Shown here piece by piece: positions 1-64,000 of a stretch of 64,000 nucleotides of DNA; the stretch's first letter is position 1, and each line of letters opens with the position of its first letter. The notes beneath the pieces are model-generated. The model did no database searches. It saw only the letters and a list, made by a program, of their open reading frames with translations, and was not told the DNA's origin. Source of the DNA: Setoptus koraiensis. Its lineage: Eukaryota; Animalia; Arthropoda. The stretch is taken from the NCBI GenBank assembly GCA_048013815.1, contig CM106586.1, positions 11,594,001-11,658,000 on the forward strand. Reading direction: 5' to 3'. The position numbers were made by a program, and so were the translations under genes.

Positions 1-17
1 ATAAATCAAAGTCTAAA

Positions 18-866
18 ATGAGAGCCTCGGATATGAACGCAAACAGCAACATAGGTAGCGTAAAGGAAGACGGCGCGAGTAAAGGGGCCAGCTCGAAAGC
101 GGCCAGCTCTGCGGCACCGACATCCGAGGGCGGCAGCGTGCCCAAATCAGCATCCAGCCCGAAGGACACCGCATCAGAGGATGGTGGTGCGCCAGCGTCC
201 AGCCCGATGGAGGCCAGCTCTGGTGCGGCGTCGCCGGCCAGCTCCAAACCGGCCAGCTCTAAGCCGGCGTCGGAAGAGACTGACGAAGAACCGGCGAGCC
301 CCGACGAGCCTGCATCGCCCGAATCTAGTGGCAAGGGGTCGAGCGGCTTGGGATCGAGCGCCAAAGGATCGAGCAGCAAGGCATCTAGCTCGGCGCAGAA
401 GAAAAAAGATGGCAAAAAGAAGAGAATTACCCGCTACAGATATCACAAGCGTATCACAGTGCGAACATCGGGCAAGGGCAGCGGAAAATCGGCGGCCATA
501 TTGAAGAAGGTGAACAATCAGGAGGGCCCGGTGACGCCGTCAACAATTGATCAATTAGATCCTGATGTCATAATGGAGAGAGCGGGCATTAAGGGCAAAA
601 AGAACGCCAGGTGGCGTGTTAGAATGCGCCAAACAAAAAGAACAACCAAAAATGGCAAAACTGTCACACAAACCAAGGTGGCCTATCGTGATAGCGATGG
701 CAAAAAACAGGTCAAGCTCACCAACGATCCTACCTGCAAGAAATGCAACAAAAAAATTGAACACTGTAAATGTGACACATTGTCGGGCATAGCGTCGGCC
801 ACAAGCAATATCAAGTCGTCTAGCTCTAAGGGCCCCAAATCGGGCACGTCAGAGGAAAAGGAATGA
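18..866 (+). CDS. Hypothetical 282-aa protein: Ser/Ala/Pro-rich disordered N-terminus, Lys/Arg-rich C-terminal half with a CxxC-x6-CxC cluster
   Basis: Uninterrupted ATG-to-TGA ORF, more GC-rich than the downstream intergenic DNA. C-terminal motif CKKCNKKIEHCKCD. No family recognised. Confidence 0.65.
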   Translation: MRASDMNANSNIGSVKEDGASKGASSKAASSAAPTSEGGSVPKSASSPKDTASEDGGAPASSPMEASSGAASPASSKPASSKPASEETDEEPASPDEPASPESSGKGSSGLGSSAKGSSSKASSSAQKKKDGKKKRITRYRYHKRITVRTSGKGSGKSAAILKKVNNQEGPVTPSTIDQLDPDVIMERAGIKGKKNARWRVRMRQTKRTTKNGKTVTQTKVAYRDSDGKKQVKLTNDPTCKKCNKKIEHCKCDTLSGIASATSNIKSSSSKGPKSGTSEEKE

Positions 867-2835
867 GCGTGATCACATCAATCATGTTGCGCATTATTTT
901 GTGAATTACAATGAGTTTAAATATAAGTTATATATAAGTCAATGTTGGGGTGAAATTGAACAAGTGCGTGTGTCATGTTGGCTGGCTATCTGGTAATTTA
1001 AGGGCGACAATGCTACATATTATTATTTAGTTACTTTAGTTGTTAGCTCGACGAACAAACTATGTAAAACAAAAATTACAGTTATTCTCAAGTTTGTTGA
1101 CAAACACTTAAACAATTAAATAAACAAAATCAAATATTATGTAACATCGTCAGCTTGTGTGAGCCTGTGTGTGTGTGATTTGATGCTCCATGATGTTATT
1201 GTTCTTTCTTCTCTATCCATGCCCCAATCCTATCTTTTTCATCCATCCAAAATCTATCTGATTACCAATAAACTCTGGTTCGACTAACTTCACGTTGCAA
1301 TCTCAATGCTGGGTCGTTCAGTAAATAGTCTCTCATTCCAGAAGCGCGATACGGGACGCCTACTGCATGGTACGGCAAGTTAGTGATAATTTTTTGGGTC
1401 AAGTTTCGATGAATTTCGATGAGTTTTGTTTGTTTGAATGGGAAAAAATTTTAAGTGTGATAAATTTGTGTTAATGTGCGTCGAAGCAAATAATTAGACT
1501 GGGTTAGGTATTGAGGATAGTTAGGGTTTAGTTGTGATAGTGTCACTTGAGAGAAAGGCTAGCGATTTGCGCGGATCGTTTGTCGCGCCTAATTGATCTG
1601 AATTGTGATGAAATTGACTGATAATTTGTGCTATTTGTCTATCTATTTATGGACTGTCTCACGATCGGTATCACTATTTCATTAGTATGTAGTCAGAATG
1701 GTCAGCTATTCAAATTCAAGTATCATCTCAGGATATCAGCTGGTGTTTGTATGAATATAATTATATGTGTGTGTGTGTGTTTCTATAGGTGTTTAAGTCT
1801 TTAGGTTTTGATTATTAATTATGCTATTGTCTTAAAAATGTTTGAGTGCGGTGAGTTCAGGTGAGTTCAGTTGATTCAATTGAGTTGTATTGGTGTTGTC
1901 GATGTCGAGCCGATGTAGCCGCCGCAGCTAATGAAGATGCAGCAACAAAGCGGGGGGCGCGATTGAGCTCATCATAATAAGCCGATGATAACTAATAGTA
2001 AGCTGAGTTGTTGTGATCGATATTCATTTTGATGGCTTGCTTGATGTGAATTAATTGCTTGCTAAATATGAATATGTGTGTAATAGTTGTCAATATTTAT
2101 CAATTGCCAGTCGCATTATGATAGCAGTAATAATAATTGATAATGATTACGGTAAACTGTAAATGTGTTTGCTAGTGTCTTGTTAGCGTGCCTTGTTAGC
2201 GGGTTTGGGATATCGACACGTGTATGAGTTTAGATGATTTAAGTCCTCACTCATAAAATGCATATCCGGTAATAATGTGCAATAGCATTTTATGCATATA
2301 GCATGATTCAATGCTGTTGTGGCTTGCCTTCATTTTCATTGAAATGTCCTTTGGCCAAAACCGAGGGCCAGGGACGATCAATTGGCGCTGCCCATCCACT
2401 TGTTGTTCATCATTAGCTACATCGGCTACTCAAGTCAACCATCGTCATCTGAAAAAAAAACCATTTTAACTCCCCGTAGTCGGTTGTTGTCACCATTCAT
2501 TGGTCTTGGTCATCCATTTCATCTATGCTCCAACTACTCTACAAGTACTGCCACTACTGCTGCCACTGCTACCCTTGCCACTGCTACTACTACAACTGTT
2601 ACTTCTTCTATCATTATCATTATGGCATAACTATTGTTGACTAACTGACACTGATCTGAATTATCTAATTAATGTGACCAATCAATCCAATGTATCTAAC
2701 TAACTATTCAATAATTCATAATTTTGTTCGCCTAAATAATTGTTTGTCTATGACGCAATTATATGACGCAATGATATGTGTGGTATGATGATGAAATGAT
2801 GTGTGACGTAATGCGTAGGTGTGTAGTAATCAATC

Positions 2836-3739
2836 TTAATTATAACCAACCCCTAGTGCTGCTGCTCCAAGTGCTCCAGCTGAGGAACTTGCTAGCGCTG
2901 CTCCATTAGCTAGGGCGGCTCCAGATGCGGCTGCTCCTGTAGCTAAAGCTCTGTTTGCTAGCATACCTGCTCCGTAACCGATTGGACCGGCAAAACCACC
3001 ACCGTATGGGTATGGTCCGTATGGGTATCCGTAACCGCCATAACCTGGTCCGTATGGGTAGCCTCCGTATGGGTAGCCGCCGAAACCTGGTGCACCTGCG
3101 CCTAGGGCACCACCAACTGCTGATCGGGTTGCCGAATTGGCAGCTATGTTTGCGCCTAGGGCGGCAATACCTGAGCCACCGGTACCTCCGGCCATGATTG
3201 CTTCACCAGTAGATTGAGCTGCGGCAACGTTTGAGGCGGCGGCATGTCCGGCGGCACGACCCTCGTTGACGGCTGCTGCTACGGGTAAACCGGCAACACG
3301 ATCGGCAACGGCCTCGTTTGCTCGTGATTCAGCTGCAATGGCGTGACCAGTCGCTCTTGATGCATCGACTTGGGCACCAATTGCGGGTATGGCTGAACCT
3401 AGACCTAGAAACAACATCAAATTAATTAAGACATCCGATTAATTAACTAACTGTTCACTGAACTGTTTCGCCTCTCTTCCTCTCTCTCTCTCCCTCCCTC
3501 CCTCTTCCTTTCTCTCTCTCTCTCTCTCCATTTTTGTGCTCAATAACTTGATGATCTACACTGAATCTAGCTAATGAATGACTCTAAAATAGCTTACCGT
3601 AACCTCCATATCCACCAGCGAGTCCACCGGCAAGTCCACCGGCAAGTCCAGCGCCGAGTCCGTAACCTCCGAATGTGGCTGAGACTGAGCTCAATGTGAC
3701 CATCACTAGGGCTAATGCTAAAGCTGCTGTGTGTGCCAT
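2836..3739 (-). CDS. Secreted Gly/Ala/Tyr-rich structural (cuticular-type) protein, 2 exons (3739-3598, 3404-2836), about 236 aa
   Basis: Exon 1 reads MAHTAALALALVMVTLSSVSA-TFGGYGLGAGLAGG (signal peptide). Phase-1 GTAAGC donor at 3597 and TTTCTAG acceptor at 3405 join in frame to the 2836-3420 ORF, which has GGYPYG repeats and Ala-rich blocks. Confidence 0.85.
3471..3529. repeat. (CT)n-rich microsatellite within the intron of the cuticular-type gene
   Basis: Directly visible CT/CCCT run. Confidence 0.9.
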
Positions 3740-6629
3740 TTTTATTTGATTGTTGTATTACTGAAATCGATCTAAATTGATTGAAAAAAATAAATTATCT
3801 AAAATATAATGAGGTGGTGAATGTATGAGATGAAACAATAATATGATCAATTAGCTATCTGTCCTCGAAGGTTATCTAAAACATAAGTCTATTGTTAACT
3901 TGTCTAAACTTGACCAATATAATTGCTGAGTTTAAATTGAAAACCTTAAATTTTTCTCAATTAGTTGATTTATCGGTTAATCATAATTTAAAATTGTTCA
4001 ATTAATAATAGATTACTAACCAATTTGTTTAGTTCAGATTGACTTGTTCACTCAACTGATGTTTGCTGGCTAATGACTAAGCAACTGTTCTAAGAGTCGT
4101 ACTTATGGACCGCCTGGAGTGGATTAATTTTTTATATCTAACTACCTAAATATATATATTCGCGGGAGGTTCACAAAATCAACTATACTGTGAGATAGGA
4201 TATTCGTTAAGCTAGTCTATGAGCCAAAAGTAATGATAATTAAGACTCAACATAAGCTACTCATATAGGATATTATATCCACTTATCTACACCTCTTTTC
4301 TTTTTTTTGTGAGTCGATTAGTTGAGACTCTTCTAACACATAATAGCCCTCAGTCTAACATAAACATGCATCGTCAATTAATTTTGATCTGAGAAAATTG
4401 AACATTGATTTGTTAATTTGTTTACCTGTGTCGTAGTTATCTAGCATTATCTATCTGGTCTGGTGATGATTTAATCTTCTACAATGGTTAGGTATTACTC
4501 GTTTTCTACTTTGACCTTTTTTTCCAATTAGCAAAGATACTGAGTAGAATGCGATTATTAACTCATGTAACTATTTAGATTAAAATTATGTAAAGATACA
4601 CTGCTAGGAGACTAGACTGAAAATTTACAAGACATGTTGATAAAAAATAAACATTGAAAGGGTATATTTGAAAGTCTGGCCAATCTCCCAACCAATTATA
4701 TCATATACTTATACAGAAAATCTTTTGAAGTTCCAATCTAATCTCGTAGCAGTATATCTTTGTAAACTTTCCACCTAACTTCTGAATTTGTGGCCTTAAT
4801 GATCCGGATCAAATTTCGTCTCGTTAACAAAACGAAAATTGCTAATAGAATCGCACAAATAGCAGTAGATGCATGCTCTACCAGTCAGACTATGGCTAGT
4901 ATTCTCGCTAAATTGAAAAAAACGATTGAAGTAGAAACTAATCAATATCCAACCGCCAGCAAAGGTTAAATTTTCATCATCATCATCAGACGCACTAGAC
5001 TACCTCAAATGAATAAGACACACAAACAGATATTTAAGGTAAACAAATTAACAAATCAACACTTTTTTAGATTGAATTAAATTTACGACTCATGTTCATA
5101 GCAGATTGTTGGCCATTATATGTCAGAAAAGACTCAACCGAAAGACTCATGATGAAAGAAAAGAGGTGTGAATTAGTCAGATTGAGACAGTATATTAGTA
5201 TTGGCAGTTAATGAAGATGCAACAGGAATGTAGTGACGCGATTAAGCTGGACATAATAAGATAAGATAATCATTCTAATTGATAGAGTTAATTTTCCGAT
5301 TGTTAGTCAATTCTCATTGATTTCTCTTGGGGGCTTGCGACATGAATAGTAACTGTGTGATGGTTTTTTGATGTCTCAATTGTCGAACACGGGCTGCCTG
5401 ATGATTGATGCTGATATAATGTCATAATGTCAATGTATATATTTTCTAATGAGTTTAGGTCGCCCAGTCTCTTGATATCAAAGTCGGCACCAAGAAACTT
5501 GTAGTGTCCTTTCTAGGTAAAAAAAACTAAATGGGACTAAACTTCGGCTCATCCTACCGGTAGAAATGATGCCAGTGTTCAGGGTGGCCTCATTTTTTTT
5601 ATGAATCCCGAGTAGTACACCAGCAGACTTTTATTTTCTTCTATTTATTGACACTTTTCATAAGTTGAAAAAGCTTTCAACTTGCATAGCAAACTCTACC
5701 ATATCATTAGTGAGAGTTGTTGGCCGGTATATGTAATGAAAAAAGAGCAATCTGTTTTCACCATATCTAGCGGTGCACCAATTACTGCAGGAAATATTGA
5801 TAGCGGTGATGGCCAACCTTATCGCAAGTTGAATCGACCTGATATTTATGAGACCTGTGCGTTTTTGCGCTAGCTATTGCTGGGGGATAGAGTAAGTAGG
5901 TAGGACTACTCTAGTACGCGTAAAGCGCTCGTCTGATGGCAATTTTACACATATTCCTTTCATCTTGCCTTATATCTATCAGATCGCAACTTGCGAGTAA
6001 CCCATCCGCCAAAGATAAATCGTTGATTAAAATTGGATGATTAATTCAAGTTGGGTTTGCAAAAAAACAATGTTAACAAAAGAAATCTTCCTTCGGTTGT
6101 CACATCAGCTATGGATCACCATCGTCTAATATTCTAAATTCACCTCTTTATTTATCAAAAGAGAGATATTTTAGATTGAGCTCACAATTGTTAGTAGCAC
6201 AGTTAATCGTCAGGCAGAATATGTTCGGAGGTTTAATTTTTTAGCGACTATTAACTCGGCGTAGCACCAATAATTTTTGTAAAAAAATACCGCTAGATCA
6301 CCCCTTGTTTACACTGCCTATTGTTTGGTTTCATCTGGTGCTCTCCAGTGTGCAAGTAGCTCTTTAAAGAGCCATTTAAACAAGTTGATGATCCATTGAT
6401 AAGCAACTTGTCTGTGATTCGCAACTTGATCCAATCTAGCACAAAATGTATATGCAAAATAAATCATCCAACCGATAAAGTAAATGGCATGGGGCTCTAT
6501 CTTCTATTCTGCGGGTTGTATCGTGCTCAGTTAGCCTCATTATTCACCTGTTGAGGGCTGTTTGCAATATGTTGAAGTTCCGTCTACTGATATAGAGGAG
6601 AAGAGAAGATTTTTGATTCACGCGGCCCG

Positions 6630-6990
6630 ATGAGTTCTGACTGATACAAACTTGGCATCCAGTGTCTTGATAATAAGATTGTGGGACGTGCTGAATTTCT
6701 TCGCTGCTCTCCAGAATGACCAGTCATCCAGATCGGTGAACATTTCCTAGAGCTTATTGAGGATTCGGAGTCAAAATCGTGGCCACCCTGCCGCTGCCTG
6801 GCTTTCTCTTAAAGTTGCCGGTGTCCTCATACCTTTTCACTATTTTTTAATGGTTAAGGGCCGCATACCCTCTCGTTCGAAGTGGAAGACAGTTTGTAGG
6901 TCCCGTTCTGCGCGCTCAATATAGAAGTTGACCACTCGCTCTTTCACTGTCTCTTCTTTTAAGGAGACAGTGAGATAGGACATTTTTATC
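6630..6990 (-). mobile_element. Degraded Tc1/mariner-like transposase, N-terminal DNA-binding region
   Basis: Joining frames across frameshifts and stops gives ERVVNFYIE...TVFHFEREGMRPLTIKK/IVKRYEDTGNFKRKPGSGRVATILTP...EMFTDLDDWSFWRAAKKFSTSHNLIIKTL. This matches the paired-like HTH, GRPR-type linker and second HTH of Tc1-like transposases. No DDE domain or TIRs identified. Confidence 0.7.
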
Positions 6991-8245
6991 ACATGAATTT
7001 TCACTCTAATTAAAAAATATATCACATCAATTTATAAATCATCTCCACACGTGTTTGAAAATGTGTCGCATGGCCATATACGCGCAATCATATGTGCAGC
7101 ACACACAAAAGAAACGAAAGCGAATCATTTCAACTTACCACACCTTAGTGGATTGAAGCAAAATAGAGCGTGGTACGTGTTCGCTGTCGCCATTTTGGAA
7201 TATTCGTAACTTTCTTGTTTCTTAGGTTACATGTCGATGATCCATCACTTTTTCGTCGGAAACATACTCAGCCGACATGCTAATGTCCGACTATGCAAAA
7301 TTAGAAGATTCTCATTCTGATGAGTCATATTTTAAGATTTGGAATAGAATTTCCCGCGAACGAGCAATGTTATCCGGTGAAAACTTGTTTTTTCACTTGA
7401 AAGAGAAATTGAGATCAATTCGAAAACATGATTCAAATGGTCCTTTGAAGCTGAATATCAATAAATGCAACACTTGAGCTCTGCTACGATGCAACAGATG
7501 TAGGTTGGTGCCACTGGAAGGCTTGGTTTCTTTTCAAAATCCATTCAGAATGAGCGACACTCAGTGTGGACCATGCTTTAGTTCTGCTAAGAGGGTTAAA
7601 ACTTTTTTCCGATTCTGGGCCTCACTTTTGACAACCATCCTAGAGCATTAGCTGGTTTGAACCATCTGAAACAGTATTTTTAGTTTAGATACAAGCTTGC
7701 TGAAAAAGCGAAAAATGCAGAAGAAGAGGGAAATTTGCCGCATTTATCCGAATATCAACTGATATAGGTATAGAGTGCGTTCCAGATTTTCTCGTACAAT
7801 TGTTCAAATCGCCGAGAATTCCAAACTAGAATAATAATTTAAAAAAAAAGGATAATGATAAAAAGATTTATCTACTGTACGAGCTGATGCGGATCCTTTT
7901 TGGTCATTCAGAGACGCGGATTTCAAATAAAGAAAATTGACAAATCGATTTTTTTTTCTCATCTTCCGGGGGTAAGAGCCATTCAATCAATATTGAAAAT
8001 AATAAATATAACTTCCACCACTGGAGCCGCCATGAAATCAATGGTGTAAATGCGCTATCAAAGGCCTAAGTTGTTCATACCACGCGCTGATAACTAGCAC
8101 TGGTCAATTCATAAAATCTCCGTCTTTAATCTTTATTAGGCTTGAGTCTATTTACATGGGTGAGAAACACATAATGACGAATATACCTGTACAATTCTGA
8201 ACCGATTTCTAGTCACTAGAGCCAGTTTTCTCAACAAACTGATGG

Positions 8246-10054
8246 CTAACCATCGTTTACAGTTTGTTTTTTAGTTTTTCTGTTGGGGATTGCATGACTG
8301 ACACTTTTACTGTTGCTGATGTCGGTGATATCTTTTGAATTTGCGCTAGCTGTTGCCGAGGAACTGCTTGTGTCGCTAGCTCCTGATGCGACACTTGCTT
8401 GTAGTTCTTGGCTAGTTGAACCAGAGCTCAAAGTACCACCAGACCCAGGCATCGGTTTCTTGGCACCCGAATTCAAAATGGCTGAAGTTGGTGATTTTGA
8501 GTCGGTTTTATTTCTTAAATTTCGTGGTAATTTATTCGTTGTGGTGCCCAATTCTGAGGCCGCACTACTTTTGACGACTTGTGATTGCATTGTCTCTTGA
8601 GCATATCTTATAATGTCAGCGGGGGTATCAAAGCCGAACGATTTTACGCTAGAACGGGGGCCGAAACTTTGATGGTGCAATCTTGAGCCTCGTATCTGGC
8701 TGCTCATGGAAGAGAGGCCATCGCTTGATTGAAATTGATGGATAAGTTTTCCACTAGATTTTGTGTTTGACACTTGAGGGCTAATTAGATCACTGGGTCG
8801 CATGCCCACTTTTACTGTTTCAATCTTTCTACACCGTAGTCCAAGCAGTACCAATATCTCGCCCAAACGAATTAATCGCAACACATTCCACGAGCCAAAC
8901 ACCAAAATCGTTGTGTCTGCCAAAACAATGGACCATATAAGAGAATCTTTCCAATCGGTAAGACGACTAGTGTAATATAAACTGAAACAAGCCAAAATCG
9001 TCACCGCAATTAAAAGGATGTTATTGAGACAAGGCTGACTGAATATGGTCCATTGTTCCAATTGTTTATCATTATAATAATCTGCTCTAGCTTTGCTCCA
9101 TTTGATTTTAAATTGAATTAACCAAATGAGTGCACAAAAGAGTGATGCTGAACCCAATGAGCTCACTAGAATAGTTATTAAATCATCGACGAGTCCACAA
9201 GATACGGGCATCAACGATATGGAGAGCATTATATAAGTGACTACAGTTAACAAAATCAAATGATATTCTTCAACGCTCCATGAAGGCAATGGAACGTCGT
9301 CGATGGGGTAGTTGATAGCATGGGAATGTTTCATTTTACTGTCCGAACTGCCGGAGGTATTCTCTATTAAATTGTACACTTTTTGCAAAGAACCAATATA
9401 TTGATCTAGAATAAAAAGCTGCTCCTTGCCAGTGGATAAATCTTTAACAGAGAAATCATAAGCGTATACCCATGCCCTTACGGGACCACAATGTCGCGCA
9501 ATCAACGCAGTTACTGTGGGCATCTCAACCAATCTGTAAGCTATCATACTTAATTCGACTTTCAAGCTATTATCTAGTAGAGTCCTAGTTGATAAACGTG
9601 TAACAGGTACTATTTCGTGCTTATTGGCACCAATGATAGTCAAATCAATATCATGCTTGTCGGGATTGAATAGGGGCGATGGCAGGCCAATGCGAAGTAT
9701 AAGCTCATAATGAAATTGCACTGTCCTAGGGGAACACATAACAAAAACTCTGGGCAACATATATTTAATTGGATTTTTTTTTCGGCATCGTGACACTGTC
9801 ATGGATATACCTAACACTACCCAGATAAGTAGCATCACAAACAAAGGAAGAGGTGGGATGATCTCTATGGGTGTGATGTCACCATCAGGCACAGCAGCAT
9901 CACCGTTGCTAAGGGTGCTTGAGGAACTTTCATCAATTGGGGGCTTAGTGTAATTATCAATTGGATCCTGGTTGAAAATTTGCGCAGCAATAGTGGGGAT
10001 GATCATTTGCTTTGCCGATATGCTTCCGAAATCATTCGCATTGAGGCGCACCAT
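8246..10054 (-). CDS. Multi-pass membrane protein, TM-PLAT-4TM (truncated polycystin-1/PKDREJ-like), with Ser-rich tail
   Basis: 602-aa intronless ORF. TM (LPLFVMLLIWVVLGISMTV), then a PLAT-like beta region (YELILRIG...DIDLTIIG...ALIARHCG...AWVYAYDFSVKDLSTGKEQLF), then about four hydrophobic segments. Confidence 0.7.
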   Translation of the reverse strand: MVRLNANDFGSISAKQMIIPTIAAQIFNQDPIDNYTKPPIDESSSSTLSNGDAAVPDGDITPIEIIPPLPLFVMLLIWVVLGISMTVSRCRKKNPIKYMLPRVFVMCSPRTVQFHYELILRIGLPSPLFNPDKHDIDLTIIGANKHEIVPVTRLSTRTLLDNSLKVELSMIAYRLVEMPTVTALIARHCGPVRAWVYAYDFSVKDLSTGKEQLFILDQYIGSLQKVYNLIENTSGSSDSKMKHSHAINYPIDDVPLPSWSVEEYHLILLTVVTYIMLSISLMPVSCGLVDDLITILVSSLGSASLFCALIWLIQFKIKWSKARADYYNDKQLEQWTIFSQPCLNNILLIAVTILACFSLYYTSRLTDWKDSLIWSIVLADTTILVFGSWNVLRLIRLGEILVLLGLRCRKIETVKVGMRPSDLISPQVSNTKSSGKLIHQFQSSDGLSSMSSQIRGSRLHHQSFGPRSSVKSFGFDTPADIIRYAQETMQSQVVKSSAASELGTTTNKLPRNLRNKTDSKSPTSAILNSGAKKPMPGSGGTLSSGSTSQELQASVASGASDTSSSSATASANSKDITDISNSKSVSHAIPNRKTKKQTVNDG

Positions 10055-10358
10055 GGGCGATTACAGTATTGAGTTTCTTCTTGCTGAATTGTCAAGTTTT
10101 GTCGATATTGGTGGTGGTAGATACCGACTGCCATCTATGTTGACTCGATCGTCCAAAAAAAGTCATTTTTATTCTACATCTTACAAGAAAACGACAGGAA
10201 TTTTAGATAATTTCCACATACCTGTGCAATTACGATTCAATCAGATTAGTTTCAATGAGCGCGTGATTCCAAAATCGTCGCTTGTCCGTTAATTTTCATC
10301 CCGGTCATAAACAGTTGATAGCAGAAATACTTTTGCTTTTCATATTATTGAACCTGCA

Positions 10359-11036
10359 TTGAGCAGAATAGTAATGCCCAATCGTAGACCCTCTACAAAG
10401 CATATTGATTTGGAAATTGTAGTGTTCGGTCCAACTGAGAAAGCTGCCGAAAATATTGATAATTCGGAGACTGAGGACTCAAAGGAAATGGTATTTCCAG
10501 CGAAGGCTAGGTCCACTTTATACGATCTAAAGCCTATGAAAGCAGAGGATGTGAACAGTTTGCTCAAAAGTCTTAATTACACTTTAGAGGATTTCGATCC
10601 TTATCCAAGAAGGAGTAATCAAACTGCAGTGAAATCTATTAGCCCACAATTGGTCATCCCTGTGGCCACTAATGATGGCCAAAGAGATGACGAAACTAGT
10701 AACAGTGCCACTAGTACGGTGCCAGCAAGCCAACAAAGTGAAAATAGACCTAGCACAACAATGAACAGCAATCCAATAAACCCTTCCAAATCCATTGATT
10801 CTTTTGATCAATCGCGTAAAAACTCAAGAGACGGCTCGGCGACAAACAATGATTCATCGAATAGTCATCAGAGAAGCACAAAATCATCGCAGTCTCTTAT
10901 CATGGACAGCCTTGGCAAGAGCTTGGCCAAACTGTCGATCGGATCGAGAGATTTACCAAATCTTAGACTCAGAGCTTACAAAGGAAAAACAACTGATGAT
11001 AATGAGGTCATCACTGATAAGGTAACGCGCAAATAA
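10359..11036 (+). CDS. Hypothetical Ser/Asn/Thr-rich protein (225 aa; first ATG at 10374)
   Basis: Long ORF in gene-dense context, with the stop followed by an A-rich tract. No family recognised. Confidence 0.6.
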   Translation: MSRIVMPNRRPSTKHIDLEIVVFGPTEKAAENIDNSETEDSKEMVFPAKARSTLYDLKPMKAEDVNSLLKSLNYTLEDFDPYPRRSNQTAVKSISPQLVIPVATNDGQRDDETSNSATSTVPASQQSENRPSTTMNSNPINPSKSIDSFDQSRKNSRDGSATNNDSSNSHQRSTKSSQSLIMDSLGKSLAKLSIGSRDLPNLRLRAYKGKTTDDNEVITDKVTRK

Positions 11037-11105
11037 TAAAGAAAAAAAAACGAAAAAACTACTTTTTTATTGTAATTTTTTCGAGATAACGAAAAATTCA
11101 GAATG

Positions 11106-12839
11106 CTAACACCAAGTGCTCAATAGAACCTTGTTGCCAACTCTCATGTCGTACGGTACCACAAATTGTACAATACGTGCCGACAATTCTTTCATGATGT
11201 ATTTAACGTAGAGACGATTCATCGGCAAAAGGGCGCCCTCCATTTTCCAATCCAAATGAGGTATACTCAACAGTGCTACACGAAGATAATTCAATTGATA
11301 TTTTTCTGGACAGTCAATCTCATGAGCTATAGTTTCTCCCAAAATAGTGCCTCCTAATTTTTGTTGAGCTGGTTTCATCAAAACGCTTGTTAGATCCTTT
11401 TGGTCTGTAAATTGTCTTTGTTTATGAAGACGTCTATTTTCGGCTACTATATTGACATCAATTGGCACGACTGGTTCCACTTGTGTTTGTTTGCTAATTA
11501 GCAGCTGATGACAATCCTTACGTAACATCCGCTGATTGAGTGTTATACGTGCTCTCAATAGTAGTTGCAATTTTCGCAGTGAAAACTCTAATGGGCCGCC
11601 AACTTCAATCGACATGGTATGGTCCGATTTGTATTCCAATTCACAATCAAATATCAGATTGTTGTCCCGCCCTAAATAACCGCTACGTTTATCGCCATCA
11701 ACAAACTTAACCCCAGTTATTCTGGGTATAGATTGACCTAATTCAAACTTAAACAGCTTCAAATTTAGTGGCAACCTCATTTTGGTTCTGTCCATCGATG
11801 GATGCCTATTTCTTCTATGAGATTTGCGCCTATTTATAGATCTACGGATGGTTGCTGAACGTAATCTATTTGCTTTCTGTTGCTTAGGAGATTTCGTCGC
11901 ACATGTTGCTTGCTTCAAACAATTATTCAAATTATTTTTTCTCACTAGTGTGCGATGTAAATAGGGCCTGATCGGTCTCAGTTGTCTTGCTGATAGCTTC
12001 CGTCTTTGATCTCTGAGAGCCATTATTAGTCGTTCGTCGCTACTAGGTGGAAACAGGTATTCGTTGATGAACGATTGCGACCAACAATATATTTTGTTCC
12101 ACAAAAAACCAGATCTTTTTATGTCTGCGGCACATTGATTGGCCGGCCGTTCGTTTGATCGCTCACTGAGCACAGGTTTCACTGACTGTTCTATATTCTT
12201 TTTCAACATAGGCCACAATTTATTAAATGCATCATTAATCCATTCGGCGTTCTCAATATCATTTTGTGTGTATTTCCAAGGTAGTCTACTGATGACACTA
12301 TGAGTTTCTTCATTAGTTAACAATGTTTTAGCCAATAAAGAGTTAGCTCTTCTAAATTCAACACATGTAACCTTTAAATCACTATAATAGTTACAAATTT
12401 CTTCGAAGTATTGCTTGAAACATCGTTTTATGAACGCTGGGATAATTGGAGATTTTCTGGTGGTACGTTGACCACTTCCAGTGCAACTTTCTACTGCGAC
12501 AATATTTGCTGTAAGCACTGACCCTATCTTACTAAATAAACTGTTATGCCTACAGTCGTGGTCTCTGTTTGAATCGGGAGTTGTCGATGATGATATGAAA
12601 TCGTATCTTGGTGTGAGCGATTTGATGGCGCTTACCGCAAACACTATCAATGAGACTAAAATTAGTTGACAAAACAGCCATAGACAACATTCTAACGTCC
12701 AAATTACTAAGGCAACAAAACGACTAGTCCATACTAGACAGATCAAATGATTCAAATGATCTGGTATATATATAAATAGGCCATAGCAAATGTATTTTAG
12801 GGTCTTGTAGACAATGCTCAACAAGTGGAGTAGCTGCAT
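11106..12839 (-). CDS. Divergent extended-synaptotagmin-like protein: N-terminal hydrophobic anchor plus SMP domain, no C2 domains
   Basis: SMP hallmark segments LPWKYTQNDIENAEWINDAFNKLWP, FKFELGQSIPRITGVK, LIFDCELEY, LRKLQLLLRARITL and PHLDWKM...FVVPY. Hydrophobic N-terminal about 70 aa. Confidence 0.75.
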   Translation of the reverse strand: MQLLHLLSIVYKTLKYICYGLFIYIPDHLNHLICLVWTSRFVALVIWTLECCLWLFCQLILVSLIVFAVSAIKSLTPRYDFISSSTTPDSNRDHDCRHNSLFSKIGSVLTANIVAVESCTGSGQRTTRKSPIIPAFIKRCFKQYFEEICNYYSDLKVTCVEFRRANSLLAKTLLTNEETHSVISRLPWKYTQNDIENAEWINDAFNKLWPMLKKNIEQSVKPVLSERSNERPANQCAADIKRSGFLWNKIYCWSQSFINEYLFPPSSDERLIMALRDQRRKLSARQLRPIRPYLHRTLVRKNNLNNCLKQATCATKSPKQQKANRLRSATIRRSINRRKSHRRNRHPSMDRTKMRLPLNLKLFKFELGQSIPRITGVKFVDGDKRSGYLGRDNNLIFDCELEYKSDHTMSIEVGGPLEFSLRKLQLLLRARITLNQRMLRKDCHQLLISKQTQVEPVVPIDVNIVAENRRLHKQRQFTDQKDLTSVLMKPAQQKLGGTILGETIAHEIDCPEKYQLNYLRVALLSIPHLDWKMEGALLPMNRLYVKYIMKELSARIVQFVVPYDMRVGNKVLLSTWC

Positions 12840-13159
12840 GTTGCCGTTTTATGCTGAGCATTTGATAATCTAAACAGTTTGGTCATATATTTTTGATGCA
12901 CTATAAAAATTATTTCTCTCGCGGTGAACATGTAGTGAACTAACCAAACGAGGGTGGCACAATCAATACTTACAAAACAAATTAGCAAAAACATGGTCTC
13001 GTGCTTAGATGTGACGACACGAGATATTTGGTTGCACATACAGCAGATAGGTTGCACTACAGGTAGATCCGAGACCTGAATTCCGAGTAAGTGATTAAAC
13101 AAACTTCCGGTTAACTGTTCAGATTACACAGATGTGATTTTTTGTTCGAGGTTGTGCTT

Positions 13160-15273
13160 TTAACTACTTAAACTGTGCTTCGATTTTTTGCTTGACCTTG
13201 GAATAGAGCTACTTTTGCTTTTTGACTGTGCAAGATATCGTGTCACATCTGTTAGAGATGGACTTGTTATCGTTTTTGTCGTAGAAGTTTTCTTCAGTGG
13301 ATATACTGCTGAGGACGAATCAATCGACTTGGAAAAACTTCCCAAACGTTTGGGGCTACTTGATTCGGACACACGCGACAGGCTAGGTTTTTTGTTCGGT
13401 TTTAGCTTACCGGGTAAGCTCTTCGACTTGATGGTGGTCTGCGTGTTTTGAGAGTTTTGATTTAGAGATTTTCTTGGCGATTGGTCGGTTGATCCGGACG
13501 CTTTTTTCAAAAAAACAGGACCTCGACTGAAAGAAGTCACATCAGAGGATCTCAGTGGAACTTCGGCAGATGGTATCGTGTTTCCACTGTCAGATTGTAG
13601 TCGGAGTTCTTTGCTCGAGTTGAAAGTTTTGCTTTGCGTCATTGTTGCCCCAGTATTGATCGTTTTTGAAGCGGACCTAGGCTTTTTCCCCACACTGTCC
13701 GATGATTTCCTTCTATCCACTCGATACACAAACTTCTCTTTAGGCATATTAGCTGCTGATTTTTGGCTGTGAGGCATGTAAAACTTTGACCGAGCAGCAT
13801 TTGGATTGACATCAACCGTTGCCTGGGCTTGTTGTTTCGTAGAATGCGATTCTGTCTTCGAGGTTTGCCAAGGTAACTGGGCCAGATCGAGATAAAAGAA
13901 GGCAATCAGTGTGAATATAATCATTAGAACCGCCACTGCAAGCAAAAATGATACAGTCACTAGGATAAGATTAATTAATGTGGCGGAACAATCAGGAAAA
14001 TCGTCCAATGTGAGATTGTTGAATGGTCGCTGCTCTGGATCACAGTTTAGGACTATCTGTTGCTTAATTAAGGCGTCTGCTCCGGCAATCCACTCGTTGC
14101 CGCAGTGGTAACAGTCAATTGGATTTGAATCGAGAAATAATCTGGTGTACCTAATATATTCATGGCCATTATAGCCTGATAATAATAAAGCTTCAAATAG
14201 TTCTTTATCTACAACAGTAAATTTGTTAGACTTAAGATTGATGAGTATCTTTGAGAAGTAGTTCTCGTTTACAAATGAAAGAGCTTTTGACGAGATCTTT
14301 TTCTTTTCTAAGGTGCAGTTAGATAATTCTAAATAGAAACTAGCATTCACTGGTTGAAATCTGTTCTCTTCAAACTCGATGAACGAATCATCGATTTGTT
14401 CCAATGGATTGTCTGTGAGCGTTATGCTGAGAACTCCGTTAATGTTTGGCGATTCTAGTGATCTCAATCAATATATTTGTTATCAGATGAAAAACAATAA
14501 GACAAAACATAACTACAAAGAATGATTGATTTTCCGCTTTATTCAAGCAGCGATTTACGATGTCATCAATTACAACTTTACTTGATCATTGATACGATTT
14601 GGAAATGTCAAAGATTATAAAACTCACCTCTTGCATAAAACATTCTTTTCTGTAACCTAACAATATTCATTTCGCTCAGTACGAGATGCCTAATATATCT
14701 ATTCCTGAACTGTATTCTATCGTTGCTGAATCTCAATCGCTCAACACCTGAGAGTTCCAGACGCGCCAAATCTCGAAATTTTCTGTCCAGTAAAATATCG
14801 AATAGTCCCTGAGATTCATTGATCCTACTCGAGCACATAATTAACGTTTTGATTCCCAGATTTTCAGATGTTTGATTAGCATTATTGATCGACATAAACT
14901 TATCTAAATTCAATTCATTGGTGTGACCAATGGTTAGTTCATTGATTGAATTCGGCAAAGGAAAAATTTCTATGTTTTTCCAATATATTGAACTGAAATC
15001 GATATAAAATAATCTCAACTTGCTGATCCTTATCGATGTATCTGATGTTATGGAGTCGTAGACCCTATCCCAAGTATCATTGTAACAATCCAAAGCATGC
15101 ACATCTCCCTCGGGTCTTTCACATGTCGGGAAGTTTTCGAATTTATTTTTCGTCAGTTTGCAACTCACATCCAGTGACAGTTGTACATCAATAACGACCA
15201 CCAGAAGATGTATGATTGCTGACACTATTGTTATACAATTGATTGTTTTTATTAAATAATTAACACTTATCAT
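13160..15273 (-). CDS. LRR-like single-pass membrane protein, probably 2 exons (15273-14628, 14454-13160), with Ser/Lys-rich tail
   Basis: Upstream ORF has a hydrophobic N-terminus and LxxLxL patterns. Phase-1 GAG|GTGAGT donor at 14627 and in-frame CACTAG acceptor at 14455. Downstream ORF has an LRRCT-like NPIDCYHCGNEW...C...C, a TM and a basic tail. The join is inferred. Confidence 0.65.
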
Positions 15274-15933
15274 TTCGAATCATTATATTGATGAATCATT
15301 AGCTCTGGTGGCATTGGAACCAAAAACAATTTGCAATACACAAGCTGAAGGTATCGGATCTATTGATTCCATCAAACCGCTGGAATGACTGTCTTCTGGG
15401 TATCATGAGCCAAACGAGAGAGGAAAATCCGTCATCTCAGGATCAATTTTTTCACGAAGGATTTAGCTTCGAAAAAAGACATATTGAGCAGAATTCAGAT
15501 TCTTTTATGATTACAGTGTATCAGTAAGTTTTTATCAACTGTCACCGAATCGATTTCGTGATGCACTGACAAGAGACAACTACGAATCCGACCGACCTCC
15601 TTAGCAAGCATTTTTCTTGTAGTTTGACTGGGCATATCTGTTACATGCTGTTGACGAAGCCTGCTACAACTTATCCCGCTGAAAAAAAAACTACACAAAT
15701 AAATCAGCATGTACGCATTACAACAAAAACGATCCGATCGCTGATAATCGTCTGTCGCGCACTGTTTGCCTCGTTCACTTCAGTCGGTCAGTTACAGTCG
15801 ATATGCAGTGAATGATTACATTGCATATCGAGTGAAAATTAGATGTAAAGCAATCAAGAAAAGATTTTAACGAGGAACAAAGAATGAAGACATTTGGCTG
15901 TTGGAAAAACAAGTGTCGGCTCTTGTATTTTTA

Positions 15934-18633
15934 TCACTTGGAGCTGGATTTACTACTACTACTACTGCTACTACTACTTTTACTACCACTTAAATTTGAC
16001 TTGTTGCGTTTAAGCGATCCTGATTTTCTACCGCCTAAATTTAAGCTAGCTTTAGAAACCTTTGGTGGTTTAGTAGAGCTTGGAGGTGATAAAGTAGCTG
16101 AAGAGGATCTCCTGGGAGCTGATTTAGACTTGCGTGTTGGCGATCCAGGGGACTTCGCCGCCACAGATGACCCAGAGGGTGATCTTGTGATTTTTTTTTG
16201 TGCTAGATTTTGCAGCGATTTGGATTTCTGTCTTGTAAGCCGAGTCCTTTGGTCAGTTCCTTTCCCGTCTGAATGCGGGTCCGATTGTGTCTTTATTTGA
16301 CTGCCGCTAGATTGAGAGCTGACGCTAGCTACAGGGTAATTGTGTGTTTTAAGGTTCCAGTTTTTTGTTCCGTTAAACAAACGATCATTCGCATGAAATA
16401 TCATCTTGGTTAATTGATCATTTATACTGTTCAAAGGCGTCGATGTTGTTGAACTTTGGAGAAAAATCATCATATTATATAACAGTGAACCATTGAAATA
16501 GTGACTCAATGTAAGTCGTTTGAAGGGATAATTGTAGAAAGCATTAAGTTCGCAGAAAGCCCTCGTGGTGCCAGATAACAACTCAATCAAATGAATTATT
16601 TGTATAGTGTTTTTCGAGTATTTTTTGGAATTGTTTGTATCCTTGTCAGATGACCCTGACCAATGTAATTGCATCGCCTTGCTATTGATAATTTTATCTA
16701 CTCTAGCCACCAATGGTCTGTTGAGTATTCGACTAGAATAGTACAGAAGCATATATAGTAGTGACTCTATAAATATTTTAAATAAAGGCGAATATCTCTT
16801 GGAGAATTCGTCATCTCCCTGACTTGCCTCAAATAAACAAAATCTCGCTAAAGAAATCATAATAGCCAATTGTTCACTTAGAGAGTCGATGTCATGATTG
16901 TGGTTAGTGACTGATGATGGTGAATTTTCGATGGAGCGCCGAAATGCCTGCTTTAATTCAGTAAGGCGCAACCAATCTGAGTCAAAACAGAAGGTTCTCC
17001 CAACAAGTTTTCTCGTCAATTCTTCATGAGGCTTCTTTTGACCCAGCGAAAGTTTGATTAACGATTCCCAATCCATTAGTTGCTGCTCTTTCGGCATAAA
17101 TTTTTCAGGCTGTAGCAAGATACATCTCTCTTGCATTAAGTGCTCAACTCGGTCGTGCATACAAATTTTAATCCGAGAAGAACTGTTTCGACCTTCGGTG
17201 ATCGTGGAAGATTTTGATTTTTCCAGAAGTTTATCTTTTTGCGATTGAGTTTTCACCTTAACATGGATCTGATCGAATTGAGCGGCCAACAAAACTTTGG
17301 CCCTGTCTCCCATCGAATTGGCACATCGTTTAGTTTTTTCGTCCTCTAAAATAACACTAGACGACATGTCGGCTTGCTGACCAAGTAGTGGCAGTAGAAA
17401 TTCGCCAGTCGTCTCTCTTTTAATCAAACAATCTTCTATGTATTGTATTACTAAATTTGTTAATGGATCAAGCAAGAGACCAGTCTTGCCACTCTTGTCA
17501 CTCGATGCGACTAAGCGTTTCATTTCACGACTATTATCTTTGGTGTAATCGTGATCATTGCTGGCCAAAATGACTCCCAGGCGGCGCTTGAAATCGGGTG
17601 CCACAATATATTCTAAAGTCATCAATTGGAAATCTATGTAAAATTTAGTCTTAGTTCTAAGGGATTCACCTCTAATAAGATTATCAACAATAGATGGCGA
17701 TTTATTGGCTAACCAAGCAATAATAAGCTCGATTCTTTTTGCGTAAATCCTTTTGAGTTTATTATCATCACAATTCTCTTTTATTGTTGGATCAGAATCT
17801 AGCTCTGTGGAACCGATATCAAGTTTTATTCTGGCTAAATTCGTACAATATTTTCGGATGAAATCGTTACGCATCAATGTCAACAAAAACGTACCCATTC
17901 TAACAGACAAGCCGGGATGCTGGTAAATAAATTCACAGTTGAAATATCTATGGTAGATGACATCTGCCTTGCTATTGTCTCTTAGTTGCCGGAGATAATC
18001 TAGAAAAAATCTATCAAACAATATGAAACCCTCTCGCACATCTATGAACAAAAAGTCGTACCTCTGTGTCATGACGGGACATTTGTTGTCTCTGGCCAAT
18101 TTCGCCATGACTGCATGAACCTCATAACAAGCCTGCACCACCACGGGATTCCGATTGCAACCACGTTGATCCGACAATGACCGTTCCGGTCGGCATCGAT
18201 CGTTGACAATTTGTTTGAAAACAATTAGAGCTAGATCTGCATTTGAATGTTTCCCTTCCACATGTTGCAATTGCTCGGCTAGTTGCCGTTGACGTCTTTC
18301 GTTTAACATTGTTTCCTTCGACGCAATTTTGCCAAATTTACTCTCTAATCTGGTGCCGTTGTACACGACTATTGGCTTGATTTGATGCTGCTCGAAAATG
18401 TCAAACAATTTATTGATCAATTCACCATAGAGAACATAGTTTGAAAATTGAGTCACATGGTTGACATCAGTAACGACGTTGTTGCTTTCGTCATAAGTTT
18501 GCATATAGCGATACAGACTCTTGGCAATGCTTGTGCCATCGAGTACAATCGTCTTCAAATTTTTAAAATTCACGTCTCTCCGTGACCACAAACCGCTGGT
18601 GAGCAACGGTCCCAGACAGGGGTTGTTATCCAT
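15934..18633 (-). CDS. Asteroid (ASTE1)/XPG-N PIN-like protein, probably nuclease-impaired
   Basis: IVLDG...NYVLYGELINKLFDIFEQHQIKPIVVYNG and VQACYEVH...LARDNKCPVMTQRYDFLFID match the Asteroid-family motifs (IDG, DY..F..FF..L...PYVVLDG, EAD, CPVLSSDSDF). 899-aa intronless ORF. Confidence 0.8.
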   Translation of the reverse strand: MDNNPCLGPLLTSGLWSRRDVNFKNLKTIVLDGTSIAKSLYRYMQTYDESNNVVTDVNHVTQFSNYVLYGELINKLFDIFEQHQIKPIVVYNGTRLESKFGKIASKETMLNERRQRQLAEQLQHVEGKHSNADLALIVFKQIVNDRCRPERSLSDQRGCNRNPVVVQACYEVHAVMAKLARDNKCPVMTQRYDFLFIDVREGFILFDRFFLDYLRQLRDNSKADVIYHRYFNCEFIYQHPGLSVRMGTFLLTLMRNDFIRKYCTNLARIKLDIGSTELDSDPTIKENCDDNKLKRIYAKRIELIIAWLANKSPSIVDNLIRGESLRTKTKFYIDFQLMTLEYIVAPDFKRRLGVILASNDHDYTKDNSREMKRLVASSDKSGKTGLLLDPLTNLVIQYIEDCLIKRETTGEFLLPLLGQQADMSSSVILEDEKTKRCANSMGDRAKVLLAAQFDQIHVKVKTQSQKDKLLEKSKSSTITEGRNSSSRIKICMHDRVEHLMQERCILLQPEKFMPKEQQLMDWESLIKLSLGQKKPHEELTRKLVGRTFCFDSDWLRLTELKQAFRRSIENSPSSVTNHNHDIDSLSEQLAIMISLARFCLFEASQGDDEFSKRYSPLFKIFIESLLYMLLYYSSRILNRPLVARVDKIINSKAMQLHWSGSSDKDTNNSKKYSKNTIQIIHLIELLSGTTRAFCELNAFYNYPFKRLTLSHYFNGSLLYNMMIFLQSSTTSTPLNSINDQLTKMIFHANDRLFNGTKNWNLKTHNYPVASVSSQSSGSQIKTQSDPHSDGKGTDQRTRLTRQKSKSLQNLAQKKITRSPSGSSVAAKSPGSPTRKSKSAPRRSSSATLSPPSSTKPPKVSKASLNLGGRKSGSLKRNKSNLSGSKSSSSSSSSSKSSSK

Positions 18634-19022
18634 TAATCCAGTAGTCTAGTTGGTGATCAACACGTTGGTTGCCAAAAATGATTCTCATCGCAAATTTGTC
18701 ATGGATTTTCAGAAGATTGGAACAAATACGTGACACACAGTACTTCATTTTCACAAAAGATTAAATGATAGCACACCAAATACTATCGTCAAGTAGGCGC
18801 GCGGAGTGCGACTAACGCTATTGTACGGAAAGCAGTCTCGTGACTACTGACTCGTAAAACAATCGTAGCATACAAGTGTAAATACAATTCCACTAAGGAG
18901 AAGATGAGGATAACTGTAGTCTGCGAGATAGAAGCGACTAGATTAAATCATTATATTAATTAGGTTGTATATTGTTTGTAAGGTCTATCTCAAGCGTTGT
19001 TCAGTAGAGTCACTATAACTGT

Positions 19023-20363
19023 TTGACTACTGGCCATTCATTTGAAATGATAAGCCAAGCAAATTCGGACGCTTCTGCGGACTATTATTCAAGAGGTTCC
19101 GAATCCGCAACCACCAATAATTCGCCGGCCACAACGAGAGATAATTCACCAGTCGCAACTCCGGCCGCAACGCCAGCCGCATCACCAGCACCATCATCAG
19201 CGACTTCCTCGGCAGACCAGTCACCTAGAGCCATATCGGCTGCCAGTAACAAGGAAGAACAGAAGAAGACAATGGCGAAAAAGACAGCTAGCTCTCAGAA
19301 AATTCCGCGAACAAAAAGCACAGCATCAAGTAGACAGCCCAGTGTCGCCAAAATTTCATCCAAAGCACGATCCGCGTCACCGGCCAGCTCGACAACGGGC
19401 TCAACTAGTTCGTCAACTTCTAATATTGAGGTGAAAACAGGGTCAGGTTCACGCCAAAGGTCGTCGCCGCTGAATGAAGAGGCCAGATATACAGTCAAGA
19501 GAAACCGAACAGTAGCTAGCCGTAGTAGCAGTGTTGGAGATGATGCCTCGTTGGCTTCGATAGGTAAAAAAGGGAGCAGAAAAGCTAGATCGAGAAAGCG
19601 ATCAAGTAGGGCGTCTTCTGCAGCTAGTACGCCTAGTCGGGCAGGCAGTCGTATCAATCGACGAGCATCGAGAGCTGACTCATCGTCGTCCTCGGCACCG
19701 AGTTTGGCCTCATTCCACCCGGGCGGAAAAAAGCCCCGTGTGAGCAGACGACGCGGAAATAAACAATTGAAAGATAAAAGTGTTCATTTGCATGCGAATG
19801 GGGCACCCAAGAAACCGCCAACTTCTTATGGTTTGTTTTTGCACAAGTTGCGTCAGATGAAGCCAAGGAAAAAGATGACATTCGAGTCATTCAATGAGAT
19901 GGCTAGGAAAAAATGGCGAGGATTGTCCGAGGCGCATAAAGACATATTTCGGGAAAGGGCAGAGGGCTTGCAAAAAGAATATATGCGAGCCAAACAAAGC
20001 TACCAGAGAAGCAAGCTCAAAAGATTGCGAAAGGATTTAGGTTCCGCGGTAGTTTCGCCGTCGCCAAAAGGTAGAAGAGGTAAAAGGAAAATCGATCGCC
20101 GACGAAGATCAGGCAAAACTAACTCTTTCATGTTATTTACCAAGGAAAAAAGGAGTGAAGTAACGGCTGAGATGCCGCATAAATCAACTGTTGCTCAGAT
20201 CGCCAAAGAGCTCGGAAAAAGATGGAAATCACTCAGCGAAAGTGAGAGACAATCTTATAAAGAGCGCGCCAAAAAGGAGGCTGAAAAAGCCGACAAACGT
20301 ATGGCTCAGCGGCTCAAGAAAGGCAAAGATCCCTATGTTCGAAAAGACAGGGAAATTGAATAG
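19023..20363 (+). CDS. Tandem HMG-box protein with a long Ser/Arg/Lys-rich N-terminus
   Basis: Box 1 PKKPPTSYGLF...ARKKWRGLSEAHKDIFRERAE; box 2 NSFMLFTKEKRSEV...AKELGKRWKSLSESERQSYKERA. No acidic tail. First ATG at 19050. Confidence 0.85.
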   Translation: MTTGHSFEMISQANSDASADYYSRGSESATTNNSPATTRDNSPVATPAATPAASPAPSSATSSADQSPRAISAASNKEEQKKTMAKKTASSQKIPRTKSTASSRQPSVAKISSKARSASPASSTTGSTSSSTSNIEVKTGSGSRQRSSPLNEEARYTVKRNRTVASRSSSVGDDASLASIGKKGSRKARSRKRSSRASSAASTPSRAGSRINRRASRADSSSSSAPSLASFHPGGKKPRVSRRRGNKQLKDKSVHLHANGAPKKPPTSYGLFLHKLRQMKPRKKMTFESFNEMARKKWRGLSEAHKDIFRERAEGLQKEYMRAKQSYQRSKLKRLRKDLGSAVVSPSPKGRRGKRKIDRRRRSGKTNSFMLFTKEKRSEVTAEMPHKSTVAQIAKELGKRWKSLSESERQSYKERAKKEAEKADKRMAQRLKKGKDPYVRKDREIE

Positions 20364-20617
20364 ATCTAGCGAAGAAAGCCCACCAGGGAGTATGACAGTA
20401 ATATATCGTATATATCTAGCACATATTATGAGAATTCGTTGCATCATTATTAACTGAGAAGACGCGACAAAAATTTCAAGACATTTACTACAGCTATTCT
20501 ATTGTCGCGCGAAAGATCAACACTCAAATATAGATTCAATATTTAAAAAGACTTCCGGAAAATAAACACACATATCAAACTGATTAAGAATTTTGTTTGC
20601 CTTTAGTCGAGAGTTCT

Positions 20618-21394
20618 CTAGCGAATCGAAGACATGATTTTGCCTGATTGGGCCAATTTAGTGAGGCCGGAATCTATATAGATTCTCATGCGTTCGGCCT
20701 GAATAGTTTGTTCTTCGATCACTTGATGCATTTGATTGGCCAGTTTTATTAGTTGCTCTATGCTATTGTCTATTTGGTAAAGCCAGTTGTCATTCGGATT
20801 GTAACGCTGATTCCAAAATTTGTCTATTTTATCTTGGGACAAGGGAGACAGGGTCGACACCATTAAGCCATCATTGTCATCATCGTTGGCATCGGATGGC
20901 TGTCCGTCCGTGGGGGTTTTTGTTGTTGTTTCATCAAAATAATCATGCAAATCTTCTAGATTTGAGCGAGTGGTCCCATTTTGACCGTTGTATGAGCTGT
21001 AAATATTTCTTTTTAAAACATGCTCTTGGTTACTCAAACAGCGACCGCAACAACAACAGCATGTCAGGTAATAGCAACAATAAGTGTTAATTCTCTTCAG
21101 ATACGACAAATCGGCTTGAGTTGTGTCAATTTTTTTGTTGATCAATGATAGGTTCTTCTCTGCACCAACAAGGAATTTCCCTTGATGCAAAAGATCATTT
21201 TGGGTTACATTGGCCAATTCAACAGTTCTTTTGGTAATGTTAGTGAGATCATTCTGGATTCTTTCGACATTGTCGAATGCAAATGTTTCAACCAATTTTA
21301 ATGTCTTCAATCCTTGTTTTATTGTTATAGTAGTAGCTTTCGTAGCTTTGAGTGCAGTACGGTCAGCTTTGGATTTTTCAGCTAATTTTACCAT
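20618..21394 (-). CDS. Divergent SNAP-25/SNAP-23-like Qbc SNARE
   Basis: Two SNARE-like heptad helices with zero-layer Gln (LLHQGKFL; IEEQTIQ), separated by a Cys-rich linker YCCYYLTCCCCCGRC. Confidence 0.8.
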   Translation of the reverse strand: MVKLAEKSKADRTALKATKATTITIKQGLKTLKLVETFAFDNVERIQNDLTNITKRTVELANVTQNDLLHQGKFLVGAEKNLSLINKKIDTTQADLSYLKRINTYCCYYLTCCCCCGRCLSNQEHVLKRNIYSSYNGQNGTTRSNLEDLHDYFDETTTKTPTDGQPSDANDDDNDGLMVSTLSPLSQDKIDKFWNQRYNPNDNWLYQIDNSIEQLIKLANQMHQVIEEQTIQAERMRIYIDSGLTKLAQSGKIMSSIR

Positions 21395-21957
21395 CTTGTG
21401 CTATCACCACATGAAAATACATTATTCTAGCCTGATTAAGACTTCAAGTCAGAAAAAGGATATGAAGATGGGTAAAACAAGCAGTAAAGCAAAGGCGTTG
21501 TTTAGCGATCTGTCGCGAGACTGCGAAGTCATGGAATCTCAAACAAGCAACCGCTAATACTAGTTCAGGCTTTCGAGGGTTCACCTCCCGAACATTTGAT
21601 ACACATTCGTATGATTCAGATGCGGGGCTTAGATGAAATGATAACTTTATGCGCCGAAAGATTATTTGTCGATTCCAGATTGAGCATTCAAAGGTAGCCA
21701 TCGCAACGAGTTGGCTGGCGCTCTTCAATTATCTGCCACAACTTGGAGAATTGTAGAGAAAAAAAACATGCCGATGAAATTTTAGTTCAGTAAAGTTCAG
21801 CAGTATTGAGAAACGAACCTTACGTCATGTTTATTTAAATTTTTTACCATCGATGAATTAGAGATTGCAGATGCCAAGGGGCTGAAAAGACCAATCATTG
21901 AGCCAATGGTAGGCGCATATATACTCAATTGTATAAGCTTTGCATACAAGTTCGATG

Positions 21958-22227
21958 TTAAACCGCTTCCAGGTCCGCGAGGTTCTTCTCAACAAGTTTC
22001 AGTTTATCCCTGGCTTGCTGCAATCTCTCCTCTCTTTTGGGCCAGCTAGCTTTTGCAGGTGATTCATATTCTTCAATAACCTCCTCGAACATTTTCTTGC
22101 TTATCTTCAAGCGATCGATGGCATCTTGATTAGAACCACTTGAGAGGACACTGGAAATTGTGGCTGCGACAAAACAGACAACTACCACCAAAAGTAGAAA
22201 TGAAAATTTCACATTAAAGCGAATCAT
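21958..22227 (-). CDS. Small secreted helical protein (89 aa)
   Basis: Signal peptide (FSFLLLVVVVCFVAATISS), charged Cys-free amphipathic helices, and TATAAATA about 125 bp upstream. Confidence 0.7.
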   Translation of the reverse strand: MIRFNVKFSFLLLVVVVCFVAATISSVLSSGSNQDAIDRLKISKKMFEEVIEEYESPAKASWPKREERLQQARDKLKLVEKNLADLEAV

Positions 22228-22350
22228 TGCTATCTTGAGTTAGCTTTCTAGATTGATTCGTTTATCTAGTTTAGAAAGAAATTGTCCGACTGGTTTCTAG
22301 TGTTTTCTTTGGTGGATTTCTCTTTTTGTTAGTCTAAAATCGATTCTCTC

Positions 22351-22358
22351 TATTTATA
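22351..22358 (-). promoter_or_regulatory. Putative TATA box of the 89-aa secreted protein gene
   Basis: GGTATAAATAG on the minus strand upstream of the ATG at 22227. Confidence 0.5.
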
Positions 22359-22738
22359 CCTTTTGATCGAAGAACAGTTGACGGTGAGTCGTGAGCAGCA
22401 TGCACCAGAAGAGTGTCATCTAAAATACGGCAAGAATTTCTATTTTCGACACTCCGTCTGAAATAGTTCTCTTTGACGCTTCTTCGTCGGAGTTCCTTTG
22501 TTCGCAACCGATGATGTTGCAAAAGTATTTTCTACCATACCATATTTTCCGATGTAAAAACCCATATAACATGTACATGCATCTCCAGACCATCTTTCAG
22601 ATATATCCATCCATCCGTATACGTGCCGATACTGAAACCTCGGATGAACTCGACTTGGTTGCTCTTACCAAACCTAAGATCAACGTGGAAACTTGAAACA
22701 CCAATAGTCGGCTAACAATTGTTAGAGAACTAGCAGAG

Positions 22739-23212
22739 ATGCTCAGTGATAATCAAGAGAGCGCAGAGGAGAAGTTGGCCAGAAATGAGAGGAACCTCAG
22801 AGAGGTGATCGATCCAACGACTGAATCAATAAATTTGATGGCAAAGAAACAAGATATCCACTGCAACACAGTCAATGGCCAGAATCTCGCCATGGCAAGC
22901 ATCCAGAATAAAATAGTAGATGAAATGGATCAACTTCGCGATCAGTTCAAAGATCAGCCTAATATGAAGCGAAAATTTGGAGAAATAGAAGAAAGACTGA
23001 ATAGCCAACCACGCTACAATTATGGCATCACATTTAAACAAATCAAAAAAGAGCCACTAAGCGATCTAGAGGATGATGGCGATGACACAACCGACAACGA
23101 CTGTGAAAATCGAGTGCCAGAGCCCCCGAGATCCCTCAAAAAAAACCTATTGTTGCAGCAGCGGTCAAATAAGCAACCACAAGTGGTGAACAACAACAAC
23201 CAAAAGCGATAA
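22739..23212 (+). CDS. Hypothetical 157-aa coiled-coil/low-complexity ORF, possibly a retroelement remnant
   Basis: ATG-to-TAA ORF lying just upstream of a HINE-like element and an orphan LTR. No family recognised. Confidence 0.35.
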   Translation: MLSDNQESAEEKLARNERNLREVIDPTTESINLMAKKQDIHCNTVNGQNLAMASIQNKIVDEMDQLRDQFKDQPNMKRKFGEIEERLNSQPRYNYGITFKQIKKEPLSDLEDDGDDTTDNDCENRVPEPPRSLKKNLLLQQRSNKQPQVVNNNNQKR

Positions 23213-23247
23213 AAGCAGTCATAAACAACCGTATAATTGAATAACCG

Positions 23248-23564
23248 TTTCGTTCTGACTAACGAAGAGGGGCCGGGCGATCTCGCTTTTTGTTCCACCC
23301 CAAAATCACACACCCCCCGCGGCACGCATAGCACCCGTCCCGAAGGGAACACGAACACGAACAGGACAGCTGATTTTAAAGAGGGGAAAATTGAATGGAG
23401 ATTTTTGCTGTGCGGGGGGGAAAGCACACATTTTCTCCACTGAAGCACACAGATGCACGACAACACGATTAAGGGGAAAACTCTATGGACTTTTTTGCTG
23501 CAAAGGGGGGAGAGAAAAAAATTTTCGCTTGTTAGGACCGGCTCGCTTCGCTCGCCCGGCCCAA
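23248..23564 (-). mobile_element. Non-autonomous Helentron-type (HINE/DINE-1-like) element, copy 1
   Basis: Subterminal inverted repeats GGGCCGGGCGA (23270-23280) and TCGCCCGGCCC (23552-23562). Terminal hairpin TTCGTT-ctgact-AACGAA (23249-23266). T-run at the other end. Similar along most of its length to 42968-43315. Confidence 0.7.
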
Positions 23565-23913
23565 AAATCTGCACCACTTGCCCGAGAAGAACCCCTAAAA
23601 ATTGTTATTCATTCATCAGACAATTCACCTATTGAGGTTGAAATGAATAGGAACGCATCGAAGTTTTCAATCGGTTAGATTGAGGTGAAAAACGGTGAAT
23701 ACGACCTCGTTTACATAGAAGCTGCATCACTACGTGATAACTGTACCTTATAGCAGGCCGGACTACGCCAAAAACAACCCAATCATTTGGTTGTTTTGCC
23801 AAAGAGATTGAAGAATGGTGACACTTCGACAAAAGTCAAGATAGGTGGAAGAGGACCCAACCAAAATAATGATTGAGTCGACTTGAGGGCAAGTCAGACC
23901 TAGTTGGGGGATT

Positions 23914-24127
23914 TGTTACGCTTAAATATCGCGCTCCTGTTAGAGTCGGCATTGCCGAAAAACCTTGTATATAAGGCGGCGCTTACGCCATAGTCGGGTA
24001 TTGGATTCTTGTAGTAGAGACTCTCTAGTTCTCAGTATATATAGATATAAATAAATAAGGCTCTAGCCTAAACCAAAAGCCTAGTAAAATCAAGCATTTC
24101 TTACGTTACTACGTTAGTTACGTAACA
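23914..24127 (+). mobile_element. Orphan 3' LTR of a Ty3/Gypsy-type retrotransposon
   Basis: TGTTACG...CGTAACA 7-bp terminal inverted repeat, internal TATATAA (23968) and AATAAA (24050), preceded by CTTGAGGGCAAG and a GGGGGA polypurine tract. No target-site duplication seen. Confidence 0.6.
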
Positions 24128-24836
24128 ATACACATTATATATTGCGATGATTAATGCATTTCTCTGGTATAGTACCCAATCTGAGCTCTTTAGGGTAGTT
24201 CAGTTATCTTGAAAAATCTGACGTGTCAGCAAGAAAGAGGATCGAGGAATGGACACAGCGTTTTTGAAAGGGTTTCTGCAGCAACTGTTATAGGTATCCA
24301 TAGTGCCCCTGTGCATTAGCATATCTTTGGGTTTTTGTCAAGTTGTAAAACTATTTACAAACGCAACAAGGGTACCTTTTACGCAGCACATATCTAACAA
24401 GAATGCTGTTACTTGATTGCCACATCGTCCATTTACCAAAACACACGAAATGCCTGCATTTGGTTACCCAACAGCAAGCATCCGTTATATACTTCCAGTG
24501 GAAGCTGGCTTCAGGAACACCTCTAACTTTCGAATTATCCGCCTTTGAAACGAATTTTTTTCACAGATTGTGAGCACGAATGAATTAAGCACCAACTGAT
24601 GGAAGTGGCTCTAAGTCAAGTAGTAATATCAGTAATATTAATCTTTTCATCAACCCGGTTCATGCCAGCGATCTTATCTAATGAAACAAAATTTTGCAAA
24701 GAAAACCACGATAAGCCTTTCAATTTGTCATTGCCGAATGCGCTTGTATATATAACATATCGTTGCATGCGTTTTTTGAGATGTGAAAATTATTTCTCAC
24801 TTTCTGAGTATTCAAAATAACAATCAGTAATAATTA

Positions 24837-26666
24837 TCATAGTGCTATGCGACCAAGATAGCTGTAGTAGACACTACCTAGGTACAGGTATCGCTTCGTT
24901 GTTGACGTTGGATCGGTATTGTTTGTAGTGTTGTCTAAATCAATTGAACTATTCTGATTCATCGATTTAGGAGTTATCAATATTTCTCGCGCCTCACTGA
25001 TCAATTTCCAGTTCGATCCAAAATTGGGTGCCTGCAAGGAGCGTATTATCTTTCCATCATGATCATATTGAAGAACGAGACCATGCCGGCAGAATGGATC
25101 GATGGGATACAGCCAACCGTTTCGGAAGGCAAAGCCATAGTCGCGCATTAAATTTGCTTTGATAATTTTATCGCCTATAAATTCTAGAATGCGACCAGCT
25201 ACGAAAGTCATCTTAGAGAACATGCGGGTTAAAACTGGATGATCTCGCAAAATGATGAGTGAATCGAAGTGTTTATCATCTTGTATGGCACAGGCGCACG
25301 CCACCCAATAGGTCTCTGTGTTTGGGTCCGCGCCACGTTTGATATTATCTGGTAGTCCGGGAACTCGGCTCCAGAGTTCAGTAGTTCCCTTTCTCGCACC
25401 ACGAATATAATGCTTGAGTATTCGTGCATGACCAAGATCATTGATTAGTATTGCTTGGCGATCATCCATCAACTCAAGACCATTAGGAAAATGCAATGGC
25501 TTGTCATCAAACAGGTCACTATCGTCGTATTTGGCTGCCACCAGATAATTTGCCTGATATCTTACTGGTGTAACTGTTTCTATTGTTTGCAATTGTTGAC
25601 TTATAGTATCATATTGCAATATTCTACCCGTTTCATCGTGATCAGCAATCAAAAATGACAATTCACGCAATCGCCATTTAGAGCTACAATCTGTCATGTA
25701 GATAGTGTCGCCGCCAGTGGAACTAGCCTTCCAATCGACAGCTAGATCGTCAGCAAACAAAATAACGGAATTGCCTGTGCCCTCGAGAGATTTGTGCCTT
25801 TTCTTAGCATCTATCACCAGGGACACCTGTCGCATCTCGATTGTATCATCGGATGTTGCCATTTGGTCGCGAGACGATCGAGAACGGGTTGTCAGATCAA
25901 CCAGGAACAAGCCATTGAAGGGATCAATCACATAAAGATAATTTTCGTCTGGCGACAATCTCAATCCTAGGGGGCGTGAGCAACGCGACAAGAATATAAC
26001 TTCCGGTGAATACATGGCCTCTTTACCGTATAGTTCAACATCATTGTCGCAATACTCATAGCTTATTGTTTCTGGTTTGTTTGAAGTCACTCTTTCTGTA
26101 TCTTGTGTTGATGGTGATAACGTCTCATCTGTTGTTGGAATGTGATCACTTTGATTTGCCCGATAAAAAGTGGATTTACTATTCAATGAGGCAATCTTTG
26201 TGTATCTATCGTTGTATGTATCAACATAAATTATAAAACCACCTTCAACGCCGGTGTAAAAGTTGTTTCGAGAATCAGGGGCCATTGACTCTGGTGCATG
26301 TAGACGATCTTTGAATAACGCCTCAGCTTTATTCAGCTCACTATTGACGGTTAATGGTCCAACAAATGGCAACCTATGTAATGTATGTGATGTAACTATG
26401 GGTTCAACAGGTGGTACAGGTAGAAAATATATCAACACTAATACGAGTCCAATTGTCAAAAATATCCAGGTGAGTCTTCGAACGGCTCGCAAGGGATCAA
26501 CTTTTTCTTTTTCCAAGTCATCCTCTTCTAAGCCAATGTAAGAACACTCACTATCACTATACAGCATACTGATTGGTGGAGCACTAGCTTTATATTTGGC
26601 ACCCTTGTTATTCAGACTTCTTTGTTCATTGTTGATCCAATAACGCAAATTAATTGTATCAGTCAT
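24837..26666 (-). CDS. APMAP: Adipocyte plasma membrane-associated protein / hemomucin (strictosidine-synthase-like beta-propeller)
   Basis: Type II TM, then APESMA, RPLGLR, ADDLAVD, YMTDCSSKW, GRILQYD, FPNGLEL, PGLPDNI and SEARE...YLYLGS motifs. Confidence 0.9.
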   Translation of the reverse strand: MTDTINLRYWINNEQRSLNNKGAKYKASAPPISMLYSDSECSYIGLEEDDLEKEKVDPLRAVRRLTWIFLTIGLVLVLIYFLPVPPVEPIVTSHTLHRLPFVGPLTVNSELNKAEALFKDRLHAPESMAPDSRNNFYTGVEGGFIIYVDTYNDRYTKIASLNSKSTFYRANQSDHIPTTDETLSPSTQDTERVTSNKPETISYEYCDNDVELYGKEAMYSPEVIFLSRCSRPLGLRLSPDENYLYVIDPFNGLFLVDLTTRSRSSRDQMATSDDTIEMRQVSLVIDAKKRHKSLEGTGNSVILFADDLAVDWKASSTGGDTIYMTDCSSKWRLRELSFLIADHDETGRILQYDTISQQLQTIETVTPVRYQANYLVAAKYDDSDLFDDKPLHFPNGLELMDDRQAILINDLGHARILKHYIRGARKGTTELWSRVPGLPDNIKRGADPNTETYWVACACAIQDDKHFDSLIILRDHPVLTRMFSKMTFVAGRILEFIGDKIIKANLMRDYGFAFRNGWLYPIDPFCRHGLVLQYDHDGKIIRSLQAPNFGSNWKLISEAREILITPKSMNQNSSIDLDNTTNNTDPTSTTKRYLYLGSVYYSYLGRIAL

Positions 26667-29239
26667 TTTTCTGTTTCACTTGTAACTGCTACTCAATTGC
26701 TTCAAAGATTATTACGCTTATAAACTGTCATGCGATTTGTCGCCCAGCTTGGCAATTGTGGTTGACCTGTGCAAATGCTTGTGAGTGACCCCCACGGCTT
26801 GCCAGTTGATGCAAAACTGATGATTTATGTTCTCTTCATCTATCGGATGATTGACTAAGACTTCTCGTTGGCCTGGCATAAGCTACACTTTCTTCATGAT
26901 CTCTCTTTTCTGGTTGATCGTTGTGCTGTTTAGATCCTGACAAAAACTACAAAGACAATGAATGAGATCGTTCGTATCAATTCACCATTTGCAGGCAATC
27001 GCAGGCGTGCGGATGATAGCGATAAAATCTTCGTAGATGATAGAAGAATATCTTGAACAAAGGCAACAACTGATAACAACTAAAGTGTTTGTGCACAATA
27101 TTGTTACAACTATGCTTTCTCTCTCTCTTTTTCTTCTCTCAAGCACTCATAGCTGATTGCGTTAAGTTAAGCTGGATATAGCTGGCTGTTTGTTTACTTT
27201 CAATTTATGCACAATATGTACATAAGCAAGCCAGCAATATTTGCCAAGCGATTGGCAACAAGAAACTGTCTGGGTTGGTGTCTCACTAGAGTGACTAAAA
27301 TCTACAGCAAACCGGAATCAGCTAATCTTGTGCTCTCAGTTAGCACTTTTCTTTTTTGAGTCTCGCCGTCAGTTTCTCTCATTACTGTGCAATCAGTCAA
27401 TCATACGCAACAATCTTATTTTAGCAGGTCCTTCCAGATGAAGAAAAAAAAAGAAGCACAGTGCCTGAATGTTATACCGAGCTCGCCCGAGGTGAAAGTA
27501 ACAACAAGTGTTGAAATAACACCACAAAATTAAAAAACTCATTTGTTGCATTGCATAATCATGTGTTCTTACATAATTACTGCACTCCATGGATCTACTG
27601 TTAGTTGCTTCACCATGATTTCATCTTGGGACTGCTATCAAAACAAAAAATGGCTGTTCCATCGAGCAAATGAGATTATCATTATTTAAATTCATACACA
27701 TTCTTGTACTTCTGAGTTGTTTGTTCCGATGAAAGGCAATAAGAGCTAAAACAGTCATAGACATGATGAAGAATCAAGGCCAACCACTTACACTGTCTGT
27801 GCTTACACTAGTTCAGTGGTTGTTTGTTACATCGACCTGTTGGCGGCTTTGTCTTATCAGTATTTCTAATGTATCGAGATGCTTTGGATATAGAGTTTTA
27901 TAACACCCATCACTAGCAGATAAATTAATATCGAGATTGTGCTGATCAGGCATCTTTACGACAATGACTGACTGTCTATTAATTTGAATTCATTAATTTG
28001 CCAACTTTCTAGCTGGCGCCCCACATACAGTTACTGTATTACAGTAGCCTTGACTGGCTTGCAACTCACCAACTGCTGCAATAAGATAGGTGAACTTGAC
28101 CTTCAAGTATAATAGTGTCATTAACAACTTCCGACTGTCGCATTTTTACTAGTCTGATAAGGAAATGGGTCAAAATAAAACACCTACAAGAGAACACAAA
28201 TCATTTGGCACAATCCAGTGCAGAATATCTATACAAACCAATCACCGATTCGGACTGCACTCTCTATAATTTTTTTTTTAACGATTTGTTAGAAACGTTA
28301 GAAGTTGGTTTATTGTAAGTCAGGAATAACCAACACTCATTTGTGACCTATTCGTGGTAATCTTGTGTTACTGCTTATCTGTTTGAGAAATTTGTATGGC
28401 TGGAAGGATGAAAAGTTTTTAAAGTTCAACGAGTGCTGAACTCGTTGGAACTATTGAGAAAAGAACTGTCCGAAATAAGCACTGCAAATTACAAAATCCG
28501 TGGTCGTCAGATGGTATATGCACTCAGACTGACCTCTACATGCTTAATATCTAATTATTAAATATCTGCTAAACGGCAGTTGTGTTTTCTTTAGGGTTGA
28601 ATCCATCAAAGTCAATAGTTCTTGCAACGGTATTTGTTTATAGTGATGCTCACTCTGCATACAATATATCAAGAATTCATAAACAACCAGATCAATCAGG
28701 AATATGAGGAATAAAAAGCTGGCAGGTCAAGTTTTAACGTTTTATCTAGTTCAATCTGAAAACCCCTCTCCAATGCAAATGTGGCCACCGCTCACTGCAT
28801 CAATACTCTTTTGCAGTAGTAACCCTACTGTAGGGTTCTTGCCTAGGTGTGAAATTGCTGTATAACGACGTCATAAGTCTCAGTATGAATGAGTTTTTGG
28901 AGCACATATGATACAACTGCACCATTGATCTATTTATATATTCGTACATTCCTCGAACTAAAGCTGGCAGAGATAGATTAGTTTGCGAGATTCATGATGA
29001 TTTGTGGCAGAATAACGAACGCCCGTTGAAAGTTATTCTCGCTGACTATCTGTCATGTGAAATAGGTATGATACGAAAATATACGATTGATTTCAATTCG
29101 TGCGAATACTTAGGATATTTACATTGTCCACATTTGTATTAGTTCAAAAGATCAACCAAAGTTTCCAAACCAGTAGACATTTCACGGAAGTGACCGAACC
29201 CACTGATTGATTACTATCGAGTAAAACCCAATTCTGCAA

Positions 29240-29629
29240 ATGGCACCATCTGAAAAGCTTGCTCATGTGATATTCCTAGTGGTGTTATTTTCTATTGTCT
29301 CAGTTTCCAGCCAAATACCGAAAGCCCCGGTTCGTCATAACAATATTTTCACTCTGCTTTTTAGCCCGAGAAATTGTTTTGTAAGTTTGTCCCTTATGAC
29401 ACGATCAAGCTAATTGAATTCAATGTCGAAATATTGCCACAATATTCACACAACTCTGAAATAGTAACATCATTTTCACCACTTCTATCACTATTAGTAT
29501 CTCTGGTCAATGAACTCATCAGTTAGGATGGATCGATGCATAAGATGCTGCGAAGGGAAACTATCTGATCCAGATCTATCAGCGCAAGTTATACTGCTGT
29601 TTGATTTTGTATGTCTATGCTCGGATTGA
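29240..29629 (+). CDS. Secreted Cys-rich peptide, 2 exons (29240-29380, 29498-29629), 90 aa; absent from the ORF track
   Basis: MAPSEKLAHVIFLVVLFSIVSVSS-QIPKAPVRHNNIFTLLFSPRNCF|YLWSMNSSVRMDRCIRCCEGKLSDPDLSAQVILLFDFVCLCSD*. GTAAGT donor at 29381, pyrimidine-rich ...CTATTAG acceptor at 29497, phase 0. Confidence 0.75.
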
Positions 29630-30197
29630 AATAAGTAATCCTGATCTATTACTTTCATTCTGTCCAATCTTTGTAAACTCACATAGCATTTGGCAAGACC
29701 CTAACATAAATTATCACCATAGGTTAAATATGAGTGATGCATTGAACCATGCAGTATGGGACAACTGATAAGAATGAGATGTTCTAGTTGACACTTCAAA
29801 TCATGAATATATTTAAAGATTCTGTTTTTTTTTCTTTATGTACACACATGCAATTAACTGACATGTTGTATTATGATAATTCAAATAGTTCAAATAGAAA
29901 GAATAAATGAATGGTGATAACACTGTCGATAAATCATTTATTTCCACCATTCATTATCATCGTTCGTGTTTAGCTCATTTTAGAGCAGTAGCTGAGAATT
30001 TGAGGCATCAACGATCAATTCTTAGCGGTCGATATCACACAATCTTTCTTTGTCGTAATTTAGCTTCGTATAGTCACGGAAAAAAGTGCACAAATAGTGA
30101 TCTCGGTCCCTTATTTGGCTCTTCATTGCAATCAGTAAAAATTCTGCCACCCTAAGAGAGCATTGGGCGCCTATAATATGATCACTTTGAATTCAGA

Positions 30198-30914
30198 TTA
30201 AGCTAAAATTTTTTCAGCTGGAAATACTTGGCAGCCACTCGGTGGGCATGGATGAAGGGCACGAATGGGGTGATTTTCCAGATTAACTTTCGCACTTTGT
30301 CGGCTAGCTTCATCTCGTATTGTTACATGTCTGAATGTTATTTGGGCCTCGCAATCATAACAATCGTGCATTATGCGAATTGAAGTGAAATTTCTCAATG
30401 GATTCCTTCTGACCAAAGTGAGTGTAACCGTATCGGAGCGAACAAGTTTGTTCCAAGCGACAAAATTCGACAGTGATCTTGTGAAACTGGGAGAATCGCG
30501 TTTTGAGGTATCATCGAAACTGAACATACTGCTAGGTATGGCTAAACGGGTTAAAAATTGATTGTTGTTGTCCAATAGATCAAACATAATTGTTGCTTCT
30601 TTCTTATTGAACACTTTACTGGCGTCTTGGGATTTTATTTTAAACGTATAATTATGTTGATGACCGGGGGATGCTGGCGCACCACCATCAAAGATAATGT
30701 GCTCTTGTAATTTTCTACATCTAACACAAAGATCATATAATATAATAAGGCTGATTACTGTCAACAATACACAAGCTCCAATAACTGTTACTATTATCCA
30801 AGCCTGACTTGAACTACCCGTTGCATCGGCACTGTTTGAATTAGTAGCTGTATCTTCACCTGAAAAATCCGAAGCGTGGTTGCTAGAATCAGCTGAAGGG
30901 TTAGACGAACTCAT
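30198..30914 (-). CDS. Single-pass membrane protein with a PLAT-like domain (238 aa)
   Basis: Ser-rich N-terminus, TM (AWIIVTVIGACVLLTVISLIILY), then YTFKIKS...TIMFDLL...FTSIRIMHDC...RHVTIRDEASRQ, resembling the PLAT IRIWHDN...V.V.D pattern. Confidence 0.65.
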   Translation of the reverse strand: MSSSNPSADSSNHASDFSGEDTATNSNSADATGSSSQAWIIVTVIGACVLLTVISLIILYDLCVRCRKLQEHIIFDGGAPASPGHQHNYTFKIKSQDASKVFNKKEATIMFDLLDNNNQFLTRLAIPSSMFSFDDTSKRDSPSFTRSLSNFVAWNKLVRSDTVTLTLVRRNPLRNFTSIRIMHDCYDCEAQITFRHVTIRDEASRQSAKVNLENHPIRALHPCPPSGCQVFPAEKILA

Positions 30915-31386
30915 AATGTGGCTTAGTCATGGTTATGCAATATATAGACACCGACATATGTCAAGCTACAATAAGAAAAATTTACACCCAATGGCCATGT
31001 CTAATGCTTTTGTTACGAACACACATGTCCCTCTGTCAATCGCAGTGAGGGTCACGAGTTTTGATCGTCTGACGCACTAATGCTCGCAAAACATCTGAGT
31101 AATTACAAACAAACAAAAAATTATACATGCATTCAGAGATTATTCCAAAAGGTGTTGTAACGTTTATTAGTACATTTTTTTAGGCGGAGCCATTGAACGG
31201 GTCGAGTTTTTGCCTTAAAAAACCCCAAAAAGTCACTTCCATTCACTTGCTCAATCTGTATCCAACTGTGCCGTATGTCAATGCAAATTTGCATCACATC
31301 TTTACCCTGCCCCCTCTTCATCTGATACTGTCATTCCATTCTCTCCTTCACAAGTGTCAGTTGGCATCTTTTTGTCCTCATAATGA

Positions 31387-32925
31387 TCATAAATGATACT
31401 TCGTCTTCAGATCACCCAGTGTGGCGAATCGAGTTTCAATGAAATTTTTCACTATGTACGGGGTGTGCGAGCATTTTTTGGACAGCTTATCCAACTTTTT
31501 AATCTTTTTCATCCATGCCTCCACTTTACCTTTAGATACGTTCAAGAATGATCTCAGCTCGTTATCTTCAAACTTTATTATCTTGGACATTTTCGCGATG
31601 AGTCTGTCGGCAAGCTCCAGTTTCTCAGTCAATTCCTCGTTAGTTTTAATGTATTTTTTGGCGATTTTGTGCTTGTTCTTCGTGCTTAAACTTCCAATCA
31701 AAACTTTGTACCTGACCACTAAACGTCGCCACTTGTCAAAATAAGCATCTTCATTTGTCATTAGTTGTTCTAATTGATATACTTCCGTCAAGAGGTTATC
31801 TAAAGTCATTTTAATGGAGCCTTCTAGATCTCTTTCCGGTTCATCCTTATAATTGTAATCGAGTTTTCTGTCAGGATCCACAGAGTTTTTCTCGCAAACT
31901 TTCAGTTTCTGATCAGTGACCTCTTGTAATTGTGCGATATGTCTCAATTGAGCCATACATCCATTGCTGAGATCGAGAAGTCTCCTCTGATCATTTAATG
32001 CACGATTATATTCTTGCCGACAGGTTTCCAATTCGGTATTAACTTTTTTCAATTGTTCGCCCAAACTACTACTCAAAATTATTTCTTGGTTTGCTTTCAT
32101 CTTCCATATACTTTTCTCGTGTTCAACAGTCTTCAGCTGATCTAGTTGAGACTTTGATATGGCCGTCTCGCCTTGCTTCAGACAATTCTCTTCCAATTGC
32201 TGACGAGCACGCTCTAGTTCGTCCCTGATAGTGGTTATCTCTTCGGTGTAAACTCTTTTTTCAGTATCAGCCAACATGTTCTCATATGTCAACTTGCTGA
32301 TATTTGCTTCTAGTTTCTTCGACTCAATTAGGTGAGTATTTTGCAGAATTTTCAATTCGACATCGCACTGCGAGCCTCTTTTGCTAAGTTCTTCATCTCT
32401 ATCCGAGAGTATTTGATTTAACTGCTCTATTATAGTTTCCTTTGCATTATTTGTAGTCACTAAATCATCAATGAAAATTTTTAATCTAGATATCTCTTCC
32501 AAGGAATTGTGTTGTTCAACTGATGCCTCAAGATCAAGACCGGCACCAATCTGCCAATAATCTATACAATCTTGGAAATCCCGCATAAGTGGTGACTCAT
32601 TGACAAGATCTGTGTTTTTCAATATCTCGACAAAAATCTCGCCCCAACTTGAGTCAACAGAGGTAGGATTTTCCTGCGAAGTATCAGCTTTATCGGCTGC
32701 GCTTGCCTTGTTGAGCGTCATAAAATAGGTACTACATCTTACACTCAATCTATCTTTCCTAAGCTGAAATCTTAAATCTGATAGAATTTCCGAGGTCAGA
32801 TTCTCAGACGACATGATCTCTGGCCATAAATGTGCGAAAAACAAACCAAAAATCCATAACACATAGAAATCTGATCTGCTACTCGAGATTATAAATGCAT
32901 AGGATTTTCTGGTATGTTTTGTCAT
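31387..32925 (-). CDS. Long coiled-coil protein of unknown function (512 aa)
   Basis: Extended Glu/Lys/Leu heptad-rich ORF. Short hydrophobic N-terminal segment; the real start may be the later Met (MSSENL). Confidence 0.7.
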   Translation of the reverse strand: MTKHTRKSYAFIISSSRSDFYVLWIFGLFFAHLWPEIMSSENLTSEILSDLRFQLRKDRLSVRCSTYFMTLNKASAADKADTSQENPTSVDSSWGEIFVEILKNTDLVNESPLMRDFQDCIDYWQIGAGLDLEASVEQHNSLEEISRLKIFIDDLVTTNNAKETIIEQLNQILSDRDEELSKRGSQCDVELKILQNTHLIESKKLEANISKLTYENMLADTEKRVYTEEITTIRDELERARQQLEENCLKQGETAISKSQLDQLKTVEHEKSIWKMKANQEIILSSSLGEQLKKVNTELETCRQEYNRALNDQRRLLDLSNGCMAQLRHIAQLQEVTDQKLKVCEKNSVDPDRKLDYNYKDEPERDLEGSIKMTLDNLLTEVYQLEQLMTNEDAYFDKWRRLVVRYKVLIGSLSTKNKHKIAKKYIKTNEELTEKLELADRLIAKMSKIIKFEDNELRSFLNVSKGKVEAWMKKIKKLDKLSKKCSHTPYIVKNFIETRFATLGDLKTKYHL

Positions 32926-33543
32926 GATGATTGCGAAATAAATATCCGATTTTCACGAAATTGAAATGCTGAAAGATTACCCGGTTTTGCAACTCCTGAA
33001 TTGCTGGCGAATTTGTACTCATTTGAAAAGTTGAGGGTTTCGATCTATTTTTAGTCATCATGCCTTCGTTCTGCATGCGTAGCACTCACTATCTCAGAGG
33101 CTTAAATGTTGAGTGTAATACAAGAAAGCTTGCTTGTTCGAAGGAATCAAGTAGTCTAATAGAGGACGACTTTGCAAGCATATCAATTGGAGCGACACGG
33201 CTCGCCAGATGGATTTTTTTTAAGTTATTTTTTCCAATACATATGAATATTTATATGAATTTCAACTGAGTTTTAGAAGAGCATAAGAATTGCGCATTTT
33301 GATCTCGTTGATTCGGCAGAGAAAGAAATAGCAGAAATATTCCATTTGGGATGTTCCACACGGGTAGGATATTTTGTAATATGTTCACTGAATTTACTGA
33401 ATCTGACTGAAGAACAACCTCGAAAACACAAACGTCGGTACTTTAATATCGAGTATATAAATTCGAACTAAATCTAGACAGTACTCAATCTCGGCGTATC
33501 GAATCTATTCTTCTGTTTGTATGTCACAGACATTAGAGAAGGA

Positions 33544-33596
33544 GTTGTGCCATTTCGGGTTTTTTTTTTATTTTGGGTCTTCAATTTTCAAAACTC
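33544..33596 (+). repeat. Dispersed repeat family, short copy A
   Basis: GTTGTGCCATTTCGGG...TTATTTTGGGTCTTCAATT resembles the first motif of the copies at 53795, 59740 and 63396. Confidence 0.5.
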
Positions 33597-33815
33597 GGCC
33601 TCATGTGTGGAAAAGAAACGGCGTAATTTATCAAAGTCATCAACCGCTTGATAAATATTCATTGCTAGGCTCACAAGTTCTGAACGTTGAAAAAATCGGA
33701 CACTAGTGGTTCGCTTTCAAAATTGAGGCTTCTTCGAGCAAGACTCTGTTTCTTAAGAGACTTCCGGTTTCCACCAATGAGTCTGTGTAACAGTGGTTGC
33801 TTGTACGATGAAAGT

Positions 33816-34218
33816 TCAATCTCTCTCATATTTTCCCACAATACTTCGACAATTTTCACACCTGTGTAAGATGTCTTTAGAGAAATCCGTAATGCATGGG
33901 ATGCACATGCAAGGGATGGTTACTATAGAGGTGTATCAAGTTTGGAAAAAAAATATGTTATCTGATTAGGCAATGAGCATATGCATAGGCCATATAGGAT
34001 ATAATAACGATAGTGCACTCACCGATACACAAGCATAAAAGAACGCTAAGCATGATGGTGCTCATTCCAACCACTGGCTCAAGGTAGGTGAGAGTTTCTC
34101 TCTGGCACGTTGGACACATGACTCTACACGGATAAGGTCCGAACATCAGTTGATGGGGTCGCTGTCTATTCCCTCTCAGCGCATAAAACATAAACATATG
34201 GGACATATGATGATCCAT
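33816..34218 (-). CDS. LITAF: LITAF-domain protein 1, 2 exons (34218-34023, 33922-33816)
   Basis: FGPYPCRVMCPTCQ...hydrophobic stretch|VTIPCMCIP...KDILHRCENCRSIVGKYERD*. Phase-1 GTGAGT donor and CTATAG acceptor restore the complete CxxC...HxCxxC domain. Confidence 0.9.
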
Positions 34219-34932
34219 GTTTGAATCTAAATTAAATTATTGCAGTAATGTGTGATTATATCAGTGGTACGAGTTCTTATTGTTGAAGATTGCTTGCTGT
34301 CAAAGAGTGTACTTTTATTCACAATTTGTCAGTGATGTTTCGAGTGCGAGTCAGTGGTGTCAATTATATGAATGCGTTGCTGCAAATTATGACAATAGAT
34401 TTATCGTTGCTAAACGGGTGCTAATTAATCATTTTTAATGATTGGCACGAGACTGATACGTAGCATAATGAGAGCTTGAAGGTTCTCGTCCTCGCTCACT
34501 CTCACCCTCTCTCTTTTTCTCTCTGTCCCACTCGAGTGAAACTAAGCGCTAGCTTGTTGAAGCTTTCCTAACTCCTTGCTGAACTCAGCTCAACTTCACT
34601 GGTGTTTCGTGTGGTAATTAGTTCAGTCAAACATACAACTCGATGATGTCATAACCGTCAGCTTCACACTAAGATATCCCCATGATGGTAGACTGCCTCC
34701 ATATTGCAACGTCCGCTCTGCCTGCAATCTGCCCGTCGCTGTTGGTACAATCAGTCGTTGCTTACTTTTGAAATGTCGTTTCAGACTGTTCACTCCTAAT
34801 ATTTCATGTGTATGAGAGCGAACCTTCGCATTTACTTTTGTGAGTGGTTGTTTCTAAATAAAATAGTAGTATTTTGTTCATGACATTGAATAGTGTAAGA
34901 ATGCCACTTCTTGTTAATGTATTGTTATCACA

Positions 34933-35330
34933 TTAACCTATATCATTCAAGTATTTACCAATAATATTTCCGCAATCCGGACACCTATGAACGATATCTT
35001 TGCAGCAATCAACAACGCATGGTAGGAACACGAAGGGAATGACTGTAGAAATAAAAAAAATCGTTTTATCATTGAGTAATGAGTGCGTTCGTGAGCCATA
35101 TAGGATATAGTAGCGACAGTATACTTACACACAACGGTGAGGCAAAGGAGGACGCTCCATCCGATGTTATTGCTTCCAATTTCTCTCTCAAGGATGGTGA
35201 GAACTTCTTTTTTGCACACAGCACACTTGGCTCTAGTCGGATAAGGTCCGAAATTCAGTTGATCGGGTCTTTGTCTATTCCTACGTATTTCTCGATATAT
35301 TAAGAAATCCATGGCATCAGGTAATCCCAT
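34933..35330 (-). CDS. LITAF: LITAF-domain protein 2, 2 exons (35330-35129, 35042-34933)
   Basis: FGPYPTRAKCAVCK...|FIPFVFLPCVVDCCKDIVHRCPDCGNIIGKY. Phase-1 GTAAGT donor and CTACAG acceptor at the same position as in paralog 1. Confidence 0.9.
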
Positions 35331-35775
35331 AGTTTATTGGGCTCTGGACCAAATTATTGCAATCGCGTTATCAGTTGTATGAGCTCAGATTGTTGGCAAT
35401 CACTTGCTGTCAGGCTTATTATTTTGATGAGTAGTTCTTGGTGTGCTATAATTGCTTTTAATGCAATTATATCATTCGCGTCGACTGCCTAAATGCTTGA
35501 TTGCAACAACTCGATACAATTAGTTCGTCTTTTCTCTCGCTACTAAACATAATGCATAATGATGAATATTTGAGTAGTTATGATTAAGACAATACGGAGG
35601 GCAGTAGAGAGAGATTCTGCCATTTTCCATCACGAGGATAACTGAGCGCGTCAATCTGCTGAATCTTAATTATCGTTGTCAGCTCCATGTGATTAATTCA
35701 ATTTTGAATACTGCCAATCAGTGCTAAGGGTGAAATTAAGCACTGATAACTTTTCGTATTCAAACAACGTTCAAC

Positions 35776-35865
35776 TTGGCACATATATATATATATACTA
35801 CACATACATATATACTATACACCATATACATACACTATACATATACTTTACATATACTATATATA

Positions 35866-35902
<37 letters not shown>

Positions 35903-35906
35903 TATA
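35776..35906. repeat. (TA)n/(TACA)-rich microsatellite
   Basis: Directly visible. Confidence 0.9.
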
Positions 35907-36933
35907 TTGCGAACCTTGGATTCATCTTCATTCAGAAACAGCTATCTATGCACTTTTGATCTCGTATTCCTCAAATTGGTAATCGTTAGCGAGAATTGTG
36001 GCCGTAATTTGTCATATTTTTCCCTCAAGTGATGATACAAGATGGCACTCAAAAAGAGGAAAAAACTTTCGGCGATCTGATAACGGACCTCTTTCTGCAA
36101 CACAAAATTTGTGCCACAAATTCGACCTCGACTCAACGATTCGTGCCTACCGACCAATACAATTGTAACTCTCTCGTCTGGTTGGAAGTGAATACGAATG
36201 GTGCCATCATGATGGTGCGCTGTCATGTGTTTCGAGAAGAAAAACAAACATCACAGAATAAAGCTTCAAAGATAGTAATCAACCAAATTATATTGAGGAG
36301 AAATTATAATCTTCAAGGATGCAACAAGATAAATATGAAGACAGAATGACTGAAGAAAATGATTTCGAGTACATATCGAAGAATTCGAAAAACATGTTCG
36401 CCGGTTTACTTGAATGACTCTGGACCTATACGTGTCAACAATAGAAATTTAACCTGAGTCTCTCGTTCAGGTTCAAACAGAGAAAAATTCTGTTTATAAA
36501 TAAAAACCAATATTAGGAGTAGTGGGTCGCATCAAGATACCCGATCATGTCATAGATATAGAAGAGCAAGTGTTTTGAAAAAAGTTGGAGTGCCGCAACT
36601 GGCGTCATGATGGCTTTCTAAACATAGCATTTTTCGGCGTGATCACTATAGCGGTTAGGTGGTGCACTTAAATGCATGACACTTTAGTCACTACGAGAAT
36701 AGAATATTATGTCGAAAGTGTAAATGTGTATTGTAACTATACATACATAATTCAGCGAAATTTTCAAATTCTCGTTCGCAGATACATTAGAGAATACAAA
36801 ACTTGCTGAGATAGAAAAGTTATGTGGCAGATGAGATAATTCTTTGCACAGTTTCACTTTATTATTAAAAATTTAACAATAACATATCCATTAGCACATC
36901 TCGTCTGTTATTATTTGTAAGCATAAAGCAAAG

Positions 36934-38274
36934 ATGGTAGCTTGTTTGAAAGGATACAAGTCAATTTTGGCGATAGCAGTAATTCTGTTGTCAATAAATT
37001 TGTACTTAATTGAATGTCTTCAAGCACCAAATGACGATAGAGCGCAGAGGTTCGTCGATTGGATTAAGAAAGGCTTTATGTTCGAAGACTTCGATTCATT
37101 GGCAGATTTTAAGGCTGATTTTTACAATTTAAGTATAGACACCGATGATAACATTATTAGGTGGCGCACTTCAACTGAGATGAGTCCATACTTCGAGAAT
37201 ATTTCTGTTTTTGAAAAAGTTGAAAAATTCCTCTCGCAAAAACGAATCTGCTCCAGAGATAATATTGTGAAAATAAAAGAATTCGTCGAAGAATTTGAAT
37301 TGGAACAATTTATGAGAGACAGATCTGTGACGGAAATCAATGAAAAACCTAAGAATACTGAACAAGCTTTCGCCTTTTCTTTTGGACCAATAATAAAAAT
37401 TTACCTCTACTTGGTTGCTGACGAATGTTTCAATGCATTAAAATCAAAGAAAAGACTGGAGAGAGCCGATAACGATCCAGAGATGGCAGATGCCTTGGAC
37501 ACATTCAAGCAATTCATTGATACGCCTGACAACGATATGAAGGATTGTAAAAAGCAAGAGAAAGTCGTGGTTGATTCCAGAAATTGCCTCTCTACAGAGG
37601 AAATAGACTTAAATACCGAGGAGGGTCGAAAGAGATACGGTAAGAAAATGTCGAATTTCTTGGATTTTTACCTACCAACATTCCAACAAAATAAAGATTT
37701 ATGCACAAGAATCAGCCGGGAAGTAATTGATCTTGTCCATGGCCAGCAGCGTCAAATTGACTTAAACTGGAGGCACTTGAGCGATTCTTGTGCCAGGTTG
37801 GAACGCTGGTACAAAAATACAATAGACCCCATTTCTTTCTCGTTGTCTATGACCTCCATCGAATCACAACAAAAATATCTGCAATTACTGAGGGATAATC
37901 CCCATTCAACATTGAAGAAATGGTCCGAAATATCAGCATGGTGCAATATTATATTGCGCACTGATGTTAATGTGAAGAAAGTTGGCATGAAGACAGAAAA
38001 ACAGATAATGGTTCATGCGGAACAGTTAAATACTGATGAAGATAACAAATATCTTGCCCATGTTTGGAATGATTCATTAAAATATTTAAGCCTGGGCTCG
38101 TTCATTAAGTCCCTATTCTTTTGTGCCCTCGGAAGTGTGGCTTTAGGTGTTGGCATATTTGCAATTGCAACCAAGGGTGCCGGACTAGCGATAATAGCTC
38201 TAATGAGTGGTGCGTCAGCAGTAGTTGTATCATCCTCGTCGATATCGGAAACTGTCCAGAGATGGTGCAACTAA
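36934..38274 (+). CDS. Secreted or membrane-anchored helical protein of unknown function (446 aa)
   Basis: Signal peptide (SILAIAVILLSINLYLIEC), helix-rich body with spaced Cys, and a C-terminal Gly/Ala-rich hydrophobic stretch of about 40 aa. Confidence 0.75.
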   Translation: MVACLKGYKSILAIAVILLSINLYLIECLQAPNDDRAQRFVDWIKKGFMFEDFDSLADFKADFYNLSIDTDDNIIRWRTSTEMSPYFENISVFEKVEKFLSQKRICSRDNIVKIKEFVEEFELEQFMRDRSVTEINEKPKNTEQAFAFSFGPIIKIYLYLVADECFNALKSKKRLERADNDPEMADALDTFKQFIDTPDNDMKDCKKQEKVVVDSRNCLSTEEIDLNTEEGRKRYGKKMSNFLDFYLPTFQQNKDLCTRISREVIDLVHGQQRQIDLNWRHLSDSCARLERWYKNTIDPISFSLSMTSIESQQKYLQLLRDNPHSTLKKWSEISAWCNIILRTDVNVKKVGMKTEKQIMVHAEQLNTDEDNKYLAHVWNDSLKYLSLGSFIKSLFFCALGSVALGVGIFAIATKGAGLAIIALMSGASAVVVSSSSISETVQRWCN

Positions 38275-38930
38275 ACCTACCACTAATTCTTATCCCAAGT
38301 TACGATTTCGGGAACCGCCTGAGAAAGATTTTCTCGGCAAAGAAAAGAAGAAAAAAATAAAATGAGAGAAGTGAAACAAACCACAATTAAAGATAGTTTG
38401 CATCAATTTTGAACTTGAATTCACAAATTACTAGATTTTGCTCCTCTTTAGTTGGTTGATATATAACTTTTATATGAACTTCGGAGCGGCCATTGTGCGC
38501 ATCCGATCGTTTGCATATGCCCTTTATTCACATTGCCAGTAGTCACTATGGTCTATCAGGCTCATTCAATTGAATTTATTTAGACGATGCTTTTGTACCT
38601 AGATCGTAAACTGGGCACGAGAGGCTCGTGATAAATTGTTGACTTGATTGGCGAGCACGAGACTATCGAATCACTATATTGTTTGCATGTACATGATTCC
38701 CAAGATAGGTTAGTATGCATGAAACGATTGAACAATGATTTGCATCATTTCTCTTTGTATCTAAGTTTGATCTGCATCTAAATTGAACTAGTTAGTCAGC
38801 TCTAGTCGCGAACACGAATGAAAGTAACGGTTCTCTTCACATAATTTTATAATTATTTAAAACAATTAGCCAGAGAAGAGGCTTAGTTTTACAGTTGATT
38901 TGCTAGTAATCTTAGTTGATAAGTGCAGAG

Positions 38931-40031
38931 ATGGTTCATAGTGCACCAGGTTCGCATAGACGAGCGGTATCGGGCGAAAAAGAAAGACGCCAATTGCAAA
39001 ATTTTACAAGCGAATACCACCGCTTGAAAAGCAAGGCTTTCAATATCAACCTTGTTCTTGATGAATCGGCGATAACAAGGGACCGTTGGCGTATCGACAG
39101 GAACCAACCTATTGGTCAAGGTGCATGGTGGCAAATGTACAAGGCAACTTGTCTGGATGATTCTAGAGACTACGCAATGAAAATAATAAAGATCGATGAT
39201 CTGCCTAAAGTGTATGGTCATTGCGTTGATAAGGAACATTTACATATGTATGCAAGTTTCTCGCACCCAGTGTTGGCTGTGCCAACGGCCATTTATAAGA
39301 CAGATACCAAATTTATTTACATTGTCTTAGAATTGACTGGCCACAAGACATTTATGTCGAAATATCTGGAGACTACTTCAGTTGAGATACCAGACATAAA
39401 AAAAATAGGTAGATCATTTGGTCTGGCATTGAAATATCTACATGATATGGGTATAGCGCACACAAATTGTACCTGCAACAACATCATGATGGATCATCAA
39501 TTTCACGTAAAGGTAAGCTAATTTACGTTTATACTTAATATGAATGTCGACACATAAATGCGGAATCATCCAATCGTCAGACTAATTGATAAACGACCTT
39601 ACAATTAAAATGTTTTTTTTTACCAACGCCGAATCTTATCTGACTAGCTGTTTGGATTGGAATATTTTCATCAATGCTATGACTTGGCTGGAAACAAGCA
39701 TCTCTCTTGCTTGCCTTACGGAAAGTCACCTTATCTGCCACCTGAGGTGCTTGAGAGTCCTATGAAGCTATACGATCCATGTTGTGTAGATATCTGGTTC
39801 TATGGCTGTAGTTTGTCATACATGGCCACCAGAAAATTTCCGTTTGGTGAAGCACCTACTCGACGAGAGATTGGAGAGAGAATTGCAAATTCTTCATGGA
39901 TCGCACCGGAGGATCCGGAATTAAAACAATTACTCGACAGAATATTCGTCATGGATCCAAACAACAGAATAACTGTCGGTGACATACTTTCGAGCCAATT
40001 CTTCTCAGGTATGAGACCATCTGCTCCTTAG
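38931..40031 (+). CDS. TSSK-like Ser/Thr pseudokinase, 2 exons (38931-39512, 39648-40031)
   Basis: GQGAWW, YAMKII, LKYLHDMGIAHTN, SPYLPPEV, YDP..VDIW and RITVGDIL subdomains. AAG|GTAAGC donor and GACTAG acceptor join the two ORFs in phase 0. Confidence 0.85.
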
Positions 40032-40642
40032 AAAAAAAAACATATAGATTCGTTAGTTATTCACTAGTTGTCGCCATAATATTCAGACAGCAAAAGCATT
40101 AGAAGGAACGAAACATATATATATATTATCGAATGTCAACTAAACGAAATTTCGCACCATTATATATTTATCGATTCAGAAGAATAAACAGCATCTAAAA
40201 GCATAACTGTGTATCCGTGAATTTTAACATTTCTCTGGACGATCATTCACTCTGTTTCTTCAGAAAAACCGGTTGAGGGCACTTGAAAGGCAATTTCTAT
40301 CGATTCAGATTTTTATCCCCATGTATCAATGATCCGAACGAAATCTCAAGAGGGGAGTCATTCAATGAAAAATTTCATGTTACATAAACAAGATGAACTT
40401 CTCAATCAGTTGTAGGATATGCTTTGTTGTAGGCCGATACAGCATCGTGAATGCATTTCCTTCCGGAACCTCTTTGTAACACTATTTCGATTGACTTTAA
40501 TGAGTGCAGCGAATTGGGTTACATGAAATTTTCCGAACTCGATCTTCCTGAATACATGGTTTCAGTGGCCAAGTCACCGGAAAGAAAGCCTTCGGTAGCT
40601 TGTCGAAAAGCCATTTCGACGAAGCCTTTTCAAGCTGTTCCT

Positions 40643-41244
40643 TTAGTCCTTTGGAGCGAGACGAGCCCTCTTCCCGATATCGATCTTTATGGGGCCGTTA
40701 CCGAATAACGGCCAACATACACAAATATCGTTGTAACATATTTTCCAAAGACATAGCCGGGGCACCAGGTCGGAATCGATGGACTCGGGTTCTGAGTTAG
40801 ATCCTGCCGAACTGTCGCCATCTGAATGAGATTGAGAAGAATCACCAGCGCACGAAGAGTCTTCCTGGTGGACATCATCAGAATAAGATTCTAAATGGTT
40901 CTGCGGGTTGTCATATGATGCTGGCTTTGGTCCAGGACCGTCCCTAAGCAGACGGCACTCGACCGATACAACTGATAGTGGTTATCACGGGGTACATTGT
41001 CAGAGGAGGAGTTTGCAATTTTGTACAATTGTTATTACTCAAGAAACAGTAACTTTGCAACGATAAATAGACTTGTCAAACTAACCGAAAAATATGCAAC
41101 TGCGCCGTAATAACATGGACTATGCCAAAACTTGACACAATTTATTATGTGATTGAGCTAGATAACTATCGGGTGACTATACTTACAAGTGACACATGCA
41201 AAAACCACCATCAATAACATTTTCAATCTATTGTGAGTGTCCAT
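40643..41244 (-). CDS. Secreted prepropeptide A (128 aa), 2 exons (41244-41187, 40971-40643), 4-Cys mature region; absent from the ORF track
   Basis: MDTHNRLKMLLMVVFACVT|FVSVEC-RLLRDG...acidic Ser/Asp-rich pro-region...DSDLVPR-LCLWKICYNDICVCWPLFGNGPIKIDI-GKR-ARLAPKD*. Phase-1 GTAAGT...CTATCAG intron of 215 bp. Confidence 0.75.
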
Positions 41245-42512
41245 AGGTACTAACATAGATTGCGATATTTTTTTTATTCCACAATATAATTTAGATTGTC
41301 AGCGATTTTGAAAGAACCACTAATCATGAAATGCTTTGATTAGACTGTTGAAGGTGCCGACAATTCTATCAGTAGCACGAATAGCTATCATCAGAGGCTA
41401 GAGATAATTTCATGAATGATTCAACTCAATCGTGCTATCTATCTGTCTGAGATTGAAACATCAACGCCCAATGGCTCATGCTTGATCATAGTAAAGCAGT
41501 TGGTGCTGAGAAAAAAAATTTCAGCATATCAACTTACTCTTTTCATTATAAGAGGTAGTTTTTATTGAAAAATTTCCAGTTTGGATGGACGACAACAGGG
41601 AGCATTTTAGTGGTGTTTTCATGTGGTTCATAGTTACAGAAATTGTATCGGAAAATTTCTTACGATTTTTCACTGCACATGTGACCAATCTAGTGATGGG
41701 GGGGAGCTCCCTGTTGTCGTCCATCCAAACTGGAAATTTTTCAATAAAAACTACCTCTTATAATGAAAAGAGTAAGTTGATATGCTGAAATTTTTTTTCT
41801 CAGCACCAACTGCTTTACTATGATCAAGCATGAGCCATTGGGCGTTGATGTTTCAATCTCAGACAGATAGATAGCACGATTGAGTTGAATCATTCATGAA
41901 ATTATCTCTAGCCTCTGATGATAGCTATTCGTGCTACTGATAGAATTGTCGGCACCTTCAACAGTCTAATCAAAGCATTTCATGATTAGTGGTTCTTTCA
42001 AAATCGCTGACAATCTAAATTATATTGTGGAATAAAAAAAATATCGCAATCTATGTTAGTACCTATGGACACTCACAATAGATTGAAAATGTTATTGATG
42101 GTGGTTTTTGCATGTGTCACTTGTAAGTATAGTCACCCGATAGTTATCTAGCTCAATCACATAATAAATTGTGTCAAGTTTTGGCATAGTCCATGTTATT
42201 ACGGCGCAGTTGCATATTTTTCGGTTAGTTTGACAAGTCTATTTATCGTTGCAAAGTTACTGTTTCTTGAGTAATAACAATTGTACAAAATTGCAAACTC
42301 CTCCTCTGACAATGTACCCCGTGATAACCACTATCAGTTGTATCGGTCGAGTGCCGTCTGCTTAGGGACGGTCCTGGACCAAAGCCAGCATCATATGACA
42401 ACCCGCAGAACCATTTAGAATCTTATTCTGATGATGTCCACCAGGAAGACTCTTCGTGCGCTGGTGATTCTTCTCAATCTCATTCAGATGGCGACAGTTC
42501 GGCAGGATCTAA
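40797..42512. repeat. Large inverted repeat: 807-bp arms (40797-41603 and 41706-42512) with a 102-bp spacer; older diverged inverted homology at about 40333-40557 versus 42618-42845
   Basis: Arm coordinates are mirror-symmetric (both end pairs sum to 83309) and every segment I compared was the exact reverse complement. The outer segments align with scattered mismatches. Confidence 0.95.
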
Positions 42513-42657
42513 ATCATTACGTATAGCCTTTAATTCCGAATGGGGATCCCGCAAATGTAAGGCTAAAGTATGTTATTTGTTTTTTTGTTTTTGCTATGGC
42601 GACGACGAGGGAGTAGCCATGTATTCTAGCAGATCGAGTTCCGAAAATTTCATGTAA
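42065..42657 (+). CDS. Secreted prepropeptide B (125 aa), 2 exons (42065-42122, 42338-42657), 4-Cys mature region; absent from the ORF track
   Basis: Identical to A through ...DSSAGS, then KSLRIAFNSEWGSR-KCKAKVCYLFFCFCY-GDDEGVAMYSSRSSSENFM*. Same C-x4-CY-x3-C-x-C-aromatic spacing as A. Confidence 0.72.
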
Positions 42658-42967
42658 CCCAATTCGCTGCACACATTAAAGTCAATCGAAAAAGTATTAC
42701 AAAGAGGTTCCGAAAGGAAATGCATTCACGATGCTGTATTGGTCCATGTACGAAGCATATCTTGTAACTGATTGAGAAGTTCATCTTGTTTATGTTACAT
42801 GAAATTTTTCATTGAATGACTCCCCTCTTGAGATTTCGTTCGGATGATGACTGCAAAAGAGACAGTAGGCTAGATGAGCGAGTAGTTGCAATTGAAATAT
42901 ATGATGACCGTTACCGGAAAATTTTTTACGATTTTTCATTTCACATATGACGAATGAGCTCTTTTCA

Positions 42968-43315
42968 TTGGGCCAGGCGAGCGGAGCGAGCCGGTCCTAT
43001 CAGTTGAAAATTTTCTTCTTTCCCCCTTTTGCAGCAAGAAAGTCCATAGAGTTTTCCCCTTCATCGTGTTATCGTAAATCTGTGTGCTTCAGTGGAGAAA
43101 TCGTTTGCTTTTCCTTCGTACAGTCAAAAATCCCATTCAATTTTCCCCTCCAGAAAATCAGCTGTGGTGTTCCTGTTGGTGTTAGTGTTGGTGTTCCCTT
43201 CGGGACGGTTTCTATGAGTGCCGCGGTGGGAGTGGTTGATTTTGGTGCGGGACAAAACACCCCAAAGGAACAAAAAGCGAGCTCGCCCGGCCCCTCTTCG
43301 TTAGTCAGAACGAAA
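42968..43315 (+). mobile_element. Non-autonomous Helentron-type (HINE/DINE-1-like) element, copy 2
   Basis: TT-GGGCCAGGCGA at 42968-42980, TCGCCCGGCCC at 43283-43293, then hairpin TTCGTT-agtcag-AACGAA (43297-43314). Homologous to copy 1 in the opposite orientation. Confidence 0.7.
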
Positions 43316-43542
43316 CTGTTGTTGTTTTTTATTTTTATTTTATCCCGGCATATTTTAGAGGCATGGGGCTGTCTCATGTGAAACCTGGGGAGACAGTTGT
43401 CTCACGGGCCATATCTTCATGCAATAAATAAATATTTTCCGTCGTATTTCTTTTCAAGCGAGTTCTTTTGAATTCCTGCCTCAGTTACGGAATTATCGAT
43501 ACCCAAAAAACATTAATTAGCTAAATTATTACTTATTCATAG

Positions 43543-44433
43543 ATGCAACAATTTACACTCACTTGTAGCTTACAGAAAATTTCTTGTAAGCGTATGTATG
43601 AATTGTTTAATAACTATCGCACACAAGTTATCTTAACGGTATTTCTTTTGTTACTTGCCTCACAAGTCCAATATGGCTCCTCGTGGATCTATGGTCATAA
43701 TATGGAGTTGGGAAAAACAGTGAGGGCTTCCGCGGGACAACCTATTGTTTTAAGTTGCATCATCGATATAAAAAGAGGGCAGAATGTAGTCGGTTGGACA
43801 ATTGAAAATCGCCTTAATGGTCACTTAAACTCTCCCGAGTGGCCAAAACCACTTGGACCTAGGGGTGATCATTTTATGAAAACAGATACTCCCTATTTAG
43901 TCATCAAAGATGTCACGCCATCAGATGCGGGCTTGTATACTTGTTACTACGAACAAGATTGGTTAGATAATTTCTATTTCGGATCCTACGAATGGATACT
44001 AAACATTATGTTTCCTCTTAGAGAGAATCGATTCAATTTGACGTGTCTATTCGCACATGACTCAAAATGTCTGTCTAAACAAGCATTTACTCTTGAGGTT
44101 CATTCAAGCAACAGCCCAACAGGTCATATCGGATTGGATTTTAGCTCTAGACGTGAGGAAATTTCAGGAACGACAACACTGTTCGATCAAAAAAGATATA
44201 CGCTGGTTGATGACAAAAAGGTGATAATAGAATCACAGATTTCAACAAAACCAAGTTTTTTCGCAGCGTTATACAATGCCGCTCCCAATAAATGGCTTTT
44301 AGTCATTGCAATATTATCTATACAACTAATGATAGTGGCCCTAGCGCTCTTTTATTTTATTTTCAGTGATGCCAAGGCATTATATGAGTTTTGGACAAGA
44401 AATTATCCGTCAGACACTCAGCTACGGCAGTAG
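43543..44433 (+). CDS. Single-pass membrane protein with one Ig (V-set-like) domain
   Basis: Signal-like VILTVFLLLLASQVQYG (probable start at the second Met), GQPIVLSC...W...LVIKDVTPSDAGLYTC, and C-terminal TM WLLVIAILSIQLMIVALALFYFIF. Confidence 0.85.
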   Translation: MQQFTLTCSLQKISCKRMYELFNNYRTQVILTVFLLLLASQVQYGSSWIYGHNMELGKTVRASAGQPIVLSCIIDIKRGQNVVGWTIENRLNGHLNSPEWPKPLGPRGDHFMKTDTPYLVIKDVTPSDAGLYTCYYEQDWLDNFYFGSYEWILNIMFPLRENRFNLTCLFAHDSKCLSKQAFTLEVHSSNSPTGHIGLDFSSRREEISGTTTLFDQKRYTLVDDKKVIIESQISTKPSFFAALYNAAPNKWLLVIAILSIQLMIVALALFYFIFSDAKALYEFWTRNYPSDTQLRQ

Positions 44434-44802
44434 CGAATGTTTTGCGCACAAAATGGTTCTATCAATAATGAACAAAATTAATCTTGTTAAAGATCTAATA
44501 ATTTCTCCACAGCTATTGCACTTCCAGCATAAGCAAAAACAATATACAGCAACCCTACTTTCTTCGAAAACAATGCGAAGAGATAAAAATATTTGGAAAT
44601 GTCAGGCTACATTCATAGTTTTCGAGTCATAACACCGACGTTATGCATCTTCTCTCTGGACGACAGACAGCATGCGAAGAGCAGAGAGCTGCGACTGCAA
44701 TGAGAAAAACCGTAACTTATTATTAATGACTTTTTATTGTCGAAATTATGTCAGAATGACTCGAATGATCATGATCATAATTGGTAAAATCGATTTCGAA
44801 TA

Positions 44803-45354
44803 ATGCTGCTATTAAAATTTGCAGTGGCATTGTTTGCAATACACAGCCACTTGGAAAAGGGCCTCTGCTCTGATCATCAAGAATTGCAACAGCAGACTGT
44901 AAATGGGACTTCAGTTGATGTCGAAACTATTATCAACTTTTCCGAGAATAAGGCATCACCAACAGATCAATCAACTTACACTACTGAACAAGATGGGAAA
45001 AATGTGACATCAGCAACAAGAGAGCCACATCAATCACATCGCCAACCAAGAAATATAGTGCTGGTCGTCATAAAGTTCTTGGCCTATCTATTATTGATTA
45101 CTTCTGTCATCGCTGCTATCATAGCAACATGTAAGACTGTACATTCTAAATTTTTCACCAAATCTGAAACACGAAATTCTTCCACCGGAAAGAGACCCGC
45201 CTCATCTATAATTGGTGTAATCGATAGCGAAACTGGTAATCCCAGCAGCTATCCTGATGAAATAAAACAAAAATCATCAGGTAAAAAGTTCACGGCAGAT
45301 ACAAAAAGCGTCCAAACTCTCCCAAAATCGAACGTAGTCCAGAAAGGATCTTAA
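44803..45354 (+). CDS. Small type I membrane protein (signal, Thr/Gln-rich ectodomain, TM, Ser/Lys tail), 183 aa
   Basis: Signal MLLLKFAVALFAIHS and TM IVLVVIKFLAYLLLITSVIAAIIATC. Confidence 0.7.
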   Translation: MLLLKFAVALFAIHSHLEKGLCSDHQELQQQTVNGTSVDVETIINFSENKASPTDQSTYTTEQDGKNVTSATREPHQSHRQPRNIVLVVIKFLAYLLLITSVIAAIIATCKTVHSKFFTKSETRNSSTGKRPASSIIGVIDSETGNPSSYPDEIKQKSSGKKFTADTKSVQTLPKSNVVQKGS

Positions 45355-45684
45355 TTGTTAGTTAAACTGAAGTAATTGGGGCCCAAGAAGCAAATGGAAG
45401 AAGGAGGATCGCAGGTCTTGTACGTATCACGCAGACGATATTAATGCATAGATGAGATTTTTCTCGCGCTCGTCTGCTGTCATTTACATGTACTTTTGAC
45501 AACAGTAGATTAATGAAGGAACTCACGTGCTTTCACTGGAATCTCAGAGCTCTCACAGATTTTTCTCATCATGAATGCTCAATAGAATAAAATAGTCTTC
45601 GTCTAAAATCGCCAACTCGTTCATGAATATACCGGCACGAATATCTAGACCATATACCAACATGCGGTTTTACCTGCTCGTCGA

Positions 45685-46689
45685 ATGAGACCCCGAACAT
45701 CAAGCCACCATTTCAAGGTTACTAAAGAAGATGCTAAATTAATTGTCCGAAAACTCATACGAGCTTCTCCTATTTTAGTGAACATGGTATTAATTTGCTT
45801 TACAATAAAATATCTCAGGGTTTGGTTAACCAAGATATTGGTTGATATTTTGACATTTATTCTCGGCACGTTGTGGCTTTTGAGCGATCTGATTTCTTGT
45901 ATTTGTACATTGGTTTACTTCAATGATATAGTAACAACAAACTATAGGAAACTAAAGCAAGAAATTTGTTCATGTCAAATCATAATTACAACTGTCGAAA
46001 GTCTTGTTCTGTGTGGTGTTCTATTAGACTTAATTAAATCCAACCAAAATCAATTTATAACCAGTAACGGTCATCATATATTTCAATTGCAACTACTCGC
46101 TCATCTAGCCTACTGTCTCTTTTGCAATCATCGTGAACACTCGACAGTTTTTCAACGAACTTTAGGAATATTACAGGTTTCTGAAACTCACAAGCCATCG
46201 GAAACTGCTGGAGCTACTAAAACTGCCGGAGCTTCCCCAAAAACTGTCAGAACTCGCAAAGCCGCTAAAATACCGAAATCTGCCAATACTCTGAAGACTC
46301 GTAAAACAGCACAGGCCCGTTCTAAAACTGCTAAAGCACGTTCTAAAACCGGCAAAGCTCGTCCCAAAACTGTCAAAGCTCGTCCCAAAACTATCAAAGC
46401 TCGTCCTAAAACCGTCAAATCTCGTCCCAAAACCGTCAAATCTCGTGGTAAAACTGTCGAATCTCTTGACCAAACTGTTCCCTCCGCGTCTATTTCCAGA
46501 GACTTGCCCAAAGTAATGACGAAAAGACGCACAAAGTCTCGAACTACTGAGACTAGCGATTTAGAAATGGAAGGAATAATAGACGATTCACAAGAGATGG
46601 TAAGAAGAAAAAATCGAAGGACTAGCAGTAGAAGCTCACCGGTCAACAGGACGATCAATTTGAATTTTGAGCTCAATGAAGCCATCTAG
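45685..46689 (+). CDS. Hypothetical protein: hydrophobic N-terminal half plus basic heptad repeats R[SPG]KT[AVIG][KE][AS]
   Basis: 334-aa ORF with seven 21-bp tandem units at 46318-46464 and an Arg/Ser-rich C-terminus. Confidence 0.65.
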   Translation: MRPRTSSHHFKVTKEDAKLIVRKLIRASPILVNMVLICFTIKYLRVWLTKILVDILTFILGTLWLLSDLISCICTLVYFNDIVTTNYRKLKQEICSCQIIITTVESLVLCGVLLDLIKSNQNQFITSNGHHIFQLQLLAHLAYCLFCNHREHSTVFQRTLGILQVSETHKPSETAGATKTAGASPKTVRTRKAAKIPKSANTLKTRKTAQARSKTAKARSKTGKARPKTVKARPKTIKARPKTVKSRPKTVKSRGKTVESLDQTVPSASISRDLPKVMTKRRTKSRTTETSDLEMEGIIDDSQEMVRRKNRRTSSRSSPVNRTINLNFELNEAI

Positions 46690-47107
46690 CCAGCTGCAAT
46701 CAATTCCTATAGCAGGCTTTTGGGCAGGGGCTAGATTTCGAGTCATGGGTTTAGGTGGTGGAGCGATATTTCCGAAATAAAAACTTAAGACAACAGAAAC
46801 AAAAAAATCGTATCTTCATCTTTGCCCCATTTTCTATGTGCGTCTCTTGATCGAAATTTCAGGTTGCTTCTTCGTTTTGTCAAATGAATCAATAACAGAG
46901 AAAAAAAGAGATGCGAGTCTCAGATTTAGATTAAATGATTTATTTTCGTCTTTTATTGTTAACAATTAAGAGTGTGCATTGTTGTGTCGTCATTGTCGTC
47001 TTATTTGTCGCTATCGGTCCCGTCGTTTTCGTCGTCGTCGCGGTGGATGTTTTCTGTCTGAAGTATCACCTAGTCCATTTAGTTGCTATCATGGTCAATC
47101 AAACTAA

Positions 47108-47620
47108 TCAAGCTTTGCTTGATTTTGCACTCGACATTCGGCTCGAGCTGGCAATTGTTGAGCGAGCCTTACGCTTTCTTCCGTCGCGTTTTGGGTTGGT
47201 AACACGACCTCGGCCGCTTGCTTTTCGTGATCTTCGTCCGGCAGATGACGATCTGGCACGGCGCGATGCACTAGATCTCGTCTTGCGTCCATCTCTGCCC
47301 GCAGTCTTCTTAACGCCGGCACCAGGGCGTCGACGACCACCAGAAACACCTCGGCGACGACGGTCGGTGCTAGGATCTTTAGCAATGCCTTGTCCTCTTC
47401 CTTTTCGGCCTCTGGCACGTCTGGAACCAGATGTGGACGATGCTGTGCTTCTAGATCGTCGGGTGCGGCTACCAACGTGAGAGCCGGTACCTGAATGTGG
47501 CGAGCCCGATCGGCTACCCATGTTAGAAGTGGCGCTTCTTGATGAGCGTCTTCGGTTTGAGGCTGGCGAAGTAAGTTGGCTGTCTGCGTCTGAGCTGTGT
47601 TGGTTGTCCATTGATGACAT
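47108..47620 (-). CDS. Protamine-like / sperm-nuclear-basic-protein-like Arg/Ser-rich protein (170 aa)
   Basis: ATG-to-TGA ORF dominated by Arg, Ser, Gly and Lys, with Arg clusters (RRRSSRS, RRARGRKGRG, RRRRG). Composition-based call only. Confidence 0.65.
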   Translation of the reverse strand: MSSMDNQHSSDADSQLTSPASNRRRSSRSATSNMGSRSGSPHSGTGSHVGSRTRRSRSTASSTSGSRRARGRKGRGQGIAKDPSTDRRRRGVSGGRRRPGAGVKKTAGRDGRKTRSSASRRARSSSAGRRSRKASGRGRVTNPKRDGRKRKARSTIASSSRMSSAKSSKA

Positions 47621-48776
47621 AACTATAACTTTGATTTCTTTGAACTAACAATAACAAGTGTACTTCTAAGACTTATGATATCTAATCGGATTTGGTTTAT
47701 TTGATGACTTGTAATTTATTTGCTATCTTTTTTTTTCTCGTTATGATGCTCTCACAACCAACAAAAAAACTTGAATGACACTCTTGGTTGGTATCCTAAG
47801 GTCGACCCCTTTGATTTGCCTCAATCTCTTTGACTACTGTCAATACAGCAAGCACACACTCACACTAACTATTTGCGAATATTGTCAAGCTCACTGTATT
47901 CTTCAGTAGTGCTTATGATGTGATGTTGATAGCAATGTTCACGAGAACTAGAACTACAATCTCTGTTCAGCAGTGGAGGATAGCTCACCCATTCGGCTAG
48001 TTAGGCGTTAATCATCGACACACCTCATGTTAGCTTTGCGTGTTTACGATGACATAGACATTTACATGTGTAGCATACCTAGATGATAATTGTCCCTATT
48101 ATATGATAACAATATTTCTCTATTGTACTGTATTAGTGTTAGTTAGAGTAGTAGTTGCAGCAGTAGTAGTTGTAGTTGTACAGTAGTAGTTGTAGTAGGG
48201 GAAGTTGTAGTTGGAGTAGTTGTAGTAGGCTACAATAGTATTGGGGCACAGTATTAACCAGTTGACAGTCTGATTAGCGAGTGACTACGATGCGAGGCTA
48301 CCTATTGGTTAAGCAAAACAATAGCTTGTAATGGGTGCTGTAATTTTTATTTTTCCCGACTGTCAACTTTACTATTACTACAACTAACTAATTCATTAAT
48401 AGTAGGTGCCTGGTGCAGTTGAGTGTCAATAGAGTGTTCGGGCATTTACCCGATGCTTAATTTCGGCTTCGGCTTAATTGAAAAACGACTAACTAGAGAT
48501 TAGAAGCCAGCAAGTACAGTCGATGGTCGCGGATTATGCTAATTGAAACAATTACAATTATTGAAGTCGCATTTGTCACGAGGCAACTTGGACAACAAAA
48601 AGCCAATAGCAAACAGAGGAAAAATGACCATGCCAACTATGATTAATCTTTATGGTTCTATCATAGATTGCACAGTATTATGAATCGCTTGTCAGCTTTG
48701 TATTGTTACGCAACAGGCAATTTTAAACTTTGAATCACACTTTATCCTTTACAATTTGTTGTTGCTTCTCTCAACA

Positions 48777-49712
48777 TCAGGTCACATTAGAGCGATCTGA
48801 CATTGAACTGAGCGTGGTCAGTTTGACACTAGGATTGCCCTTGGGAATTCTAGTTGACGGTATATTTTTGTGAATTTTAGCGGCCCGAGTTTTCAGCGCC
48901 GCCTTGTAAGCCAAAGCTGCCGCCTCCAGGGCCACACCACCGGTTTTCGCCACATTTAATGCTCGTTGGCGTTCTGCGTAATATGTTGGGGAATCCTTAT
49001 CTACTATGGTCAACTTAGCTGCCTTCCTTAATTCGTTTGGCGAAATTTGTTTCAGCGCCTTGGTCTCTCTTATAATTTCACTAAGTATCATGGAATTGGG
49101 ATCTTGAGCGGATAGATCCGGTAAGCTGCCAATATTTGTATCAGGCCTTCGTTGGGACATTTCGTTCGTATTGGCAATTTGACTGAACTGTGGTAAGTGC
49201 TTCTCAGTCGCGTGATCATCCATTTGTTGATCCTGCTTTTGTCTTTGTTGTTGTTGCTGTTGTTGCTGCTGTTGCTGCTGTTGCTGCTGTTGCTGTTGCA
49301 GTAAGAGCAGTTGCTTGAGCATCATTTGTTGTTGTTTTATTAGGGAAGCCTGCTGTGTTGGAGAGTTGTCCATCACGATACTGGTCTGGGGAGAGGTGTC
49401 ATTCGGTTTGTGTCGTCTGCCAATTTTCGTTCGGCGACGAAAAGGGCGACCAACCGAAACACCGTCGACGTCAGAGTGAGCAGCAACGTTCTGATCCTCA
49501 TTCTTGGTATCTAGGTCGGCTATTAATGCTGCATCGGCTTTGTCTACATTACTTTGGGCGTAATCGCCGATACTTTTGGCGCTGGCTTCGAACGATTTAG
49601 CTTCGTCGATACCTTCGTAAATTATCTGACGATCTTTGATTTTGATTATGCCTTTATTTTTCAGGCCATCCATTGGCGACTGCAATCTTTTCTTTAATTG
49701 CGAGCGCGCCAT
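48777..49712 (-). CDS. Hypothetical polyglutamine-containing protein (311 aa)
   Basis: Long ORF with a CAA/CAG tract at about 49245-49297. The ATG lies only a few bases from low-quality sequence, so the 5' end is uncertain. Confidence 0.6.
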   Translation of the reverse strand: MARSQLKKRLQSPMDGLKNKGIIKIKDRQIIYEGIDEAKSFEASAKSIGDYAQSNVDKADAALIADLDTKNEDQNVAAHSDVDGVSVGRPFRRRTKIGRRHKPNDTSPQTSIVMDNSPTQQASLIKQQQMMLKQLLLLQQQQQQQQQQQQQQQQQQRQKQDQQMDDHATEKHLPQFSQIANTNEMSQRRPDTNIGSLPDLSAQDPNSMILSEIIRETKALKQISPNELRKAAKLTIVDKDSPTYYAERQRALNVAKTGGVALEAAALAYKAALKTRAAKIHKNIPSTRIPKGNPSVKLTTLSSMSDRSNVT

Positions 49713-49719
49713 TTTGCGC

Positions 49720-50112
49720 GCAGACGCCGGAGGGTGGTAGGTGTGGGTATGGGGTGTTCTAGTGTATGCAGAATTAATGGGTATTATGTGGGTTTTTTGT
49801 TAGACTGGGGGGTGGTCGGGCCGTAGTGACGCTGTCTGGCCGGGGTGGGGGATGGGAGGCTTCCTTGGGTGGGTTGCATCTTTTAGTGTTTAGGGTTTTT
49901 TTGGTTAACACCAACCCCACAACAACCCACCCAAACACCACAACCCCCACCCCCCCCCCCACCCACCCCCCCCCCCACACCCCCCAACCCCCCCCACCCC
50001 CCCCACCCCCCCCCCCCACCACACACAACCCCCCACCACCCCCAACCCCCCAACACCCCAACCACCCCCCCCCCCCACACCCCCACCCCCCCCCCCCCCC
50101 CACCACACACCC

Positions 50113-50147
<35 letters not shown>

Positions 50148-51733
50148 ACACCCACCACCGACTCACCACACACACACACCCCCACCTCTCTCCCCTCACT
50201 CGTCAAACACAATCTAACACTACACGTCATCCTCACGACCCTCAGACAGCACGACCTCACTCCCCACACACACACCCCACACGCCACTCACACCACAAAC
50301 TCCAAAACCACCACACTACAAAACAGACCATCACGCCACTGCACACACCTCCCTACTCCACACCACACGCCCACCCATACCACTCCTATCACACTCCTCA
50401 CCTCCCCAAGATCACACTAACACACACCCAACCACCTGCACCACTCCCTGCAATAACCATCCCCAACTCCCCAGCCACCCCACTACCGCTCCACACACAC
50501 ATCCCCGCACCCCACCCTCACACTTACGCCCCGCCCAACCCTCGCACTCTCCTACGAACAACAAACCACACCCCGGACCACCCACGCATACACCTCCACC
50601 ACTACCGCCCCCACCCCCAGCACTCCCCACCCACACCAGCACTCCACACACACACACCCCACACTACCCCACTCTCAACCCCACCACATCTTCTCGCCAC
50701 ATCACACACCCCACCACCGCCGCCTCACTCCCAGCCCGCGACACTCACACGCTCGATCACGCGCACCTCACACCACACCCCACCAACCGCCACCCCACGC
50801 ACCCCACTCACCTCGCACAATCATCACTCAGCACACCACGCTATCGCGCACCACCCCGCACGCACACTCACCACGCGCCCTCCCACCACCCCCCACACCG
50901 CCTCATCCGCACTCACGCCTGCACGCATCATCCCTCCCACACTACCCACCCCACCCCCACATACTCACTCCCACCCCACTACCTGCCACTCCTCACCTCA
51001 CTGCACCCCACATACACCATTCGCACGCTCGCTCACTTTACACGCAAACAACACACCCAACCAACTACATAACCTCACACTGCAAACACACCCCACACCA
51101 CACAACCGCACCACCTACCCCGCACCTCCCACCTGCCCTTGTCTCCGCTCCGCCACTCTTTGCCACCTCCTCTCCCACCACAAACCACACACAACCAAAC
51201 TGACCACCGCACACACCAAACACAGCACGTAAGTGCACCACACACAACCACACATCTCAACACACCCCCACACCCACACAACCACACCCACTCAACACAC
51301 ACCCACTACCAACACACACCCAACCACACCCACCACACACCCAACCCACACACTCACACCCCACCCACACCCCCTTCCACCCCCGCACTCACACCCCACA
51401 AACACACACACTCCCTCACCCCCCCACCCCCACCCCCACCACCCACTCACACACAACCCCCACCCACCACCACAACACCTCACACACACACACACACCAC
51501 CACCCACACCCACCCACCCACACACACACTCACCCACCCCTCCCACAACACACACCCCACCCTCACCCTCCTCCACTCGCACACTCACACCCCCACCAAC
51601 ACTCCTCCCCACACACACACACACCACACATCCCCTCACACTCCAACACCACTCACACACCCCGCCCACCCCACACACACCCTCGCTACACACCCCACAC
51701 ACACCTCCACACACACACGACCCACACCCACAC
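49720..51733. other. Low-complexity C/A-rich (locally G/T-rich) sequence, probably an unpolished contig end
   Basis: Abrupt composition switch, long irregular C homopolymers and aperiodic CA runs with very little G, ending at the N gap. Confidence 0.8.
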
Positions 51734-52233
51734 NNNNNNNNNNNNNNNNNNNNNNNNNNNNNNNNNNNNNNNNNNNNNNNNNNNNNNNNNNNNNNNNNNN
51801 NNNNNNNNNNNNNNNNNNNNNNNNNNNNNNNNNNNNNNNNNNNNNNNNNNNNNNNNNNNNNNNNNNNNNNNNNNNNNNNNNNNNNNNNNNNNNNNNNNNN
51901 NNNNNNNNNNNNNNNNNNNNNNNNNNNNNNNNNNNNNNNNNNNNNNNNNNNNNNNNNNNNNNNNNNNNNNNNNNNNNNNNNNNNNNNNNNNNNNNNNNNN
52001 NNNNNNNNNNNNNNNNNNNNNNNNNNNNNNNNNNNNNNNNNNNNNNNNNNNNNNNNNNNNNNNNNNNNNNNNNNNNNNNNNNNNNNNNNNNNNNNNNNNN
52101 NNNNNNNNNNNNNNNNNNNNNNNNNNNNNNNNNNNNNNNNNNNNNNNNNNNNNNNNNNNNNNNNNNNNNNNNNNNNNNNNNNNNNNNNNNNNNNNNNNNN
52201 NNNNNNNNNNNNNNNNNNNNNNNNNNNNNNNNN
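51734..52233. other. Scaffold gap of exactly 500 N
   Basis: Directly visible. The round length suggests a fixed-size scaffolding gap. Confidence 0.99.
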
Positions 52234-52798
52234 TGCTAAATAGCATAAACAAACAAAGCTTTCAGGTATTTAAACTACGTGTGGGCATCTCGACCGGTTC
52301 GGTGATAGCTGGCGTTGTAGGTGCTCAGAGACCATTCTTCGATATATGGGGTGATTCTGTCAATGTAAGTCACATGCTTTTTGTTATTTATGACAATTAA
52401 GATTGCGTAAATCGAATTTGAACCAATGTCTCATGATCTTAAAATCCTGGCTATCCTATTTACAGATAGCCAGCAGAATGGAAAGTCTTGGTCAGGTAGA
52501 CAGAATTCATGTAGCAGACAACACGGCGAAATTATTAATAGATAACTTAGGTGATAGTAAGTACATATAAAACTTGCACATGATTTCTTCTCAGATTTTG
52601 TGTCGTATCACCCGATTAATTTAATACCTATTTATGTGAACTTTTCTAACCTACTGCCGAAAACCACATTTAGATTACCTGATCGCGGAGAGGGGACTTA
52701 TAGAGGTCAAGGGTATCGGTCCAATGAAGACCCACTTTATTGATAGGCGAGACACAATTAATGAATCCAGATGTCAGTCGAGCTCGCCAGGCATATAA
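52234..52798 (+). CDS. 3' end of a class III adenylyl cyclase (C2 catalytic domain); exons <52234-52364, 52466-52556, 52674-52798
   Basis: LNSINKQSFQVFKLRVGISTGSVIAGVVGAQRPFFDIWGDSVN|IASRMESLG...IHVADNT...|NYLIAERGLIEVKGIGPMKTHFI. DIWG is the adenylyl type (guanylyl cyclases have CLFG). N and R of NxASR are intact and the introns are GT-AG. The 5' part is lost in the gap. Confidence 0.92.
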
Positions 52799-53794
52799 AA
52801 CCATAAACAAATCATTCATTTTGAATTCTATTCGAGCCAATTCTCAATAAACATAAAAAGTGAAAGCAATCATAAGCTCACTTCCAGTGGCATCACGAGA
52901 ACATAGCAAATCACATACCGATAGAATCAAATGATCGGCGGTTCACAATTTGGTCTTTCTCGATTCAACACGATTGTACATCTACTTTCACACTAACACT
53001 TAGGAAGCAGTTCACAGATCACTAATACCGGTAGATTGACTGAAATTGATGATACCAGAGAGAATAGAATCAGTTTCGAACTGATTCTAAATTAGTTTGG
53101 TTGGTCAAAACCGATTGCCAATCGGCGATTGAAAAACGAAACTTTGTACCTGTGTAGCAAGATCAAACTTATCTGAATGCATAATCAGAAATTTCTTTGA
53201 TTCGACCGAAGTACAGAAGATTTTTTGCTATCAGAGAAATCGAAAAATGAGGTATGTTTTCATATAATCTTCCATCTCAAATCCCAACTATTAATAGATG
53301 AAGAACCTCAATCCATTATTCATTGAAAAAAGGCGAAAGCTACTCTGATATGATCTGAATAACCGATTGAGGCTGGCAAAAGCTAAAAACTTCGAGTCCT
53401 GCATCCCATAAAAGCCAATTTTAATAGTTTTTTATAACAGATTCGGTTCTCCCTATTTATTTTTTACTAACTAGCCTGTTTACTTAGAGCATTCTCAGTG
53501 AAAAGATTCGATGAAAGAAGCGGACATGGAATTATTCCAACAAGGAAGGGGGTTCACAGTATTGTTTTGACGGCGATTCCTCTAGTTTATAGTATGAATC
53601 AACATCCCTGTGCCATAGACATATTGCACCTTTCTGGTACCATTCGTGGTTGTCTCAAAGAATCCGATAGGCATCATCTCAAGTTTATACCGAAGAGCAT
53701 TGGTGAAAAAATAAAAAACGAACAGTAATGTGGGAAAACCTCAAACACACTCCTATCTTCATATCTGGCAGCGAATTCCAATTTATTCTTATTC

Positions 53795-53904
53795 ACAAAA
53801 AACCAAAAACAGAAATAAACCAGATTTCCGGATTGGTCCAATCTAACCCTATTTTTTGAGAATCGATGACCAAAAATAAAAACACCCCAGAATGAGACAA
53901 TCCC
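53795..53904 (-). repeat. Dispersed repeat family, copy B (inverted)
   Basis: Reverse complement contains GGTGTTTTTATTTTTGGT and AAATCTGGTTTATTTCTGTT, shared with copies C and D. Confidence 0.75.
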
Positions 53905-54008
53905 TTATTGTCAGTCTCATTTTGATATTATTTCGTCGGTGCTATAATTTTCAATCAATTTTTGAAACTATCATCATCTCGTAGTTGGTCTCTCACGCTT
54001 CTCTTGGG

Positions 54009-54416
54009 CTAATAATCTGAATATGCCAAACCATTCTGGAAAAGATATCTTGCAGCTTCTTGCTGATAAGCGACTTTTCTTCCGTAAATGTTTGCAGAAG
54101 CCTCCACCATCTTCTTTCTAGCTTTCGCGGGATCACTGTCGCGTCTAAAGTTAATATAACAACGTACGAGAGCCTGCACGCAACAACATATCACAATGAT
54201 AAGACCAATCACAGCTAACGAGATGGCAAGTATTTTTATTATTAATGTGACAACTGATTTTCGTTTTTCAGTGTTTTCGGTGGTAGATTGGAGTAAGATT
54301 GCAGGAATTTGTTTAGTTTCTAAGCTGGTAGAGATTTCTATGGTTAAGCGATACAGCAATATTACGAGAAATAGTAATTTACAATTGATCATGGTTGAAG
54401 ATGTCATAGATGACAT
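54009..54416 (-). CDS. Small type I membrane protein (135 aa)
   Basis: Signal-like LLFLVILLYRLTIEIS, TM VVTLIIKILAISLAVIGLIIVICCC and a short basic tail. Confidence 0.7.
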   Translation of the reverse strand: MSSMTSSTMINCKLLFLVILLYRLTIEISTSLETKQIPAILLQSTTENTEKRKSVVTLIIKILAISLAVIGLIIVICCCVQALVRCYINFRRDSDPAKARKKMVEASANIYGRKVAYQQEAARYLFQNGLAYSDY

Positions 54417-54773
54417 GGAAAAGAAGAAATATCGCTTGTTCTATAGACATGGATTGAACAGGACCTGATAGGCTTTCAATCAAACCAGCAGAAGGCGCGG
54501 ACTGGATCACGTGATCAAATTATCTCTTTTGTGTTGTTTATTGGTCAGACGTTCTCGCCAAACATACATGCAGTGCACTCATACTTGTTTTCTTAACAAG
54601 CTCCAAAACAATCTCACTAGAGGCATGACTGCAATTTATGCCAATAAATACGCACCCATTTGCAGCTACTAAATCATTGACATGATGCAACCATGGTGGT
54701 ACTTCTCGCTTTCCCTATTAATAGATGCAACCAATAGCGATATAAGCCCAAATTAAAAAAATGTGGTCGAACA

Positions 54774-56840
54774 ATGTTTGCCAATCATTGTACGATTCTC
54801 AACAAAAATCAAAACAAAATTACCCAGTCAATTGCTATTATCCTGAAATTGTTACAATTATTCATATGCTCACTATTGATTTTATACCCAGTCGTTGAAA
54901 CTAGCTTGAGTTCTTCTTTATTTGACCGGTCCCAATCTAACAAAAACCACCCTAACTATGAACCGATTGACAGGGGTAAGAGATATATGCTCTATGGAGC
55001 GATTGAGGAAAAACCCTGCCATTTGAAGAGTTTCAAAGATGTAGTGTGTACAGCACGTACACATGATGATAGATATGAGTACAGTTGCCCAAACAACAAT
55101 GAACAAGCAACAAATGTAAGCGATGTTTGCCTGCCGGATGTCAAGAACAAAGGCTTAAAGTTTACTTTTCGATTTGATATAGATGATCGGACTACATTCA
55201 GTTGGAAATATTTGGATTTCAAGCCCATTCAGAATGGAAATACTGGCGACAGTTTTGCCTCAACCAATCAGCTAGTTGAAGTCGTCATCGAAGGAAGCAG
55301 AGATTTTCTCATGAACAAAGGCAAAATTAAGTTTCTCGATGATACTGAAGATGATATTCTATTGGACAACCTGAAATCTTTCACTCTAAAAAACATTCTT
55401 CTAACAGATATGAAGTCATGGGAAATGTTCTCTCAAATACCATACCTCAGCAGATTCGCATTCATTTATGGTAAGCCTCTCTCTAGCATAGACATTATTG
55501 ACGCTTTAGAGATGAACAATAATATTCCAAGAAATTACAACCCTCTATCGCCACACCAGTTGTCTAGTAGAAAATCCTTCAAACTACACGTGGGGGCACC
55601 TAGTTTAATAATTCCCGAAAACATCAAATTTCTCTTCCTTATCGGTGATCGCTCAAATTGTGAACTGACATTCAATTATTGGCACAACGAATTGACTAAC
55701 AAGAGTTTTCAAGGCTATGATAGCACAAGTCAAATAAAAGAAGATACTGTCGGAGATGCTGAAATACGAATGAGCGATAACTCTATAGATATTGTTGGAG
55801 AACCAGGTATTAATTCTTCGATAAATTTGCGATTCACGAATATCAAACTTGAATCAAAATTGACAAATATTTTGAAGAGTCTTTATAATGAAAGTCTTAA
55901 TGATTACAAAATCCGATTAAATATGGTAATGGATGTCGAAGAATACGCCATCAACAAATTGGAAGATCTGATATCTTTGGTTGAATCCGGTGTTAATTTA
56001 GTGCACTATAAACGATTCACTGAAACTGAACAGGACATAAATAACCAATTAGACTGTACAAACTACTATTTATGTCCAGCAATTAAAGGGAATAGCAGAT
56101 TCCGCAGTCGTATTGAAGCACATTGTATTTTATGTAATGACACAATTGGTGAAATGAAAATTCTTGTTTCCCCATCGAAGGAAAGTTATTATTATAATTG
56201 CAAAGAGATTATTATATCAAAGATGGGACACGAGGAAATATTTGCTTTGCGATGTCAGACAGAACCACCAACCGAAGAGAAAAATTCGGCAACTGCCATT
56301 ATGGCTATTATAATTAGCTCTAGTATTATTATCATAGTGCTCTTGTTGATGATTATTGTTTATCTAGCAACAACTCACATCAATTACCATGTCAAAATGG
56401 CTAGCGGAAGTGATTCTTTAGCTACACAAGTTACAAAGAACTCGTTACCTTTATTTGAGTCGCACGAAACTATGAAGAGTGAACAAAAAACAACTCTAAA
56501 GCCACGGAGTAGAGTAAAGACTGAGCAAGCAACAAATCTAGAGCCACGGAGTAGTGTAAAAAATGAACAAAAAACAAATCTAAAGCCACGGAGTAGTGTA
56601 AAGACTGGGCACGCAACAAATCTAGAGCCACGGAGTAGTGTAAAAAATGAACAAAAAACAAATCTAAAGCCACGGAGTAGTGTAAAAAGTGAACAAAAAA
56701 CAAATCTAAAGCCACGGAGTAGTGTAAAAAGTGTGCAAAAATTACCAATAGATGATATTAATAATCATAAAACTAGTCGTTCCATTGTTAAGTCTACCAA
56801 GAAGTCGACCAGCAAGTCAACAAGTTCGAGGAAAGAATGA
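54774..56840 (+). CDS. Single-pass membrane protein (688 aa), degenerate LRR-like/Cys-containing ectodomain, cytoplasmic 14-aa tandem repeats
   Basis: N-terminal hydrophobic segment, TM IMAIIISSSIIIIVLLLMIIVYL, and six 42-bp units (SVKNEQKTNLKPRS-type) at about 56472-56740. Confidence 0.75.
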   Translation: MFANHCTILNKNQNKITQSIAIILKLLQLFICSLLILYPVVETSLSSSLFDRSQSNKNHPNYEPIDRGKRYMLYGAIEEKPCHLKSFKDVVCTARTHDDRYEYSCPNNNEQATNVSDVCLPDVKNKGLKFTFRFDIDDRTTFSWKYLDFKPIQNGNTGDSFASTNQLVEVVIEGSRDFLMNKGKIKFLDDTEDDILLDNLKSFTLKNILLTDMKSWEMFSQIPYLSRFAFIYGKPLSSIDIIDALEMNNNIPRNYNPLSPHQLSSRKSFKLHVGAPSLIIPENIKFLFLIGDRSNCELTFNYWHNELTNKSFQGYDSTSQIKEDTVGDAEIRMSDNSIDIVGEPGINSSINLRFTNIKLESKLTNILKSLYNESLNDYKIRLNMVMDVEEYAINKLEDLISLVESGVNLVHYKRFTETEQDINNQLDCTNYYLCPAIKGNSRFRSRIEAHCILCNDTIGEMKILVSPSKESYYYNCKEIIISKMGHEEIFALRCQTEPPTEEKNSATAIMAIIISSSIIIIVLLLMIIVYLATTHINYHVKMASGSDSLATQVTKNSLPLFESHETMKSEQKTTLKPRSRVKTEQATNLEPRSSVKNEQKTNLKPRSSVKTGHATNLEPRSSVKNEQKTNLKPRSSVKSEQKTNLKPRSSVKSVQKLPIDDINNHKTSRSIVKSTKKSTSKSTSSRKE

Positions 56841-57539
56841 TCCAACTCTTCATAAATGTCTTAATATGCGAAAAAGTCTTCATGAAGAAACCCTTCTTTT
56901 TTTGACATATTAGAAAGAATGCGTGAAAGAATCTTAGATAAATATATATTTATAAGCTTATAACTTACTTCATGTATATAGTATGCTTCAAACATCGTCG
57001 AGATTATCTTATTGACTTATTCAACGAAAAAGAAAATCTATTCGAGAAACAGAAGTGAGATTTTCATTAATGATGGCGATTTCCATAACAATTAATGCAG
57101 TAAGAGTTCGATCTGAACTAACTATTAAACTTCAGTTCGACGTAGAGCACTCATGCAATTGTAACGATGGTCTCTCTTCGCAGGTGCCCCCAATCTTGCG
57201 CTCGCCATGAATAGTTTCTTCGTGGCCACATATTCTCTAAGTTCTATATTGCTCCTACGAATATTTATAAAAGGCGTGTTTATGTTAAGACGACCTGCTA
57301 TGATGATATCATTCACTCTTTCAAAGAAGCGGAAAGTGTGCCAGGACAAACAAATGTGTAAAGAGTATCATGTATCCATTATTGATAAATATGTTTTCAT
57401 TTTCTGATTGAATATTTACTTAATTGTTGAATTTATAACTTTTATTAATAGGAAAAATGGACGAAATTGCCCATCCATAACTGAGTGCATTCAAGCATTT
57501 GTAATTTATTCACAAAACGGGCACGTTATGTGCCTTTCG

Positions 57540-58946
57540 TTACAAATTTTTTGTTGTTATTGGCACTGTTAGATCGGGATAGACTTCACGAACATAAAAT
57601 GAGAACGGTTTGCATCCGAGTTGCTTGCGTAATTCCTTTCTTTTGCTAATATCACCATAGTCACCTAGATTATTATCAATGTTTTTGTAATAGTATGCTT
57701 TGTACTCATCCATCCAAACTTCTGCCAGTCTAACGTTATTCCTCTTGATTAAATTGACGCCAGGTTTCCATCGATAGGGCGACCTAGATCTAAACATATG
57801 ACCAACGTGCGAGCAAGGCACTATCTCCAATTTACCGCCGCACATCCAAGTCTTAAAGCTGAGCTCTAGATTTTCACCGCCCCAAATTTCAAAGCCATCA
57901 TCGTAGCGACCCAATCTATTGAAAAAGTCTCTATGTATTGAAAATATACCACCGGCTATTGTTGGTGTTCTAACAGGGTCTGTAATAAGTACACGCGATG
58001 CTTTATCTCTGTCAGGCAATATATGCCAATTGAATTGTAGATTCCAATCAAATCCACCCACATTAATATAATCCAGACTGGACCTTGAAGAAAATTCAAA
58101 TGTCTCCGCATTAATAGAATCAATAACGGGACTAACCACTGTCCATGAATCTTGATAAATACGATTAATCAGTGGCTCTAACCAGCCCTGCGTGCATTCG
58201 ATGTGCGAATCAAGAAAAGTTAGCACCTCACCAGAGGCCACATCGGCGCCGGCAAGCCTTGCTCTGATGAGGCCTTCTCGCTGTTGTTTTCTCACAATTT
58301 TGATTAATTTATCCTTGTTGTTATCCGTGCTATCCTTTTTCCCAAATAATCGTCGGTATTTGGTCGGTTTGCCAAACGATTTGTGCTTGCCAGGGGGGAG
58401 ATTTGAGTTGAGCTTTGTTAAATAGTCTTCAAGTGGCTTCTTCAAGTGATCCAAGTCTGAGCAATCGTCGACGAGAATGATCTCGAGCAAAAGTTCCCTC
58501 GGGGTGCGATTCAGCACTGAGTGAACTGAGCGCAACAGTGTTGACCATGCCTCATTGTGGAAGCACATAATAATACTAGTTTTGGGTAGTTTTCTTGTAG
58601 GGTTGTAATCTATATTTTTGCAACGCGGATCGCGTATATCCGCCAGTTGACGCTCTAATGGTATCATATCACTAGCAAACTGATTGAATGCGTTCCTTTT
58701 CCAGCCATGATCGTATTCACTCTTTTGTGTTTCGGTTAATTTTGTCTTATCTATTCTGACAGCTTGGCCCATATATCCTGGATATGCATTCGTTGATTTA
58801 TCTCTAAACTTGTGTACTTTATAAGCCATAACTAGGACAATGGTAACAACAGACGCTACTAGGAATAAGTATACTCTAAATTTTGTGATTTTTCGCTTGA
58901 GAACACTCAAGCGGGTATCAGGTGAAAAAAGGATTTGATCGGCCAT
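57540..58946 (-). CDS. Polypeptide N-acetylgalactosaminyltransferase (GT27) lacking the ricin-B lectin domain
   Basis: Type II TM, LPKTSIIMCFHNEAWSTLLRSVHSV, FLDSHIEC (DxH), PTIAGGIF, WGGENLELSF, VPCSHVGH and RLAEVWMD. The ORF ends right after ...VYPDL. Confidence 0.92.
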   Translation of the reverse strand: MADQILFSPDTRLSVLKRKITKFRVYLFLVASVVTIVLVMAYKVHKFRDKSTNAYPGYMGQAVRIDKTKLTETQKSEYDHGWKRNAFNQFASDMIPLERQLADIRDPRCKNIDYNPTRKLPKTSIIMCFHNEAWSTLLRSVHSVLNRTPRELLLEIILVDDCSDLDHLKKPLEDYLTKLNSNLPPGKHKSFGKPTKYRRLFGKKDSTDNNKDKLIKIVRKQQREGLIRARLAGADVASGEVLTFLDSHIECTQGWLEPLINRIYQDSWTVVSPVIDSINAETFEFSSRSSLDYINVGGFDWNLQFNWHILPDRDKASRVLITDPVRTPTIAGGIFSIHRDFFNRLGRYDDGFEIWGGENLELSFKTWMCGGKLEIVPCSHVGHMFRSRSPYRWKPGVNLIKRNNVRLAEVWMDEYKAYYYKNIDNNLGDYGDISKRKELRKQLGCKPFSFYVREVYPDLTVPITTKNL

Positions 58947-59739
58947 GATAAGTGAAAAAATAAATGAAATGAAGAACGGTCAACCGACGTAGCGATGTCA
59001 CGATGCTGCTCGTTGCATTTTATGCCCCCCGTTGCATTTTATGCCCCCCATTGCGCCTTTTTTGTCTATTGCATCAGACTAAGCAACAGTAAAGTTGCTT
59101 AGTTTTCGTTTGATTGGTGTAGGTCGGCAGACGATAAGTCTGAACTTTGTAAACGCATGCATCAAACGGCAAAGAAATAAGATAACAAAAGAAGAGAGAT
59201 CAAATCTGTCAACTTTATGTTTCGGGTGCTCTCAGTGCCTGGCGCCCGTTGAGCAAATTTTGCTCCTTGACATTTCGACGCTGCATTTTCTTGCGCTGAA
59301 AACAGGCCGTATGTATCAGTATTGTATCTTCAGTTATCTTCAGCAATTTCTCCCTCTCTCTCTCCCCCTTTCTACCTCACAGTCCGATAGCGTGTTCGTT
59401 GCTACGCACGTATCGCGCATGTAACATGTTGGATTTCACTATCGACGAATGGGTGTGCATTTCTTCATCTAACAACTTGTAAGGTCATCATACATGTAAT
59501 GAATAATCACATACTTGTTTCACCACGTTGATCGTACTAGGAATGCTCACATATTGCGACACCGCTTTTTCATAACCGACTCATCAAATCGCGACAGCAA
59601 GTACGAATATGCAATCGGTTTCTGCTGACGATTTACCGTTTTCGGACAATGTCGGAAAATAAGTTTAACATCGTACATCGTGTATCATTTGAGTGTTGCG
59701 GAGCGATTTTTCGCTCATAGCAAGATGAAAAATGTCAAA

Positions 59740-59870
59740 GGGGTTGTCCCATTTTAGGGTGTTTTTATTTTTGGTCTTCGATTATTGAAAATAGGGCATG
59801 GTTGGTAAGATCTCACTCAGATGGAGCCAAAAATCTGGTTTATTTCTGTTATTTCTGGTTTTCCGTTCAC
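59740..59870 (+). repeat. Dispersed repeat family, copy C
   Basis: GGGTTGTCCCATTTTAGGGTGTTTTTATTTTTGGT...AAATCTGGTTTATTTCTGTT. Confidence 0.75.
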
Positions 59871-59999
59871 CAGACACTCTGGGGGAAGAACTCTACACAG
59901 TGCGTGTCTGATAGATGTTGTATTTGTTGTTAGTTAACAGTTATAAGTGATGAATTTGGTCTCAACTTGAGTCGATTCATGGATTTGAGTCTAAATGGT

Positions 60000-62210
60000 T
60001 TCCATATGAATATCCATATAGTATCCACTTAGCGATACATATAATACGTACATGTGTACACGTGTATATAAGGGCGAACTCAATGTAAAGAAAGTTGTAT
60101 ACTAAAATCATCGTTCAGATATTCACAAACAAATAAAGTAGATATGTATTCACTGTTAAGTCGAAATTCCCTTCTTAAGTCGACTTAACACGACAATTTT
60201 AGTATACCAATTATCACCAGTTAATTAGTTAATTACGTCAAACTTTAATCAATTAGAAGAGCGTCAAATTCACCTCGATCAAGATGATTTCAGATGAAGC
60301 GCTCAAGAAAATGACCAAAGAGGAGCTTGTTGCCCTCATACAATCAAAGACAAAGAAGTTCAAGAAGCTTGACATCCCAACTTACAAAGGCTATGATGAA
60401 GTTATTACAGCTTCTGATTGGTTAGACATGTACAGCAATTTCGCTGATGAAGATGCATGGCCAGAGGAGAGAAAAATCAACCAGCTATGCGGTTATCTCA
60501 GAGAAGTCGCTCTTCAATGGTATTTCTGCCATGTTAGTGGCTATGAACTAACTTGGGATGAAGTTCATGATCTCTTTACCAATACGTTCGGTGTCGGTGA
60601 TCATCCGAACATAAATAAGATCTTAGATAGCTGTTGGAATCCGGATAAAGAGTCATTAGTTAAATACTATCAAGGCTCATTGAATGCCGAAAAGCTGGTA
60701 TCAAAGGCGAGTTAGTTAACCAACTCTTGACACGTGGGCTACCTGACTACATGAAGAAATGGGTAAATTCGTTAAGACGATCCGCCGAACCGGAAGAGTG
60801 GTTTGAAATGGTCAGTCAAGCTAAATTGAATTACCCCGAGAGAAAAGTCAAGTATCCATCGAAAGAATTCATCAATAGTCTTGAAATAGATGAAGCGAAA
60901 CAACAGTTTCGAGAAGTTTCATCTAACAACCACCTATAGATGCTGACAAGAACAAAACAGAGTCAACATCTTGTAACTATTGTGGTAAAAATAATCACTC
61001 TGAGGACCGTTGTTTTGAGAAACACGGGTACCCATCAAGAAAGAAGAAACAAGAAAATAATTCACAAGTGAACACTATTAACTGCACACATAAACCGGAA
61101 GTTGATACGTCCAGACAGCGGTTAATTCAACATGATGAACTTCAAGTCAATCAAGTGAACGAAGATTGTCAACTTGACTTCGCAGATTCAGCGATAGATG
61201 AAGCTTTCTGCAATATCAACAATAAGATTCCCTACTACCAAGAAAAGAAATCAGTTAAAGGCCCAACAAGTGTATTTGAAACAAAGGGATATGCCCATCT
61301 ACAAGTTCAGATCGCTAATAAGTTATGTAATATCAGAGTAGCAGTGGCAGAGTTAATTAGCCAGAATTTTATACTGGGTCGAAACTACATCAAAGTATTT
61401 GGATATGATTTAATTGGCCATAGTCTAATTAAGGGACCGCCTAAACTATCAAGACAAGTTTTACCGGCCATAGGATCTATCTCAAGTAGTTTTGATGAGT
61501 TGATGCAACTTCCTGTTATTAATTCAATTAATCAGCGAAATCCATCGGACAAAAGGAATCACATCAATACCAAGACCATCGATTTGAACAAGAAGTATCA
61601 AAATATATTTGGTCAATCAGATTTCGATGTAGGTTCATGTGACCTAATTGAATGTTATATACATTTAAAACCGGAAACAACGCTTTTGTGTGCAAAACCG
61701 AGGAGACTTTCTCTTGCCATCCAGATAGAAGAAAAGAAACAGGTTGAAGAACCTCTCAAGGCTAAATTAATAAGACCATCTTTTTCGAACTGGTCAAGCG
61801 GTATCACATTCCCTTGCGGTCCAGGGAAACGTCCAAGATTGTGCGGTGATTACCGTTATGAACACACTCTTGATGACAAGTATCCGATTCCACTAATTGA
61901 TAACATTTTATTATCACTTCAAGGTGCTAGTGTTTATTCAACTTTGGATGTTGTGCGTGGATACAGCCACATCTCCATTCATGAGGACCACAAATTCAAA
62001 ACTGCGTTTATAACCAACATCGGTCTCTTCGAATGGAGTGTGCTTCCCTTTGGGTTAAAAAATGCACCTGCAATATTCTAAAGATTGATGGATTTTATAT
62101 TGAAAGAACTATCAGACTTCGCTAGAGTTTATTTCGATGATATTTTAGTGTTTTCAAAAGACGCAGCAAGTCATGTATCCCATCTTAACACAACAATAGA
62201 CTGTACCACT
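60000..62210 (+). mobile_element. Decayed Ty3/Gypsy LTR retrotransposon: probable 5' LTR, gag, CCHC knuckle, degenerate protease region, 5' part of RT
   Basis: gag-like ORFs 60284-60715 and 60727-60939. CNYCGKNNHSEDRC at 60972-61013. RT motifs RLCGDYR, YPIPLID, STLDVVRGY, KTAF, LPFGLKNAPAIF*, VYFDDILVFS, broken by stops and frameshifts. TATA, AATAAA and a ...TTAACA end at 60190 suggest an LTR. No RNase H or integrase. Confidence 0.9.
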
Positions 62211-62257
62211 CGGCTACCCCCGTTACACGCACTTTTACATACAGAATACAGTCTACT

Positions 62258-62584
62258 TCATTTTTCAAAGAGCTGTCGCCTCAGATCATGTACTTGATCC
62301 TCCAGTTTTTCACACTCTTTAATTATTTTTTCCTGTGCTAACTGCAGATTGTCCCATTTTTGTGGATCTAACACTTTTTCTTCCAGTGGTAACCTAAGTT
62401 CCTTCTGAATATCCATTACTATATTGGAATGTCTTCTCTCGCAATCATAAAATTTACGTTCGGCTGTTTCCAACTGTCCACGTATCATATCCTTTTCATT
62501 GAATTCTGCTCTTCCACCGTGTAAAGGCGTCGTTGCAAAAATAACTGCAACTACCACCAAAATTAATGTCAAATATTTGTGCAT
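62258..62584 (-). CDS. Small secreted helical/coiled-coil protein (108 aa)
   Basis: Signal MHKYLTLILVVVAVIFATTPLHG, two Cys in predicted antiparallel helices, and TATAAATA at 62765-62772. Confidence 0.75.
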   Translation of the reverse strand: MHKYLTLILVVVAVIFATTPLHGGRAEFNEKDMIRGQLETAERKFYDCERRHSNIVMDIQKELRLPLEEKVLDPQKWDNLQLAQEKIIKECEKLEDQVHDLRRQLFEK

Positions 62585-62764
62585 ACTACTTGCTGTTCGA
62601 AGGATTTTATTTTAATTATTTATTGCAAAAGCTCGAGTCTGAATAGAGAATCGGAGACTTGTCGTCACTGTATTGTTCCTCTTCAGATATTCACAGTTCG
62701 CAAGAATATATCGATCTGATCCATTAGTGCAGAAGTATGATATAAAAATAGATGCAACTTGAGC

Positions 62765-62772
62765 TATTTATA
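62765..62772 (-). promoter_or_regulatory. Putative TATA box of the 108-aa secreted protein gene
   Basis: CCTATAAATAG on the minus strand about 180 bp upstream of the ATG. Confidence 0.45.
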
Positions 62773-63395
62773 GGTCCATTTTACCTGTATCTACAGTTGA
62801 CACCGCTTCAGTTATAACTCATAGAGCTCTAGAAGGTTGGGTGGGCTCTCACCACTTTCAAACATTTCGACCGTTTGGACCACCCCGATTAACTATATGA
62901 AACCCGACCTTCAGCCACTTTCGTCCTCCTCCATCTTTTTCTACCATGGACGAAAGCGGCTGAAAGTGGGGATCTCGACTCTTTCGTCCAGAGTATAAAC
63001 CGTTTCATCTAATGAAGGACAAAAGATGATGAAATTTGAACCATGAGTCCGAGCCACCGAGACATTAATCCGCACACTAACAAGGTTGCTAAAAATTGAT
63101 ACACCATGGCGAAGTTTCAAGGTTTGCACACCATTCCATCTGCTCATTTCGAGGTGCAATTTTCTTCATCTAACAAGAGATACTCATCTCCATAGAAGTG
63201 CAAAATCTAATAGCTTAGATCATATGTCCGAATGTGATGGAAATTTCGCAGGGAATTTCCGGCTCTTGATTTATCTAGCTTCAGAAAGAAATATATCATC
63301 GCATTTCTCTTTGTACTTAGAGGTAGTAAGTAAGCGAACTAAATAAGACGTAGATGAAATTTTACAATCGACGCCGGATTTTGCAAAAACGGGAG

Positions 63396-63510
63396 CATTT
63401 CGGGATGTTTTTATTTTCGGTTTTCGATTTGAAATTTGGGTATGGTTGAGAAGGTCTCGATCAGGTGAAGCCAGAAATCTGGTTTATTTCTGTTTCTGGT
63501 TTTTCGTTCA
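63396..63510 (+). repeat. Dispersed repeat family, copy D
   Basis: CATTTCGGGATGTTTTTATTTTCGGT...AAATCTGGTTTATTTCTGTTTCTGGTTTT. Confidence 0.75.
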
Positions 63511-64000
63511 TTAGGCGTTAGTGCTGTGTGGAAAGGGGGCCGCGGGGACCTTGTTTCTTAAAAGTAGTGTCATCCGACGCGGTTTATTTGTTCCAACTGA
63601 TGGTAGTAAAATAAATCGAGAGAAATACTGCCGAGGGCGTCGAGATTGGAAGAAAATCTTCTTACTGATTTAGCCCAGATATTGGGACCCATCGCTCCGA
63701 AACATCTTTCTAGATACAAAGTCCTGTTGAAGCTCGCCCCAAGAGCTATTGAAAACAGTGATTTTAGTTGCGATAAAACTGCGCCAAAGCGAAAAATGCA
63801 AAAAAAAGAGCAACAGTCTGCGAATTTTTTCCAATATCTACATTTTTCAGCAATATTTGGATGATGCTATTTTCAGGTTTTCATGACATGGAAGGGGCTA
63901 GTAGGGACTTCTTCGAACGCAACTCAGAAAGGTTTCCAGTTTTTTTTTCGCAACAGTAAATAATAAAAACACGACCGAAGATGCCAAGAACGCTGGAAAA

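What the first reader, a model, noticed from the sequence alone, without database searches (positions are those of the whole stretch)
40643..42657. Head-to-head twin genes for secreted prepropeptides with hypervariable 4-Cys beta-hairpin-like mature regions
Seen: neither gene is in the ORF track. Both have a signal peptide interrupted by a phase-1 intron and an identical acidic Ser/Asp pro-region. They then diverge completely except for an Arg before the motif and the Cys frame: R-LCLWKICYNDICVCW versus R-KCKAKVCYLFFCFCY (C-x4-CY-x3-C-x-C-aromatic). Copy A has a GKR amidation/cleavage signal. Established: tachyplesin (WCFRVCYRGICY), gomesin and protegrin are 4-Cys beta-hairpin peptides made as precursors with anionic pro-segments, and many arachnid toxin genes have an intron in the signal-peptide region. 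Inference: an undescribed family of antimicrobial, toxin or seminal hairpin peptides with a conserved precursor and a fast-evolving payload.
Basis: partly seen in the sequence, partly recalled or inferred. Interest (0 to 1): 0.85.

Follow-up and report, generated by a model that had tools for sequence, protein, structure and literature searches.

The report
Palindromic pair of secreted-peptide genes
Two mirror-image copies of what looks like a small secreted, four-cysteine peptide gene sit in a 2.5-kb inverted duplication whose inner 807 bases are identical; the pattern is real in the DNA, but the genes have no known relatives or transcript evidence, and they do not fit the tachyplesin/protegrin hairpin peptides.

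Summary
Both strands carry the same two-exon model: a hydrophobic leader exon, a 215-nt GTAAGT...CAG phase-1 intron and an open second exon. They share an Arg plus C-x4-C-Y-x3-C-x-C-aromatic motif, expected 0.07 times per shuffled window.

The "twins" are the arms of one inverted repeat.
- Positions 40797-41603 and 41706-42512 are 100% identical, including 5' flank and intron. The identical pro-region therefore says nothing about selection.
- Identity then falls to 52% over 87 nt, in gapless register and equally at all three codon positions.
- Copy A then has 133 extra nt.
- Non-coding outer arms resume at about 92%.

The payload is therefore an old or swapped cassette, not recent amino-acid-driven change.

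No relative turned up in Pfam, PDB sequences, 5.8 billion proteins, 1.84 billion representatives or two metagenome scans.

Best reading (0.5): a divergently transcribed pair of lineage-specific secreted disulfide peptides, with arm-to-arm gene conversion stopped by the diverged cassette. The closest analogues are frog antimicrobial and cone-snail peptide precursors.

Tachyplesin-type membership fails on Cys spacing, charge and precursor order. Copy A's GKR site may be intronic.

Expression and the palindrome itself remain unverified. Interest is moderate.

The parts
40329..40559 (.). Left outer arm of the inverted duplication. It is the 3' flank or UTR of copy A and looks non-coding.
   Evidence: It is 91-94% complementary to 42617-42848 and 210/229 identical in alignment. 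No frame shows a synonymous excess, and stops occur in nearly all frames. ATTAAA lies on the - strand starting at 40501.
40560..40709 (-). Segment specific to copy A (150 nt against 17 nt in B, a net 133 nt). It holds the end of the unspliced A reading frame, including GKR and the stop at 40643-40645.
   Evidence: It has no other copy in the window.
40710..40796 (-). Copy A diverged cassette: 29 codons holding the Arg and the four-Cys motif (Cys region 40712-40753).
   Evidence: It aligns without gaps to 42514-42600 at 45/87 nt identity, against 22.6 +/- 4.0 in shuffles.
40797..41603 (.). Left inner arm, a perfect copy of the right inner arm. It carries the 5' flank, exon 1, the intron and the first 58 codons of exon 2 of copy A.
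   Evidence: There are 0 mismatches in 807 nt.
40643..40971 (-). Copy A exon 2 in the unspliced model, stop codon included.
   Evidence: The frame is open. The codon-usage score is best in this frame.
40972..41186 (-). Copy A intron 1 (215 nt, phase 1), the mirror of the intron in B.
41187..41256 (-). Copy A exon 1, a hydrophobic leader. The earliest in-frame ATG is at 41256; later ones mirror those of B.
40548..40701 (-). Candidate second intron, in copy A only (154 nt, GTAACG...TTCAG, phase 1). It would bring the B-like tail RSSSENFM and its stop into frame and would make the GKR site intronic.
   Evidence: B's tail matches A at 40522-40587 in another frame. The donor is weak: it has C at +5, whereas the three other introns read in the window have G there.
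41604..41705 (.). Non-palindromic spacer between the arms. Positions 41646-41689 are 86% identical to 42912-42955, in direct orientation.
41706..42512 (.). Right inner arm, a perfect copy. It includes a TATA-like TATATT at 42021-42026.
42053..42122 (+). Copy B exon 1, a hydrophobic leader. In-frame ATGs lie at 42053, 42065, 42089 and 42098.
   Evidence: The last 12 residues have a mean hydropathy (GRAVY) of 2.21.
42123..42337 (+). Copy B intron 1 (215 nt, GTAAGTAT...TATCAG, phase 1, 36% GC). A CTGAC branch-like site lies about 27 nt before the AG.
42338..42657 (+). Copy B exon 2, stop codon included.
   Evidence: The frame is open. The codon-usage score is best in this frame.
42513..42599 (+). 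Copy B diverged cassette, holding the Arg and the four-Cys motif (Cys region 42556-42597).
42617..42848 (.). Right outer arm. It holds the last 13 codons of B and its 3' flank or UTR, with ATTAAA at 42675-42680.

Best explanation
The locus is a real inverted duplication of about 2.5 kb (40329-42848). It holds two divergently transcribed paralogous genes.

Each gene would encode a small secreted precursor with four parts:
- a signal peptide split by a phase-1 intron;
- an acidic, Ser/Asp-rich, disordered propeptide (net charge -7);
- a conserved Arg;
- a hydrophobic 16-residue four-Cys region that probably forms a disulfide-braced strand-turn-strand.

Shown: the anatomy of the repeat, the open frames, the splice signals, the Cys frame, and the three-step divergence profile of 0%, 48% and 8%.

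Inferred:
1. The inner arms are kept identical by arm-to-arm gene conversion, or by a very recent copy-over.
2. Conversion tracts cannot pass the strongly diverged cassette, so the outer arms drift on their own.
3. The cassette is either much older than the flanks or was exchanged with an unseen paralogue. Locally raised mutation is the third possibility.
4. The products are extracellular effector peptides (defence, host or mate interaction), released from the acidic propeptide by cleavage near the conserved Arg.

In design this resembles frog antimicrobial and cone-snail peptide precursors. It is not a member of any described family.
For: - Inverted repeat: 807 of 807 identical inner arms, a 102-nt spacer and outer arms at about 92%. 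The flanks on the two sides are different and unique.
- Gene model: a consensus GTAAGT donor and a CAG acceptor, with an intron length (215 nt) like the window's other introns.
- The exon-2 frame cannot be expressed without the splice.
- The proposed frame is the best of six by codon usage in all four pieces, scoring +6.2, +2.0, +4.8 and +2.4.
- Both diverged tails stay open for about 50 codons. Only 5.8% of 50-codon windows in presumed intergenic DNA do so.
- The Cys frame lies in gapless register with the repeat and is expected 0.07 times per window.
- A TATA-like box lies about 30-70 nt upstream of the ATGs, and ATTAAA is conserved in both outer arms.
- The propeptide carries net charge -7. 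The cores have GRAVY of about +0.9 and four Cys each.
- AlphaFold2 places strands at 73-79 and 82-87 in both copies, with pLDDT of 72-79 in A and about 60 in B.
- The outer arms behave as non-coding DNA.
- Frog AMP genes show the same mosaic of conserved signal, conserved propiece and 3' UTR around a mature domain, with nucleotide diversity of 0.35-0.44 (PMC7106915).
Against: - There are no transcripts, no peptide data and no relative anywhere. The "family" is two copies at one locus.
- The identity of the prepro part is uninformative, because non-coding DNA around it is identical too.
- The acceptor has a poor pyrimidine tract.
- The Arg is not a canonical dibasic site in A.
- The C-terminal tails are not homologous in the unspliced models. 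B's tail is homologous to sequence that lies after A's stop, in another frame. At least one copy therefore has a derived or accidental end.
- Part of the Cys-codon match sits in T/G-rich sequence.
- The structure models are single-sequence and weak.
- In a two-residue-turn hairpin only the two middle Cys face each other (my reading).
Confidence: 0.5

Rival explanations
1. The inverted duplication is real, but the reading frames are not functional genes. They would be chance or decaying ORFs (for example a dying orphan gene and its copy), and the shared Cys-codon pattern would be residual nucleotide homology.
For: - No homologue was found at any depth.
- About six ORFs of 108 or more codons are expected by chance in 64 kb at this composition (my estimate from the base composition).
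- The tails after the Cys motif differ in length and frame.
- Divergence is equal at all codon positions, as in unconstrained DNA.
- Most long ORFs in this window are also orphans, so being an orphan decides nothing either way.
Against: - Four independent signals coincide: leader exon, consensus donor, frame-preserving acceptor and best-of-six codon score.
- Both diverged tails remain open, which has a probability of about 0.058 each in intergenic DNA.
- All four Cys plus Arg, Lys and Tyr are kept in register where the remaining positions are 45% identical.
Confidence: 0.25
2. This is the same gene pair, but copy A has a second intron (40701 to 40548, - strand). Both proteins would then end in the shared tail RSSSENFM. 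The A-specific GKR, and the peptide end the reader predicted, would be intronic. Copy B would have lost most of that intron by a 133-nt deletion and would now translate the remnant.
For: - The GT...AG pair is in phase 1 and restores exactly the tail that B reads.
- B residues 84-105 match A at 40522-40587 at 64% identity.
- Homology between the copies resumes 12 nt before the candidate acceptor.
- In the nine tail codons, stop included, the only difference is synonymous.
Against: - The donor GTAACG has C at +5, whereas the three introns read in this window have G there.
- One GT-AG pair in three restores a frame by chance.
- A single synonymous change is not evidence of constraint.
Confidence: 0.25
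3. The perfect inner arms are an assembly or polishing artefact. Two similar copies or haplotypes would have been homogenised, or an inverted chimera would have been built into the contig.
For: - A run of 0 mismatches in 807 nt next to 8% divergence is abrupt.
- The window comes from a scaffolded draft with a 500-N gap and about 2 kb of odd C/A-rich sequence beside it.
- The right flank is a patchwork of short duplicated pieces.
Against: - The two copies differ in the cassette, in a 133-nt indel and in the outer arms. Each abuts its own unique flank, which a fold-back read artefact or collapsed haplotypes would not give.
- The locus is about 9 kb from the gap.
- A block to gene conversion at a diverged cassette explains the abrupt boundary naturally.
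Confidence: 0.08
4. The palindrome acts as RNA or as a mobile element. Either read-through transcription gives an 807-bp perfect hairpin that feeds small-RNA production, or the unit is a foldback-type transposon.
For: - The arms and loop would fold perfectly. The central 191 nt alone folds at -94.8 kcal/mol, z = -12.6.
- The upstream kinase-like gene is on the + strand and points into the repeat.
Against: - There is no other copy of any part of the arms in the window.
- There is no convincing target-site duplication at 40329 and 42848 (my reading).
- No transposase or Rfam match was found.
- No parent gene for a hairpin to target was seen.
- The coding-like features would be left unexplained.
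Confidence: 0.05

Closest known systems
Amphibian skin antimicrobial-peptide precursors (temporin, brevinin and dermaseptin type)
   Same: - The order is signal peptide, acidic propiece, then a hypervariable C-terminal peptide.
- Conserved 5' parts and a conserved 3' UTR flank a mature domain with very high nucleotide diversity: 0.35-0.44 against 0.115 in the propiece (PMC7106915). Here the profile is 0%, 48% and 8%.
- Some members carry a Gly plus basic amidation signal (own knowledge).
   Different: - There is no sequence similarity.
- Frog peptides are mostly linear, cationic helices released at Lys-Arg. Here there are four Cys, hydrophobic cores and a single Arg.
- Only two copies are seen, arranged as a palindrome.
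Conopeptide and teretoxin gene superfamilies of conoidean snails
   Same: A conserved signal and pro region is followed by a hypervariable mature region that keeps a fixed cysteine framework (PMC4494067 and PMC8066144, from the hit list; the papers themselves were not read).
   Different: - There is no sequence similarity.
- In cone snails the three parts lie on separate exons (own knowledge). Here the pro and Cys parts share one exon, and the break in identity falls in mid-exon.
- Large families are known there, two copies here.
- Nothing ties this organism to venom.
Tachyplesin, polyphemusin, gomesin and androctonin beta-hairpin antimicrobial peptides
   Same: - They are short peptides with four Cys and a predicted strand-turn-strand.
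- The middle loop C-Y-x3-C has the same spacing as in polyphemusin III (abstract of PMC6315362).
- Amidation is usual (PMC13001179), and copy A has a GKR.
   Different: - The outer spacing is asymmetric (4 and 1, against 3 and 3).
- Net charge is 0 or +3, not strongly cationic.
- The acidic segment is N-terminal, not a C-terminal extension (own knowledge of those precursors).
- Their precursors fall in the length range searched and did not come back.
Cathelicidin (protegrin) and BRICHOS-type (arenicin, alvinellacin, capitellacin) precursors
   Same: A long N-terminal pro-region is followed by a C-terminal disulfide hairpin peptide (PMC13001179; PMC7761999, abstract).
   Different: No cathelin or BRICHOS domain was detected in the exon-2 peptides, which include the pro-region. 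The pro-region is only about 65 residues and is predicted to be disordered.
Palindromic segmental duplications homogenised by arm-to-arm gene conversion (for example sex-chromosome palindromes, and young inverted duplicates in animals)
   Same: Inverted arms lie around a short unique spacer, and arm identity is far above that of neighbouring duplicated sequence. For background, PMC13688818 and PMC3194840 appeared in the hit list; I did not read them.
   Different: The scale is very small (0.8-kb perfect arms). The perfect tract ends at a diverged coding cassette inside a gene. Conversion itself is inferred, not shown.

Membership tests
Tachyplesin/polyphemusin/gomesin-type beta-hairpin AMPs | Two cross-strand disulfides from symmetric Cys spacing (C-x3-C-x4-C-x3-C) | tested here: not met
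   The spacing here is C-x4-C-x4-C-x-C in both copies. The comparator spacing comes from the polyphemusin III sequence in the abstract of PMC6315362.
Tachyplesin/polyphemusin/gomesin-type beta-hairpin AMPs | Strongly cationic, amphipathic peptide | tested here: not met
   The 16-residue cores carry net charge 0 (A) and +3 (B), with GRAVY of about +0.9. B is followed by an acidic stretch.
Tachyplesin/polyphemusin/gomesin-type beta-hairpin AMPs | Precursor order: signal, mature peptide, Gly-Lys-Arg, acidic C-terminal extension (own knowledge) | tested here: not met
   The acidic segment precedes the Cys region. GKR occurs in A only, 13 residues after the last Cys, and may be intronic.
Tachyplesin/polyphemusin/gomesin-type beta-hairpin AMPs | Detectable sequence similarity to family members | tested here: not met
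   There was no hit at E <= 1 among proteins of 59-189 residues and none in the profile search of 1.84 billion representatives. The PDB sequence library omits chains under 20 residues, so the mature peptides themselves could not be hit.
Cathelicidins (protegrin) | Cathelin-like pro-domain | tested here: not met
   The Pfam scan of both exon-2 peptides found no cathelicidin domain at E <= 0.1.
BRICHOS-associated hairpin AMPs (arenicin type) | BRICHOS domain in the pro-region | tested here: not met
   The Pfam scan found none.
Prepropeptide families with conserved prepro and hypervariable Cys-framework mature region (conopeptide or frog-AMP design) | Cys framework kept while the residues between the Cys are replaced | tested here: met
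   All four Cys are kept, and 9 of 29 residues are identical in the cassette.
Prepropeptide families with conserved prepro and hypervariable Cys-framework mature region (conopeptide or frog-AMP design) | Prepro region conserved by selection across many paralogues or species | tested here: inconclusive
   The prepro region is identical, but so are the intron and the 5' flank. Only two copies are seen and there are no relatives.
Prepropeptide families with conserved prepro and hypervariable Cys-framework mature region (conopeptide or frog-AMP design) | Excess of amino-acid-changing over silent change in the mature region | tested here: inconclusive
   The region is saturated, with identity of 13, 17 and 15 of 29 at codon positions 1, 2 and 3.
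Palindromes maintained by arm-to-arm gene conversion | Inverted arms with a spacer, and arm identity above that of adjacent duplicated DNA | tested here: met
   The counts are 0 of 807 mismatches (95% upper bound 0.37%) against 19 of 229.
Palindromes maintained by arm-to-arm gene conversion | Conversion shown by comparison with an outgroup or a population | not testable with these tools
   No other assembly of this or a close species could be reached.

The most novel reading that the evidence does not exclude
An unsampled, long-branch invertebrate lineage carries a new family of secreted, disulfide-braced hydrophobic hairpin peptides. Their genes would be organised as a mini-palindrome. Gene conversion would keep the promoter, signal and propeptide identical, while a strongly diverged Cys cassette blocks conversion and is thereby preserved as two distinct payloads. 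This would be a compact, built-in way to hold two different peptides under one regulatory design.
Probability: 0.3. Interest if true: 0.65.

Novelty: new member of a known kind. Interest (0 to 1): 0.4.

Why it matters
If the genes are expressed, this would be an orphan peptide family from a poorly sampled animal lineage. It would also be a very clean small example of how recombination and sequence divergence partition a gene. One part (regulation, export signal, propeptide) is kept identical between copies. The other part (the payload) stays different.

That bears on how defence, venom and reproductive peptide families diversify. If the genes are not expressed, the locus is simply a young palindromic duplication.

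Tried and rejected
Searches for relatives all came back empty:
- Pfam on both exon-2 peptides gave only a sub-threshold low-complexity AF-4 hit.
- PDB sequence searches gave nothing meaningful.
- The word-indexed search of 5.8 billion proteins found nothing with A's exon 2 or with B's cassette alone.
- The HMMER profile of A plus B against 1.84 billion representatives gave one hit, P0121. It is a tandem-repeat protein that lacks the second Cys. Its pairwise E-value is 0.004 against A, and it has no alignment to B. I rejected it as chance.
- Two metagenome scans found nothing. One used the search for related loci on the alignment. The other used a 32-letter degenerate back-translation of 11 residues of the window's own exon 1.
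- Foldseek of the copy A model against PDB gave no match below E = 1.

Identifying the organism failed:
- Four neighbouring ORFs are not on record.
- The GalNAc-transferase ORF is at best 66% identical to an unnamed Logan contig, and 54-59% identical to mites, tardigrades, nematodes and molluscs alike.
- A neighbour-joining tree leaves it on a long unplaced branch.

Other steps that led nowhere:
- I tested whether the outer arms code in any frame. There is no synonymous excess, and stops are common.
- The bacterial promoter and terminator scan is not applicable to this eukaryotic DNA.
- I looked for further copies or cassettes in the window by blastn and tblastn and found none.
- Rfam gave no match.

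The step I left out: I did not hand a joined exon 1 + exon 2 string to any tool. All searches, folds and scores were done exon by exon, by reference. Signal-peptide cleavage across the junction was therefore judged by eye only.
Full report
**1. What is in the sequence**

The region is one long inverted repeat. A base-by-base mirror comparison shows that 40797-41603 and 41706-42512 are identical at all 807 positions. They lie around a 102-nt non-palindromic spacer, 41604-41705.

Outward from the perfect arms, identity drops abruptly. The next 87 nt still align without any gap, at 45/87 identity. Shuffled sequence gives 22.6 +/- 4.0, and none of 100,000 shuffles reached 45.

Copy A then carries 150 nt where copy B has 17. 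Homology resumes in the outer arms, 40329-40559 and 42617-42848, at 210/229. Beyond 40329 and 42848 the flanks are unrelated to each other.

**2. The gene model**

On the + strand the in-frame ATGs lie at 42053, 42065, 42089 and 42098. They open a hydrophobic leader whose last 12 residues have a mean hydropathy (GRAVY) of 2.21. The leader ends at 42122, one base into a codon.

- GTAAGTAT follows the leader. The 215-nt intron ends in TATCAG at 42337, with a CTGAC branch-like site upstream.
- The exon-2 frame is closed by two stops just upstream of the acceptor and has no in-frame ATG. It can be expressed only through this splice.
- Copy A is the exact mirror: 41256-41187, intron 41186-40972, exon 2 40971-40643.
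- Other introns read in the window are similar in size and signals. The kinase-like gene has GTAAGC and about 136 nt. The leucine-rich-repeat gene has GTGAGT and about 140 nt.
- I trained a codon-usage log-odds on 6,474 codons of the window's long ORFs. The proposed frame is the best of six in all four pieces: shared exon 2 +6.2, B tail +2.0, A tail +4.8, exon 1 +2.4. Much of the contrast with other frames comes from stop codons.
- Both diverged tails stay open for about 50 codons. Only 5.8% of such windows in presumed intergenic DNA are open.
- A TATATT lies at 42021. ATTAAA is conserved in both outer arms, at 42675 on the + strand and at 40501 on the - strand.

Everything was run exon by exon, by reference. 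The cleavage site of the leader, plausibly after the fifth residue of exon 2 by the -3/-1 rule, is my reading only.

**3. The product**

Exon 2 begins with 57 residues shared by both copies. These are disordered in the models, Ser/Asp-rich, and carry net charge -7 over residues 6-57. The cassette follows: 29 aligned residues of which 9 are identical, namely an Arg, a Lys, a Tyr, two Ser and all four Cys.

- The motif C-x4-C-Y-x3-C-x-C-aromatic is found only at these two places. The looser four-Cys pattern is expected 0.07 times per shuffled window.
- The 16-residue cores are hydrophobic (GRAVY +0.95 and +0.84), with net charge 0 in A and +3 in B.
- Single-sequence AlphaFold2 models place strand 73-79, a two-residue turn and strand 82-87 in both copies. 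pLDDT there is 72-79 in A and about 60 in B. This is weak support for a hairpin.
- In such a hairpin only the two middle Cys face each other, so the pairing of the outer two is open (inference).

**4. The ends differ**

- In the unspliced model A ends 22 residues after the aromatic residue that closes the motif and contains GKR.
- B ends 19 residues after the motif, in a tail that runs into the outer arm.
- B's tail is homologous to A sequence that lies after A's stop and in another frame. The extra 133 nt in A is not a multiple of three.
- A GT...AG pair at 40701 and 40548 (154 nt, phase 1) would splice A onto exactly the same tail, RSSSENFM plus stop. It would also remove the GKR.
- The donor is weak, so I give this model about 0.25.

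**5. How the divergence should be read**

The identical "pro-region" is part of an 807-nt tract that also covers the intron and about 350 nt of 5' flank. It therefore carries no information about selection on the protein.

- The outer arms look non-coding. No frame has a synonymous excess, and stops occur in nearly all frames. They differ by 8.3%.
- The cassette differs by 48%, and equally at all three codon positions. Its Jukes-Cantor (JC) corrected distance is 0.77, against 0.088 for the outer arms, about nine-fold higher.
- Selection for amino-acid change cannot saturate silent sites. The cassette must therefore be much older than its flanks, or have been exchanged with an unseen paralogue, or mutate faster locally.
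- The simplest account (inference) is an older inverted duplication whose arms recombine with each other. Conversion tracts starting in the inner arms stop where homology fails, at the cassette. The inner arms therefore stay identical (95% upper bound on divergence 0.37%) while the outer arms drift.

**6. Relatives and context**

Nothing related was found. The searches covered Pfam, PDB sequences, 5.8 billion clustered proteins (two searches), a HMMER profile against 1.84 billion representatives, two metagenome scans and Foldseek against PDB. No further copy lies in the window.

The source is an animal genome with long, intron-poor ORFs, most of them without any Pfam domain. Its GalNAc-transferase ORF is equidistant from mites, tardigrades, nematodes and molluscs, and sits on a long unplaced branch. 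The species could not be reached in the contig index. The neighbours of the locus are a kinase-like gene on the left and an Ig-domain membrane protein on the right.

**7. Comparison with known systems**

In design the locus is closest to two groups:
- Frog skin antimicrobial-peptide genes have a conserved signal, an acidic propiece, a hypervariable mature domain with nucleotide diversity of 0.35-0.44, and a conserved 3' UTR (PMC7106915).
- Conoidean toxin genes have a conserved signal and pro region and a hypervariable mature region on a fixed Cys framework (PMC4494067 and PMC8066144, hit list; not read).

Membership in the tachyplesin/polyphemusin/gomesin group fails on Cys spacing, charge, precursor order and sequence. 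Cathelicidin and BRICHOS-type precursors fail on the absence of their pro-domains.

The PDB sequence library leaves out chains shorter than 20 residues, so the mature hairpin peptides themselves could not have been hit. I had tachyplesin, gomesin and protegrin in mind and typed none of them.

**8. Verdict**

- The most likely reading (0.5) is a palindromic pair of lineage-specific genes for secreted disulfide peptides, with conversion-homogenised 5' parts and an old or swapped Cys cassette.
- The main rival (0.25) is that the frames are not functional genes.
- Artefact (0.08) and hairpin-RNA or transposon readings (0.05) are minor.
- Expression data and long reads over the locus would settle most of this.

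All were taken from the window.

Noticed in passing
window 42849-43323: The DNA just right of the palindrome is a patchwork of short duplicated pieces. Positions 42849-42917 are 97% identical to 46061-46129 (inverted), which lies inside the long ORF 45685-46689. Positions 42912-42955 are 86% identical to part of the palindrome's spacer (41646-41689, direct). Positions 42968-43323 are 80% identical to 23240-23564 (inverted). This may mark templated filler from a complex rearrangement.
   Followed up: partly
window 49774-52233: About 2 kb of C- and CA-rich low-complexity sequence includes a C-rich run of about 200 nt (about 72% C). It ends at a gap of exactly 500 N (51734-52233). This looks like a scaffold join in a draft assembly.
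   Followed up: no
window 38916-40031 (+): A protein-kinase-domain gene is split by an intron of about 136 nt (GTAAGC...CTAG, roughly 39513-39648). The catalytic-loop and DFG positions read as non-canonical, which suggests a pseudokinase.
   Followed up: partly
window 60284-62081 (+): These are retroelement-like ORFs. The second one (61068-62081) has a reverse-transcriptase hit (RVT_1, E = 7e-8). I did not examine them further and did not assess their integrity.
   Followed up: no
window 57540-58946 (-): The polypeptide GalNAc-transferase ORF stops after the catalytic domains. tblastn with three relatives that carry the usual C-terminal ricin-type lectin domain found no such exon downstream in the window.
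   Followed up: partly
window 46318-46465 and 56480-56741: There are in-frame coding tandem repeats: 21 nt x 7 inside ORF 45685-46689, and 42 nt (or 84 nt) x 6 inside ORF 54774-56840. They give Lys/Arg-rich peptide repeats.
   Followed up: no
whole window: Most long ORFs (up to 899 residues, largely uninterrupted) have no Pfam domain. Many end in Ser-rich low-complexity tails. The source looks like a compact, fast-evolving animal genome that is not represented in the protein collections searched.
   Followed up: partly
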